From: Lytechinus pictus
Lineage: Eukaryota
DNA: 64,000 bases
Assembly (NCBI RefSeq): GCF_037042905.1
Contig: NC_087245.1
Coordinates: 2,358,001 to 2,422,000, forward strand
Reading direction: 5' to 3'
Part shown: in pieces, positions 1 through 64,000 of the stretch
Numbering within the stretch: the stretch's first letter is position 1
Layout of the letters: each line of letters starts with the position of its first letter
The notes under the pieces: generated by a model
Told to the model about the DNA's origin: nothing
The model's input: only the letters and a program-made list of their open reading frames with translations
The model's database searches: none
Translations under genes and position numbers: made by a program

Positions 1-519
1 AATCATCTTTTTATACTTCCTACACAATTATGAATGATTTGAGAGCCGAATGAGCTAAAGTATGATATCTCTACTGTTAGTGATTTATGTAACAATTGGC
101 TGTCCATACTTAAACCACAACTTTAAACCCGACTTCAGAATGCGGGCCATACAGTTTAACAATGGCCACCATCTCCCAGCAACTAATCTACGCTACATAT
201 CTGACAGGGAGTGGCCACCAAGGGACAAGTTCCCGTAGGCACATACTGCACAAACCCCATTATCAAAGCAAGGTCATCCCCATTACTACTACAGTTTAAT
301 GCACAAAGCAAAAAAAAACAAAAAAACGACTGACACAGTGGGTATACCTTTCACTTAGACTAGACATATCTAGGCATATGGGGGGGGGGTATCGGGGCCC
401 GCCCCCCCCCCCCCTGGTACCCGGAAATGGGGGTGCCAAAAAGAAGAAAAGGGAGGAAAAGAAAAGGGGGGAAAAAGGGAAGGAAAGAAGAGAAAGAGAA
501 AAAAAAGAGGGAAAGGGGC

Positions 520-2450
520 ATGCCGAATTGATGTTCAAACTAGGGGGGAGGGCGCTGAATTGAAGTTCGTCATAGGGGTGCCGATTTGATCTTCAACCTA
601 GGGGGCGCCAAATTATGTTCTACCTAGGGGGGCCGAATCAGAGTTTGAAATAGGGGTCAAGCCAATTTATGTTCGACAAAGGGGGCGCCTAATTGATGTT
701 CAAACTTGGGAGGGGGGCACTGAATTGAAGTTCGACATAGGGGTGCCGAATGGAAGTTCGACATATGGGCGCCGAATTGATGTTCAACATAGGGGGGCGC
801 TGAATTGAAATTTGATATATGGGCACCGGATTGATCTTCAACCTAAGGTGGTGAACTGATGTTCAATCAAGGGGCGCTGAATTGATGTTTCGACATAGGG
901 GGGCCGAATTGAAGTTCGTCACAGGGGCTCCGAATTCATCTTCAACCTGGGGGCGCCGAATCAATTTTCTACCTAGGGGCGCAGAATTGAAGTTCGACAT
1001 AGGGGGAGCCTAATTCTCGCTACCCCAAATAGCGATTTCGCCGAGATCCGGGAAAATCCCTGTAACGCGCATTGCATTATGGGATAGCTTTTCGGTATTA
1101 CAACTTCCTGTTCGGATGTCCAATGCACTGTTTTGCCATTCAGATCAACAGTGCCGTCATGCACAACAACACAACGTCACTTTCGCTCGGAAAAATCGTA
1201 ATCACAACCCTCTCTTTCACGATACAGTTTAACGGTCTTTTCTGCTAAAGTCACTAATTCTGCCCGACGCTTTCCATCGCACGGTATTCCTCTGTCAGTT
1301 AAGATTTTTTTAAGTTCCGAAACTGATTTTTTTATCCATTTTGTGGTCGACGAAAAATTGAACGGAGTGAATGCTGTATATATTTAGCGTCTAGTCTAGT
1401 CCGATCGTGATGTCAGGCCGGTCGCTAAATGCAAAATTTTAAGATATTCATTTTTTGTTTACTTTTTTTATAACCAAGTAAAAACATGAATAAAAATTAT
1501 TTTCACGTGAAATATATTTTTTATTTTTATTTATAATTCAAATGGAATCAAAACTGACCAAATTTAATAAAAAGTATTATAATCTGTACATATTACGCTG
1601 ATTGGCATCGATTTCAGCGTGGTGAAAACTCAGTATCGCGAACCTTGCGCGAGCATGAACCGGAAGTGGTGATGACGACCCGACGAAGTGAAAATTATCT
1701 CGTCTCGCGCATTATGAGATTTTTGTTCCTATTTGGGGTAGCGAGAATTGAAGTTTGACAAAGGGGCGCCAAATTGATCTTCAACCTCGTGGGAGCAGAA
1801 TTTATGTTCTACCTCAGGGAGCTGAATAGGAGTTTGAAATAGGGGTCGTGCCAAATTAATGTTTGACCAAGGGGGTGCCGTATTGATGTTCGGCCTAGGG
1901 GCGCCAAATCGATGTTCTTCCTAGGGGGAGCCAAAATGATGTTCAACGGATGTTCGACCTAGGGGCGCCAAATTGATGTCCGACATACATGTGGGGGCGC
2001 GAATTGATGTTTTACTTAGGGGCGCCCAATTGATTTTCAATGTAGGAGGGAGCGCCAAATTGATGTTTAACCAAATGGGGGCACCGAATTGCTGTTCGAC
2101 CTATGGGAGCGTCAAATTTATGTCTGACATAGAGCGCCAAACCAATGTTTTATTTAGGGGTGCCCAATTTATGTTTGACATGGGGGTGGCACCATTTTGA
2201 TGTTCAACCGGAGGAGGGGGGTTGGGGGCGCCCAATTGATGTTCCACATACGAGCACCAATTCGATGTTTGTCCTGAGGCTCCAAATTCATGTTCAACCT
2301 AGGGAGGGGGCACCAAATTCATATTCGACAGTTGGGGCGTCAATTTGATGTTTGTCCTCAGGCGCCAAATTCATGTTTAAAATGGGGGGAGGCACCAAAT
2401 TGATATTCGACCTTTGGGGCGCAATTTGATGTTTGACCAGGGAGGGGCGA
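520..2450. repeat. Degenerate ~29-31 bp minisatellite (consensus ~GAATTGATGTTCGACATAGGGGCGCC), interrupted by an insertion at 1016-1745
   Basis: Dozens of adjacent variant units with no unique spacers. Lies downstream of a G-run/purine-tract head at ~370-520 typical of the G-rich interspersed family in this window. Confidence 0.9.
1016..1745. mobile_element. Non-autonomous DNA transposon, probably Sola1-like
   Basis: Perfect 17-bp TIR CTCGCTACCCCAAATAG. AATT duplicated at 1012-1015 and 1746-1749; removal restores the host minisatellite unit. An AWWT 4-bp TSD is characteristic of Sola1. Confidence 0.8.
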
Positions 2451-2693
2451 GTTTGGTGCTTGCATCAAATGCATAGTTAGATGCCAATCCTGTTCATAAT
2501 ATGCTTAGAAAGTCAAAATTTTAAGTCAGAATATCAAAAATTTTCAACTTGCACTTCTTGTTCGCATTAATTGTTTAGTAAGGTGACGATTGATCCTGTT
2601 TATTGTGAGATAAGTGCTTAGAATGTACAAATTTGAGGTCAGAATATAAAAAAATTTAAGCTCGCATTTTGCGATCCCACCAACTGTTTAGAT

Positions 2694-3090
2694 CAGCGCT
2701 TCTCAAACAGTAAGCGCGGCCCACTGGTGGGTTGCGAAGCTCTCTCTGGTGGTCAGCGAGAAGCTCCAGGAGAAAAAAATAGGAGAAAAACTGTGATTTC
2801 TCAGACCTGTCCGAACATGGCATGTCTAATAAGTGTACATGGATCTAAAAAACTAAAGCATGCTTAGGTATCATGCATGTTGCAAAGCATGAACATGCAC
2901 ACTATGATGGTTTTGATCTAACTTTTATTTGAACCTCATGTGCATGCATATTGTTCATGTAGTTTCATTTATCGGACATTTGCGAAAGCAGATTAGTTCT
3001 CAAACTGTTTTCTTAAAAGTTTGGTAGGTGGGCCTCAAAAAATAAATCTGAGTCAAGTGGTCCTTGAGTAAAAAAGGTTGAGAAGCACTT
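2694..3090 (+). mobile_element. hAT (Buster/Charlie-type) MITE
   Basis: Termini CAGCGCTTCTCAA...TTGAGAAGCACTT. 8-bp TSD GTTTAGAT (2686-2693, 3091-3098). Homologous to the ends of 30191-31285. Confidence 0.9.
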
Positions 3091-3639
3091 GTTTAGATAG
3101 TACCTATATACACATCATGTCCACGGGTACAAAAAGTGCTCAGAATATCAGATTACACCCCCCCCCCCACCATCTCCCAGCCAAACTTGATATGAACTAC
3201 GTAAACCATTAAAAAAATAAATATAAAGATCTGACTGGGCACCCGCACATTAGTTAAAGAGGAAGCGCTGCCCATAATTCAAAGGTCATCATATCCAAGC
3301 CAGGTTTACTTATCTAGATGCTACAAACTCTCTCCTAATCTGACTGGACAAGGCTGTTCATCTAAATTAATAAGGGGCAAGGCCTTGCAGGCATATCATT
3401 AGCCATGATCTAGGCATAGAGGCTGCAGATTTTTTCTTTGCCTTTACAAGTCTCATGCCATTAAGCAAAACATGAAAATACCTGATAATCAGATAATCGA
3501 ATGTATCCATCTACTTTGTCAGTTTTATGTTTAAATGAACTGCCCTCGAATATAGTACACAGATTTTTGCGCAATAGCTTCATCTCCAATGCAGCAAAAG
3601 CTGAATGGTAAAGCTCAGAATATAGGCTTGCCTATAGAT

Positions 3640-3751
3640 GGAAGATAAAAAGGCAATGATTAAAATGCCTTGGACTAGGGCCATGCCAGGAATGGAAACC
3701 AGACTTTGATGATGAAGTCGGGCGCACTAGACCACTTGATCACAGCACCTC
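3640..3751 (-). mobile_element. Degenerate tRNA-derived SINE fragment
   Basis: Reverse complement aligns by eye with the SINE at 10009 (GAGGTGCTGTG..AGTGGTCTA..GCGCC...AAAGTCTGG...GGCATTT). Confidence 0.65.
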
Positions 3752-4013
3752 AGGCTGCGGCTGGTGGTCACTGGTGGCGAAAAACAAGCCTGAAGTGAGC
3801 TTCCCGGCCTGAGACACAAGATTCTCTGAAAGGCCTGATGTGGGGACTGCGGTCGGGTAAAAGTCCTGATGAGCCACTATACCCAACTATAGAAGCCTGG
3901 CCCTCAAACTCAAAGCCACCTGGGGGGAGCGAGCAAGGGATATGAACTGGTTTGAAATCTATTTTAGAGTCAGAAATGTAGGTACGTGGGACAGCACGAG
4001 CTCAGAAACAGTA

Positions 4014-4470
4014 GGGCAATTCCATAGGTTGGTGGACATGAGCTCAATGTGTCTTTGTACATATAGCCCATCTGAACCGTAACGTGAGTAACCACTTTAT
4101 CTGCACCCCTTGTAAAAACCATGTGTTCTTTATTTTTTTAATTATATACAAATTTGTCTCCCTAATATACTTCTTTGAAATGGATATAATCAACTTTCAT
4201 AAAAGCCTTGCATGAGGACACTTTTCACTTATGTCCACTTTTCATTTTATGCATGTCCAAATCATGTAACCTGAGTAACCGACACATTTCAAAGATTTGC
4301 CAGGAGCATTATGAAATTTCCCAAGTTTTGTTTTTATACAAAGGATAGTCAGACTGCGTACTATGTTGTGATAAAGAGATGTTTAGTTCCTATCAATAAT
4401 AATGGAGTTACAGCTCCAAGTATGAGTCAAGGTGTCTCCAAATGTAACGTGAGTAACCGTGGAATAGCCC
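4014..4470. mobile_element. Non-autonomous Sola2-like element
   Basis: TIR GGGC(A/T)ATTCCA; 4-bp TSD AGTA (4010-4013, 4471-4474); GRG termini; three internal GTAAC(G/C)TGAGTAACC motifs. Confidence 0.75.
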
Positions 4471-4696
4471 AGTAGACTCCCCCTGAAAACAGGAGAAAAG
4501 TGATGATAACAGGCATCCTAGTCCTAACTTGCCGCACCAAAACAGCTTGGTGCTAAGTCAAACGCATCATTGAAAAAAAGGCAAAAAGCCATAGGTATCA
4601 TTCCCCAATAGAGCACTAAGTGCCGACGAGAAGGGTATACATGTAATACTGGAGTGGTGTGAAAGCCCCCAAGTGTAGCACAATGGAAAGTTCGCA

Positions 4697-5008
4697 GCCC
4701 TGGGAGATTTAGGACCAGCTATACTTGAAAGGCCTGAGACCTGTGCATGAAGTTCAACACCAAAAGAGCATGCTGTGCAAAAGGTGAATAATTTACACAT
4801 AAGGGAGGGTGTAAAAGTATCCTTGATAACACACCCAAGTGAAGCAAGATTTGGCCTGGAGAGACTCAGGTACGGCTATGCTTAATAGCCCTAAGACCTG
4901 ATCACAAAATCCTACACCGAAAGAGCACACTGTGCACAAAGGTGAAGAACGCACAACGGGAGGATGTGAAATCCTCCCCAATAACACATCTGAGTGAAAC
5001 AAGATTAG
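4697..5008. repeat. Diverged tandem duplication, 2 x ~155 bp
   Basis: Units at ~4697-4852 and ~4854-5008 align. Minus-strand translations CTACSFGVELHAQVSGLSSIAGPKS and CTVCSFGVGFCDQVLGLLSIAVPES match each other. Confidence 0.75.
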
Positions 5009-5264
5009 GATGTGCTCCACCCCGATAGTGAAAGTGACCAACAGTCTCCTCGTCGAAAGAGGCAAAAATACAAGGAATTTAGCCAATTTGACGGTATGAA
5101 AGCCCCCACAGGGACGTAGTACACTACGGGAAGTCAGGTGACTATTCCAGAGCTGCCAACATTGGGATGATAGAATCCAGTAGATTTTGCGGAGGTATGA
5201 TTTTGTGAGGGAGCGGCGGAACGTTGTCCCACGGATGGGAGTTTTGGGTAGCAAAACACATTAA

Positions 5265-5845
5265 AGGAGAATGAAACTCTTGGAGCAAGTTAGCTTTTGT
5301 GAAAGCAGAAAAATCAAAGAATAAGATCAACAAAACTTTGAGTAAAATAGGACTAGCAATAAAAGAGTTATGAGCATTTGAATGTCGAGATCACTAATGC
5401 TATGGAGATCCTCCTATTGGCAATGCGACCAAGATCTGTGATGTCACACACGTACAACTCTCCCATTCGGACACTGAAAATATACCCCAAAACATCTCTT
5501 TTTGCTCATTCTAATCATATGACAAACGATTCATCAATGATATAATGTTGTGAAACCTCTGTACTTGTCATCTCATAAAGAAAACACCTAACCTTGTGAT
5601 AGACTCTATAAAAGTGAATATAAGTGAAATAAGTACTAAAGTAATGAGGGAGTTGTACGTGTGTGATATCACAGATCTTGGTCGCATTGCCGATGGGAGG
5701 ATCTACATGGCACTAGTGATCTCAATATTCAAATGCTCATAACTTTCTTATTATTCATTCAATCTTCCTCAAACTTTCAACAATATGTTTCTTTGATTTT
5801 TCTCTTTGATATGGATTCAGCTAGTTTCAAGGGTTTCATTCTCCT
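5265..5845 (+). mobile_element. Kolobok-like foldback MITE, family A copy 1
   Basis: TTAA on both sides; TIR AGGAGAATGAAAC; ~200-bp imperfect inverted arms; nearly identical to 38410-38992 and 59915-60500. Confidence 0.9.
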
Positions 5846-6101
5846 TTAAGAAACAACATTTGATAGTAACCGACAGCTGTCTAAACCATCAAAAAAAATT
5901 CTGATAGATTAAATGCACATTAGAGAGAATTCATGAATTGTCATTGACTAAATATACACTTCAGGCAATACAGTAGATTTTTTAAATAATTCATAAAAGA
6001 ATGAATTCAACATGAAAATACCTTTATAATTGGCCAGAGGGGGAAGGGGCTGCAGAAGTGGTAGGCCTAAACATGGTAAATGAGCTTTTTATGTGGACTG
6101 T

Positions 6102-6221
6102 TTAAAGTCTCTGAGGGATTCCTGTGAAAATTGTCACACAGTCCCATTCTGCTTGAAAACTATCTTTATACTTCGACAAGTATTTTGTCGTCTTGGATGA
6201 CTCCATCTCCATGATCTCCAT
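6102..6221 (-). pseudogene. Possible truncated transposase N-terminus (MEIMEMESSKTTKYLSKYKDSFQAEWDCV...)
   Basis: 39-codon ORF downstream of the CpG-rich end of the 5148-6973 element. The KY..KY...F..EW pattern resembles the lead-in to N-terminal zinc fingers of hAT-type transposases. Weak. Confidence 0.35.
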
Positions 6222-7019
6222 GGTCACTGGCGATGCGATTGTAGTGTGGATGAATCGGGACGGGGCGTGCTTCGCACAGCTCAGCCAGCCAGCGCCAGGC
6301 TAGCTCACTCACGAAACTCGAAAGAGAAAATGTTCGAATCCGATCAACCCAAGTGAAAGTAGGCGAAAAAATCTCCACTTTGCTTCTAATTCTTCAAGAT
6401 TGTCAATAAAATTATTCCTGAAATTGAAAGTCGAGGTGTAAAAAAGTAATCCACTTGTTAATCCCATCGTTGATCCACAGTTTCAGCTCGAATAAGGCGC
6501 ACGCAAGCTTACGAAAAATGCCTCGCAGTGCTCGTGAACTTTAATTCTCGGAGCTTCCTGGCGCAGCGCGGCGGGCTGGAGCCGCGCCGGGGCGCATCGG
6601 GGGCCATGTGCATGGAGTACCGCTGAAGAGTTTTCATCACACACACATGCAGAACCCGGAAATAAAATGGCTTGTTAGACTACTTCACCAGTCGTTCAGT
6701 AAAATTATCTTTATTTACATGCGAAATCAATGTACGATTATACAAAAACTGGTAGAAGTTACTGGGTAAAATGAAAATGTGATAAGGAGGTTCCACGTGG
6801 GTGTTAGGGAGTTGAACATGCTAGACTCGTTAAACAGTCGTTTGTACGAATTTTACAATTTAACAGCTAAAAATCCTGATTATCCGGGAGATTTTGGCAT
6901 GGGGTCGGGAGAACGGGAGATTGGATCGTAATCCAGTATTCTCCCGCAGGATCCGGGAGACTTGGAAGCTCTGCTATTCCCATATTAAAAACCCCAACCC
7001 GCCACTATGCTGAAGTTAG

Positions 7020-7970
7020 ACAAGTGGAATGCCTCTGGCCGTCTCACCTGCATCACCCAATTCAATATAGCAGCAGTGCTGACTTTGAAAACTATTATAA
7101 CTTGTGCAAGATGTTCAGCGATACTTGATTACTCTTATGTCCACGTTTTATGAACTGGACCATTACAATTACAGAGATATGATGGTAATTCAACAAATAC
7201 CCCCAACGTGGATAAAGTTCATTGACTTTACATGACCTTTGACCTTGATCATGTGACCTGAAACTTGCACAGGATGTTCAGTGATACTTAATTACTCTTA
7301 TACATGTATATGTCCAAGTTTCACGAGTCAGATCCATAAACTTTCAAAGTTATGATAGTAATTCAACATATACCCCCATTATGGCCAAAGTTCATTGACT
7401 TTTGACCTTGGTCATGTGACCTGAAATGCGCACAGGATGTTCAGTGGTACTCGATTACTCTTATGTCCAAGTTTTATGAACTGGACCAATATACTTTCAA
7501 AGCTATGATGGTAATTCAACAAATACCCCAATTCGGCCAAAGTTCATTGACCCTAAATGACCTTTGACCTTGGTCATGTGATGTGAAACTCATGCAGGAT
7601 GTTCAGTAATACTTGATTAACCTAATGTCCAAGTTTCCTGAACTAGGTCTATATATTTTCTAAGTTATGATGACATTTCAAAAACTTAACCTTAGGTTAA
7701 GATTTTGATGTTGATTCCCCCAACATGGTCTAAATTCATTGACCCTAAATGACCTTTGACCTTGGTCATGTGACATGAAACTCAGGCAGGATGTTCAGTA
7801 ATACTTGATTAACCTTATGGCCAAGTTTCATGAACTAGGTCCATATACTTTCTAAGTTATGCTGTCATTTAAAAAACTTAACCTTCTGTTAAGATTTGGT
7901 GTTGATGCCGCCGCCGCCGTCGGAAAAGCGGCGCCTATAGTCTCACTCTGCTATGCAGGTGAGACAAAAA
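7020..7970 (+). mobile_element. Tsp/DINE-like Helentron-associated element, family C copy 1
   Basis: Subterminal IR GTCTCACCTGCAT...ATGCAGGTGAGAC; central ~120-130 bp tandem array (TGACCTTTGACCTTGGTCATGTGAC...); (GCC)n microsatellite; 3' hairpin; A-rich flank; no TSD. Confidence 0.85.
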
Positions 7971-8535
7971 TGACTGTATCAGAAAGATGTGAACTTTTTC
8001 CCTAAAGGGTGAGGTGTGAATGCTCTCGTAAGGAGCAGTGAAACAACTTCAGCCAATCCCCAATGACACAGGAGGTACAGCAGTGGTTGGTAACCGTTGC
8101 TCATGTGCGGGAAAAGAACTCACCGGCATGGGTTAGGGATGTGACTAGATCAAAACATGCCCGACAGGCACCTTAATCATAAGCGGTGAAAGTGAATAGG
8201 AGCTAGAGCGTAATAAACCTGGCATGATCTGTAACAACACATACCGCCCCAAGGAAATTATAGCAGACTGTCTATAAACTCTATGGTAAAGTCTCAGAAA
8301 ATCTAGCAGTGGTATCCAAATGCGGTGAAACTCAGATTACCGGCTAGAGCTCCCTGCCCCCCCCCCAAACTGCTTGGCAAAACTGATAAGACCGCAGCTG
8401 AGCCATCGGTAAAGAATCAACACTTAATAGGCATACTCCTGTCCAAAAGATTAGGAGGGGGTATGGCTTGTTCTTCTCCATCGCACCCAAGAAAGGGTGG
8501 CGAAAAAGGGTAGGAGACATTCCAGGCCCTTGCCC

Positions 8536-8787
8536 CTACAAGGGGACTTGATTAGGAGTATTAAATAATGCGGCAATCCGTCCAGGGTCCAAGGCCTTCG
8601 GGGATAGGGGTACAGAGTGGTGAAGTAGACCTGAAACTCCAACCAGCTGATTGTGGTTACAGAACCAAGGCAGAGATCCCAAAATTAGGGGATGATGGCA
8701 GAAACGGGCGCCCACAATAACATGTGACAGAAGGGGGTATATGCGCCCTTGCAGGTAGCGGTGGAATCTTAATTCCATTCCAGCCAC
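8536..8787 (-). pseudogene. Possible decayed Ty3/Gypsy protease fragment
   Basis: HHPLILGSLPWFCNHNQLV resembles the P-I-ILG-x-PWL-xx-HNP-x-I motif at the end of Ty3/Gypsy aspartic proteases. No reverse transcriptase motifs or LTRs found by eye. Confidence 0.3.
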
Positions 8788-10008
8788 GTAAGATGCCGAC
8801 GATTCAGCTTCTATCCGCTCAGATTCATGGGATAATTAAGCATAGAGCTGGTGGGTAAAATGCCATAGAGCATGAATCAACTTAAAAGTTTTAATAATTT
8901 CTCCATCAGTACACATCAGTGCAAAAAATATATAAGTGCCGCTAAACAAGATTATGTCGTAACATTTCTTGCTCCCTCTGGGGCCACAAATGCTCATGAT
9001 CTTTGGCATGAGTGGCATACTGCTGCATTTGCGTGGGGATGCTGCCAGGGTGCTAGGCGGCAGCCGAGAGGCAACTTGGGGAAGCAAACCAAATCTGAGG
9101 ACTCGTCCACGGCGGTGAAGATGGGCTCACATATCGATGAGTCGGAACTCATCCTCTCCTTGTTCTTTGTCTGAAAACAAAAATATGAACGGAGAGAAAT
9201 GGAAGGGGGGGAACATCCGTGGAGCCCCAAGGGTGCTCATGTATCAAAAAACAAAGAGATAAATTCACTTTGTTTTGTTCTAATTAATTCACACCAAAAT
9301 AATTAACTACTAAATTAGGCAGACAAAGGTTTAAATAATAGCAATTAACCAAGTACAAGAGAGGCAATTAAGAAGGATTCATCAAGCAAGAAGAAAAAAT
9401 AATAAAAAAAGAATCTCCAAAAGAGGAGCGAAACCAAGCTAAAAACCTATTTAAAAGGAGTTAAATAAATAGAATTCAAGGCTGGCTAAAATCCTGAAGG
9501 GAAAGCAGAGGAAAGAATTCAGGTTTCGAACCTAAAAGAAAAGAGGCCATGCCAGCAACTTCGGCTAGGAAGCAAATGAGAAAATATTTGCGCAACAAGA
9601 GGCAAGAATAAATCAAGACCAGGTGTCGACCAAAAGAGAGAGCACGGGGAAGCTACGGGAGGATGAAGACCTTGCATAGGCCGATGGACGCTGTGTACAA
9701 AACAAAAATGGAAGCAATTCAAAAAATTGCCTAAAAGTGGTGCTTAGAGAATTAGAAATCCAAATTATAATTTGGATCATATTTAATCCAAATAATAATA
9801 ATTATAAGTATGAGCCAAACCAACTGTACCGAGGTAAAATGGTTGGCATTGAATTTGGTAGCAAAGAAAATATGGCCTGAAAATGTATTTTGGAGGGCGA
9901 AAAAAACAAAACAGATTTTTGGCGAGCATATGGGTGTAAACGGAAGAAGATGTCATAAATTCACCAGGAGATGGCGCTATTGCGCAAGAATCTGTGTACT
10001 ATATATGT

Positions 10009-10195
10009 GGAGGTGCTGTGGCCGAGTGGTCTAAGGCGCCTGGCTATACATGAAAAAGTCTGGGGTTCGATCCCCGGCCGCGGCAGCTATGCCCGTGAGC
10101 AGGGCATTTAATCTACAATGCTCTTTTATCTCGCTTTCAAATAAATGGAAATGCTATATGCATTATTGGTAACTAGGTGTGAACTTGTTTTTAAA

Positions 10196-10199
<4 letters not shown>
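10009..10199 (+). mobile_element. tRNA-derived SINE
   Basis: A box TGGCCGAGTGG and B box GGTTCGATCCC, followed by a SINE core (GAGCAGGGCATTTAATC) and an A/AT tail. Confidence 0.85.

Positions 10200-10227
<28 letters not shown>
10199..10227. repeat. (AT)n microsatellite
   Basis: Direct reading. Confidence 0.95.
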
Positions 10228-10232
<5 letters not shown>

Positions 10233-10362
10233 TCGAGGACAGTTCATGAAACATAAACTAGCAAAAATAGATGGATACATCATGATTATTGAAGTAAATC
10301 CGCTTTAATATAGTGCTTAATGCATTGGAACGACATGTCTAAGCCTTTTACAGATATACATG

Positions 10363-10615
10363 TATTATTACCCCGGTCATCGATTCAATCAGTCATTCAT
10401 GCACACAGTGTGTGCACATCCTCCACTCCCTGGGGAGTATTCCAGTCAATCCTCGGTGAGGGGCACACAGTACTGGACAAGCCACAATGACTTTCACATC
10501 CTACCGGTAATCCACTTAGCACCTGGGTCGAAGTATGCTAGACCACGGTAGGATTCGAACAAACGAGCCTATGTTTACAAGGAGAGAGTCAGAACCACTA
10601 CACCAAGGCTCCTCC
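10363..10615 (-). mobile_element. tRNA-derived SINE (SURF-like), internally deleted
   Basis: Minus strand has TGGTGTAGTGG (A box), GTTCGAATCC (B box), a CCCAGGTG...TACCGGTAGGA body shared with the 43833 SINE, and a TAATAATA tail. Confidence 0.85.
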
Positions 10616-10904
10616 ACATACATCTGATGCGAGGACTACGAATGCTCATATACAATCTGGTCTTACACTACCGTACTTGTTAATATCAACTCGGATTTGG
10701 TGAGAATTGTTTAGTACAAAAAAGACCGGTCCTCAACAAATTGCTCGGTGGGCCAAGATAGGTTTGCTCAGAAGGGGTCTTGGGTAGGTTTGTGCGTTTA
10801 CATCGGATTAGAAACCTGCCAGAAACTTTTTAGGAAAGCCAGTGTAACAGGGGTCCTATTGATGTTTTGTAAAAACAGCATTAGGCTTGTATTAACAAAT
10901 TTAA

Positions 10905-11356
10905 AAGCACTCAGTATATAATGCATGGTGGGTATGTGCCGCAGAGAGGATCCCCATTTTTACACACAAATTTCCGTTCGAAGTAATTAGTTCCAAAGCA
11001 TAGCATTTGATCTTATTGAGAAAAAGAACAAAGAAATCCGCTCCAAGCTTTGCATATTTTTCGTTACGCTGTTCCGTCCGCATTGATCCATTACAATGAG
11101 CTGCATTTTTGGCGAAAAGCAGCCGAAAGAGCGCTGTCCGACCATCACCTCTGCGCCAGCAAACCCGGCGCTCATGAGATGCATACGCACTCACACGCAG
11201 GCAACCCGTTCCAAGGACCCCCGTTTACACAAACATTTGTGGTTCCGAAGCCCTTTCCGAGGACCCTCCTTTTTACAATGAATAAGCCAACTCCAAATCC
11301 CCCGTTTTTGTCTCGCCTGCGACACATACCTGCCACTTTCATGGTCCAGTACCCGG
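10905..11356. mobile_element. Degenerate TIR element
   Basis: Imperfect inverted ends GGTATGTGCCGCAG / CTGCGACACATACC. TSD not resolved. Confidence 0.5.
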
Positions 11357-11408
11357 TCCCCGTCTCCCAGTCAGAAATTAAGAAACATACATGTACATGT
11401 AATTGATA

Positions 11409-11654
11409 CATGGGCGGAAATACCAGGGGGCACAGGGGGCACGTCCCCCCTGCCAAAAATAGTAGGGGGACACAATGTCAAATGTCCCCCCTACTATCTG
11501 TGGTCTTTTATGATGGAAAAAAATACAAAATCGAAATAAAACCTGTATTTTGGACGAGATGACCTTACTTTTTGGGTGATAACCTTCTTTTTTTTGCTTT
11601 TCAAATTTTCCGGCCCCTGGTCCCGCTACCTTTGGGGAGAGATTTCCGCCCTTG
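11409..11654. mobile_element. hAT-type MITE
   Basis: TIR CA(T/A)GGGCGGAAAT; 8-bp TSD AATTGATA/AACTGATA (1 mismatch). Confidence 0.8.
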
Positions 11655-11862
11655 AACTGATATAACACTTAACCAAAATACTCAATTCAATTTCCCAAAC
11701 CCCCCCAACTCACCATACAAAAAAATCAACCGACTGACTTGGCATACCATCCACCTTCATTTCAGAGGCATTACTCAATATTTAGGTTCATCATTCACGA
11801 GTCACCATAACCCAGCCAGGAATATTATTATCAAACTGAACAAACTACTCCAACTCCCCTTG

Positions 11863-12535
11863 AAACTAGAACTATCAATAAAGGTGATTAAGTGCTTGAT
11901 ACTTCTGGTGTTACCATGGCAACAATTTCAACACTTGGAAAAATTAACCTTGCCTATTTTTACTAGACAAATGTGTGAGCTAAAATCATGAGAATTGGTT
12001 AAAAACTGATAAAGTAGTTAAAATTGCAAGATTTTTACAGTATATATTGTTACCAAGGCAACATGATTACTGAAATGGAAAAATATGTCCTGCACATCTT
12101 CACCTTAAAACTGATGTCTGAGCCTAATTTCATGAGAACTGATTGAAATCTAATGTACATGTAGTACAAATCGAAAGATTTTGTTACCAAGGCAACACAA
12201 TTTCCGATACACACAAAATATGTATCTCACACATCTTTACCTCAAAACGAATGTGTGAGCCAAATTTCACAATTGGTTGAAAATTGAAAAATTCAAACCG
12301 CAAGATTTTTACACAAATCTAACTTCATAATGTGCTGTTACCATGGCATAATGATTTCTGAAACTAAAAAAATGAGTCTTGAACATCTATACCCCCAAAT
12401 CGATATGTGTTCCAACTTTCATGAGAATTGGTAAAAAACCGAGGGAGTAGTTTGATGCGCAAGTTTTGCAAGGGACCGACTGTACACTGATTTCTATATA
12501 CCCCTTCAAACTTTGTTTGGTGGGGGTTTAATAAA
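11863..12535 (+). mobile_element. Second Tsp/DINE-like family with 4 tandem ~135-155 bp units
   Basis: Units marked by GTTACCA(T/A)GGCA at ~11910, 12048, 12183 and 12337; 3' hairpin ATACCCC...GGGGGT. Confidence 0.7.
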
Positions 12536-12689
12536 CAAATACATAGCTTGCTGTGTGATTGTGAATGTAAACAATGTGATGTTCTAAACTAGCTTATTAT
12601 GGTCCTGCAAAATGAATGGGGTATTACCAATAAATACATACTTACCAACTGTTCCCTTCTGAAATGGTCTTTAAAAAGTATGAAATGCC

Positions 12690-12905
12690 CAAACATTGAC
12701 AGATAATCTAATCAAATACCAACTTGTACTAAAAAATCTCTAAACCATGGCCATTAGTTATTCATTTTAGGGAACGATGATCTCTTTCTCATTAAGACGA
12801 GAATGGTTGATCAGCTTATAAATACCGTAAATAATCAAATGGTGGTTGGTTGAAAGATTTTTTAACAGGCTGACATTTTGATATCAGATTATCTGTCAAT
12901 ATTTT
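12690..12905. repeat. Small inverted-repeat element
   Basis: ATTGACAGATAATCT at ~12695 is inverted as AGATTATCTGTCAAT at ~12886-12900. Confidence 0.55.
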
Positions 12906-13806
12906 ATGTGCAAAAATTAACATAGGTCCATGTGCTTGATTTGTTGCTATAGAGCTTCAAAGTTCACCTAATGGATGTTCTTAAGAATTGCGCATTCAAA
13001 AGAATTTGGCGTTTTTAGACCTCATATGATCACTACAATGAGTTTAAACCTATATCACTCAGTCAAAATCTATGAAAAATCCATCAAATTATGCAATATA
13101 GTTCACTGTATCCTTAAGATAAAGAATCTATTCATATTGCTATTTGTTTGCTTTTTTTAGTCGAACAGCTATGTCAGTTCTTAAAATACTAGTAGTGTGA
13201 AAGCTATAAAACAAAAAACCAATCACAAAAATGTGAAATTTCAAAAATAAACTTGAGAAGTAAATAAATTCAGCACTTTATTCAAAACCCATATCATTTT
13301 CATCAAACTTTGCAAAGTTGTGTAGGAAGGTACCAACCAACATGCTTATATAGCGCATATCACTGCCAAATGTAGTATACCTATTAGGTGCAAACCTAAA
13401 AAATTGGGGTTCATTTGCTTGATTTCAAACTATCAGCACTTTTATTAGAGCAAATGTGATTTTTAAAACACAAAAAACATGCCAAATTCTTTTTATCTAT
13501 GTGAGGAAAAATTCCAAACCACTCTACCATTTATTCAAACTAGGGGTCGTATTCGTCATACTTTGCAACACTGCAGAGTAAAGTATATTGAAATTGTTGA
13601 GGTATTTAAAAAAAATGGTCCATGGAATAATTCCAGTTTATTAGCTTCATGAAATAACAAATCAAATCTGCAGTTAAGAGTGCAGATGAGAAAAATCAGC
13701 TCATACTGACAGCTGAATAATCACCTGTTCATCAATTGTGATGTCACAGCGCAAATAGTGTAATAATGCATGGATCATGATGCGCACAAACATAACTGTA
13801 ACATCC
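12906..13806 (+). mobile_element. Left-truncated copy of Kolobok-like family E
   Basis: Colinear with ~33400-34262; ends AACTGTAACATCC|TTAA. Confidence 0.85.
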
Positions 13807-14230
13807 TTAAGAGAACCTGTACTTTACTCTGCAGCGCTGAAATTAATTGATTTTAATCAGTAAAGTGAAAAAATTATACATTTTTTAATTTTGGCTAAAA
13901 AGACTATCTGCATTGGATTTCTCCACGAATTCATGTTTTTGAGCAATTATGGGTCTGCATGCACTAACGAAATGTTGTGTAATTTTGGAACTGCGTACCT
14001 GGGGTTCACAATTTCACTCCTAAAAGTTGCGCAAGACTAAAACATAAAAGCAGTGGAATAAACTTATAATTAATTGGAGCTCAACATTAGTGTGACTTTT
14101 TTTTAGGGGTTTACCATGCGTGGTCACATTTCATGAAATTGCAGCTAGCATGTCATGTCTCGTGTAATGCTCATTACGTACAAAGATAGGCAAAGATTAA
14201 GAGCAAGGTATCCAATAGTATGCCCTTTAA

Positions 14231-14566
14231 AAATTTAACCACAGTGTTGATACTGTACATGACTGAGGTTTCCAATTCATCTCCTCCAGGAAAATTGAAA
14301 CTTCATCTAAGGTTATCAATAATTCTACACTTCAATCGACTTCATCAATGATTGAATCATTGTCTTTCGTCATATTATGACTTGAATCTTCATTTTAACT
14401 AGAGATTGAATGTAGACATTGAAATTTTGATTGAATGATATAAGACAATAATGGTCTCTCTCTAATCATTCTACAACCTGTTTGTAATCTGCTTTTTTAT
14501 GTCTACTATATAGAAAAAGATAACATGTTCCATACAGATTGATCAAACACTGTGGTTAAATTTAAA
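14231..14566. mobile_element. TIR element, superfamily unclear
   Basis: 18-bp IR AAATTTAACCACAGTGTT, flanked by direct repeat CCCTTTAA (14223-14230, 14567-14574). Confidence 0.6.
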
Positions 14567-14991
14567 CCCTTTAACCTAGTAGGATGAAAACTTTGTCACA
14601 TCTTGTTCTATTTGTCTATCTTGTAATAATTTTGGAAAGGAACAATTTATATAAATTTCAGAAATCTCTTTCCGAGGATAGAAATAGTAAATAGCATCTG
14701 TAATAGGTGCAATTCTAGCCCGTACGTATTGACAATGACAAAAATGATGGCATGTTTATATAATATAGTGGCAAAGAAAAATAATAAAATAATTCTCCAG
14801 AAACATGTGTTGCTCACACGGGCAATACAAAAAAAAAAAAAAATGAAATAAAACTTGCGTTGAGTTTGGCGGTCTCCCTCTTTCCTCCTCATCATACATG
14901 TATGTCAATCCAAATTTTGTCTGGAAGGGAAAAGAATTTTAAAAGTCTGATATTATAAATTTTCTCTCACTATCCTCCTTTTTTTTCATAG

Positions 14992-15071
14992 GTTAAATTA
15001 CTCAATGTCCTTGAGTGGGACTCAATAGCTACTCTACAAAATTTCACAAACTGGAAGCTTTCACTCGCAAG
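14992..15071 (+). other. Candidate internal exon (80 nt)
   Basis: Long polypyrimidine tract plus TAG acceptor; AAG|GTAAAA donor; one open frame VKLLNVLEWDSIATLQNFTNWKLSLA. Confidence 0.4.
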
Positions 15072-15438
15072 GTAAAAAACTGAGATTCAAACATTGATTT
15101 TCTAATGGTAATTAGATAAATCAATTTTACTTTGTGGGTGGACAGAATAATCTAATAATTGTGAATTCTTATCAACTTGCAGTAAGAAATGTGATTTTAA
15201 AAAATGATCGAAATTATTTACTGAGCATTTTAAGTTTGACAAAACTGCAATTAGAAATTGGTTTTATCTATCCTTTGAAGTGGCGTAATGCACCAAAAAT
15301 GTAAAAGGGGCTAGATATATGGCGCATCAAGTGAAATTCATTAAAAATTTGCAAACAAGAAAAGGTTTTGACATTTTGAATACAAATTTCCATTTTGGTG
15401 ATAGATTTTGAGATATTTTTCAGGAAATATCATCTCAC

Positions 15439-15586
15439 CTTTATTTTTTCCAAGGCAGAAATCTACTAAGTAATCCACGGTTGGCATGGCCAACCACCAG
15501 CTCTGGAGAATTGGGTGGTTGGACTTGGACGGCTTCCTCCTCATCCACCTCATCATGTATATTCAGCACATCCACCCAAATTTTGT
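15439..15586 (-). other. Candidate exon (148 nt)
   Basis: Acceptor TTCTTTTCCCTTCCAG; donor AAG|GTGAGA; reads KIWVDVLNIHDEVDEEEAVQVQPPNSPELVVGHANRGLLSRFLPWKK-stop. Confidence 0.35.
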
Positions 15587-15670
15587 CTGGAAGGGAAAAG
15601 AATTTTAAAAGTTAGATATTATAAATTTTCTCTCACTCTCCTCCTTTTTTTCATAAGTTAAATTACTTAA

Positions 15671-16262
15671 AGGGGAATCCAGCCTTGGCCATAAAATGTT
15701 GTGTTGGGAAGGAGAAAAATAAATTAAACAGAATGGTGAAAGTTTGAAAGAAATCGGACAAGCAATAAGAAAGTTATAGCTGCTTTAAAATTGAGATCAC
15801 TAATATGTAGATTTCAAATTGGCAACTGGGTAAGTAAATTATGACAAGGGGCAAGGACAACTTTCCCATAGTCCAAGTACTTTATTATCAGGGATTTGTG
15901 GTTTTCTCCTAAGTACCCATTCCCCTGGGGCAGTAATCTAAATATAACCCAGGTAGTATATTGTTTTATGTCCTCATGAAAGAAAAATATAATTTGAAAT
16001 AAAACTTTTGGGAAAAATGAGATTTTAGCCATAATATGTATTGGAGTACATAGAAGAGTAGTCCTTGCCTTACATCACTATGACATCCCATATGCGGCCA
16101 ATTTGAAGTCTCCATGGGTATAGTGATTACCAATGTTTACAACTTTTAAAAATTCATAACTTTTTTGTTGTTTGTCCAATATTGTTCAAACTTTCACCTA
16201 TCAACTTGTCTGATTTTTCTCTTTCTTATAAAAACAAGTTTTTATTTGGGTTAGATTCCCCT
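15671..16262 (+). mobile_element. Kolobok-like MITE, family B copy 1
   Basis: TTAA TSD; TIR AGGGGAATC; nearly identical to 50497-51091; empty paralogous site at ~15002. Confidence 0.92.
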
Positions 16263-16737
16263 TTAATGTCCTTGAGTGGGACTCAATAGCTACTCCACAA
16301 AATGTCACAAACTGGAGGCTTTCACTCGCAAGGTAAAAAACTGAGATTCAATAATTGATTTTCTAATGGTAATTAGACAAATCAATTTCACTTTGTGGGT
16401 GGACAGAATAAGCAAGCCCAGAATGCTTTTCAACCCAAGGATTGCTGAAATTGACCGTTAATCATCATCAACATCGTCTTCACGGACATTTCAACTCGTT
16501 ACAGTGACTCTTTATTCATCGTGCTTCAACATCAACTTCATCATCGCCATCATTGGGAACTTTAATTAAAGAAATCTTCGCCAGCCTACTTGGATCTTAC
16601 TTTGGATTATTATCACAATTTCAAGAGACGTAAGACCATTATTATTTTTCATTTGTTTTATGTTATCAATTTCCATAATAAAAGTAAAGGAAATCAAATT
16701 AAAAAACATTTCATTGTTATTTGTTGCAGTATCGTAA

Positions 16738-17624
16738 CAATAGAGAAAAATCAAACAACAATAAACGCTGAAAATTTCATCAAAATCGGATGTAAAATAA
16801 GTTATGACATTTTAGAGTTTCGCTCATTTTTCACATAAGAGTTCCATGCTCAAGTCAGTGATATGCAAATGAGAGAGTCGATGTCACTCACTCAATACTT
16901 CTTTTGTTTTTTATTGTTTGAATTATACAATATTTCAATTCTTATAGATTTGACAATTAGGGCCCTCTTGTTTGAACCACAAAATGTTAAAACAATCATA
17001 TTCCACATGTTCAGGAGGGGATGAAACTTCCCATGACAATAAGGAGAAAATTGGGATATTTCATATTTCACATAATAAAATACAAAAGAAATAGTGAGTG
17101 GGTGATGTCATCGGCCCCTTCATTTGCACACTGACCAGGATGTGCATATAACTGTTTTGTGAAATTTAACGAAACAGTGATATGAACAACTGCGTGACAT
17201 GCAAATGAGTCAGTCGATGATGTCTGTCACTCACTATTTCTTTTGTTTTTTATTGTTTGAATTATACAATATTTCATTTTTTACAAATTTGACAATACGG
17301 ACCAACTTGACCATATAATATTAAATAATGCTAATTCCACGCGTTCAGGGAGGAATTAATTGTTGTTTCACTTGACAATGAGGAGAAAATCAGAATATTT
17401 CATATTACATAAATAAAATACAAAAGAAATAGTGAGTGGATGATGTCATCAGTCTGCCAATTTGCATACCGATCAGGATGTGCATATAACTGTTTTGTGA
17501 AATTTAATGAAAATTTAAAATGTCATAACTTTCTCATTTTACATCAGATTTTGATGAAATTTCTGTGTTATGCTTGTTTGAATTTTTTATTCAAATCATA
17601 TTTTTGTTGGGTTGGACTTGTCCT
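16738..17624 (+). mobile_element. Kolobok-like MITE family D, left-truncated with duplicated core
   Basis: Homologous to 20396-20988; right end GGACTTGTCCT|TTAA; the internal core occurs twice. Confidence 0.8.
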
Positions 17625-18221
17625 TTAATAAAGACTTTATTAATGGTTTGTAAAAGACATGACTGAAATTGAACTTTTGACCCCTAGAAAGTTTGAACAC
17701 AATTGATGCAGATATAAAAGAATGAGAAAGTGACCTTTAGACTCCCAGATAACATTTGAACCCACCATCTTCAACAAATATTTGGCTTTAACAATAAATC
17801 ATTCCTTTCAAGTTTGAACAATACTGATGAAGAAAACAAATGACCTTTCGACCCCTAGATGACCTTTGACCTCATCAGCACACACACGGGGTATATTTCC
17901 CAAGGCCAAGGATTATTGGAACAAAGTGTGAGTACAGTTGATGCGGAAATAAAGAAATGCAAGCAAGTAAAAATAAAACCTTCACATTTTCATAACATAC
18001 ATGTACATCCCCTGTGTAAAAGTAGAATAGTCTCGACACCCATGTATAATACATGTACATGTAATAGCAAATGGGAAGATCTATTTCCTATAGAGGGACA
18101 ATTGATCTGAGATTGAGGGGAAAGGGCCATTTCTTTTATATGTAGGCCTATCTACTTTGTTTATTTAATTACTCATGTATTTTTCTTTTATTCTTGATTT
18201 TTCCAATGAATTTTCCTGCAG

Positions 18222-18292
18222 GCTTTTATTCAATCATAATTACTACAAAATTAATCAGTCATTTGTGAATTCCATGACAGTTTCCAACGAAG
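18222..18292 (+). other. Candidate internal exon (71 nt)
   Basis: Pyrimidine-rich acceptor TTTTCCTGCAG; donor AAG|GTAAAT; open frame LLFNHNYYKINQSFVNSMTVSNE. Confidence 0.35.
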
Positions 18293-19336
18293 GTAAATGA
18301 TCTTCTCTGCAAGATGATAAATATGAAAGTGGAGTGCCTCTGGCGGTCTCACCTGCATCATGCGATTCAATATAGCAGCAGTGCTGACTTTGAAAACTAC
18401 TATAAAATAATTGTTCACAAAAACACCATTCATATAATGATACAATACTATGTTCATTGACAATAAATTATATTTGACCTTGATCGTGCAACCTAAGACT
18501 TGTCAGTGATACTTGATAACCCATATATCCACATTTTATAAACTCTATCTATAAACTTTAAAAAAAGTTATGACAGCAATGAGATGTTCAGTTATATACT
18601 TGATTACTGTTATATCCAACTAAGTTTAATGAAATAGATCCATACACTTTCAGAGTAATGATGGTTATTCAACATATTGACCTTGAATGACCAGTGACCT
18701 TGGTCGTGTGACCTGAAACTTGCACAGGATGTTTAGTGATACGTGATTACTCTTATGTCCAAGTTTCATGAATCAGATCCATAAACATTCAAAGTTATGA
18801 TGGTAATTCGTCAAATACATGTACCCCTAACATGGCCAAAACTTAATTGCCCTTTGACCTTGGCAATGTGACCTGAAACTCAAACAGGATGTTCAGTGAA
18901 ACTTGATTACTCTTATGTCCATGTTTCATGAATCACATCCATAAACACTAAAAGTTGTGATGGTAATTCAACAGATACCCCCAACTTGGCCAAAGTTCAT
19001 TGACCTTAAATGACCTTTGACCTTGATCATGTGACCTCAAACTCACACAAGATGTTCAGTGAAACTTGATTATTCTTATGTCCATGTTTCATGAATCACA
19101 TCCATAAACATTAAAAGTTGTGATGGTAATTCAACAGATACCCCCAACTTGGCCAAAGTTCATTGACCCTAAAGGACCTTTGACCTTGGTCATGTGACCT
19201 GAAACTCAGGCAGAATGTTAAGTAATACTTGATTAACCTTATGTCCAAGTTTTATGAACTAGGTCCATATATTTCTAAGTTATGATGGCATTTCAAAAAC
19301 TTAACCTTCGGTCAAGATTTGGTGTTGACAACGCCG

Positions 19337-21051
19337 CACAGTGGGCCGGGGCGAAACAAAATGCGCCAAAAGTCATTTTGGGCAATTTCAGATTTTTAAT
19401 TTTTGTCATGCCCAGCAGAAAGACAACACTTTGAAGAATACTTCAGCAAAATATTTCATTCGGGAATTTGCATAAAGGTTGTTAATTTCCTACCTCAAAT
19501 CGTAAAAAATGTGACGTTTTGCGAAATGCCGCGTATATGACAACTTAGTTGAAAAACAAGCCATTTCACAGGAGGTTTATAGGATAATTATTCCTCGAAA
19601 TAGGCTGATAATGTTTTTTGCATTTATATTAGAAACTTTTAGATTTCCATGGATTTCCATTTAAATTCTATCATCATCATTTTCCCCAATGTCTAAGCTT
19701 TAAGTCGATACCAAATTTAGCTGCCTGTTTTCGCCCGTTTTCATGATCGAGCCGATTTTACTTGACACAACACCCCCAAAACCTGTTAAAAAACGGTCAT
19801 TTTTATATCGCGCAGTCATCGCATCGCACCGTGTGGGGTGTACATTGTCGCCGTTCACTTTTGCAAGGCGAGGACGATTCCCCTTCCATTCCATGAAAAT
19901 GACATGAATTCCGGGCTTAATGTAAACAAAATGAAGGTTGATAACGCATATAAGGGCTATACCCACAACTCTTCCAGAGATAAAACCTACTTGTAGAATA
20001 TTTTCAGCCAAAAGCCCTCCTCATAGTAAAACATTTGTGGTGTTTTATACTCTGCGTTTTACCCAAGTCTACACAGCTTGATAAAGCACAGTTAATACTT
20101 TTCAGATTTTAAAGTATATATTTAATCTAATGTTCATTAGATGCCATAAAATTATTTTCAGGATCTGATACACTTTTTAGGCAAGTGAGATGCATAAACC
20201 AACATTCACTCTGGTCAATCTTAAAGTAACACATAACACAGAGTTTATATACTGCACATTGTTTAGCGTAATTTGTCTTTTCACAGATGGGTTTTAGGTA
20301 GCCAATCAAAATTTGGTATCAAAGTGACGTCACATCGGCTTTAATTTATGTCCAGTCGATTCTACGCCCAAAATTACCATGAGTCTACAAGTTAAAGGTC
20401 AAGTCCACCCCAGAAAAATGTTGATTTCAATCAATAGAGAAAAATCTAACAAGCATAATGCTGAAAATTTCATCAAAATCGGATGTAAAATAAGAAAGTG
20501 ACATTTTAAAGTTTCAATTATTTTTCTCAAAACAATTATATGCACAACTCAGTGATATGCAAATGAGAGAGTCGATGATGTCCATCACTCACTGTTTCTT
20601 TTGTTATTTATTGTTTGAATTATACAATATTTGAAATTTTACAGAATTGACAATAATGTAGCTAACTTGACTGAACCACATAATGTTAAACAATGTTAAT
20701 TCCACATGTTCAGGGAGAAATAAACTCAATTTCACATGACAAGGGGGAGAAAATCAAAATATTTCATATTTCAAATAGTAAAAGAAATAGTGAGTGGGTG
20801 ACGTCATCAGTCCCCTCATTTGCATACCAACCAGGGTGTGCATATAACTGTTTCGTGAAATTAAGCGAACTTTAAAAGGCCATAACTTTCTTATTTTACA
20901 TAGGATTTTGATGAAATTTTCAGTGTTATGTTTGTTGGATTTTTCTCTTTTTATTCAAATCCACTTTTTATTAGGGTGGACTTGTCCTTTAAGTAAAGTA
21001 TATCAAGGAATATAATTTTGGCGCACTTTCAACTCATTCTGGCCCACTGTG
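19337..21051. mobile_element. Non-autonomous Transib/RAG-like transposon with RSS-like ends
   Basis: TIR CACAGTGGGCC plus shared TGCGCCAAAA further in. CGCCG duplicated at 19332-19336 and 21052-21056 (GC-rich 5-bp TSD, as for Transib and RAG). No transposase ORF recognised. Confidence 0.78.
20396..20988 (+). mobile_element. Kolobok-like MITE family D, complete, nested in the Transib-like element
   Basis: TTAA TSD; TIR AGG(T/A)CAAGTCCACCC; long imperfect arms. Confidence 0.9.
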
Positions 21052-21443
21052 CGCCGCTGTCGGAAAAGCGGCGCCTATAGTCTAATTCTGCTATGTAGGT
21101 AATACAAAAACTGCACATTTTCAAATGTGTGGTATTTTTTGTGAGATTGGTCTCAAAAGTTGTTCAAGAAAACAAGTGGAATGCCTCTGGCATTCTCCCC
21201 TGCATTAAGCAATGCGATATAGCAGCAGTGCTTCCTTTGAAAATAGCTAATGAATACTATTCACAGAAGAAAACACTAATATGATAATAAAATATTATGC
21301 CCATTGACCCAAAATGACCTTTGACCATGATCATGTGACCTAAGACATGTGCAAAACAATCATTCATACTTGATTATCCTTCTGTCGAAGTTTCATGAGC
21401 TAGATCCATAAACTCCCTTGGTTATGATGCCAATTCAACATAT

Positions 21444-23741
21444 GGGCATTTTCACCACAGATGGACACACAGGCAAAAAAATCAAGTTGATATTCATGTC
21501 AAATGCTTTATGTTTTTTAATAATACAAGACCTGAAGTTTCTGAGACAAAGATTTTTTCCGACTCTGGCAGACATTTTTTATTTCAAAATGGCTGCCAAA
21601 GTATGGATACAAATTAGTGTTGAAAATAGTATATTGATACATATTTCGTTTTGACAGATTTTTAAAGAACAGGTTTGATCATGTTTTCGCCTGTGATTTA
21701 GCTTGCTATTATTACAATTTTTAAAATCCCACAGAAAGAAACACCAGTAATTCATTCATCTGATTAAAAAACATTTATGAAGTATGTGATATGGTATTAA
21801 TGTCAGTTACTGAAATCATGAACTTTTTTTTCTCATTTCCTGGAAAAGAGGATATATTATATGAAACTTGGTAGATTTCCTCTCTAGGTAACACCCCTCC
21901 CTTCTACGCCAAAATTAAAGATTACCAATTAACAATGAAGCCATAGGGTACCATTAAATATATGTAATGTCAGTTACCAAGTGGAAAATGTAATGTCAGT
22001 TACCGATATGTAATGTCAGTTACCATGATAAAACATTGGTTACCAATATTGAAGTGCAAATATGTGGTCAATTTTATGGTGAAGAAATATTGTATACTTG
22101 TTATTTAAGTCTTTCCCTTTAAAAGTCACACCAGAAGGAGCTTGCTATTGACTTTTAGAAGGTATAGTTCACAAGGAATACTATATGAAATTATGAAGGA
22201 AGTTGCATCCCATTGTGCAAAAAAAAAATTACTATGAAATTGTTTTGTACATGCACTTACCAAGTACCTAATTTTTGTATCAGACAATTTTTTGTTTGGT
22301 TTTCAGGGGGGGTGTAGTGGGGGTACTTTTCACGACCTATTACCTAAATCTGCAACATTTTTTAAGCTAACATTGTGATGAAGGGGATTTCCAGGGTCCC
22401 TTTTTAGTTTCTAGGATTCTTTTGAGCATTGCCTCGCTAAAAGTAAATTCCTGGTTTTTATGCCTGTTATTAGTGTGGATGTGTGATACATTTTTTGTTT
22501 TTGGTTTACAAGTATAGATGAAAAGTGAAATTTGACAGTTCTGATCAATGTTGCATGGATCTACTAAAACTGTTTTTTTTTTTCTAATTTACAAATAGTT
22601 CAGTTTCAGTTTAGAAGCTGGATTTTTTGTTGACAGCTTAAAAAAGAAATTAGCAAAGAAAATGATTAAACAAATTATGAAGAGAATAGAAATCCGACAG
22701 ATATGAACAAGCATTGCTTGCACTGACCAGAATAAAAATCAATAAAACTACATGGCTGCATGAGATTCGGGGGAGGGGTACGTGTAGCCTAGGGGAGGAG
22801 ACCAATATTCATTTTGCCTTTTTTGAGGGGAGGGAGAGGTTGGAGAAGGAAAAGGTTTAAAAAAGTCAATATAAAACTGATGAATATATTATGGGTGTAT
22901 AGTCAGAAAAATCCATGTGTACAGTCAATTCAATATTAAATTACTATAGGAAAACATGTAGCTGCTATGACCCCCCCCCCCCCCCGAGTAAGTAAAACAT
23001 ACATTTGTTATCTTTTGAAAATTAAAAATGTGAAGTATTATGAAATTTTTATGATTTAAAAAAGCCTTACATATAAGTACCAAGAAAATTATGCCTTTGA
23101 AAGTCATATAGCACTGGTAAATGTTAATGTGTATTGTCAGTTACCAACAAGTAACGATAAAAATGTTCAAATCAAAGAAAGGAATTAAGAAAAAGAAAAA
23201 GTTTTTTCATTGAAATGTTCCTAGAAACTCGGGTATACTTCCACATCAAGCTCACTTTCATGTGAAGCCCTGCACAGAAGATACAATGCAATGATTCCAC
23301 ACATTTGACTTCCATGTGTTATCTCTATGGCAAATTAGGTGTAATGTCAGTTACCAGCATGGTTGCGGAAAAATTATCATAGCTCCCAAAAGACAAAAAC
23401 TAATTGTTTAATATTTTGACACATCTTAACCTAGTAATGGATGTATATTTACATATTCAAATTATTACTCTATCTACTCAGGGACATGAGATATTTCAAT
23501 TTTAATAAACACCCTGAAATTCCATGTCCTTTTGCGTAATGTCAGTTACCGACACATTTTTGCTTGCTGATGCGTAATAAAATGTGGTTACATACAAAAA
23601 ATTAGTATCAGAGTATACAGCAAGGTTCACTTTATTAACTCTATCAAAAGCAAACTCCCATCATGTGTTTTTTTAGAGGTACACACAATGAAAGGTGTGA
23701 AAACATTGTGCCGTGTAATGTCAGTTACCGTGAAAATGCCC
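21444..23741. mobile_element. Non-autonomous Sola2-like element, 2.3 kb
   Basis: Perfect 12-bp TIR GGGCATTTTCAC; 4-bp TSD ATAT/ACAT; about 8 same-orientation GTAATGTCAGTTACC motifs. Confidence 0.8.
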
Positions 23742-23977
23742 ACATACTCCCAACATGGCCAGAGTTCATTGACCTTTAAATGACCTTGAATCTTTACCAC
23801 GTTCCTGAAATGCATACAGGGTATTCAGGGATACACTGCTGCTCTTATTTCCAAGATTCATGAACTAGATCCATAGACTTTTAAAGTGATGACAATTCCA
23901 CAAATACCCCAAACATTACCAGAGTTTGTTGACCCTAAATGACCTTATGTGACCTGAAACTCGTACAGGATGTTTAA

Positions 23978-26900
23978 CCCTTTGCGTGCAGGCCCGCGAA
24001 ACCGGATACCTCTCCCTGGGGCGGAGCCGTTTTTGTACATTGCTGGTATTTGGATTTGTGGCAGTGTTTTCCTAATCTATTGCTTATTGCGCCAAACTGA
24101 AGTATTTTCAGGATTTTTAGTAAATGTAAAGATGAAAGATCAGACATTTTTCTTTCTAGAATTAAAGGTCTCGCTTCTTAAATCAACAGAATAGTTAAGA
24201 AATTTACGAGGAAAGTCGTGTTATTTTGTCAAATCTTCGCTTTTTCCCAAGTCAATAGGCACTGTGTACAAAAATGCGTAAGGGCAATCAGCACGCGCGG
24301 ACAAGTCGGGTTCGATCGATACCGCTCTGTTGTCTGTTCTGGTGCTTTTTTTTCATTGCCTATTGTCACGCTACTCATGAATGGTCTCTTTACCCCCTTG
24401 TATTCAGATCATTTGCAAAGTGTATAATCACGACGATAATCCGTTTTGGGTGAAATCACAGCATACCAAATACCTTTATTTTCCAGAATGAATAAAAAAG
24501 GGTGAATATATTCCCTTGCAAGTACGATGATGATGCTGCGCAACGAAAGTCCGAAACTATTTTGTGATTTTTGGCTTCTGGGCTTCAGGACAGTGGCCTC
24601 AATGTTTCACTAAAAATCGCCTTTGGTTTCTTCTTTTCATGAATTATAGTTTGTAATAAAAAATAATTTTGTTCCTGAAGATTGCATACCAGTGTTCGAT
24701 TTGTTTTCCTGTTGTAATTTCAAAGAGCGAAGGGGGTAAATGTGACTCAAATCTGAAATCATACCTCCTAACGCTCTCCTCGTCTCGTTCTACGTTTCAT
24801 TTTTCTATCTCCCTTTTCCCTCCAAAATAACCATGCTACCGATTACTGTTCGTCACAATGAGAGAAAGTAAATTATTTTTATCTATCGAAATTGTAGCAT
24901 CTAAATTAAGTGTTTTATTTTGTTCTTTCATTTTATTCATTTTTTAACAATTCTGGATTTTTTCACAACCGAAAACAAAAGTAATTAATAAACCATGAAA
25001 GATTTGTATCCCGTTTTGTCTCTAGCTTTTTACTCATTCAATTAAATACAGATGCGTTGGAGTCGGTATGAGGTGTCAGTCCACCCACCCCCCCTCCATT
25101 CAGCAAACGTATACAAAAACGCGAAGTCCATAAATTTGTGATTTTTAGGGGCCGGATCACTCCCTCCCACATTCAGCTCAACCCCTCCATTATCAAAAAC
25201 GCTCAGCGGCCCCTGTTATTTATACATCTTTTTTCAAATATTTGGGTGTTGCTGCTCACCAGGGTAAGCGCCCCAATAGTATGTTTGCCATAAAAAAATA
25301 TAAGGTCAACCTGTCCTTTTTTTCTTTATATGGATCCTTTTCTGCTACGCTATTCACCAGAAAAACAAAAGACAAAAAAAAAGACAAAAAAAAACTGGCG
25401 AAAAAGTAGGGAAATTAATAACATTTTTAGGGGGGTAGGTGTAAGATTGAGAGGGGTTTGTCGGGACACTTCAAATAAACGTGTTTATCTATTTCCTCAA
25501 TTTCCGGCGAGGAAACTTTTAGTTCATTGTTAGATTTAGCGTTTGAACTGATTATACTTTTGTCGAATTTTCAGTGCAAAAATTTTCACATGGGAGAGAA
25601 AGAGAGAATGAGATGAAGAGCTTCCAAAACCTAACATGACAAATTCACTCTATAAGATGACGTGAATTACAAAGTAATTTACAAAGTAAATATTCATGCA
25701 ATAGCAAAAGCGCACATTATGGTTTACATTATACCTTTTTGGTCTATTTCCTCTTTTTTCCCTTCCATCCTTTATGTCGTTTTATCATTCTCCTATACAT
25801 GTATCTCGATTTGCATTTTCTATTCTTTTTTTAATCTCACTTGCATCTTCTTCCATCCCTATGTGTATCATCACCAAGGGAAAATTGTAATTTTTGTGAA
25901 GAAAGCACTGTCATGCTCAAGAAGAAAATGTTCTTGCCATGCCTTAAGCGCCTGCATGTTTTAAATGAGTAAACATTTATTTTTTTTAATGTTAATGTTG
26001 TAATATGAAAAGCAGTATTCCTAAGAGCTTTTTGTATGGCTAAATACGAGAAGCATTCAGTAGGTCATCCTGACGAAATACACTAATCTTCCTTTTATTC
26101 AGGGCGTTGGCTATTTTTCCGCTATTATTATAGGGAATTTGTTTGAGCGTCCGCCATGACTTTCTTTTGTTTGGGGAGTGCCGAGACCAAGAACTGCATG
26201 GACATTTTCATTTTCAAAAGAGCAGAGGATAAACGGTATTCTTAATTCCTTTATTTTCTGTTTGTTTCCTTTGAAATAGAAGACAAAAATAAGAGCAATA
26301 TCGGATGAGAGAACGCGAGAAAGCGGGGGGGGGGTTCAAAAGTTCACCAGGGGCCCGTTTTATATAAAATTTGTTTACAAATTTTCAATAACACTTGAAA
26401 GCTACTGAAATCCTTCTATTTGACTGGCGGATGGTAAATTTGTTTAAATTATTGGGCATTTTTCAATATAACATGTACATGTATAATGTATTTATAGAAC
26501 GGTACCAATTAGGGATTTCCTCGTTTTCCTTTTCTCTGGTTTCTAACCTGTAAATGAATGTATTATCTACCGCTTTCATTCCCTTATATCTATCGTCTTT
26601 CTATATATCCCCTCCCTTCTACACCTTTTTTTTCTCTGACTTCTTCTCATTTAAATTATATCTGTATCGTCTTCCTTCTTCCCGATTTGGATTACGAGGT
26701 ATATACCCGCCCCCATCCTCCTCAATCCTTTCTCTCTGATTTTTTTTCTCAGTACCTGTCAATTTACATTACATCTAACGTTCCCCCCTCTCTCTCTCTC
26801 TTAATCGGAAACGGTTCCCAGACCATGCCTCGTTTTTGCCAACTTGTATTGATCGGAGATGGTTGCATTTGTGGGCCTCTCGTCCTATTGCATCGTGGTC

Positions 26901-29900
26901 ATCATGTCGAAAATTGTGGGGGGTTTTCCCCCAGTTTCTCAAATAATATCCCGAAAAACCTTTTAAAAATACTATTGTAACTGTCATTTCACTATAAATT
27001 CTATATCATCTTCCATTTTCTATACTGATAACGTGGGTAGATATTTTTCGCAAAAGACAATATGATGATGATCATCATCATCATCCTATAAAAATGCACG
27101 ACTAAACTATTTTTGTAAACTTAGGGCTTAGGGTTTGGCAAGACAGAGGTCTCAATCTTTCACTAAAAGTAATTTTCATTTCTTAGATTTTTTCATAAAA
27201 TATATGTCTCATTTAATTCGATTTTCCACGCAGCTATTATAATAATAGAATAATTTTGTTCCTGAAGTTTGCGTATTCGATTTGAAATATCCTGAAATTA
27301 TTTCAAAGAGTTAAACGAATAAAAGTGACTAAAATTATAAGTCTGAAATCATACCTCCCAACTCTCTTCTTGTCATTTTCTACGTTTCTTTCTTTATCTT
27401 ACTATTCCCTCGAAAAGAGACAAGCAATTACTGAAAGTAAGAGAAAGTATTTTTCTGAATAAATTATAGCATCCGCAATCATGAGTGTTTTTTTTTTAAA
27501 TTTTGTTCTTTCGTTTTGTTCGATTCTCTCCTTCGTTTTGTTTTATTGTCTCCTTGATTTCACAACCTAAAATAAATCATTAAAAAAAACATTCACAATA
27601 GTTAGAATTCACTTTTGTCTCTATATGTCGTTTTAATCGTTCAATCTAATAGTACAGAGGCGGCGGAGTTGGTAAAAAGTTTCAGTCCTCACCCCTTTCA
27701 GCAAACATGTACAAAAATCCGAAGTCTATATAAATTTGTGATTTTGGGGGGGGGGCTGGTCCACTCCCTCCCACATTCAGCTCAACCCCTCCATTATCAA
27801 AAACGTTCAGTAGCCCCTGTTTTTTATTTTTTTTAAAATCAGATATTTTGGTTTTGATGCTAACCAGGGTAAGTGCCCCAAATGTTTGTTTGCAGTAACA
27901 GAAACAGTTTTTTTCCTCTATGAATCTTTTCTACCACGCTATTCGCCGGTAAAAAAAAAGAAGAAGAAAGAAATTGGCGAAAAAGTAGGAAAATCAATAA
28001 AATTTGGGTCGGTATCAACATTTTTTTTGGGGGGGGGGTGTAGGTCACACATTAATAAAAAATTGTAGGATTGAGAGGGTTCTATCGGGTGACACGCCAG
28101 ACAAACGTGTTTTCTTTATAAGGGTGCCTTAGTGTAATTTCTCATCCTGTATCATTCTATTTCCTCCATTTTGTGCGAGGAAACTTTTAGTTCATTATTG
28201 GTTTTATCATTTGAAGTGATTATGTTTCCGTCAACTTTTCAATGCAAAAGTTTTCATCTGGGAGAGAAAAGGAAATAAGATAAAGAGCTTCTAAAACCTA
28301 ACCTATTATAAATTTTATAAATTCATTCTATAAAATGACATGAATTAACAAATTGTGATTTTTTTTAAGCCGCTTCACCCCGTCCCACAGCTCAACCCCT
28401 GCACCATCAAAAAACATTGCTGTCCCTGTATAACATCTTTTTCCAAACATTTTGGTTTAGATGCTAACCATGGTAAGCGCCCCAAATGCAATTTTTTTTT
28501 TTTTGGTCGTAACAGGGAAAAAAAGTGGCCAGGGCGGTCTTTATTCTTATCTTTTCTACCGCGTTACACGCAATTAAAAAAAACAGCAAATCGGAGAGAG
28601 GAGACAAACAAGCAATAGTAGAGTGTAGGTCAGAACATTTCCACCCCGGGGGGGGGGGGGGGGGGGCAAGGTCAACAAGAACAATGATAAAAAGTCATCA
28701 GTTTGGCAAGGGTCTGGGGACCGAGTTGCAACAAACAAACGTTGTGGGATTTTTTTTAAAGTAATCTAACCAAAAAATAAAGTCATGTTGTTATTCGTTT
28801 AGGTAGATATTCATGGAATTTTAGCAAAAGCGCACTTGTCTATTCCCCCTTTTATCTCTGTCTCTCATTCTCTCTCGTTCTCCGTGACATTTGAACATAT
28901 TTTTTTTTTCTATAATTCCCTAAATAATTCTTCGTTCATCCTTATATGCATCATCACCCAGTGGAAGCGCTTTTATGCAATTTGAATCACTGACGGATGT
29001 CATAAGCACCTGTGTTGTCGGTAATGAGACATCTTTTTTTTTTTTTAGATACGGTATGTTGGTCGAAAAAAAGGATTCATAAAAGCGTTCAATCCTGCCA
29101 ATAAACACTTATCTTCCTTTTGTTCGGGGCGTTGACCATCTGTATCCTGCTCTTTTCGGAAGGAATTTGTTTGAGTGGACGCCTAGACATTCTTTTGTTC
29201 GGGTAGTGCTGATATCATGAACTACATGGACGTTTCCCTTTTGAAAAGAGCAGAAGATGAATGGTGTGCTAAACTGCTTTCTTTTTTTTTTTTTCAGAAT
29301 AGTAGACAAAAATAATGAGAAGAGGGATGATGGGGAGGGAAAAAGTTCAAAAGTGCACCGAGATCAGCTCAAAGTACTAAGATATTACAAGATTTTTGTT
29401 TTTCTGAAAATGCAGTCGATCGATGAAACCAAGGAGATATCATTCTATCTAAAATGATATCTTCTTGATTAAACAAATAAGACGAAAATGGTGAATAAAC
29501 GCGTGACGACCTTCCAGAAAAGATTTTAGCGTATATCTATCAGAACGATATGGATCAAATCACGTGATCAGAACAAATCACGTGATCAGGCCTTATGCGC
29601 GCACGTACGTGCTCGTCACAAAATTTATCCTCCCCGTCAGACTCCGACGAAAAAATCGGGTAAAGTTGAAATGATTTCCTATTTTCGGGATTTTTCCCCA
29701 CGTACAGTAGCTGTATATTTTTTTCAATCTGTTATCGAAATAGGTTTACAAAGGAAATAGTGGCAGAGGTTTTAGTACATAACAATTACGAAAAAGCTGA
29801 AAAACTTCATTGAATTAAACCAAACATTTCTCGGCTTCTGTAGAAGCCCGTCGTAGCTAAGTGAACGACTCGCTGGGCTTCTGTGGAAGCCCGTCGCACG

Positions 29901-29907
29901 CAAAGGG
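23978..29907. mobile_element. Non-autonomous piggyBac element, 5.9 kb
   Basis: TTAA|CCCTTTGCGTGC ... GCACGCAAAGGG|TTAA. Palindromic subterminal repeats GGCTTCTGT(A/G)GAAGCCCGTCG x2 at the right end. Removal restores the host repeat. Confidence 0.9.
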
Positions 29908-30190
29908 TTAAAGATACTTGATTGTTTGTTTCATCAACTAGATCCATAAAATTTCAAAGTTATGACAATTCCTCAAATAACCCTAACATGGCCAAAGTTT
30001 GTTAACAGTAAGTGACCTTTGACCTTAATCATGTGACCTGAAACTCAGGCAGGATCTTCAGTGATACACTATTACCCTTAAGTCTACGTTTTATGAATTA
30101 GGTCCACATACTTTCAAAGTTATGACAACATTTCAAAAAACTTAACCTTGATTAAGATTTTGATATTGATTCCCCCTACATGGTCTAAGT

Positions 30191-31285
30191 CAGCGCTTCT
30201 CAATCGGTGGGCCGCGAAGCTCTCTCAGGTGGGCCGCGAGAAGCTCAAGAGAAGAAAAAAAATAGGGGGAAAATTATGGTACATTTCATGTTCTATTTAA
30301 TATCCGAAAATGGTATGTTTGATTGGTCTCCGTGTGTTAAACAAAGCTAAAGGCACGCCTACAGGTAGCATGTTGTGATACACAGTACATACACATTGTA
30401 TAATGGTTTCGATCTAACTTTGATGTGAACCTCAGGCCTCATTTGCATGTATATTGTGTATGTACTATCGCCCATTCACCGGACCTTTGCAAATGCATTT
30501 ATTTCTCAAACTGATTGCTTCGAATGTGCTTAAGAGCTTTCTGTTCAAATTTCACGAAACATACTTTCATAAAAATGAACCGTGTTTTAAAGCGGAATGG
30601 TGAGGGAGGAAACAAATCTACTGTTGAAAAGTCTCAGGAGGTAACTGTAAGAAAATATGACCCTGAATACATTAAATTTGGATTTATCATAACTGCGCAG
30701 TGATGCAAAACCTAAAGCAATGTGTGTCAAATGTGCTGAAGTTATTGCCGAAATAGACGCATAAACCGTCAGAGCTTCAGAGACACCTAAACATAAAACA
30801 TCCCAAGAGTGCAGGAAAGCCAAAAGAGTGTTTCGAGATGAAAAAGACTGGATTTAAATTCACAGCAGAACACTTGCGTACAGATGGGGGGGGGGGGCTC
30901 TTGGTCCCAAATATTTCATGACCAAGAAAAAAAAGAGAAAAGGAAAGAAAAGAAAAGGGATAAGGGTGAAATATGATATTATTTTTTTAATATTGTGTCA
31001 AAATCTATCACAAACTTGGATTTTTGTAATGAAAATGTCGAAATTTTTGCTTGCTTGCCATGCTCGCTCGCAACATTTTATCAATTGTACACAATACGCC
31101 ATATCAAGCCTACTCAATTTTTTGGCTCATTACTGCAGCAGAAGATCATGAAGATATGCACTAATATGCTCTTTATAATTGTCGAGACAATTAGTCATAT
31201 CCTTTCTTTAAGTTTGCTAGGTGGGCCTCGAAAAAAATCTGAGAGTCAAAGTGGTCCTTGAGTAAAAAAAGGTTGAGAGGCACTG
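30191..31285 (+). mobile_element. Internally deleted hAT (Buster/Charlie) element
   Basis: TIR CAGCGCTTCTCAA / TTGAGAGGCACTG; perfect 8-bp TSD GTCTAAGT; carries a transposase remnant. Confidence 0.92.
30575..30870 (+). pseudogene. Frameshifted N-terminus of a Buster/Charlie hAT transposase (BED-type zinc finger)
   Basis: RKYDPEYIKFGF / KPKAMCVKCAEVI / KPSELQRHLNIKHPKSAGKPKECFE across two frameshifts matches the RKY..Y..GF-CxxC-KPS.L.RHL..KH pattern of Buster/ZBED5-like proteins. Confidence 0.85.
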
Positions 31286-31572
31286 GTCTAAGTTCATTGA
31301 CCTAAATGACCTTTGACCTTAGTCATGTGACCCAAAACCCAGGCAGGATATTCAGTAATACTTGATTAGCGTTATGTTCAAGTTTCATGAACTAGGTCCA
31401 TATACGGTCTAAGTTATGACATTTCAAAAACTTAACCTTCCTTTAAAATTTGATGTTGACGCCGCCATCGGAAAAGTGGCGCCTATAGTCTCACTCTGCT
31501 ATGCAGGTGAGACAAAAATAAAAAAAGAGTGGAACTTTAAAACATGTCTGGGCTGATGAGGATTGAAAATAT

Positions 31573-32528
31573 AAACAAGTGGAATGCCTCTGGCCGTCTC
31601 ACCTGCATCACGCGATTCAATATAGCAGCAGTGCTGATTTTGAAAACTACTATAACTCGCACAAGATGTTCAGTGATACTTGGTTACTCATATGTCCACG
31701 TTTTATGAACTAGACCAATACACTTATAGAGATATGATGGCAATTCAACAAATACCCCCAACGTGGCCAAAGTTCTTTGACCTTACATGACCTTTGACCT
31801 TGATCATGTGACCTGAAACTCGCACAGGATGTTCAGTGATACTTGATTACTATTATGTCCAAGTTTTATGAACTAGACCAACACACTTTCAAATTTATGG
31901 CTGTAATTCAACAAATACCCCAATTTGGCCAAAGTTCATTGACCTTAAATGACCTTTGACCTTGATCATGTGACCTGAAACTTGCACAGGATGTTCAGTA
32001 ATACTTGATTACTATTATGTCCAAGTTTCATGAATCAGATCCATAAACTTTCAAAGTTATGATGGTAATTCAACAGATACCCCCAATTCGGCCAAAGTTC
32101 ATTGACCCTAAATGACCTTTGACCTTGGTCATGTGACGTGAAACTCATGCAGGATGTTCAGTGATACTTGATTAACCTTATGTATAAGTTTCATGAACTA
32201 GGTCCATATATTTTCTAAGTTATGATGACATTTCAAAAACTTAACCTTAGGTTAAGATTTTGATGTTGATTCCCCCAACATGGTCTAAGTTCATTGACCC
32301 TAAATGACCTTTGACCTTGGTCATGTGACATGAAACTCAGGCAGGATGTTCAGTAATACTTGATTAACCTTATGGCCAAGTTTCATGAACTAGGTCCATA
32401 TACTTTCTAAGTTATGCTGTCATTTCAAAAACTTAACCTCAGGTTAAGATTTGGTGTTGACGTCGCCGTCGCCGCCGTCGGAAAAGCGGCGCCTATAGTC
32501 TCACTCTGCTATGCAGGTGAGACAAAAA
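31573..32528 (+). mobile_element. Tsp/DINE-like family C copy 4, uninterrupted
   Basis: Complete head, array, (GCC)n tract and hairpin tail; very similar to 7020-7970. Confidence 0.9.
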
Positions 32529-32691
32529 CGGGAAGAAAGGTGGATGGCGTCTATTTTAAGCTTGCTAAATTTTTGCAATAATGATCACAATCGGGACAAG
32601 AAAATCCTAAGTCAAGGGTTAGCCAAGGGCTAGTTATATCCCCCTATATTATGTCTTTCTCTGGCTAGATTTACGGTAAAGAGCCTCTTAA

Positions 32692-34262
32692 GGATGTTCC
32701 ACAGTTAAAATGAAGTCCATGCCATTTTCACCAAATTTTGCAGAGAGTTACTTTGGTATAAATGAAAAAGCAAAAAATGACATAGGTTCATGTGCTTTTT
32801 TTTTCTACGGGTCTTCAAAGTCGCCGTATTTGAATGATATGCAACCTTGCGCAATCAAGAGAATTATGCCTCTCTTATACCTCACAAATTTACCGAATGA
32901 GTTTAAATCACCTTTACTCAGTGGATACCGCATTAAACTTCATCAAATTTTCAAGATATATAACAAAGTGTATACCAAAGTAAGAGAAAGTTTTTTAATT
33001 AGTAAAACTATATCTATTTGGAGACAGCAGCGCCCTCATTTGGCAAGAATGGTGCAAAAACTCTGAAAAAAATCTTCAAAGAAGTGAATTCAAGTTGGCT
33101 TGAAACAGTCTATAATGCGCCTAAAACGGGCAAAAGTCTAATATCGTCCAAAATGACTAAAAATACGAATGGTTCCTTAGTCCTGCTCCCAAACATTCAA
33201 TATCCATGTCATTTTCATCATACTCTCTAGATTTGTATAGGTATATATTCTGAAGAAGTTTAAGAAGACATTTAAACTATGGGGTCCATGTGCTCGTTTT
33301 AAAAATGCGCTGAAAATAAGCATGCGAGTGGTTCCAAATATTGAAAATCCATGTCGTTTTCATCATACTTTGCACATAGATACTTCAGCACCTGAATATT
33401 CCAAATATGCAAAAATTAACATGGGTCCATGTGCTTGATTTTTTCGCTATAGAGCTTAAAAGTTAACCCAAAATGGATGATGTTCTTAAGAATTGCACAT
33501 CCAAAAGAATTTGGCATTTGTAGACCTCATGAGATCACAACATTGAGATTAAAGCCCTATTACTCAGTCAAAATCCATGAAAATTTCATCAAATTTTGGC
33601 AATATGATTAATAATTGTATCCGTGAGATGAATAATCTATCTATATTGCTGTCAACTGTTTGCTCATTTAAGTCTATCAACACTCAGTTCTTAGAAATTG
33701 GGAGAAAGATACTTAACCTCAAAAATTTCAAATTTCAATAAAAAACTTGAGAAGTAAACAAATACTGCACTTTGTCATTTTTACCAAACTTTGCAAAGTT
33801 GTAGAGGAGTGTATACCCAAGAAGTGCAAACATTAAAAATATGGGTTCACGTGCTTGTTTTCAAACTATCAGCACTCTTATTAGAGCAAATTTGCTTCTT
33901 AAAACACCAGAAAACGCGCCAAAAGCAGCATCTATGCATGTGAGGAAAAATTCCGAACCACTTTTTCATTTATTCATACTCGGGTCATATTCATCATACT
34001 TTGCAGCGCTGCAGAGATACTATTTTGAAATTGTAGAGGAATAAAAAAAGTGGTCCATGGAATATTTCCAGTTTATTAGCTTCATAAAATAACACATCAG
34101 ATCTGCAGTTAGTGCAGAACTGATTTATAAGGAGAAAAATCAGCTCACATTACCTGCAGCTGATTCCTGATTAAATCACAAGTTCATCCATTGTGACGTC
34201 TGTGCGCAGAGTGTAAAATATGCGCAGACCATGATGCGCACAAACATAACTGTGGAACGTCC
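32692..34262 (+). mobile_element. Kolobok-like non-autonomous element family E, complete
   Basis: TTAA TSD; TIR GGA(T/C)GTTCCACAGTTA; internal repeated modules (TCCATGTCATTTTCATCA, ATGGGTCCATGTGCT). Confidence 0.88.
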
Positions 34263-34389
34263 TTAATGTTTACTCAAGCTAAATTTCCAAAGCTACTGTC
34301 ACATAATTAGAATTTAATTTCCAAATCATCTTAAGAGGCAAAATTTTTATGGCTCAACTCGCTTGCTAGCGGCTAGCTTTTACGATGGC

Positions 34390-35690
34390 GAGTCCCCTGG
34401 AACTTGCAAAGTCATGAAAGTTGAGGGTGTTGTCATAAATCAATGATCAACATTATTAATTTAGGTTCTTAGAGCTAATTTCAAGAATTATCAAATCTAA
34501 ATTTAATGTATGAGTGAACATGAATGACATTTTTGTGTGTGTATCATTTTGACTTTTTCACATGGATCTCAGCAATGTGTTAATGGGAGTAAGAATAGGG
34601 ATGAGATAGGACTTAGGTGGGTAAGTAGGTTGATGGGATAAGTGTCAACAGAACACTTAGTCACCCCCTCTCTCTTTCTCTCTCTCTACCCCTTCCTCCC
34701 ATCCTGAGAGACTAGCCTTTGCTAGGGTGAGCAGGAATTAGCCTTCCAGTTTTGTTTATAGGTGAGTCCTTTGGAACTTGCAAAGTTAAAGGTGTCATGC
34801 TAAATTATTGATGAGATCAGTTATGGTTTCTTAGGCTAATTTCATGAGTTACTAAATTGAAATGCAGTGCATGAGTAAACAGGAATTGTAATTTTAGTGT
34901 AGCATTTTAAGTTTATTATGTGGATCTTAGCAAGTGTGCTTGTGAGAGTCAGAGTAATGTGATGGTACCTTGTGCATGCAAGGGGGTCAGATAGGGTAAG
35001 ACTGGGTTAAACAGTTATAAGGGCATTCTTCTTTGTGTTCTCTTACATATTCCCTCCACTTCACCCCCTCTCTCTTTCTCCTGGATCATGGTATTCAAAA
35101 CTTAAATGCCAAGTGACTGATGGTTGATGGGTCTTTTTTCCATTGAATGATTCTAAGGAATTGGCTAATTATGATGATTTATGATTTCATTGAAAAAGCT
35201 GAATAATTGATTGATAATTCATTGAAAAATCTGAATGTTTAATTGATCACATTGATTGAGTTGATTTACAAATTGTTGATTGAATGGCAAAAGTTGATGA
35301 CCGAATTCTAAAAATTTATCAGATTGACAGTCCGCTCTGGACTTTATGCGTACATGTAACAGCATTCAGTCTCGACCTAAGGGAGGCTGAAAATTATGTT
35401 GATCTTTTTCCCATCAGTTTACTTCATCTACTTAAGTCCTATCTCACCCCTATTCTCCTTACTTCAATGAACACACTGCTGAGATCCACATGATAAAAAG
35501 TTAAAATGCTGCACTAAAGATTACAATTGACACTCACTCATGCATGAAATTTCAATTTAGTAATTCATGAAATTTGCTCTAACAATTTAAATTGATCATT
35601 AATTTATCACAACACCCTCAACTTTGCAAGTTACAAGAGACTCGCCTCTCAAAAACTGAAAGAAATTGGAAGGCTTATTCCTGCCCACAA
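34390..35690. repeat. Two direct and one inverted copy of a ~250-bp unit
   Basis: GAGTCC..GGAACTTGCAAAGT...GGATCT at ~34390 and ~34763; reverse complement at ~35420-35690. Confidence 0.75.
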
Positions 35691-36709
35691 GAATTTTCAT
35701 ACCCTTTCTTTAAGTGGGTAGTGCTCACTCAAGCATGAATAGTTTTCCAACTTTTTGGTGTCATTTGAAAGTTTACTTTATTGGCTTTCCATATATATAT
35801 AAGTATTTTTCTCCAAATGACATATCTTTTGTTTGGCAGCCTTTTCAAAAGTGTATAATTTTTTTGAGATGCATTGTACTATGCTTAAACATATAACAAA
35901 GTTCCGGGGGTTCCGCCCCATATCAGTGGCGGCACCAAGGGGGAGAGTTGGCTTCCCGAAATTTTGAAAAATAAAAAGAATGTATAATAAATTTTGTCAT
36001 AAGCATCCTACTAAAGCTGCAAAGTGCTCCAAACAGCTTTTTTGTTCTTTAAATTTTGAAAATGTTCTCATAGGACATTTACTTTTAGCTCCCAACGATT
36101 TCTGTCACTAACCTTTCATGTCGTAGCTAGCGCCACATGCTTGCAGTAACTGTTGGCTGAGATAAGCAAATTATCTGTTAACATGAGCCTTAAATATCCA
36201 GTGTTCAAGTCAATATGCTTCTTGCAATTAGAGTTTTCATTATTTGTTTTAGCGAGATACATCCCTTTGATGACTTTTTCAGACCTAATTTTCAGTTCTC
36301 TAGATACTCAGAATGAAACAATTGTCCAGCGCGAGCTCTGCTTGCGAGAGCTGCACGCATGGCTTCAAAACTCCCTCCGCAAGCACCTACATGCACAACG
36401 CACTGTACCTACTGCATCGCGATCCCGTTCCATAGACTGTTTTTCACACCGCCCAGTATATATTAAGTTCTCAAGACCCTGTATTTTACCCTTGTGGTCA
36501 GTTCCTCCCATCAAAAAATAATTTGAGTGCCCCCCCCCCTTAAGCTAGTCCTTAATAGGCCTCTTTTTAAAGTCAGTATGGTCTAGCTCAATTTTGAGAG
36601 ATCTGTTGCAAAATATTTGTTCCCCTCCCATTTTTGCCTTCCCCTAGCTAGGTTAAAAATCGTGGTGCCCCCCCTTTCCTCGTACCAGACGATCCACATA
36701 GCACTAGCC

Positions 36710-38097
36710 ACTAGCATACCTAGGGGGGGGGCAGAGTGCCCCCCTGACGAGTCAAAACCTATGCAAGGGACGTATCCCTGCCCCCCCTGACGAGCCACCA
36801 GTGGCCCCCTCTTTTGAAGTTGAAGACCCTATTTTTTTGTTTGTAAATTTTTTTCTGGTGCGAAATGTCCTTTATGTCCTGTTGAGGACCTTTTTTTTTT
36901 TAATCCTTAATTTGTGGTTGTTGAAGAACTTTTTTTGGGGGGGCTTGACTGCCCCGGCTTGTCAAATTTTTTGGCTGCCGATTTTGCCCCCCCCCCCCAG
37001 AGCTACCAAGTCTCACGCATTATGCGTGAGACTCAAGCATTTTGGACTCTTGTTCATCCCCTCAAATCTCTGTCTCACGCAACTATCACAGCCTATCCCC
37101 ATATACATTGTACACAATGTCTGTGATCTCACTCAGATTCACAGAAAATCTCACGCATAGCTGGTCTTTGAACTTGGCATCTCTGCCCCCCCCCCCCCCC
37201 CCGGTGAAAAATCCTAGGTACGCTACTGGCACTAGCCCCCAAAAGTTCTATAACTGAGAACAAAAAAAAGACAAGATATAAGGAAGATAAAATATACAAT
37301 ATGCCCCCCCCCCCCCGCCTAACCACCAACCCGTTATGCCCCTCGCTTTCTTTCCTGATCCTCTCTGTATTCATTTCTCTTTCTTTCCTTCTCTCTTACT
37401 TTCCTTCTTTTTTTAATTTTCTTTCATTCCTTCTTTCCTTAAACTTTTCTTTGCTTCCTTATCCCTTCCTCTCCTTTTTCTTGTCGCTCTTTATCTCCTT
37501 CCATTATTCTTTAATTTCATCCTTCCTTCATTCTTTCCTCCCTCTCTTCATCCTTTCTTCATTCTTTTTTTTCTTTCTATTATATTCTTTCCCTTCCTCC
37601 CTTCCTGTTTATCTTGTTTTTTTCAAAGAATGAGGGAAACATTTTTCTTTCCTTTTTCTTTTTTTCTTCCTCCTTTTTTTATAATTTCCATTCTCTCCCT
37701 TTATTTTTTCTTTCATTTATTCATTCATTCATCTTCCCTTCCTTTCTTTCATAATTTCTTAATTTCAAAGAATGATGGAAACCTTTTTTCTTTCTTTTAT
37801 TCATTCTTTCATCTTTCCTTTATTCCCTTTCTTTATATTTTTCCTTCAGTTTCCCCTTCATTTTTTCTTTCTTTCCTGTTTTCTTTCTCTCCTTCACCTT
37901 TGGTTCACTCTCCCTAATAAATCTCAATTATATTTTTGTACAAGTACCCCCTGACGAGCTTGAAAGACCTTTTTTGCCCCCCCCCCCCCCCCCCGACGAG
38001 CTAGAAGACCTTTACTGTCCCCCCTGACGAGCTTGACGCCCCTTTTTATTATTTTTTTCCTTGTCAAATTTTGTGGAAAATCCTAGGTACGCCACTG
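36710..38097. mobile_element. Cluster of G-run hAT-type MITE pieces (CACTAGCGTACCTA...GAAAATCCTAGGTACGCCACTG family)
   Basis: Family head at ~36710; family tails at ~37228 and ~38097; CCCCCTGACGAG repeats. Confidence 0.65.
37345..37915. repeat. ~570-bp polypyrimidine/polypurine low-complexity tract
   Basis: Plus strand almost entirely T and C. Confidence 0.95.
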
Positions 38098-38409
38098 TTT
38101 AGCCTTCTTTGTTGATATTTTTTATTAAGACCTGGCTCAGTCGATCCGGCTAATTGGTCGATCCGCTCATGCATCGTGCTTTGTTGAATGTCCCATATTT
38201 CATTTTGTGAAATCTGGTCACCCTGTGCGCCATTGCCATAGGCATTGCATCTCTCGATATATAGGTCGGCCAACAGCTACATCGCTCTGATTACAGATTA
38301 GCTACGCCTGTACGAGACACGAGTAACATAAGGTTACATGGTCTACGGTATAGGCACCGACCCCACGTCCCAGATACGATGTCAATTGGTATAGGCCTAT
38401 AGCCATTAA

Positions 38410-38992
38410 AGGAGAATGAAACTCTTGGAGCAAGTTAGCTTTTGTGAAAGCAGAAAAATCAAAGAATAAGATCAACAAAACTTTGAGTAAAATAGGAGTA
38501 GCAATAAAAGAGTTATGAGCATTTGAATGTCGAGATCACTAATGCTATGGAGATCCTCCCATTGGCAATGCGACCAAGATCTGTGATGTCACACACGTAC
38601 AACTCTCCCATTTGGACACTGAAAATATACCCCAAAACATCTCTTTTTGCTCATTCTAATCATATGACAAACGATTCATCAATGATATAATGTTGTGAAA
38701 CCTCTGTACTTGTCATCTCATAAAGAGAACACCTCACCTTGTGATAGACTCTATAAAAGTGAGAATATAAGTGAAATAAGTACTAAAGTAATGAGGGAGT
38801 TGTACGTGTGTGATATCACAGATCTTGGTCGCATTGCCGTTGGGAGGATATACATGGCGCTAGTGATCTCAATATTCGAATGCTCATAACTTTCTTATTA
38901 TTCATTCAATCTTCCTCAAACTTTCAACAATATGTTTCTTTGATTTTTCTCTTTGATATGGATTCAGCTGGTTTCAAGGGTTTCATTCTCCT
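38410..38992 (+). mobile_element. Kolobok-like foldback MITE, family A copy 2
   Basis: TTAA TSD; same TIR and body as 5265-5845. Confidence 0.92.
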
Positions 38993-39164
38993 TTAAGTTT
39001 TAGATCTGATCTAATCTGACGTTGCGTCATCACGTTTAATGATAATGATAGATCTAACGTTAGACCTACGTTTGAACCAAGAAGGTTGAATGAAACACGA
39101 ATCACGCTCAGTTCTCTAAACTTCGTTAAAACATAGAAATAAAATTCTCCAATAAATTATATAC

Positions 39165-39423
39165 CTAGCTTGAGAAGTTGGGGATCGGGAACCTCTACCT
39201 CCAGTGATGGTCCACTCCACTTCACTAACGCTACACTACGTTGGCCGAAGACGTACAGTACAGTGTAGCGGTAGTGCGGCGGCGGTGGCTATAGTGAAGA
39301 GCTTGAGGAGTGGAGCCTGCACGTACATCACTTGAGGTAGGAACATAGACAAATAAATCCGGGTCACTGTTTATCACCAGGAGCTGGACATAGAGGAACA
39401 GAAGATCCTGCGTCCACAACTGA
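39165..39423 (-). promoter_or_regulatory. Candidate TSS and first exon of a minus-strand transcript
   Basis: CpG-rich unique sequence; Inr-like TCAGTT at 39423-39418; donor TAG|GTATAT after 39165. Confidence 0.35.
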
Positions 39424-39612
39424 ACCTTATGTAACCTTATGTATGTAATACCTTGTAGTATTTTCCAAATTTCATCCTACTTCTACTTCATTTCTCAACT
39501 TTGCCTTCTATTACTCATCATCTTCGAGAGGACATTACCCTTGGATACCAGTTACTGCCACTCCTGACAATAAACAGCCAACAATTAAGTGGTCAATAAT
39601 GACCCTCACACC

Positions 39613-41051
39613 CAGTGGCGTAACAGGCGGGGGGGGGCAGGGGGGGGGGGGCAAGCTGCCCCCCTGGCGGATTTCACCGGGAAAATAAAAGAAAAACGGG
39701 AAAAAGAAAAAAAGGAGGGAGAAAGAAAGGGAAAGGGGGAGAAAAGGGGAAGGGGGAAAAGGAAAGGGAAAGGGAAAAGCGAAAAGAAAACGACGAAAAT
39801 TTTTTTTTTTTTTTTAATGGAAAAAGAAGGAAAGCGGGAATATGTACGAAAGAAGAACATTTGAGAAAGTGTATCATTCCGAAATAGGCCTATGTAATGC
39901 AATAGCACGATGGGAAATAAATCAAAAGATGACAAATTGGAAAACAATAGCGGGAAACGAAGGTAGAATGGTATTAGTCAAAAGCTAAATTGGAAAACAA
40001 AGAAAATTAAGGGACAAGAACAAAAATAACAACCGGGCTGCCGATGATTGAAATTAAAGAGCGGGAAGAAAGATGGACATGCATACAACAATTGTGCTAC
40101 AAGCTTGCTAAATTTTAGGAAATAGAAACAACGTATAATGAAATGAATGGAAACAATGAAATGTGTAATTTGTTGCATATAATGGGAAAATCTATCACAT
40201 AATTAGAATTTAATTTCAATTGGCAATTTTTTCTTTCCAGCTCGCTTTGCACGCTGGCGACTTTTTACAAATTTTCCCACATTGCTATGTTTTGCCCCCT
40301 CAAAATATTTGGTTCATTACGCTACTGGGTTGAATAAATGTGTTGTGTTACTGTAAAAGTTATATTCTCTATATGCCCGCGATTTGAAGAGCGGCAATCT
40401 GCAACGTTTAAATGGCTTTGATATCAAGAAGTTCCGTGGGCTCCGCCCCGGACCCCACCCGTACAGCACTGCGTATGGAAGGGTTGGGCCATGGCCCCCA
40501 AAAGTTTTACAAACAAAAGCAAAAAAAAGGAGGAAAGAAACGCAAAGGAAAAGTGTAGGATATGATTTTATTTACTGAATATGATGTCAAAAAATAGTTA
40601 GATTCTCATGAAAAGGTGATTTTTTTTTCTCGCTCGCTTCGCTCGCTCGGGACTTTATATAGCAGCTTTTTAGCACATGTGCTATAATGTGCCCCTCGTA
40701 TTTTTTTTAACTCTTTATGCTACTGCCGCAAGAATCTTTTTCACAGTGGTGTACAGACCACAAAAAGGGAATCTAAGAAGAGAAGAGTGAAATATATTAT
40801 TTGTTTAATATCATGTCAAAACCTATCACAAAATTTGATTTTTGTATTAAAAAGGTCAAAATTTTTGCTCGCTCGCTACTTTTTTTTAAAAGATAAATTT
40901 TGCCCGATACGCAATATCTGGCCTTCTCAAAATAGTCGCCTCATTACACCATTACACCTGTTCATACCATGATCGATATGACCGGGAAATTTTTGGCTCT
41001 TGCCCCCCCCCCCCCCCCCCCCCCTGGCCACCGACCCCTGTTACGCCGCTG
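39613..41051. mobile_element. hAT-type non-autonomous element
   Basis: TIR CAG(T/C)GGCGTAACAGG; direct repeat CCTCACAC at 39604-39611 and 41052-41059. Confidence 0.85.
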
Positions 41052-41262
41052 CCTCACACAGCACACTCACCCGGCACTCACCTGTGACTCACTATAAATT
41101 CTCTGAATTGGTACCTCTCTCTCCCCTCTCTCTTTGTTTACATCCTCCATCTCATTTGGGATGAAAACTACAACTTTCTTTGACACACTTCTCAAAGTTT
41201 TCTTCTTCAGTAAACACGTGTTTTGAGAACGTCGTCAAATAACTTAATGCATTTGTGGATTC

Positions 41263-42694
41263 CAACCGCGTAGCCAGGATTTCATTTTGGAGGGGGCGGT
41301 AAATGCACGCGAAGCGTGCCAACACTAGGGGGTGGGTGCAGGGAGGGGGAGTTTCCCCCTCCCGCGCGAAGCGCGAAGATTTCGGTGTTTCATAAATTAA
41401 AATGAAAAGAAGCCGTCTCTCTTGTCTCTAGTACCTATTTTAACCCATAATTCAGTTGACTATATTGTGATTTTGAACCTTGTTTTCGAAAGTTACTGTG
41501 AACGCACAAAAAGGGATAAAATGGAGGAAAATAAAATATTATTAACCCTGCGTGAAGCGCGGAAGCTAAAGCGTTTTGTCAATTTTTTGGCAAAGAAAAG
41601 GGTCCCGAGAAAAGGGTTTTCTCTAAGTTATATTGAATACTTCCATCGGAAAGATCAGATTTGATTACAAACAATTTAGCGACAGTGCATATCTTAACTC
41701 GCAAAACAGAGGAGAGGAAGGATGGGAGGAAGATATTCCTCCCCGTGCAGAGCAATGAAACTCTGAAATTTCAAAGGGCGGGCGTTTCGTCAAATGCAGA
41801 TATCTCTAATACCCCCATTGGCTCTAATTCAATTGTTTTTCCTCTAAGATTATTGAACTTCATTACAAAGAAAATAGTGCGCAAAAATTTGAAACTTCTG
41901 TGATTTATTGAAATCATATAAAACAGGATGATGTATAATTTCTTTGACTTATCCTGATGCGCTTCATTTTGAATGATAATGAAATTTAAGTGTCATTCAA
42001 AATTTCAAACTGAGGGCGCAAAACAGGACAGGAGATGAATGTGCAGGGAAATGACATGAAGTTTAGTAGAATTTGATAAAAAATTTTGTACTTTTTTTTA
42101 TTTAATACGACATGAATGTATACCTTCCTCTTTTTAAATTAGGAACCTGTTTGCCCCCAAATTATGGTTGTTTAGTAATAAGCTGAAAAGCGGGAGAAGT
42201 TGCCTATATGGAGGTGACGCCAGAAATTGATATAAAGATTTTACCCGCCCAGAGACGACCCGACCAGAAGTTGCGCGATCAATAAAAAAAAAGAAAAGAT
42301 AACTTCATATACTTCGGCCTATCCTTACTCTAATTTCATGCCCTAATGTATATATTTGAACTTTTTAACTGGCAAGAAACACATATAGCTGAGGTGGAAA
42401 AACAGGGACAGAGAAAGGGTGAGGGAAACAAAGGAGAACTGCAATATTGTCATTTAACCGCGCGCAGCGCGGAAGCAAAATTCATACGTGTATATATAAA
42501 TTTAGAGCAAGAGTGAAGGAGTTTCTTTTTTGAGAAAAAAAAAAGAATAAAAAGAAAAACCCACAAAGCTACCTTTCTTCCCTTTCCTTCCTTCGCTTTT
42601 CCTTTTCCCCTCTCTTTTTCCCTTCTTTTTTTTTTCTTTTGGGGACGTTTTGGGGGGGCGACCGCCCCCACCGCCCCCCCTGGCTACGCGCCTG
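41263..42694. mobile_element. hAT-type non-autonomous element
   Basis: TIR CA..CGCGTAGCCAGG; perfect 8-bp TSD GTGGATTC (41255-41262, 42695-42702). Confidence 0.9.
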
Positions 42695-42975
42695 GTGGAT
42701 TCCATCATCTCACTTGGAGCAAATTCATCCATTGCATCTTCCACAGCATATCATTTCAAATTTGCGTACTACCCTTTTTTCTCCGTCATTTTCACTAAGA
42801 GAAAATCCAAATACCGCTTGTGCTAGCCAAGTTATTTTTTGTGATATAATCTTGTGTGATTTTGTGTCATTGGGATTGTGCAATAATTGGAACACTTTGT
42901 TATATTGGAGGATTGTCTGTCGGATCTCTACACGGATAAAGTCGGTAAGTGGAGATTGGCTTATTCCCATTGCAT

Positions 42976-43135
42976 CACTAGCGTTCCTAGGATTTTCCAG
43001 GATTTTCGTCAGGGGGGCAAACAAGGTATTTCAAGCTCGTCAGGGGGGGGCAGGGATACGTCCTTTGCATGGGTGGTAGCTCGTCAGGGGGGGCAGACTG
43101 CCCCCCTGCCCCCCCCCCCCGTAGGTACGCTAGTG
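42976..43135 (-). mobile_element. hAT-type MITE
   Basis: TIR CACTAGCGT(A/T)CCTA; perfect 8-bp TSD CATTGCAT. Confidence 0.9.
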
Positions 43136-43267
43136 CATTGCATCTTATAATCCGGCCCCCGCTTCACTTTTTTTTTGCTTGTCATATTTTTGGCGACGAA
43201 TTTGCCCCCCCCCCCCTTTGGAAAATCCTAGGTATGCCAATGAGTATTGGCGTGCGAAACCGTTAGC

Positions 43268-44290
43268 CCTACCCTTAACAAGTATTGGAAACAAAACGAT
43301 ACTCTTGGCAAGTATTCCCTGAAATGATCAAATCCCGAAACAGGTACAGCGATATTTTATTGTTAAGTCACGGGTCCGTCGGTCGTGGATACCATGCGCG
43401 ACCAAAAAAAAAAAACACGTAAAAAGGATGTCTTTTTCAAGATAGGGCACATTACGTACGTAACGTGATAAGGGTGTCAAAAACACAAAAATATTGAAAA
43501 AAAGGGTAGGCCCTATCTATTTCACTCGGAAAAAATATACGTGTTTTTGGTCAAATATGCGGGGATGATGAAACAAAATCAAAATGTTTTAAAAAGGATG
43601 TCCTTTTTGCCCAAACACTACGTGTTTAGAATTAGAGTCCGATTAGCGCGAGGTGTACGTGGAAGGTGGGGCCCCAGGGCCTTACTAAACCAAAATAATG
43701 GTGTGTATAGGTAAAACCGACGGACCCCTGACATAACAATAAAATATCGCTGTACTGGTTTAGGGGTTCATTTCAGGGATTACTTGCCAAGACTAAGAGT
43801 ATCGTTTTGTTTCCAATACTTGTTATGCTCGTGGAGCGTTGTGGCTCAGTGGATTAGTCTTCGGACTTTGAAACAGAGGGTCGTGGGTTCGAATCCCAGC
43901 CATGGCGTAATTTCCTTCGGCAAGAAACTGATCCACAATGTGCTGCACTCAACCCAGGTGAGGTAAATGGGTACCGGTAGGAAGTAATTCCTTAAAAAGC
44001 TGTGTGCGCTATGAACGCCTAGCTTAGCCGGGTAATATAGGAGCGCCTTGAGCACCTAACAAGGTGGATATGTGCACAATATAAATACCCTATATTATTA
44101 TTATTATTATGGGGTGCATTTTCAGCATATGGAAAATACATCACTGTATATTATTAGGGGCTCAATTCTGGGAATACTTGCCAATAGTATTTGTTTCCAA
44201 TACTTGTTAAGGGGTGCATTTTTAGGGTGCTTTTCAAGACCCCGTGGTCGCGCATGGTATCCACTCGTCAATGGAAGTGGTCCCTCCGGG
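43268..44290. mobile_element. Foldback-type element remnant interrupted by a SINE
   Basis: TAACAAGTATTGGAAACAAA at ~43276 is inverted at ~43806-43825 and ~44190-44210. GTGGATACCATGCGCGACC at 43385 is inverted at ~44246-44264. Confidence 0.65.
43833..44110 (+). mobile_element. Full-length tRNA-derived SINE (SURF-like) with (TTA)n tail
   Basis: A box TGGCTCAGTGG, B box GGTTCGAATCCC, conserved body and trinucleotide tail. Confidence 0.9.
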
Positions 44291-46179
44291 ATACCAAACT
44301 CTAAAGATACAGTTTAAATCGTGATTTCAGGGCTGTAGGCTGGTTTGAGCATGGTTAGGTGCACATCCTGGGGAGGTGGAACTAGGGGTACTCCGGGCTT
44401 AAAATATTTATATCTAAAATTCATAGAGCAAAATGCTGAAATTTCACCTAAATCGGATAACAAATAACGAAGGTATTGAATTTAAAGTTTAGAAATATTT
44501 TGTGAAAATAGTAAATAGTCATAATAACAATGCTAACATTTATAGGGCGCTTTACACGGGTGTTTCAAGCGCACAGGTTGGCTGACTAAAAAAAGGGTAA
44601 ACAATGAATCCATTATCAAAAAAAAAACCTACCAAAGTTATAGTGTTATACATGTTATATGCACGTCATCATGAATATTCAGTAGTTTGGCTGATGATGT
44701 TACATCCCCACTTTCCCTTTTCTTATGTTATTACATGAAATCGTGTTTTTTTATTTTTTCATACATGCAGAGGCATCGATTAGGAGGGGGGAACAAGGGG
44801 GCGATCGCCCCACCAATGAAAATATTGGGGTGACAAGAATATCGTTTGCCCCCCCCCCCCATTCCGTAAGTGCAAACAATTATGATTCCATGCATCATTG
44901 CAACTTTTGTGAAAGGTCAAGTCCACTCCGGAAAAATGTTGATTTGAATCAATAGAGAAAAATCAAACAAGCATCCTGCTTTCTTCTGTTTAAAAAATCT
45001 ATTATAATACCGACCAGAGACAGAGAAAATTATCATTATAAAATAATATTTCCTGTAGTTAGGTAGGAATCTTTTGTCATCAATCTGCAAGAAATATCAA
45101 ATGAAACCCGGGATGAAACCTATACCTAAACATAACTTATGTTATCCTGCATGCTGCACCAAAGTGGCTTTAACAGGATATACGAGTAATTAAGATATGG
45201 TACTCATCCTTTTTTTACCTCCACGCCTGTACCGAGTGTCAATATGAACGAAGGAATTCACGCACTGGAGTAACGAGTCAAAAATTTCGAGGGGGGGGGG
45301 GGCAGACATGGTGTAGGGTAGGTGACAAAATATTATTGAAAAGAAATTTTTCATGTTAAATTCAACATAGTAATACTAATTAAAACATTCACCCTTTTCC
45401 CTTTAATTTTCTTTCTAATCTTACTTTTGAGTGCGTACAGCTAATGATTCTGCATGTTAATTGACAGGGACCATTATATTCATACTTTGTACGTGCAATA
45501 GTACTTTTGTAGCTCCTGTAAATTTATATAAACTTTTTTATTATTATCATTATTAGTATTATCGTTATTTTTATTGTTACTTTTATTGTTATTAATCTTC
45601 TTTTTATTATTTTCATTATTATCATCATTATTATTGAAGGTAAATATTTTTTTTCTGTTTTGATCACCCTATCATTTTACATAATGTTCCTGTTGCAAGA
45701 AAATAATGTGAATGAATGCTGCATGGGGTTGATAATGTTTTAGGGAGTTGCATGGCCCTTCTTTTCCTTTCTCTTTTTTTTTTCTTCTCTTTTTCGTCTT
45801 CTACTTATTCCTCCTTCTGATTAATTCTGTGAATAGAAATAATGCTTTATACTCACAATGCTGGGTACAGAGATCCAATTGTGTGGCTTTTCGTGTACAT
45901 CGATTGTCTTTTTTCGTCCATTCTGAGCACCTTTTCCCCTCTCTTGGATGTGGTGTCAAGTTGATGCGCCTTCGTATTAGGCGTCTAATCCTACAAATTA
46001 AGAGAAAGGAAATAATGATAATGAATTAATATTGTAGAATATATCGTTAATGTCTCGTCTTTAATTTCCCACTGTCGTGTGATCCTTTACGTAAGCCATG
46101 ATTGGCCCTTCGTAACTGATCGCGATTTTTTTCCAGCTATTAAAACATTTTCTATACGATAAATAAGATTATCGCGACT

Positions 46180-46268
46180 GATCTGATATGAACTGATAGT
46201 GATACGATCTGATATGAGCTGATACGATCTGATATGACTTGATACGATCTGATATGACTTGATACGAT
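46180..46268. repeat. 20-bp minisatellite GATACGATCTGATATGACTT, ~4 units
   Basis: Direct reading. Confidence 0.9.
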
Positions 46269-47954
46269 TGAAAAGACAGTTAAGTTGCACACTACCTCTT
46301 AACTAAAACTTATTTTAAATTTTCTTGTGAAATCAATAGAAAATTTATGTTGCAATGAATTTCCATGCAACTCTTGATTCGTTCTATTTTTGTTCATTGA
46401 TGGTATAGTCATATCGTACTTTGGTACAGAACTAATTTTTTACATCACGGCAAGGAATACCTATCTCCTGATTATCCAAGCGTAAACACTTACCGCTTAA
46501 AATTGTATCAAATAATTTGGGAGAAGAAATTATATTAGGGTTTTAACTTTTTGTCCAAGACGATATTTCGATTTGTATTGTCAATTGAAAAGTGAGTTAG
46601 AAATATGAAGAGCCTAATTGCAAAAGGGGTTACACCCATTTTTCATCAAATTTCTTTTTTTTTTCGTCTTACTGTAAAGATTTTCATAGCTCTATAAGCT
46701 AAATCAAAGAATAGTTGAAATTCCCATTATGTGAAAAAAAGCAAAGAAAAGTCACTTTTTTCAAAATGGGTTATCCATTTCAGTTTGTTTGCAAAGGGGC
46801 AACGTATTTAGCATTTTAGGGTGTTTTTCCCCCAGTTTTTCTTTCAAGACTATAGATCTAGGGTCTATAGCCAAATGGGTTTATGGTATTATTTTCCCCA
46901 AGCTTTTTCCCAGAGTCATACTCTGGCGACAACTTGTTTAGGGGCCAAAATGTGTAAATAACGCCCGCGAAAAATTTGTTTATATAGGGGGTTATTTTTC
47001 ACACAGAGAAAAACTAGTTTATTATCATGACTATAGTAGGGGGTGTTTGGAAATAATTTGGTCACGCATGTGTACAGCAATACATCTGACTGACCCCCCC
47101 CCCCCCCCCCCCCCCCCGCCGGGCCGCAGACTTCTGGTAACGATCTAAAAATGAGTTCGAACAGAATCCAATAAAAGATAACAACCCAAGTGTTTTTATG
47201 TATAAATTTAAAAAAATGTGCCAAACGGCGCTGAGAAATTAGCGAAGCACGGAAAATGTAGAGTATGATTTCCAAGCAATGTTTGTATGCCTTTTGTGTT
47301 ACTTATCATCAGAATTATCGGTTTTCAGCTATGATTTCATTTTAAAAAAATGAGCTGATTCCAATTAACCAGATCGAGATCTATGAAAATATGATGGTAA
47401 ATTAAATCGCAAATTATCATTAGAGAAAACATTTGTTTGCTACACGGGATCAACGTCTCCAGAATAACATGCAGCGCATTATATCCACGAACTGCATGCA
47501 TACCGTTTTGAGCACACACGCGTAAAGAGTGATATGGGACAGATACAATCGATTTTCTATTTTTTTTTTGTTTCTTGTTCACATGCAAACAAAACGCTCG
47601 GTAAAGTGATTGCGATATTCTGAAAAAAGGCCTGCTTTTTACTAGAAGTCGAATCGCGATTAGAATTTCGTTTAAAAGTGAGATTATTCTGCCCAAACGC
47701 AAAATGAAATAGATTTCCTAAGCGCGATTAATCGATACTCGAATATCACTTTAAAAAAAAGTTTTTATTGGGTTTTCATAATTTTGTATAACAAATCACA
47801 TATAATTAATACAAGTAATTTAAAAATAACAGAATAAATAAATAAGAAAAGAAAAAAAGCGGCATGCACATTATTAGTTTACATTAGAAGAAGTACAGCT
47901 TATCAACAGATAGTACTTGATAAACATGTAGTAAAAGCAGTCACTTTGTCTCTT

Positions 47955-48216
47955 CTAAGTATTCAATGAATGAACAGTCAATGAAACACGATTACGAATT
48001 AGGACGGCTATACCCTCGACTATTTGAAGTGTGACTACAAAACCATGCCTTTTCGCCCCATTGTTGTTTCCAAAAAAAATCGTCAGATTTAGAGGAATGT
48101 GTTTCTTGAAGAAAAATGACATCGCATTCAATAGATCTTAAGTAATGAAATACTTTGCGTCTTTTCACATAATCTTGAATCCCACGGCAGTTAAAAGAAA
48201 CTAATTTAATATTCAT
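47955..48216 (-). pseudogene. L1/Tx1 ORF2 apurinic-like endonuclease N-terminus, frameshifted and truncated
   Basis: SFNCRGI, KRRKVF, DVIFLQETH, W..QW, SHTSNSRG, then IAVLIRN after a frameshift: canonical L1/Tx1 endonuclease motifs. Confidence 0.92.
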
Positions 48217-48248
48217 ATCTCAAAGATGGGGAATAACACATACACACA

Positions 48249-48473
48249 CAGTTGAAGCCAAACGTTTACATACACCAAAGGAATTCTGTGAAATTTGTTA
48301 ATTTGTTCACTTGCCAAACATCGTAAAATTTACTATATCTCCAGAAATATAAATATTACTATGACAAATTTGGTATCAAATGAGAGAGCGTATCAAGTTC
48401 TTTGATATGATTGGGATGCCGTTGGGATTTGTCACAAGCAATTCCTTTTATTTTAGCACTAAAGCCAAATTAT
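48249..48473 (+). mobile_element. Solo Tc1-family terminal repeat, copy 1
   Basis: Starts CAGTTGAAGCCAAACGTTTACATACAC, close to the Sleeping Beauty-type Tc1 terminus CAGTTGAAGTCGGAAGTTTACATACAC; identical by eye to 52030-52254. Confidence 0.85.
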
Positions 48474-48857
48474 TATAGATTATTATTAGATTCTATTATT
48501 AACGTTGAACTTCCTGAAGAGTGTTCTTAAACAGTGATGACATATATGTAACAAAGATACATAAGACAAAGTGACTGCCAACAAGTTGCACCGGTAAGTT
48601 TCAATAAAGGTTAACATAATAATCAGAGGCTGCGTAAGAATGGTAGCTGCAATCAGGGTTAAACAGATTAGAATGACTGAAAGTATGTAAAACAATGATA
48701 AAGCAAGAAAAAAAGAGCGCAGGTGCACAGGATAAAAAACCACAGGACTTCAAATAAAAAAAACAGTCCAGGGAAAAGGTGCAAAAGGCCAAATGCGAAT
48801 AGTGTCACATTCAGGCAAAATCCACATGCATTAAAAAAGTTTTTGAATTGTGACATC

Positions 48858-49069
48858 CAATCTGAGCTGAGAGTCACAAAGTATCGGGTCAACAACCATG
48901 AAGTCAGAGTTTTTGTAGCCGATGATCTTTCTAAACGAGTGCAACAACTCCGAAAGAAGAAACAGGGAAAATTCCAGCAGCTCAAAGAGGAGGGCAAGAA
49001 ACCTTCTTCTCGTACCCAGACAAATTGTGCTACAGAAATTCCCTTGGGAAAGTTATTCTCATCAAATGA
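48858..49069 (+). pseudogene. L1/Tx1 ORF1p C-terminal domain, frameshifted
   Basis: VRVFVADDLSKRVQQLRKKKQGKFQQLKEEGKKP, then FFSYPDKLCYRNSLGKVILIK-stop; fits the I.I..DLS......R...K..L...G......YP.KL pattern. Confidence 0.8.
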
Positions 49070-49083
49070 AAACTTTGGAAAAG

Positions 49084-49342
49084 GAACTTGATCTAAAAGT
49101 ATGGTCATAAAATCTTTCCTCAATATGGAAGAGCATAAGCTGTAAAGACGCTATAGAGAACATATGAAAATAAAACTGAAATCTCTGAAAGAAGGCGATT
49201 TGTTCCTACATTAGAACTTGATTTTAAAGTATGGCTATAAAATCTTTCCTCAGTATGCAAGAGCATACACTATAAAGACGCTATAGAGAACATATGAAAA
49301 TAAAACTGAAATCTCTCAAAGAAAGCGATTTGTTCCTACTTA
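49084..49342. repeat. Tandem duplication, 2 x 130 bp
   Basis: Units begin GAACTTGAT at 49084 and 49214. Confidence 0.92.
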
Positions 49343-50496
49343 CAATGTATGAAAGTTTTTACATCTTTTTCTGTTGTACTTTACAAAAAATCAACAAAAG
49401 CATTTCACTACAAACTATAATGGATCTCTTTTATACAGTTATAGTAGTGCTGAATGTGGAAGATTAAGCCCCATGTGTAGAAAAAGATGGAATATGAAAC
49501 AGTCAGCTTATCGAGGTGAATTTCAACTATAATAGTTATACTCGACAATTTTGGTTTTTGTATATAGTTTTAAGTTTTTAAGTCATCATCTCCATTTGGT
49601 GATAATATACCTTTTTTAATCCAAATTTCAAAGAAGGTTAACAAGATTGAATATCACTTTTCTATTGTGTGTAAACCTATGGCTCCCCTAATATTCTGTT
49701 AAATCCATATCCTCAGTCATATCTGTTTGAGGATTTATATTCAAAAGTAGGTCATGCATGTCAAATTGAAGGAAAATAAGGTGGATACTTACTGTGAGTC
49801 GTCATATGGCTTTAAATGGGTTGGACAGAGCCCGCTGAGGTGCTTAGTGGTTCTTTTGCATCTCCTCCCTATATGGAAAGATCAAAACAATAACAGATTT
49901 GTAAAGATGAGGTTTGGCACACTCACAGTTCTTTTTTTACTTTTCTTCTGAAAGGTTTTCCAAATATTGACTTGGTGAACTACAAGAGCAACTTGGGGCT
50001 TATTAAACCTGTATTTTGATCAGAAGGGTGCAGGGGCGGAGGAACCGGGAGTGGGACAGGGGGATACTTGTTTTGCCCAGAATTCCTCGTAGGAAAAATG
50101 CCTTTTTTCAAAATGCTAAATTATCCTTTTTCATAATGAAATAACTTTTTTAAAGTAAGACATAAGTTTTTAGGTTAGAAAATCAAAAATTTTCGCTTGC
50201 GCTTCACGCTCACTTCAGTTATTAAGTCAGGTACTCATTCTGTTTTTGGTCACAGAAATGCTTAGAATGTCAAGTTTTCATGTGGGAATACAATTTCTTG
50301 GCTCGCATCAAATATTGTTTATTTGTATTCATTTTTTCTTGGATATTAAAATTGCTTAGAAATGTCCAGTTTTCTAGGTTGGAATATTACAATTTTCCAG
50401 CTCGCGCTCGCACTATTCGATTGATGAGATATGTATCCTATTAATGCAGTCCTTATCAGGCCCGAGATCATGTCCCTTTTCTCGTCAGTATATTAA

Positions 50497-51091
50497 AGGG
50501 GAATCCAGCCTTGGCCATAAAATGTTGTGTTGGGAAGGAGAAAAATAAATTAAACAGAATGGTGAAAGTTTGAAAGAAATCGGACAAGCAATAAGAAAGT
50601 TATAGCTGTTTTAAAATTGAGATCACTAATACTATGTAGATTTCAAATTGGCAACTGGGGAAGTAAATTATGACAAGGGGCAAGGACAACTTTCCCATAG
50701 GCCATGTACTTTATTATCAGGGATTTGTGGTTTTCTCCTCAGTACCCATTCCCCTGGGGCAGTAATCTAAATATGACCCAGGTAGTATATTGTTTTATGT
50801 CCTCATGTAAGAAAAATATAATTTGAAATAAAACTTTTAGGAAAAATGACATTTTAGCCATAATATGTATTGGAGTACATGAAAGAGTAGTCCTTGCCTT
50901 ACATCACTATGACATCCCATATGCGGCCAATTTGAAGTCTCCATGGGTATAGTGATTACCATGATTTACAACTTTTAAAACTTCATAACTTTCTTGTTGT
51001 TTGTCCAATATTGTTCAAACTTTCACCTATCAACTTGTCCAATTTTTCTTTTCCTTATAAAAACAAGTTTTCATTTGGGTTGGATTTCCCT
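50497..51091 (+). mobile_element. Kolobok-like MITE, family B copy 2
   Basis: TTAA TSD; nearly identical to 15671-16262. Confidence 0.92.
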
Positions 51092-51983
51092 TTAAGAATT
51101 TTTTTGCCCTGGCCTAGACAAGTGACATACTACATACCGGAACGATTATTGTTCTCCACGTGGAAGGCTCGGGAAAAAATATATTAGGGTTCGTCAGCGT
51201 GAGCATATCATCAAAGTTCTGCATAATCTTGCCCCGGATTACATAAAAATATCAATTCCTGTCTTCCAAAACCAAAAACGAATAGTTGTAAAAGGACATT
51301 TCTATATAAGGGGGCTTCATTGTGCAACAAACTACCATCCCATGCTATCAGTCTTTCTTTAACGATACATTCCATTATTATCAAACATTAGAAGTTTTCT
51401 TTATGAATCTTGATTATTTGTTACATTACACATAATTTTGTCCCGAGTTTGATAGGTTTATTAATGTTTTGCGTTTTATGTTTTGTTTCAATTTTAAATA
51501 TTACATCTTTAACTAATTTTCTTTTGATTGGTACCCCATGGAAGTACAGTGATATTTTGAAAATATCACTGAAATGGGCTATCCTCCAATATAAATATTC
51601 TATCGATGCTCATGTGTTTAATTTAATATTGTAAATAATAACAAACAAACAAACCTCCAGTTGTGTTTTCGAGACATCTTACACTGATGTCATCATACTC
51701 TCTCCATGGTCGAACACGTTGAGCTGGCATCTACATCAAAGAATAGAGAAAGGAAAACAATATACCGCTTATTTTTAACGAAAATGCATCTCTATAAATA
51801 AACATTGGGTGCCCTTCATGTTTTTGCGTTTTTGCGAACAAAAAAAAAGAATTTCGGGAATAATCAACGTTATAAAGGAAAGTGTTGTGATAAGGCAAGA
51901 AAATATTAAACACAAAGGACAGAAAAAAAATCTTCACCCCGCGTGAAGTGTTAAAGTTAAAGCTTTTAATCAAATTTCAAGTA

Positions 51984-51986
<3 letters not shown>

Positions 51987-52029
<43 letters not shown>
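51987..52029. repeat. (AT)n(AC)n microsatellite
   Basis: Direct reading. Confidence 0.95.
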
Positions 52030-52031
<2 letters not shown>

Positions 52032-52254
52032 GTTGAAGCCAAACGTTTACATACACCAAAGGAATTCTGTGAAATTTGTTAATTTGTTCACTTGCCAAAC
52101 ATCGTAAAATTTACTATATCTCCAGAAATATAAATATTACTATGACAAATTTGGTATCAAATGAGAGAGCGTATCAAGTTCTTTGATATGATTGGGATGC
52201 CGTTGGGATTTGTCACAAGCAATTCCTTTTATTTTAGCACTAAAGCCAAATTAT
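52030..52254 (+). mobile_element. Tc1-family terminal repeat, copy 2 (element may extend further right)
   Basis: Same sequence and orientation as 48249-48473; no inverted partner or transposase seen. Confidence 0.85.
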
Positions 52255-53250
52255 AAAATTTGTTTATTTAACATAGAAAATGTTAACAGGAAAAATTGAT
52301 TAATGGAGTAATCCCGAAAGTTGTGTTTAAATAAAAGATAATCTAAATTTAAGGGTAATAAAAAATAATCGTTTTTTTTGGCCTTGTGATGGCAGTATTA
52401 TTGATTGAGTTGTATGATAAAACCTATGTATTTAATTACTTATTGAAAGGGCTATAATGTATTCAGCTTTTGCAGGTTCTTTTGTTGTAGGTTCTAGGTT
52501 CTAGTAACAGGTGGAATAAACACTTAGCATTCCAAGACCCGCCCGAGGTCTATTCATTACAGTGCACCTAATTGCTGTGCACAGAGAGTAGGATCGCTTT
52601 CATTTTGTTACTCTTTGAGAGAGGTTGTGTTCTGAGGAGCAAATTAGAAATGACCCTAAGTTTTATTGATTTTGGAGTTTTCCTACCCACAATGGTGGTG
52701 AGTCTATTTTATATTTTTATCAGTATAGTTCAGCTTAAAAAAGAGAAATATTAGATTATTCAATCTGAAAGGGTATTTTGGTCTGAAATTCTGATCCAGA
52801 TTTTGTAATAATTCTATCAATCAGAAGCATGTTTTCTGTAATAATACGCGTCATTCTACGTCATCGGTCTTCAAGGTCATCGGACGTAAGCGGATCCAGG
52901 GGGCCCGAGGCCCCCCCCCCCCTATTGGCGGAGCAAAAAAAAACGAAAAAAGGGGGGAGAAAGAAAAAGGAAAATAAGGGGAAAGAAAGGAGGAAAAATA
53001 AGAGGAGGAAGACGAGTGAATAAAAAAGTAATGGGAAGACTTTGAAAATTATTTTTGAAAATATTTCATGTCACTATATTAAATTTTCGCTCGCGCTTCA
53101 CGCTCGTATTGCTTGTTCGATGAGATATATATCTTGCTTAATAGGATGATATGTAGCTTAAATATCAAGTTAATATACAAAACATATTTCAGCTCTGACA
53201 TCGAGCTTTCATTATTTTGTTTGATTTACCAATTGATTTTTTAAGTGCTC

Positions 53251-56200
53251 TAGTCCAGGATAGAAGAGGCATAACCTTGTTTTTTCATATATACAATATA
53301 TTTTGATGGTTTCTTGTCAATTTGAGAGTGCTGATTACGAATCTGAATGATGCCACTCGTGTAACCTTGAGCATTTTCCGCAAATCGGCAAAATCCAATA
53401 TGGCCGCCAAAATATGCATATTACCCATGAAAATCATAAAATTGCCAGAAAATTGGCTATAGAATGTATGTAATTGTGTTGCGGGAGTGAAATACTCTCT
53501 GAAAAAGACATTTTTTGACAAAATATTTATTTCTAGATATTCAAAATGGCCGCCACAGACCTCTGTATACCCTATTATGTACAATATGAATAGGGAAAAT
53601 TAATTTTTCACAAAATGATCGCAAAACTGCAAGTAATTTTAATCTATAGACGAAGTAATATATGAAAATCATCAATGAACATGATATATCATTTATTATG
53701 TCATGTACGGGAAAATTGTATTTTATATTAAAAAATAGCTGCCACTGGCCCAATAAGTATTATTTTCTATGGCAAAGGGGCCAACAAAAATCGCAAGAGT
53801 CAGCACTAAAATGCATATTATTAAGAGAAACGAGTGGGATACTGACTAAGAACACAATTGCTAACGAGATATATGATCTAATATGCCATGTATGTGATAA
53901 ATGCTGTATTTTGATATTCAAAATGGCCGCCAAAGGCCCTAACAGTATTATACTCAATGAGAAAGAGGAACAACGAAATCACAAGAGTGAGCACTGAAAT
54001 GTATTTATTTGTGATGAATAATTGACATATTGTCTAAAAAACAATTTTTAACGAAATATATCATTCAGGTTTCAAATTTGTGTTTAATACTGTATTTTGA
54101 CTTTCAAAATGGCCGCCATAGACATTGATTGTATTATGTACAATGGAACTAGGAAATAAGTTTTCACACGAGTGAGCACCATAAATGCACGTAATTGTGA
54201 TATATGAGTAAAATATTGTCAGAAAACATAATTTATAACCAGATATATCAGTTCTTATGCCAGGAAGGTAATAAATACTGTATTTTGAAAGTCAAAATGG
54301 CCGCTACAGGCCCCAACAGTATTATGTATAATGTGAATGGGGACAAATGGTTTTAACAGATTTTGGTTTTACTTGACTAAATGGTGTTGTATGAGTGAAA
54401 TATTGTCTGAAAACATGATTCATATCATCAAAAATTTTGGTGATAAATGTTTTATTTCAAAATTCAAAATGGCCGCCATATGCCCTTTTGTGAAAAATTG
54501 TCTGTCCTTATTCAAATTGTACATGGTACAGTAAAGGCCCATGGCGGCCATTTTCCATTTCAGAATGCAGCATTTATCACCTTAAATAAACCAGATATGA
54601 TATACCTCGTTAGAAACCATGGTTTTAGACAATATTTCACTCTTATATCACAATTATTTGCAATACTTATAGTCAAGCAAAGCCAAATTCTGTCAAAATT
54701 ATATGTCCCAAATTACAATGTACATAATGCTTTTAGGACCTATGGCAACCATTTTGAATTTCAAAGTACATCATTTATTACCTCCATGACCAATATGTGA
54801 TGTATTTATTTAGAAATCATTTTTAAGACAATATTTTTACTCGTGCATCACAGTTATTTGTATTTTATGATTTTCACTCTTGTACAAAGTAGATTCCCTA
54901 TACGCATGTAACATAATTTAGTTGGGGCTTGTATCAGCTATTTTGAATGTCAAAATACAGTATTTATCGCTTACATGGCAGAAGAAATGCTTTATTCCAT
55001 AAAAAATAATGTTTTCAAATAATGTTTTATCATACAACAGGACTTTATGGATTTCATAGTCAAGTAAATCCAAATTCTTACAAAATTACATGTCCCCATT
55101 TACATTGTAGATAACTTATTGTTAGAGCCTATTGGGGCCATTTTGAATATCACAAGACAACATTTATTTCATGCTTGACAAAAGAAATGATATGTTTCGC
55201 TAGAAAACATGTTTCCAGACATTACTTTACTCGGTGATTACAATCACTAGCGTACCTACGGGGGGGGGGGCAGGGGGGTCACTCTGCCCCCCTGACGAGC
55301 CACAACCCATACAAAATATATATCACTGCCCCCCCTGACGAATTTGAAGACCTTTTTTTTTTTTTTTTTGCTTGTCATTTTTTCATTTTAGATTGAGGAC
55401 CTTTTTTTTTTTTTTTTTTTGCTTGTCATTTTTTCATTTTTGATTGAAGACCTTTTTTTTTTTTTTTTTTTTTTGATTGAAGACTTTTTTTTTTTTTTTT
55501 TTTTTTTTTTGCTTGTCAATTTTTTTGGCGTCCGATTTTGCCCCCCCTGTGGAAAATCCTAGGTACGCCACTGATTACAATTACATGTATTTTATAGTTC
55601 TTACTCTTGTGAAAATTAATTTCTCCAATCGCATTGTACATAATTTATAATGGGCCTATGGCGGCCATTTTGAATGTCAAAATACAGCATTTATCACATA
55701 AATTGCATTTTTATTTCGTTAAAATAATGTTTTAGCCAGTATTCCACTCGCTTATCTTAATACTAGTAATATGCATTTTAGTACTCACTCTTGTGAATTT
55801 TTTTTGTCCCCATGAACATTGTACATAATATACTGTCAGGGCATTTGGTGGCTTTTTAAATATAAAAATGCTTCATTTATTACATACATGACATAACAAA
55901 TGATAAATTTCGTTAGCAATCATGTTTTCATCCATTATTTCACTAAAATTACAATTGCTTGCATTTAGTGCTCACTTTTGTGAAATTTAGTTTTCCCCGT
56001 TCATATTGTACATAATACTATAGAATACAGGGGTCTATGGCGGCCATTTTGAATATCTGTCAAATATTTTTTTTCTTCAAAAATCGTTTTTTCAGAGAGT
56101 ATTTCACTCCTACAACACAAATACATACATTTTATAACCAATGTGCAGGCAATTTTATGATTTTCATGGGTAATAATTCATATTTTGGCGGCCATATTGG

Positions 56201-56348
56201 ATTTTGCCAATTTACGGAAAATACTCAAGTTTACACGAGTGGCATCATTCATATTCGTAATCAGCACCCTCGAATTGACAAGAAACCATCAAAAAATATA
56301 TGAAAAAACAAGGTCTGGTCAGTTTTCTATGGGGCCTATCCTGGACTA
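53251..56348. mobile_element. Academ-like non-autonomous foldback element, 3.1 kb
   Basis: Termini TAGTCCAGGATAG / CTATCCTGGACTA; 3-bp TSD CTC; arms are inverted arrays of ~190-bp units. TAG termini, long TIRs and a 3-bp TSD fit Academ. Confidence 0.82.
55245..55573 (+). mobile_element. hAT-type MITE nested in the Academ-like element
   Basis: TIR CA(C/G)T(A/G)GCGTACCTA; perfect 8-bp TSD ATTACAAT. Confidence 0.92.
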
Positions 56349-57334
56349 CTCTGTAAAAGGTCTGTTCTAAGGTGTGAATATCAACATTTTGCAGCTTGCG
56401 CTGTGCGCTCGCATTATTTGATTTTCCAAGTAGGCCTAAATATTGTCTTTGAGTAGTCCATAAGATTCTCAAAATATCCCTTTTCAGGTGTCTGATTGTA
56501 AAAAAACTAAAAGCCTATGAGCTAGCGCTGAGCGCTCGCTTTGAGATTATTCATGTACCCGGTAAACCTAGATATTAATTATGACAGTTTATAAAAAAAA
56601 ATCGGCTCGCGGTTTGCGCTCACACTATTTGTTAAAATATATCAACCCATGAATCATATTCATGATTACAAACGTGTTTAAAATATCAAGTTTTTAGGCC
56701 TCAATGTCACAAATTTCACGCACTCATTAGATTTATGAGATTTACAAATATATTTTTTTATGGATTCCTATAAAATCAAATTGCCCCTTTTTCAGAAAGG
56801 AATATCGACAAGTTTCTCATCGCACTTAGGAAGAGGAATAGGAAGAAGAATGGCCTAGGCCTAGAATGTCCCGATTCTGGGTCAAAATGATAATAAAAAT
56901 TCAGCTCGCGCTTCGCACTCGCATCATTTATTAAGTGCTATCCAAATCTACCTCACAATTTCCCTACACAGCGCTAAACTTGAACCTCTTCATATCGGAA
57001 TATCAAATATTTTCATAATAAAAAATGAAATGTATTCAGGTTCTGTGTAACTCGCACGCATGTTCAATGAAATACGCAGCTTGATCTTTATTCAAAATGT
57101 GCTAAAATTATTTAGTTTCAGATAATATCAAAAATTTTCTGTTCGCGCCTTGCATTCGCTTTATTAATATAGGAAGATACCAAATGAAACCCATCATTTT
57201 TCATGACTTACAAAACATGAATAGATGTCCCGTTTTAAGGTTTGAAATCTATTTTTTATCCTCTCGCGCTTCCCGCTCGCGTCAATAATTATTGTTTGGT
57301 GACTAACTCACCTAATACAGTAAAATATATCTTA

Positions 57335-57747
57335 AGGCGACCGCACACCTTACGATTGGTCTGCGACCCGATTTCAGAATAAAATGTAGTAGAATTTGAT
57401 GCTAATAATGACTTGGAATATCTTACTGTGTAATGTTTTAAATCATCGAACGAATACCTATGTTCAAATCTGTGACTATGCTATCATCCTTCTGAGAATA
57501 AAAGCGAAATTAATATCTAGTCGTAATGACGTCATAGCAGTCGTACGATTGGCTACGATTTGAAACTAATTTGGCCTTTACTCCAAAATAAAGGCTTGCA
57601 ATTTTTCAAAATGGTTATATTAGTATTCTTTCAATTAATTTTAACCTCAAATAAAATTATATGTTCCATTCACATTTTCAGAAAATGAGCAAAATGCGAT
57701 TTGTTCCAAAATCGGATCGCGAACAGTCGTAAGGTGTGCGGTGGTCT
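57335..57747. mobile_element. PIF/Harbinger-type MITE
   Basis: TIR core ACCGCACACCTTACGA; 3-bp TSD TTA on both sides. Confidence 0.8.
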
Positions 57748-57849
57748 TTACATATCTATATTTCTAACCAATTGTATAGTATACCAATAAACAATTTCAC
57801 GTGCCTGACACCATGTGGTTGCTGATTCCACTCCATTGAACTATATGTA

Positions 57850-58066
57850 GTTAACAAGAAGTTTTATGTGCATTGGATCCATGCTAGTATTAAACATACC
57901 AAATTATATGAGCCTAGGTTAAATTAAACTGAAGTTATCGCGTTTACAATGAAAAGTTAACGGACGGACAGACGGACGGACGGACAGACAGACAGACGGA
58001 CGGACGGACGGACGGACACCGAGCGTTATACCATAATACGTCCCGTCAAGACGGGCGTATAAAAAA
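57850..58066 (+). mobile_element. 3' part of a DINE-1-like Helentron-associated element
   Basis: (GGAC/AGAC)n microsatellite at 57960-58017, then hairpin ATACGTCCCGTC-AA-GACGGGCGTAT and an A run. Left end not resolved. Confidence 0.75.
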
Positions 58067-58687
58067 AGGATGCTTGGGGTATGTGAGGTTGTTTATGTGA
58101 TTTGGGGGTGATTGGTGATATCTTTAGGTAAACAAAAACCCAGGTCTGATCCTTACAAGATTAAAGTATATTTCAGGTGGAATTTTCTTTGAAGAAAAAC
58201 AGTAATATTTGTGCCAAACTTATTCTATCGTATTTTCAAACATCGTTTCATAGAAATAAATGTCAAATTAAATCTATGATTTATATTACATTTTCTATCA
58301 TGATATGTCACCGCTGAACAAAAAAAGTTTAGTCTGAAATGTTTGTTTTAAGAAGTGACTGGCACAAATATGAAATGTTTTTGTCAAGTTTTTATTTTCA
58401 ATTTGTCTAAAATATGAAGATATTTGGGGAAAATAATAACTAAAATATTTTTCAGCTCTTGATGACAAAGCAATGTGATGAAGGGGCATGACATACTCAT
58501 TTGTTTGATATCAAATCCGTCATGATAGCACAAATATTTTATAAGATACAGACAATTTTATGTTTGAAAGCGCCAACTTTTCTTTTAATTTCCTGGGTGT
58601 ATGTAAACTTCTGGCCTCAGCTGTATATATGTAATACTACTACAACTACTACTACTACTACTATTACTACTACTACTACTACTACTA

Positions 58688-58741
<54 letters not shown>

Positions 58742-59268
58742 ATGATAATGATAACAATACTGCTCTTATAACCATGACTTTTTTTATTCTCCGTTTATAT
58801 TTCTTTATACTTCTTATTTGCATCTTATCATGACTGGGACTGAGTGGTAAACGTAAGATTGTTGGAGGAAATAAACACAATTTTTTTTAAAGGATTCAGT
58901 GAAAATTTAGGCAATGAACTTGTTTTCCATTCAGTAATAACAGTGAAAATTTCTATTAAAATTGTCAAAATAAAGTTAATATAAATTGTTATGTATCATT
59001 CACGGTAAGAAAACATGCCTATATACTGAGAGAATGCAAAATATTTATTTGTTGAGAGTCCATTTTGAAAGCGCATGCATGGTCAACGGCGCCAACATGT
59101 TAATAGCAATAACAAAGAGGAAAAATGTTTTGCTTCTAATTTCTGAGGCATTCTATTTTTGCTTGATTTCATATGTTTAGGTGTTTCAACTTTATTTTTC
59201 TCTTAAGATTCCTGCTACTACTGCTACCATACTACTACTACTACTTATGATAATGATAATAATTCTGC

Positions 59269-60911
59269 CAGTGGCGTACCGTGGGTCACGGCATTGGGGG
59301 AGGGGGGGGGGCACCAGCAAAAAAAATGAGTCACTGCGCGAAGCGCGCTCAGTTGCCAAGTATACTGACCTAATAAAGACATTTTAAGGACATGCAGTGC
59401 CATTAACGGATATGTATCTCACTGATTAAATAATGCGAGCGCGAAGCGCGAGCTGAAAATTTTTGATATTCAGACCTAAAAAGGGACATTATAAGCAATT
59501 TTTTTATAAACATGATGCGTAACCTGTCTCGCTAAATAAACAATGCGAGCGCAAAGCGCGAGCTGAAATTTTTATATACATTGACCCCCAAACAGGGACA
59601 TTTCAAGGACTATATTTTAGGATTCCATTAAGAGTATAAATATCTCAGCATAGTCATCTAATGATAGTGCCATCCTTTGCTGATTTTGTTAGAATTACAT
59701 CTAAACACATGAAGTACTATTTGTGTAATCTTGATTATCATACGCATCTCACTAGTCAAATACTGCAAGCGCGAACTGAAATATTTAATATTCAGATCAG
59801 AAAAATTGACATTTTTAGGACTTAAGTTTAGGAATTCATGAAGAGTAGACATCTCAATAATCAACTAATGCGAACATTAGCACGGACAGGAAATGCTTTA
59901 TATTAAGACCTTAAAGGAGAATGAAACCCTTGAAACCAGCTGAATCCATATCAAAGAGAAAAATCAAAGAAACATATCGTTGAAAGTTTGAGGAAGATTG
60001 AATGAATAATAAGAAAGTTATGAGCATTTGAATATTGAGATCACTAATGCCATGTAGATCTTCCCATTGGCAATGCGACCAAGATCTGTGATGTCACACA
60101 CGTACAACTCCCTCATTACTTTAGTACTTATTTCACTTATATTCTCACTTTTATAGAGTCTATCACAAGGTGAGGTGTTCTCTTTATATGAGAGAACAAG
60201 TACAGAGGTTTCACAACATTATATCATTGATGAATCGTTTGTCATATGATTAGAATGAGCAAAAAGAGATGTTTTGGGGTATATTTTCAGTGTCCAAATG
60301 GGGAGAGTTGTTCATCTGTGACATCATAGATCTTGGTCGCATTGCCAATGGGAGGATCTCCATAGCATTAGTGATCTCGACATTCAAATGCTCATAACTC
60401 TTCTATTGCTAGTCCTATTTTACTCAAACTTTTGTTGATCTTATTCTTTGATTTTTCTGCTTTCACAAAAGCTAACTTGCTCCAAGAGTTTCATTCTCCT
60501 TTAAAATAGGGCAATCACTGAAGTAGTCATGAAAAAGAAGCAAATGTCACAACATAAAACAATAATAACTCGAATTGCGAGGAAATATATTTGGTGTATA
60601 TTGATTTGAAAACGGGAGATTTTAGTACAACAGGATTATATATCTTGTTAAACAGTCTATGCGAGCACCAGGAACAATGAATACATAGGCCCTGAACAAC
60701 AATGTATCATAAAGTTATGAAAAAATGCTTCTTATGTAATATAACATAATATAATATAATATTACAATGAACAATAATTTCTTCTTTTCCCACTACGTTT
60801 CTCTTCCTTTCTTCCTCCTTTTCTCCTTTTCCCGTTTTTTTTTTGCCAGCCGATGGGGGGGGGGGGCACGTGCCCCCCATGCCCCCCCCCCCCCCCGTAG
60901 TTACGCCACTG
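59269..60911. mobile_element. hAT-type non-autonomous element
   Basis: TIR CAGTGGCGTA; TSD AATTCTGC/AATACTGC; neighbouring tandem units show the empty site. Confidence 0.88.
59915..60500 (-). mobile_element. Kolobok-like foldback MITE, family A copy 3 (opposite orientation)
   Basis: TTAA TSD; reverse complement of copies 1 and 2. Confidence 0.92.
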
Positions 60912-62721
60912 AATACTGCTATTTTAACTATGACCTTTTTATTCTTTGTTTAAGTTTCTTTAGGCCTATACTTCTTATTTGTATTTTCTTTTCATGACTG
61001 TAAATGATAATAAACGTAAGATTGTTGAAGGAAATAAAAACTTATTTACAACATTCACGTAAAGCATTTCAACTTACTCTGTATAAATCTCGCACAGGTG
61101 CCTCTCTAACAAGTACAAACGTTCTGAAATAGAACATATAAAAAAAACAATGAATGAGGTGGTAAATGCAATTACAATTAGGTGAACACCATACTCGCAT
61201 ACACTTAACGTAGGCAATGAACTTGTTTTCCATTCAGTAATAACAGTGAAAATGTCTATCAAAATTGTCAAAATAAAGTAAATATAAATTGTTATGTATC
61301 ATTCACGGTGGAAAAATACACCCATTTTATATACTGAGAGATTGAAAATATTTATTGCTGAGAGTCCATTTTGAAAGCGCATGCAGGTCAACGGCAATAA
61401 CAAAGAGGACAAATGTTTTGCCTCTAATTTTTGGGCATTCTATTTTTGCTTGATTTCATATGTTTAGGTGTTTCAACTTTATTTTTCTCTCAAGATTCCT
61501 GCTACAACTGCTACTATACTACTACTTCTACTTATGATAATGATAATAACACTGCTATTTCAACTATGACATTTTTATTCTTCGTTTAACTTTCTTTATA
61601 CTTCTTATTTGTATATTCTTTTCATGACTGTAAATGATAGGTAATCAACGTAAGATTGTTGAAGGAAATAAAAACTTATTTACAACATTCACGTAAATCA
61701 TTTCAACTTACTATAAATCTCACAGTAGGAAGAAACTCCTGAAATAGAACATATAAAAAACAATGAATGATCTGAAATCAAAATTTAGCTTTAGTCTGGG
61801 AGAGGATAGGTGGTAAATGCAATTACAATTAGGTGAACACCATACTCGCATACACTTAACGTAGGCAATGAACTTGTTTTCCATTCAGTCATAACAGTGA
61901 AAATGTCTATCAAAATTTTCAAAATGAAGGGATATACCGTTATGCATCATTCACTGTACGAAAACATGCCCCAAAATACCCATTTTATATACTCTGGTAT
62001 TTGAAAACGTTTATTATTTTGTTGAGAGTCCATTTTTAATGCGCATGCGCGGTAAGTGATGGTGTCAACATTTTAATAACAATTGCTCCCAGACGTTAGC
62101 GGAAGACAATAATACACTATCGGAAACCTGTCAAATTTATACATCAATGATGGAAAATTGTTAAATATCTGAATATCCTGCCTTTTGCTAAGTTCAGATT
62201 GGTGTTTCATAGTCGTTCGTAAAGTCATTCGTATCTTACGAACAGCTTTATGAAACGCCCACCTGGTTTGATTCAACACTGATTGATTTTGACAAAAATG
62301 CAAGACATGACTTACGTCAAAAAAAGAACAATTATAAATCAGCAGTCTGAATCAAGTAACTTCGCTTACATGAATTATTGCAATTTTACACAGGTATGTG
62401 TAAAATGTAGTTACACGACCTCTTTTTATATAACCTACTTTGATTTTTCGCTGCTAGAAAATCTCAGGGCCACCCCTTAGTCGATTATCCCCACACACTT
62501 CATGATGTTTCAATTCAATTTAATTCATTTTTTGGGTTTGCTGATATACATGTTTCGTCGTAAAAAATAAAATGTATATGTTTTACTATGGTAAGATGTA
62601 CATGATATAAAATAAATTCAAATTTAAGAACATTTAATTACATAAATGGTACAGAAAAAAACACAAAATGTTTGATAAAAGTATTAATGATAAATGTCTA
62701 TTTAAAAACGCGATAACTTAA

Positions 62722-63430
62722 AGGGCAGGTCACCCCAAAAAATGAATAGAATAAAAGAGAAAAATCTAACAAGTATGATACTGAATTTCATAAAAATCGG
62801 ATGTAAAATAAGAAAGTTATGACATTTTAAAGTTTTGCTTAATTTCATAAAACATTTATATGCACATCCTGGTCGGTATGCAAATGAGGAGACTAATGAC
62901 GTCATTTATTCAAAATTTCTCTTGTATTTGTTATATGAAATATTCTAATTTTTCCTCATTGTCAAGTGAAACGATTAATTCCTCCATGAACATGTGGAAT
63001 TAGCATTGTTAAATATATATGTATATATGGTTCAGTTAAGTTGGTCCTTATAATCAAAAATGTAAAAAATTAAATATTTTTAAATTCAGACAATTAAAAA
63101 AAGTGAGTGAAGGATATCATCGACTATCCGTTTTGCATGTCACTGTACTGTGCATATCACTGTTTTGTGAAAAATAAGCGAAACTTTAAAATTTAATAAT
63201 GTAGATTTCAATCAATAAAAACAAAAGAAATAGTGAGTGAGGGACATAATCGACTGCCTCATTTGCATGTAACTGAGGTTTGCATATCTCCGTTTAGTGA
63301 AAATAAGTGAAACTTTAAAATATCAAATCTTTCTTATTTTACATCCGATTTTGATGAAACTTTCAACGTTATGCTAGTTTGATTTTTCTCTATTTATTCA
63401 AATCACAATTTTCTGGGGTTGACTTGACCT
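62722..63430 (-). mobile_element. Kolobok-like MITE family D, diverged, with partial internal duplication
   Basis: TTAA at 62718-62721 and 63431-63434; TIR similar to 20396-20988. Confidence 0.85.
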
Positions 63431-63592
63431 TTAAGATGTTTTTAAAATTAATTACAAAATTGCCGAGATTGTAGATTTAACATTGCAGAATTTTCAAATT
63501 ATCTTAAGATTAATGATATTCCTTAAGCGCCCGTACATTATTTGGAAGGGCACTGTATTGAAATTTGTTTGTCTTATACTTGAATAATTCTA

Positions 63593-63825
63593 CAATGCAA
63601 AAACTTTGGTGTTGATTTAACACCGGCCCGGAATCTATATATGTCCACACCAGACAAGTATTAAACAACACCAGTTTCGTTTTGGTCTAACACCAGATAT
63701 AGGTGTTTATACAACACCAATTAGTATCAAAACAGCATCGGTTTGATTCCAAACTGGTGTTTTTTTCAATACTTCTCTGGTGTGGACATGGCTGGTGATA
63801 AATCAACACCCGAGTTTTTGCAGTA
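63593..63825. mobile_element. Short palindromic MITE
   Basis: TGCAAAAACT..GGTGTTGATTTA at the left is inverted at the right; internal ACACCA repeats. Confidence 0.75.
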
Positions 63826-64000
63826 AATTGGTTTACATTTTGTAGATTGAAATTATTACTTCAGGTTGTTTTAAGTTATGTTACCAAAATGTGCAGGCAC
63901 ATCACGTTTTAACTGCACATATTGGTAACAAAAATGATCTTGCATGCACTATCGGCACATATTGGTTAAAAATTTATTTTACCAAAATGAGCCATAACAA

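Follow-up and report, generated by a model that had tools for sequence, protein, structure and literature searches.

The feature at 19337..21051 of the window (the whole 64,000-nucleotide stretch of Lytechinus pictus DNA that was analyzed) is a single worn copy from a Transib-type transposon family that is abundant and carries no gene; as such it is an ordinary find. We put the probability at about 0.9 that it is a decayed copy of a non-autonomous element of the Transib superfamily, a relative of Transib-N1_SP with symmetric RSS23-like ends, which would be moved in trans by a Transib transposase. This assignment draws on the ends, the target-site duplication and the published relative rather than on a partner enzyme in this genome. 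The initial annotation had proposed a non-autonomous Transib-type element whose ends form an asymmetric 12/23 pair of V(D)J recombination signals (RSS). The element type held, but the 12/23 asymmetry is an artifact of one decayed copy.

Direct reading of the sequence placed the termini of the window element at CACAGTG (19337-19343) and CACTGTG (21045-21051), so that both heptamers named in the initial annotation are present, the second as the reverse complement. The left terminal inverted repeat (TIR; 19337..19374, plus strand) comprises the heptamer, a spacer at 19344-19365 and the box CCAAAAGTC at 19366-19374, that is, 22 bases past the heptamer. Within this spacer, 12 bases (GGCCGGGGCGAA) separate the heptamer from the word ACAAAATGC at 19356-19364. 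The right TIR (21013..21051, minus strand), read as the reverse complement, comprises CACAGTG (21051-21045), a 23-bp spacer (21044-21022) and the box CCAAAATTA (21021-21013). The duplication CGCCG, also correctly noted before, was read directly on the left (19332..19336) and is identical on the right (21052..21056), where the family-wide duplication data agree with the direct reading. A 21-nt inverted repeat spans both ends of the element (repeat finder, pair I4) and extends into the flanks only because the target is a near-palindrome, GACAACGCCGCTGTC.

The window element is non-coding and gene-less. The first part of its body (19375..20391, plus strand) is 89-96% identical to other copies and has no cross-copy conserved frame and no Pfam match; the last part (20993..21012, plus strand), likewise non-coding, was delimited by comparison with other copies. 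Minus its nested MITE the element measures 1,124-1,125 bp, in agreement with the ~1.1 kb given earlier for a non-autonomous Transib-type element with GC-rich 5-bp duplications. The longest stop-free frame in the window element is 106 amino acids, and among 26 copies the longest frames ranged from 66 to 106 amino acids, lay on varying strands and had no Pfam match. No Pfam domain was found in the three frames of at least 110 amino acids within 9000-32000 of the window, and no Rfam family was found in 17000-23000.

The nested MITE (20392..20992, ~600 bp) is unrelated to the element and present in high copy number. It was delimited by three inverted-repeat pairs (I1-I3 of the repeat finder) as a near-palindrome with arms of at least 108 nt and TTAA at both borders, included in the span, and MITE-free Transib-type copies read ATG-TTAA-AGTAAAA at its insertion site. 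The near-palindrome extends over almost the full length of the MITE, which is about 72% self-complementary, and a first look at the genome gave at least 2,391 candidates. Four other MITE copies are homologous to one another from T(T)AAAGG onward, and the duplication made by the MITE could be TA, TWA or TTAA.

The first 124 bases of the window element gave 367 candidate places in the 812-Mb genome. All 40 of the candidates that were scored were 98-100% identical to these bases, and each of the 39 places other than the window copy was 125 bases long, one base longer than the window copy. The end pattern GTGGGCC-N16-GCGCCAAAA matched the genome 772 times (395 + 377) while the reversed control matched it 0 + 0 times, which is far beyond chance. 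Splitting the matches on one spacer position set apart 127 and 109 ends that belong to a second family of ~2 kb (about 110 copies) and to rare variants; about 536 ends remained for the ~1.2-kb family that contains the window copy, and thus roughly 270 copies of this family. The 26 complete copies of the ~1.2-kb family were 93.1-97.5% identical to their majority sequence, with the window copy at 94.9%. Copies that diverge by 2.5-7% from the majority give no sign of current activity; the family is middle-aged, with no pair of sampled copies pointing to very recent movement.

The sister family carries the ends GGCCAGGAGAGAGCAAAAGTGCG-CCAAAACTG and GGCCAGAATGAACCCAAAGTGCG-CCAAAACCC on contigs C1-C18 (for example at loci L048, L049, and L053-L055), and C13 holds a cluster of many of its copies at 13.87-14.14 Mb. 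Three places on C11 show a rare variant of the ends, GGCCGGGGAAGAACTAAAGTGCG, which is nearer to the spacer of Transib-N1_SP. One variant copy (L052, C11:196990-202990) is broken by a LINE that encodes an endonuclease and a reverse transcriptase, and no right end was found within 6 kb of it.

Both ends of the ~1.2-kb family are TIRs of ~38 bp with a CAC-heptamer, a spacer of ~23 bp and an A-rich, nonamer-like box. A 23-bp spacer was found at 772 ends genome-wide and a 22-bp spacer at only six, each of which arose by a different one-base loss. The left end of the window copy is one of these six. It reads ACAAAA-TGCG where the other copies read ACAAAAGTGCG (18 plus-oriented loci and the consensus of 25 copies), and all 18 printed plus-oriented loci read ACAAAAGTGCGCC. 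The family left end is therefore the heptamer, 23 bp and CCAAAAGTC, from which the window copy has lost one G. Left and right consensus sequences aligned without gaps and were equal at 29 of 39 positions, the differences being confined to spacer positions 5-15 and box positions 7 and 9. The plan common to both ends is CACAGTG, GGCC, 11 variable bases and AAAGTGCGCCAAAA, and the ends of the sister family follow the same plan. The initial annotation had allowed for a symmetric 22/23 motif as the conserved signal; the symmetry of the block was borne out, but its spacing is 23 bp at both ends and the 22 bp is private to the window copy.

The word at the 12-bp position is less constant than the block that contains it. 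At 5′-type ends it is ACAAAAGTG, GCAAAAGTG, ACTAAAGTG or ACCAAAATG, and at 3′-type ends it is TTGAAAGTG, CCCAAAGTG or GTCAAAGTG; its sole constant part in this genome is AAAGTG, which is constant at both ends. The word thus varies by end and by family, and it is ACCAAAGTG in the printed termini of Transib-N1_SP, so the ACAAAA after the 12-bp spacer is not conserved. Nor is the likeness to the RSS nonamer distinctive. The left word had been scored as 6/9, the value found for the family word ACAAAAGTG, but the window word ACAAAATGC itself matches ACAAAAACC at 7/9, and in both the element and the window some 2% of 9-mers reach at least 6/9 against that nonamer.

It is highly improbable, given these observations, that the ends act as a true 12/23 pair, with ACAAAA at 12 bp on the left, CCAAAA at 23 bp on the right and a RAG-like pairing of unlike ends. 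The 5′ end of both families does have CAAAAGTG at the 12-bp position where the 3′ end has GAAAGTG or CAAAGTG, and some insect Transib families are reported to have 12/23-like ends (Kapitonov and Jurka, 2005; PMC1131882). However, the full 23-bp box is present at the left end too, the right end likewise carries an AAA run 12 bp from its heptamer, and the two ends are alike without gaps over the positions counted above. The same block stands 23 bp away at both ends, and the termini printed for Transib-N1_SP are identical to each other, with ACCAAAGTG at the 12-bp position. What looks like a 12-signal on the left is formed by the upstream margin of the conserved block, and the private one-base deletion adds to the impression; the pair of unlike signals proposed for this copy is not upheld. 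The reading with symmetric, 23-bp-spaced Transib ends is preferred.

Target-site duplications were scored in a sample of 30 further loci (L002-L030 and L056), in which a right end was required 900-1,600 bp from the left end. Five loci without a right end in this range (L002, L012, L018, L020, and L025) were dropped, and the remaining 25 and the window copy made up the 26 complete copies. An exact 5-bp duplication was present in 24 of the 26 and none in the other two. The duplicated sequences were CGCCG (seven copies), CGGCG (six), CGACG (six), CGTCG (two), CATCG, CAGCG, and CGCTG (one each), with the consensus CGNCG (C in 26/26, G in 23/26, any base, C in 24/26, G in 25/26). An earlier pass over 22 copies had given 18 exact 5-bp duplications and two more within CGG repeats. 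A CACTA-type element (EnSpm/Chapaev) whose 2-4 bp duplication merely resembles one of 5 bp inside a CG repeat would share termini that begin with CAC, and the target of the window copy is indeed CG-rich. Against this, the exact 5-bp duplications lie at different sites and include the non-repetitive CATCG, CAGCG, and CGCTG; their frequency rules out both the 2-bp duplication, about which the initial annotation had been cautious, and the 2-4 bp EnSpm/Chapaev alternative. EnSpm/CACTA/Chapaev was accordingly rejected, with a probability close to nil, and the 5-bp duplication of a Transib-type element was retained.

Immediately to the left of the window element (18676..19331) lies an older repeat in which a 163-bp unit recurs in tandem three to four times, and the element sits within a CG-rich stretch of that repeat that is an insertion hot spot. 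The flanks of the window element recur around L003, L014, L015, and L026, where the element has the opposite orientation, and around L056, where it has the same orientation. At L053 a copy of the sister family with the same left flank lies directly beside a copy of the main family. Flanks shared in both orientations indicate a hot spot that was independently hit many times and not a single insertion copied with its host repeat. In the host of the hot spot, a CG-rich stretch of the (GCC)n type comes after the 163-bp tandem units (18676-19336 and 21052-21130 of the window). Transib-type elements also land side by side (L020, L023, and L053); the likely reason is that the CGNCG target is duplicated at each insertion. 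One flank of Transib-N1_SP given in the 2005 supplement (…CATGTTCACGCCG) resembles the host sequence in the window.

The ends and the duplication both point to Transib. According to Kapitonov and Jurka (2005; PMC1131882), no superfamily other than Transib has 5-bp duplications, Transib targets are GC-rich and most Transib TIRs are RSS23-like. The ends of the window family are similar to those of a published Transib family from another sea urchin, Transib-N1_SP of Strongylocentrotus purpuratus, whose printed termini are perfectly symmetric, with CACAGTGGGCCAGGGAGGAACCAAAGTGCGCCAAAA at either end, and for which the duplications CGGCG, CGACG, and CGCCG are printed (PMC1131882, file 1, Fig. S4g). 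The window family and Transib-N1_SP share CACAGTG, GGCC, AAAGTGCGCCAAAA at 23-bp spacing and the 5-bp CGNCG duplication. By hand count over the printed termini, Transib-N1_SP matches the left end at 32 of 36 positions and the right end at 28 of 36, with all differences in the 11 variable spacer bases. Besides the host species, the two families differ in that the printed ends of Transib-N1_SP are identical whereas those of the window family differ from each other in the spacer. Transib-N1_SP is likewise non-coding, and measures about 0.6-1 kb compared with 1.2 kb. A sea urchin also provides an example of the expected kind of partner enzyme for the window family: Transib1_SP is described as an autonomous element of 4,132 bp that encodes a 676-amino-acid transposase, and its duplication CGGCG fits the same target (PMC1131882).

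Comparison with other systems bears on how the ends should be described. Truly unlike, RSS12/RSS23-like ends have been reported for Transib5 of Drosophila and for Transib2_AG and TransibN1-3_AG of Anopheles (PMC1131882, Fig. 4C; PMC8355894). These insect families share the superfamily, the kind of heptamer and the 5-bp duplication with the window family, whose ends differ from theirs in being co-linear and 23/23. In the 2005 paper these few insect families were the ground for stating that “even the 12/23 rule can be derived” from Transib (PMC1131882), and Yakovenko and colleagues (2021; PMC8355894) built a hypothesis on asymmetric insect Transib families; elements of this kind and the 12/23 idea have thus both been published before. 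V(D)J RSSs have in common with the ends of the window element the heptamer, an A-rich box 23 bp away and a class of enzyme with a 5-bp, GC-rich staggered target. Unlike V(D)J RSSs, the element ends lack 12/23 asymmetry, have a box of the form CCAAAA(G/T/C)xx that matches the nonamer at 5-7 of 9 positions, carry a conserved GGCC and AAAGTGCG in the “spacer,” and are transposon ends rather than flanks of gene segments.

We infer the acting enzyme and the reaction chemistry for the window family from these likenesses. The gene-less element would be mobilized in trans by a Transib transposase, an enzyme of the DDE class that is related to the RAG1 core. This transposase would recognize and bind the two like ends, that is, CACAGTG, GGCC, 11 variable bases and AAAGTGCGCCAAAA, and would cut at the border of the heptamer by a nick-hairpin reaction. 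Insertion with a 5-bp stagger into CG-rich CGNCG targets may then produce the 5-bp duplication. The nick-hairpin, 5-bp-stagger reaction of Transib is that of Hencken (2012) and Liu (2019) as summarized by Martin (2020; PMC7204232) and Martin (2023; PMC10629977).

A counterpart of Transib1_SP was not found in this genome with the Pfam RAG1 profile (PF12940) or in the long copies that were opened. Long copies were sought by pairing ends by hand among the first 100 of the 772 matches listed for the main family (on C1-C2) and among 100 of the 127 plus 100 of the 109 ends for the sister family. The initial annotation had looked to longer copies with the same ends for a Transib or RAG1-core protein, and no transposase frame was present in the eight long or open-ended copies with family ends (L048-L055). 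These proved to be ordinary copies with nested inserts, LINE or Penelope-like where Pfam names them, and L056 was a plain 1.2-kb copy. Eight further long end pairs of the sister family, about 6.1-9.7 kb in length, lie outside the opened copies.

With PF12940, the profile search of the genome yielded 17 places at a threshold of E ≤ 0.001 and 22 when E was allowed up to 10. The strongly matching RAG1-like loci were 34-100% identical to one intact 612-amino-acid frame by blastp, a comparison that left out the five weakest PF12940 places (E 0.009-0.024). The identity reported for Transib is below 22% (Martin, 2020; PMC7204232), and the strongly matching loci are therefore of RAGL type and not Transib. 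A representative search with the RAG1-like frame returned 486 relatives, and the three low-identity ones checked among the best 150 of the 486 matched amphioxus RAG1L best when compared with solved structures. The RAG2 Pfam model had no match, in a search that was uninformative by its own warning.

Two intact RAG1-like core frames were present, one of 612 amino acids (C182:16498-18156, the same as on C233) and one of 624 amino acids (C4:15674907-15676589), which are 49% identical to each other. The identical RAG1-like copies on C182 and C233 are probably two contigs of one locus. Broken RAG1-like fragments were found on C2, C5, C9, C10, and C13; those on C9 (L061, C9:18156000-18164500) form a tandem array with a 4.09-kb period, 98% unit identity and internal sub-repeats, in which no transposon ends were seen. 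The multiplicity of RAG1-like sequences is consistent with reports that sea urchins carry multiple copies of RAG1L.

The presence of RAG1-like genes raises the question of whether the family is a substrate of sea urchin RAG1-like/RAG2-like proteins, mobilized or excised by them in line with the “guardian” idea (Yakovenko, 2021), and not a substrate of a canonical Transib transposase. The intact core frames on C182/C233 and C4 speak for this, as do the heptamer, which equals the RSS consensus, and the report that V(D)J recombination can be initiated by sea urchin RAG1L in combination with the RAG2 of the mouse (Carmona, 2016; PMC4840297). Even so, we consider this a weak rival and very unlikely. 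The RAGL transposons described by Martin (2020, 2023), namely ProtoRAG, protostome RAGL-B and PflRAGL-A, resemble the window element in the CAC start and the GC-rich 5-bp duplication, but their ends are described as A-rich right after the heptamer, with AAA at positions 8-10 (PMC7204232) or a “TR2” (PMC10629977). The window element reads GGC at positions 8-10, has no such A-rich TR2 beside the heptamer, and was not found with a RAG1L-RAG2L cargo or neighbor. No family end was located within 1.5 kb of any RAG1-like locus, and among the end-pattern matches listed none was closer than about 32 kb to one. In addition, sea urchin RAGL genes have been described as immobile and without TIRs (Yakovenko, 2023). 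The initial annotation had named an echinoderm Transib or a RAG-like transposase as possible partners; the ends, the duplication and Transib-N1_SP favor the Transib type, and no link to a RAG-like transposase was found. Mobilization by a Transib transposase remains the preferred reading.

Each end of the family combines an RSS heptamer with two A-runs, ~12 and ~23 bp away and one helical turn apart (…AAAGTGCGCCAAAA…). There is a slim chance that such “double-box” ends can be read as either a 12- or a 23-signal, and that the several hundred copies are natural substrates of sea urchin RAG1L/RAG2L and a model of how the 12/23 arrangement originated. If so, they could model the origin of 12- and 23-signals from one symmetric end by loss of a box, and the “Transib seed” and “guardian” hypotheses could be tested in an animal possessing RAGL genes as well as Transib ends.

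As a Transib-type family, the window element and its copies add a species-specific relative to a kind of transposon published in 2005, for which RSS-like ends, GC-rich 5-bp duplications and presence in sea urchins were already described (Kapitonov and Jurka, 2005). The finding would be of interest to specialists only if a working transposase were found or if the ends proved to be acted on by sea urchin RAG-like proteins. Its practical use is to annotators, who should mask the two families as Transib-N elements instead of taking their ends for recombination signals; together these families amount to about 380 copies, with a sharp CGNCG target and a hot spot in an older repeat.
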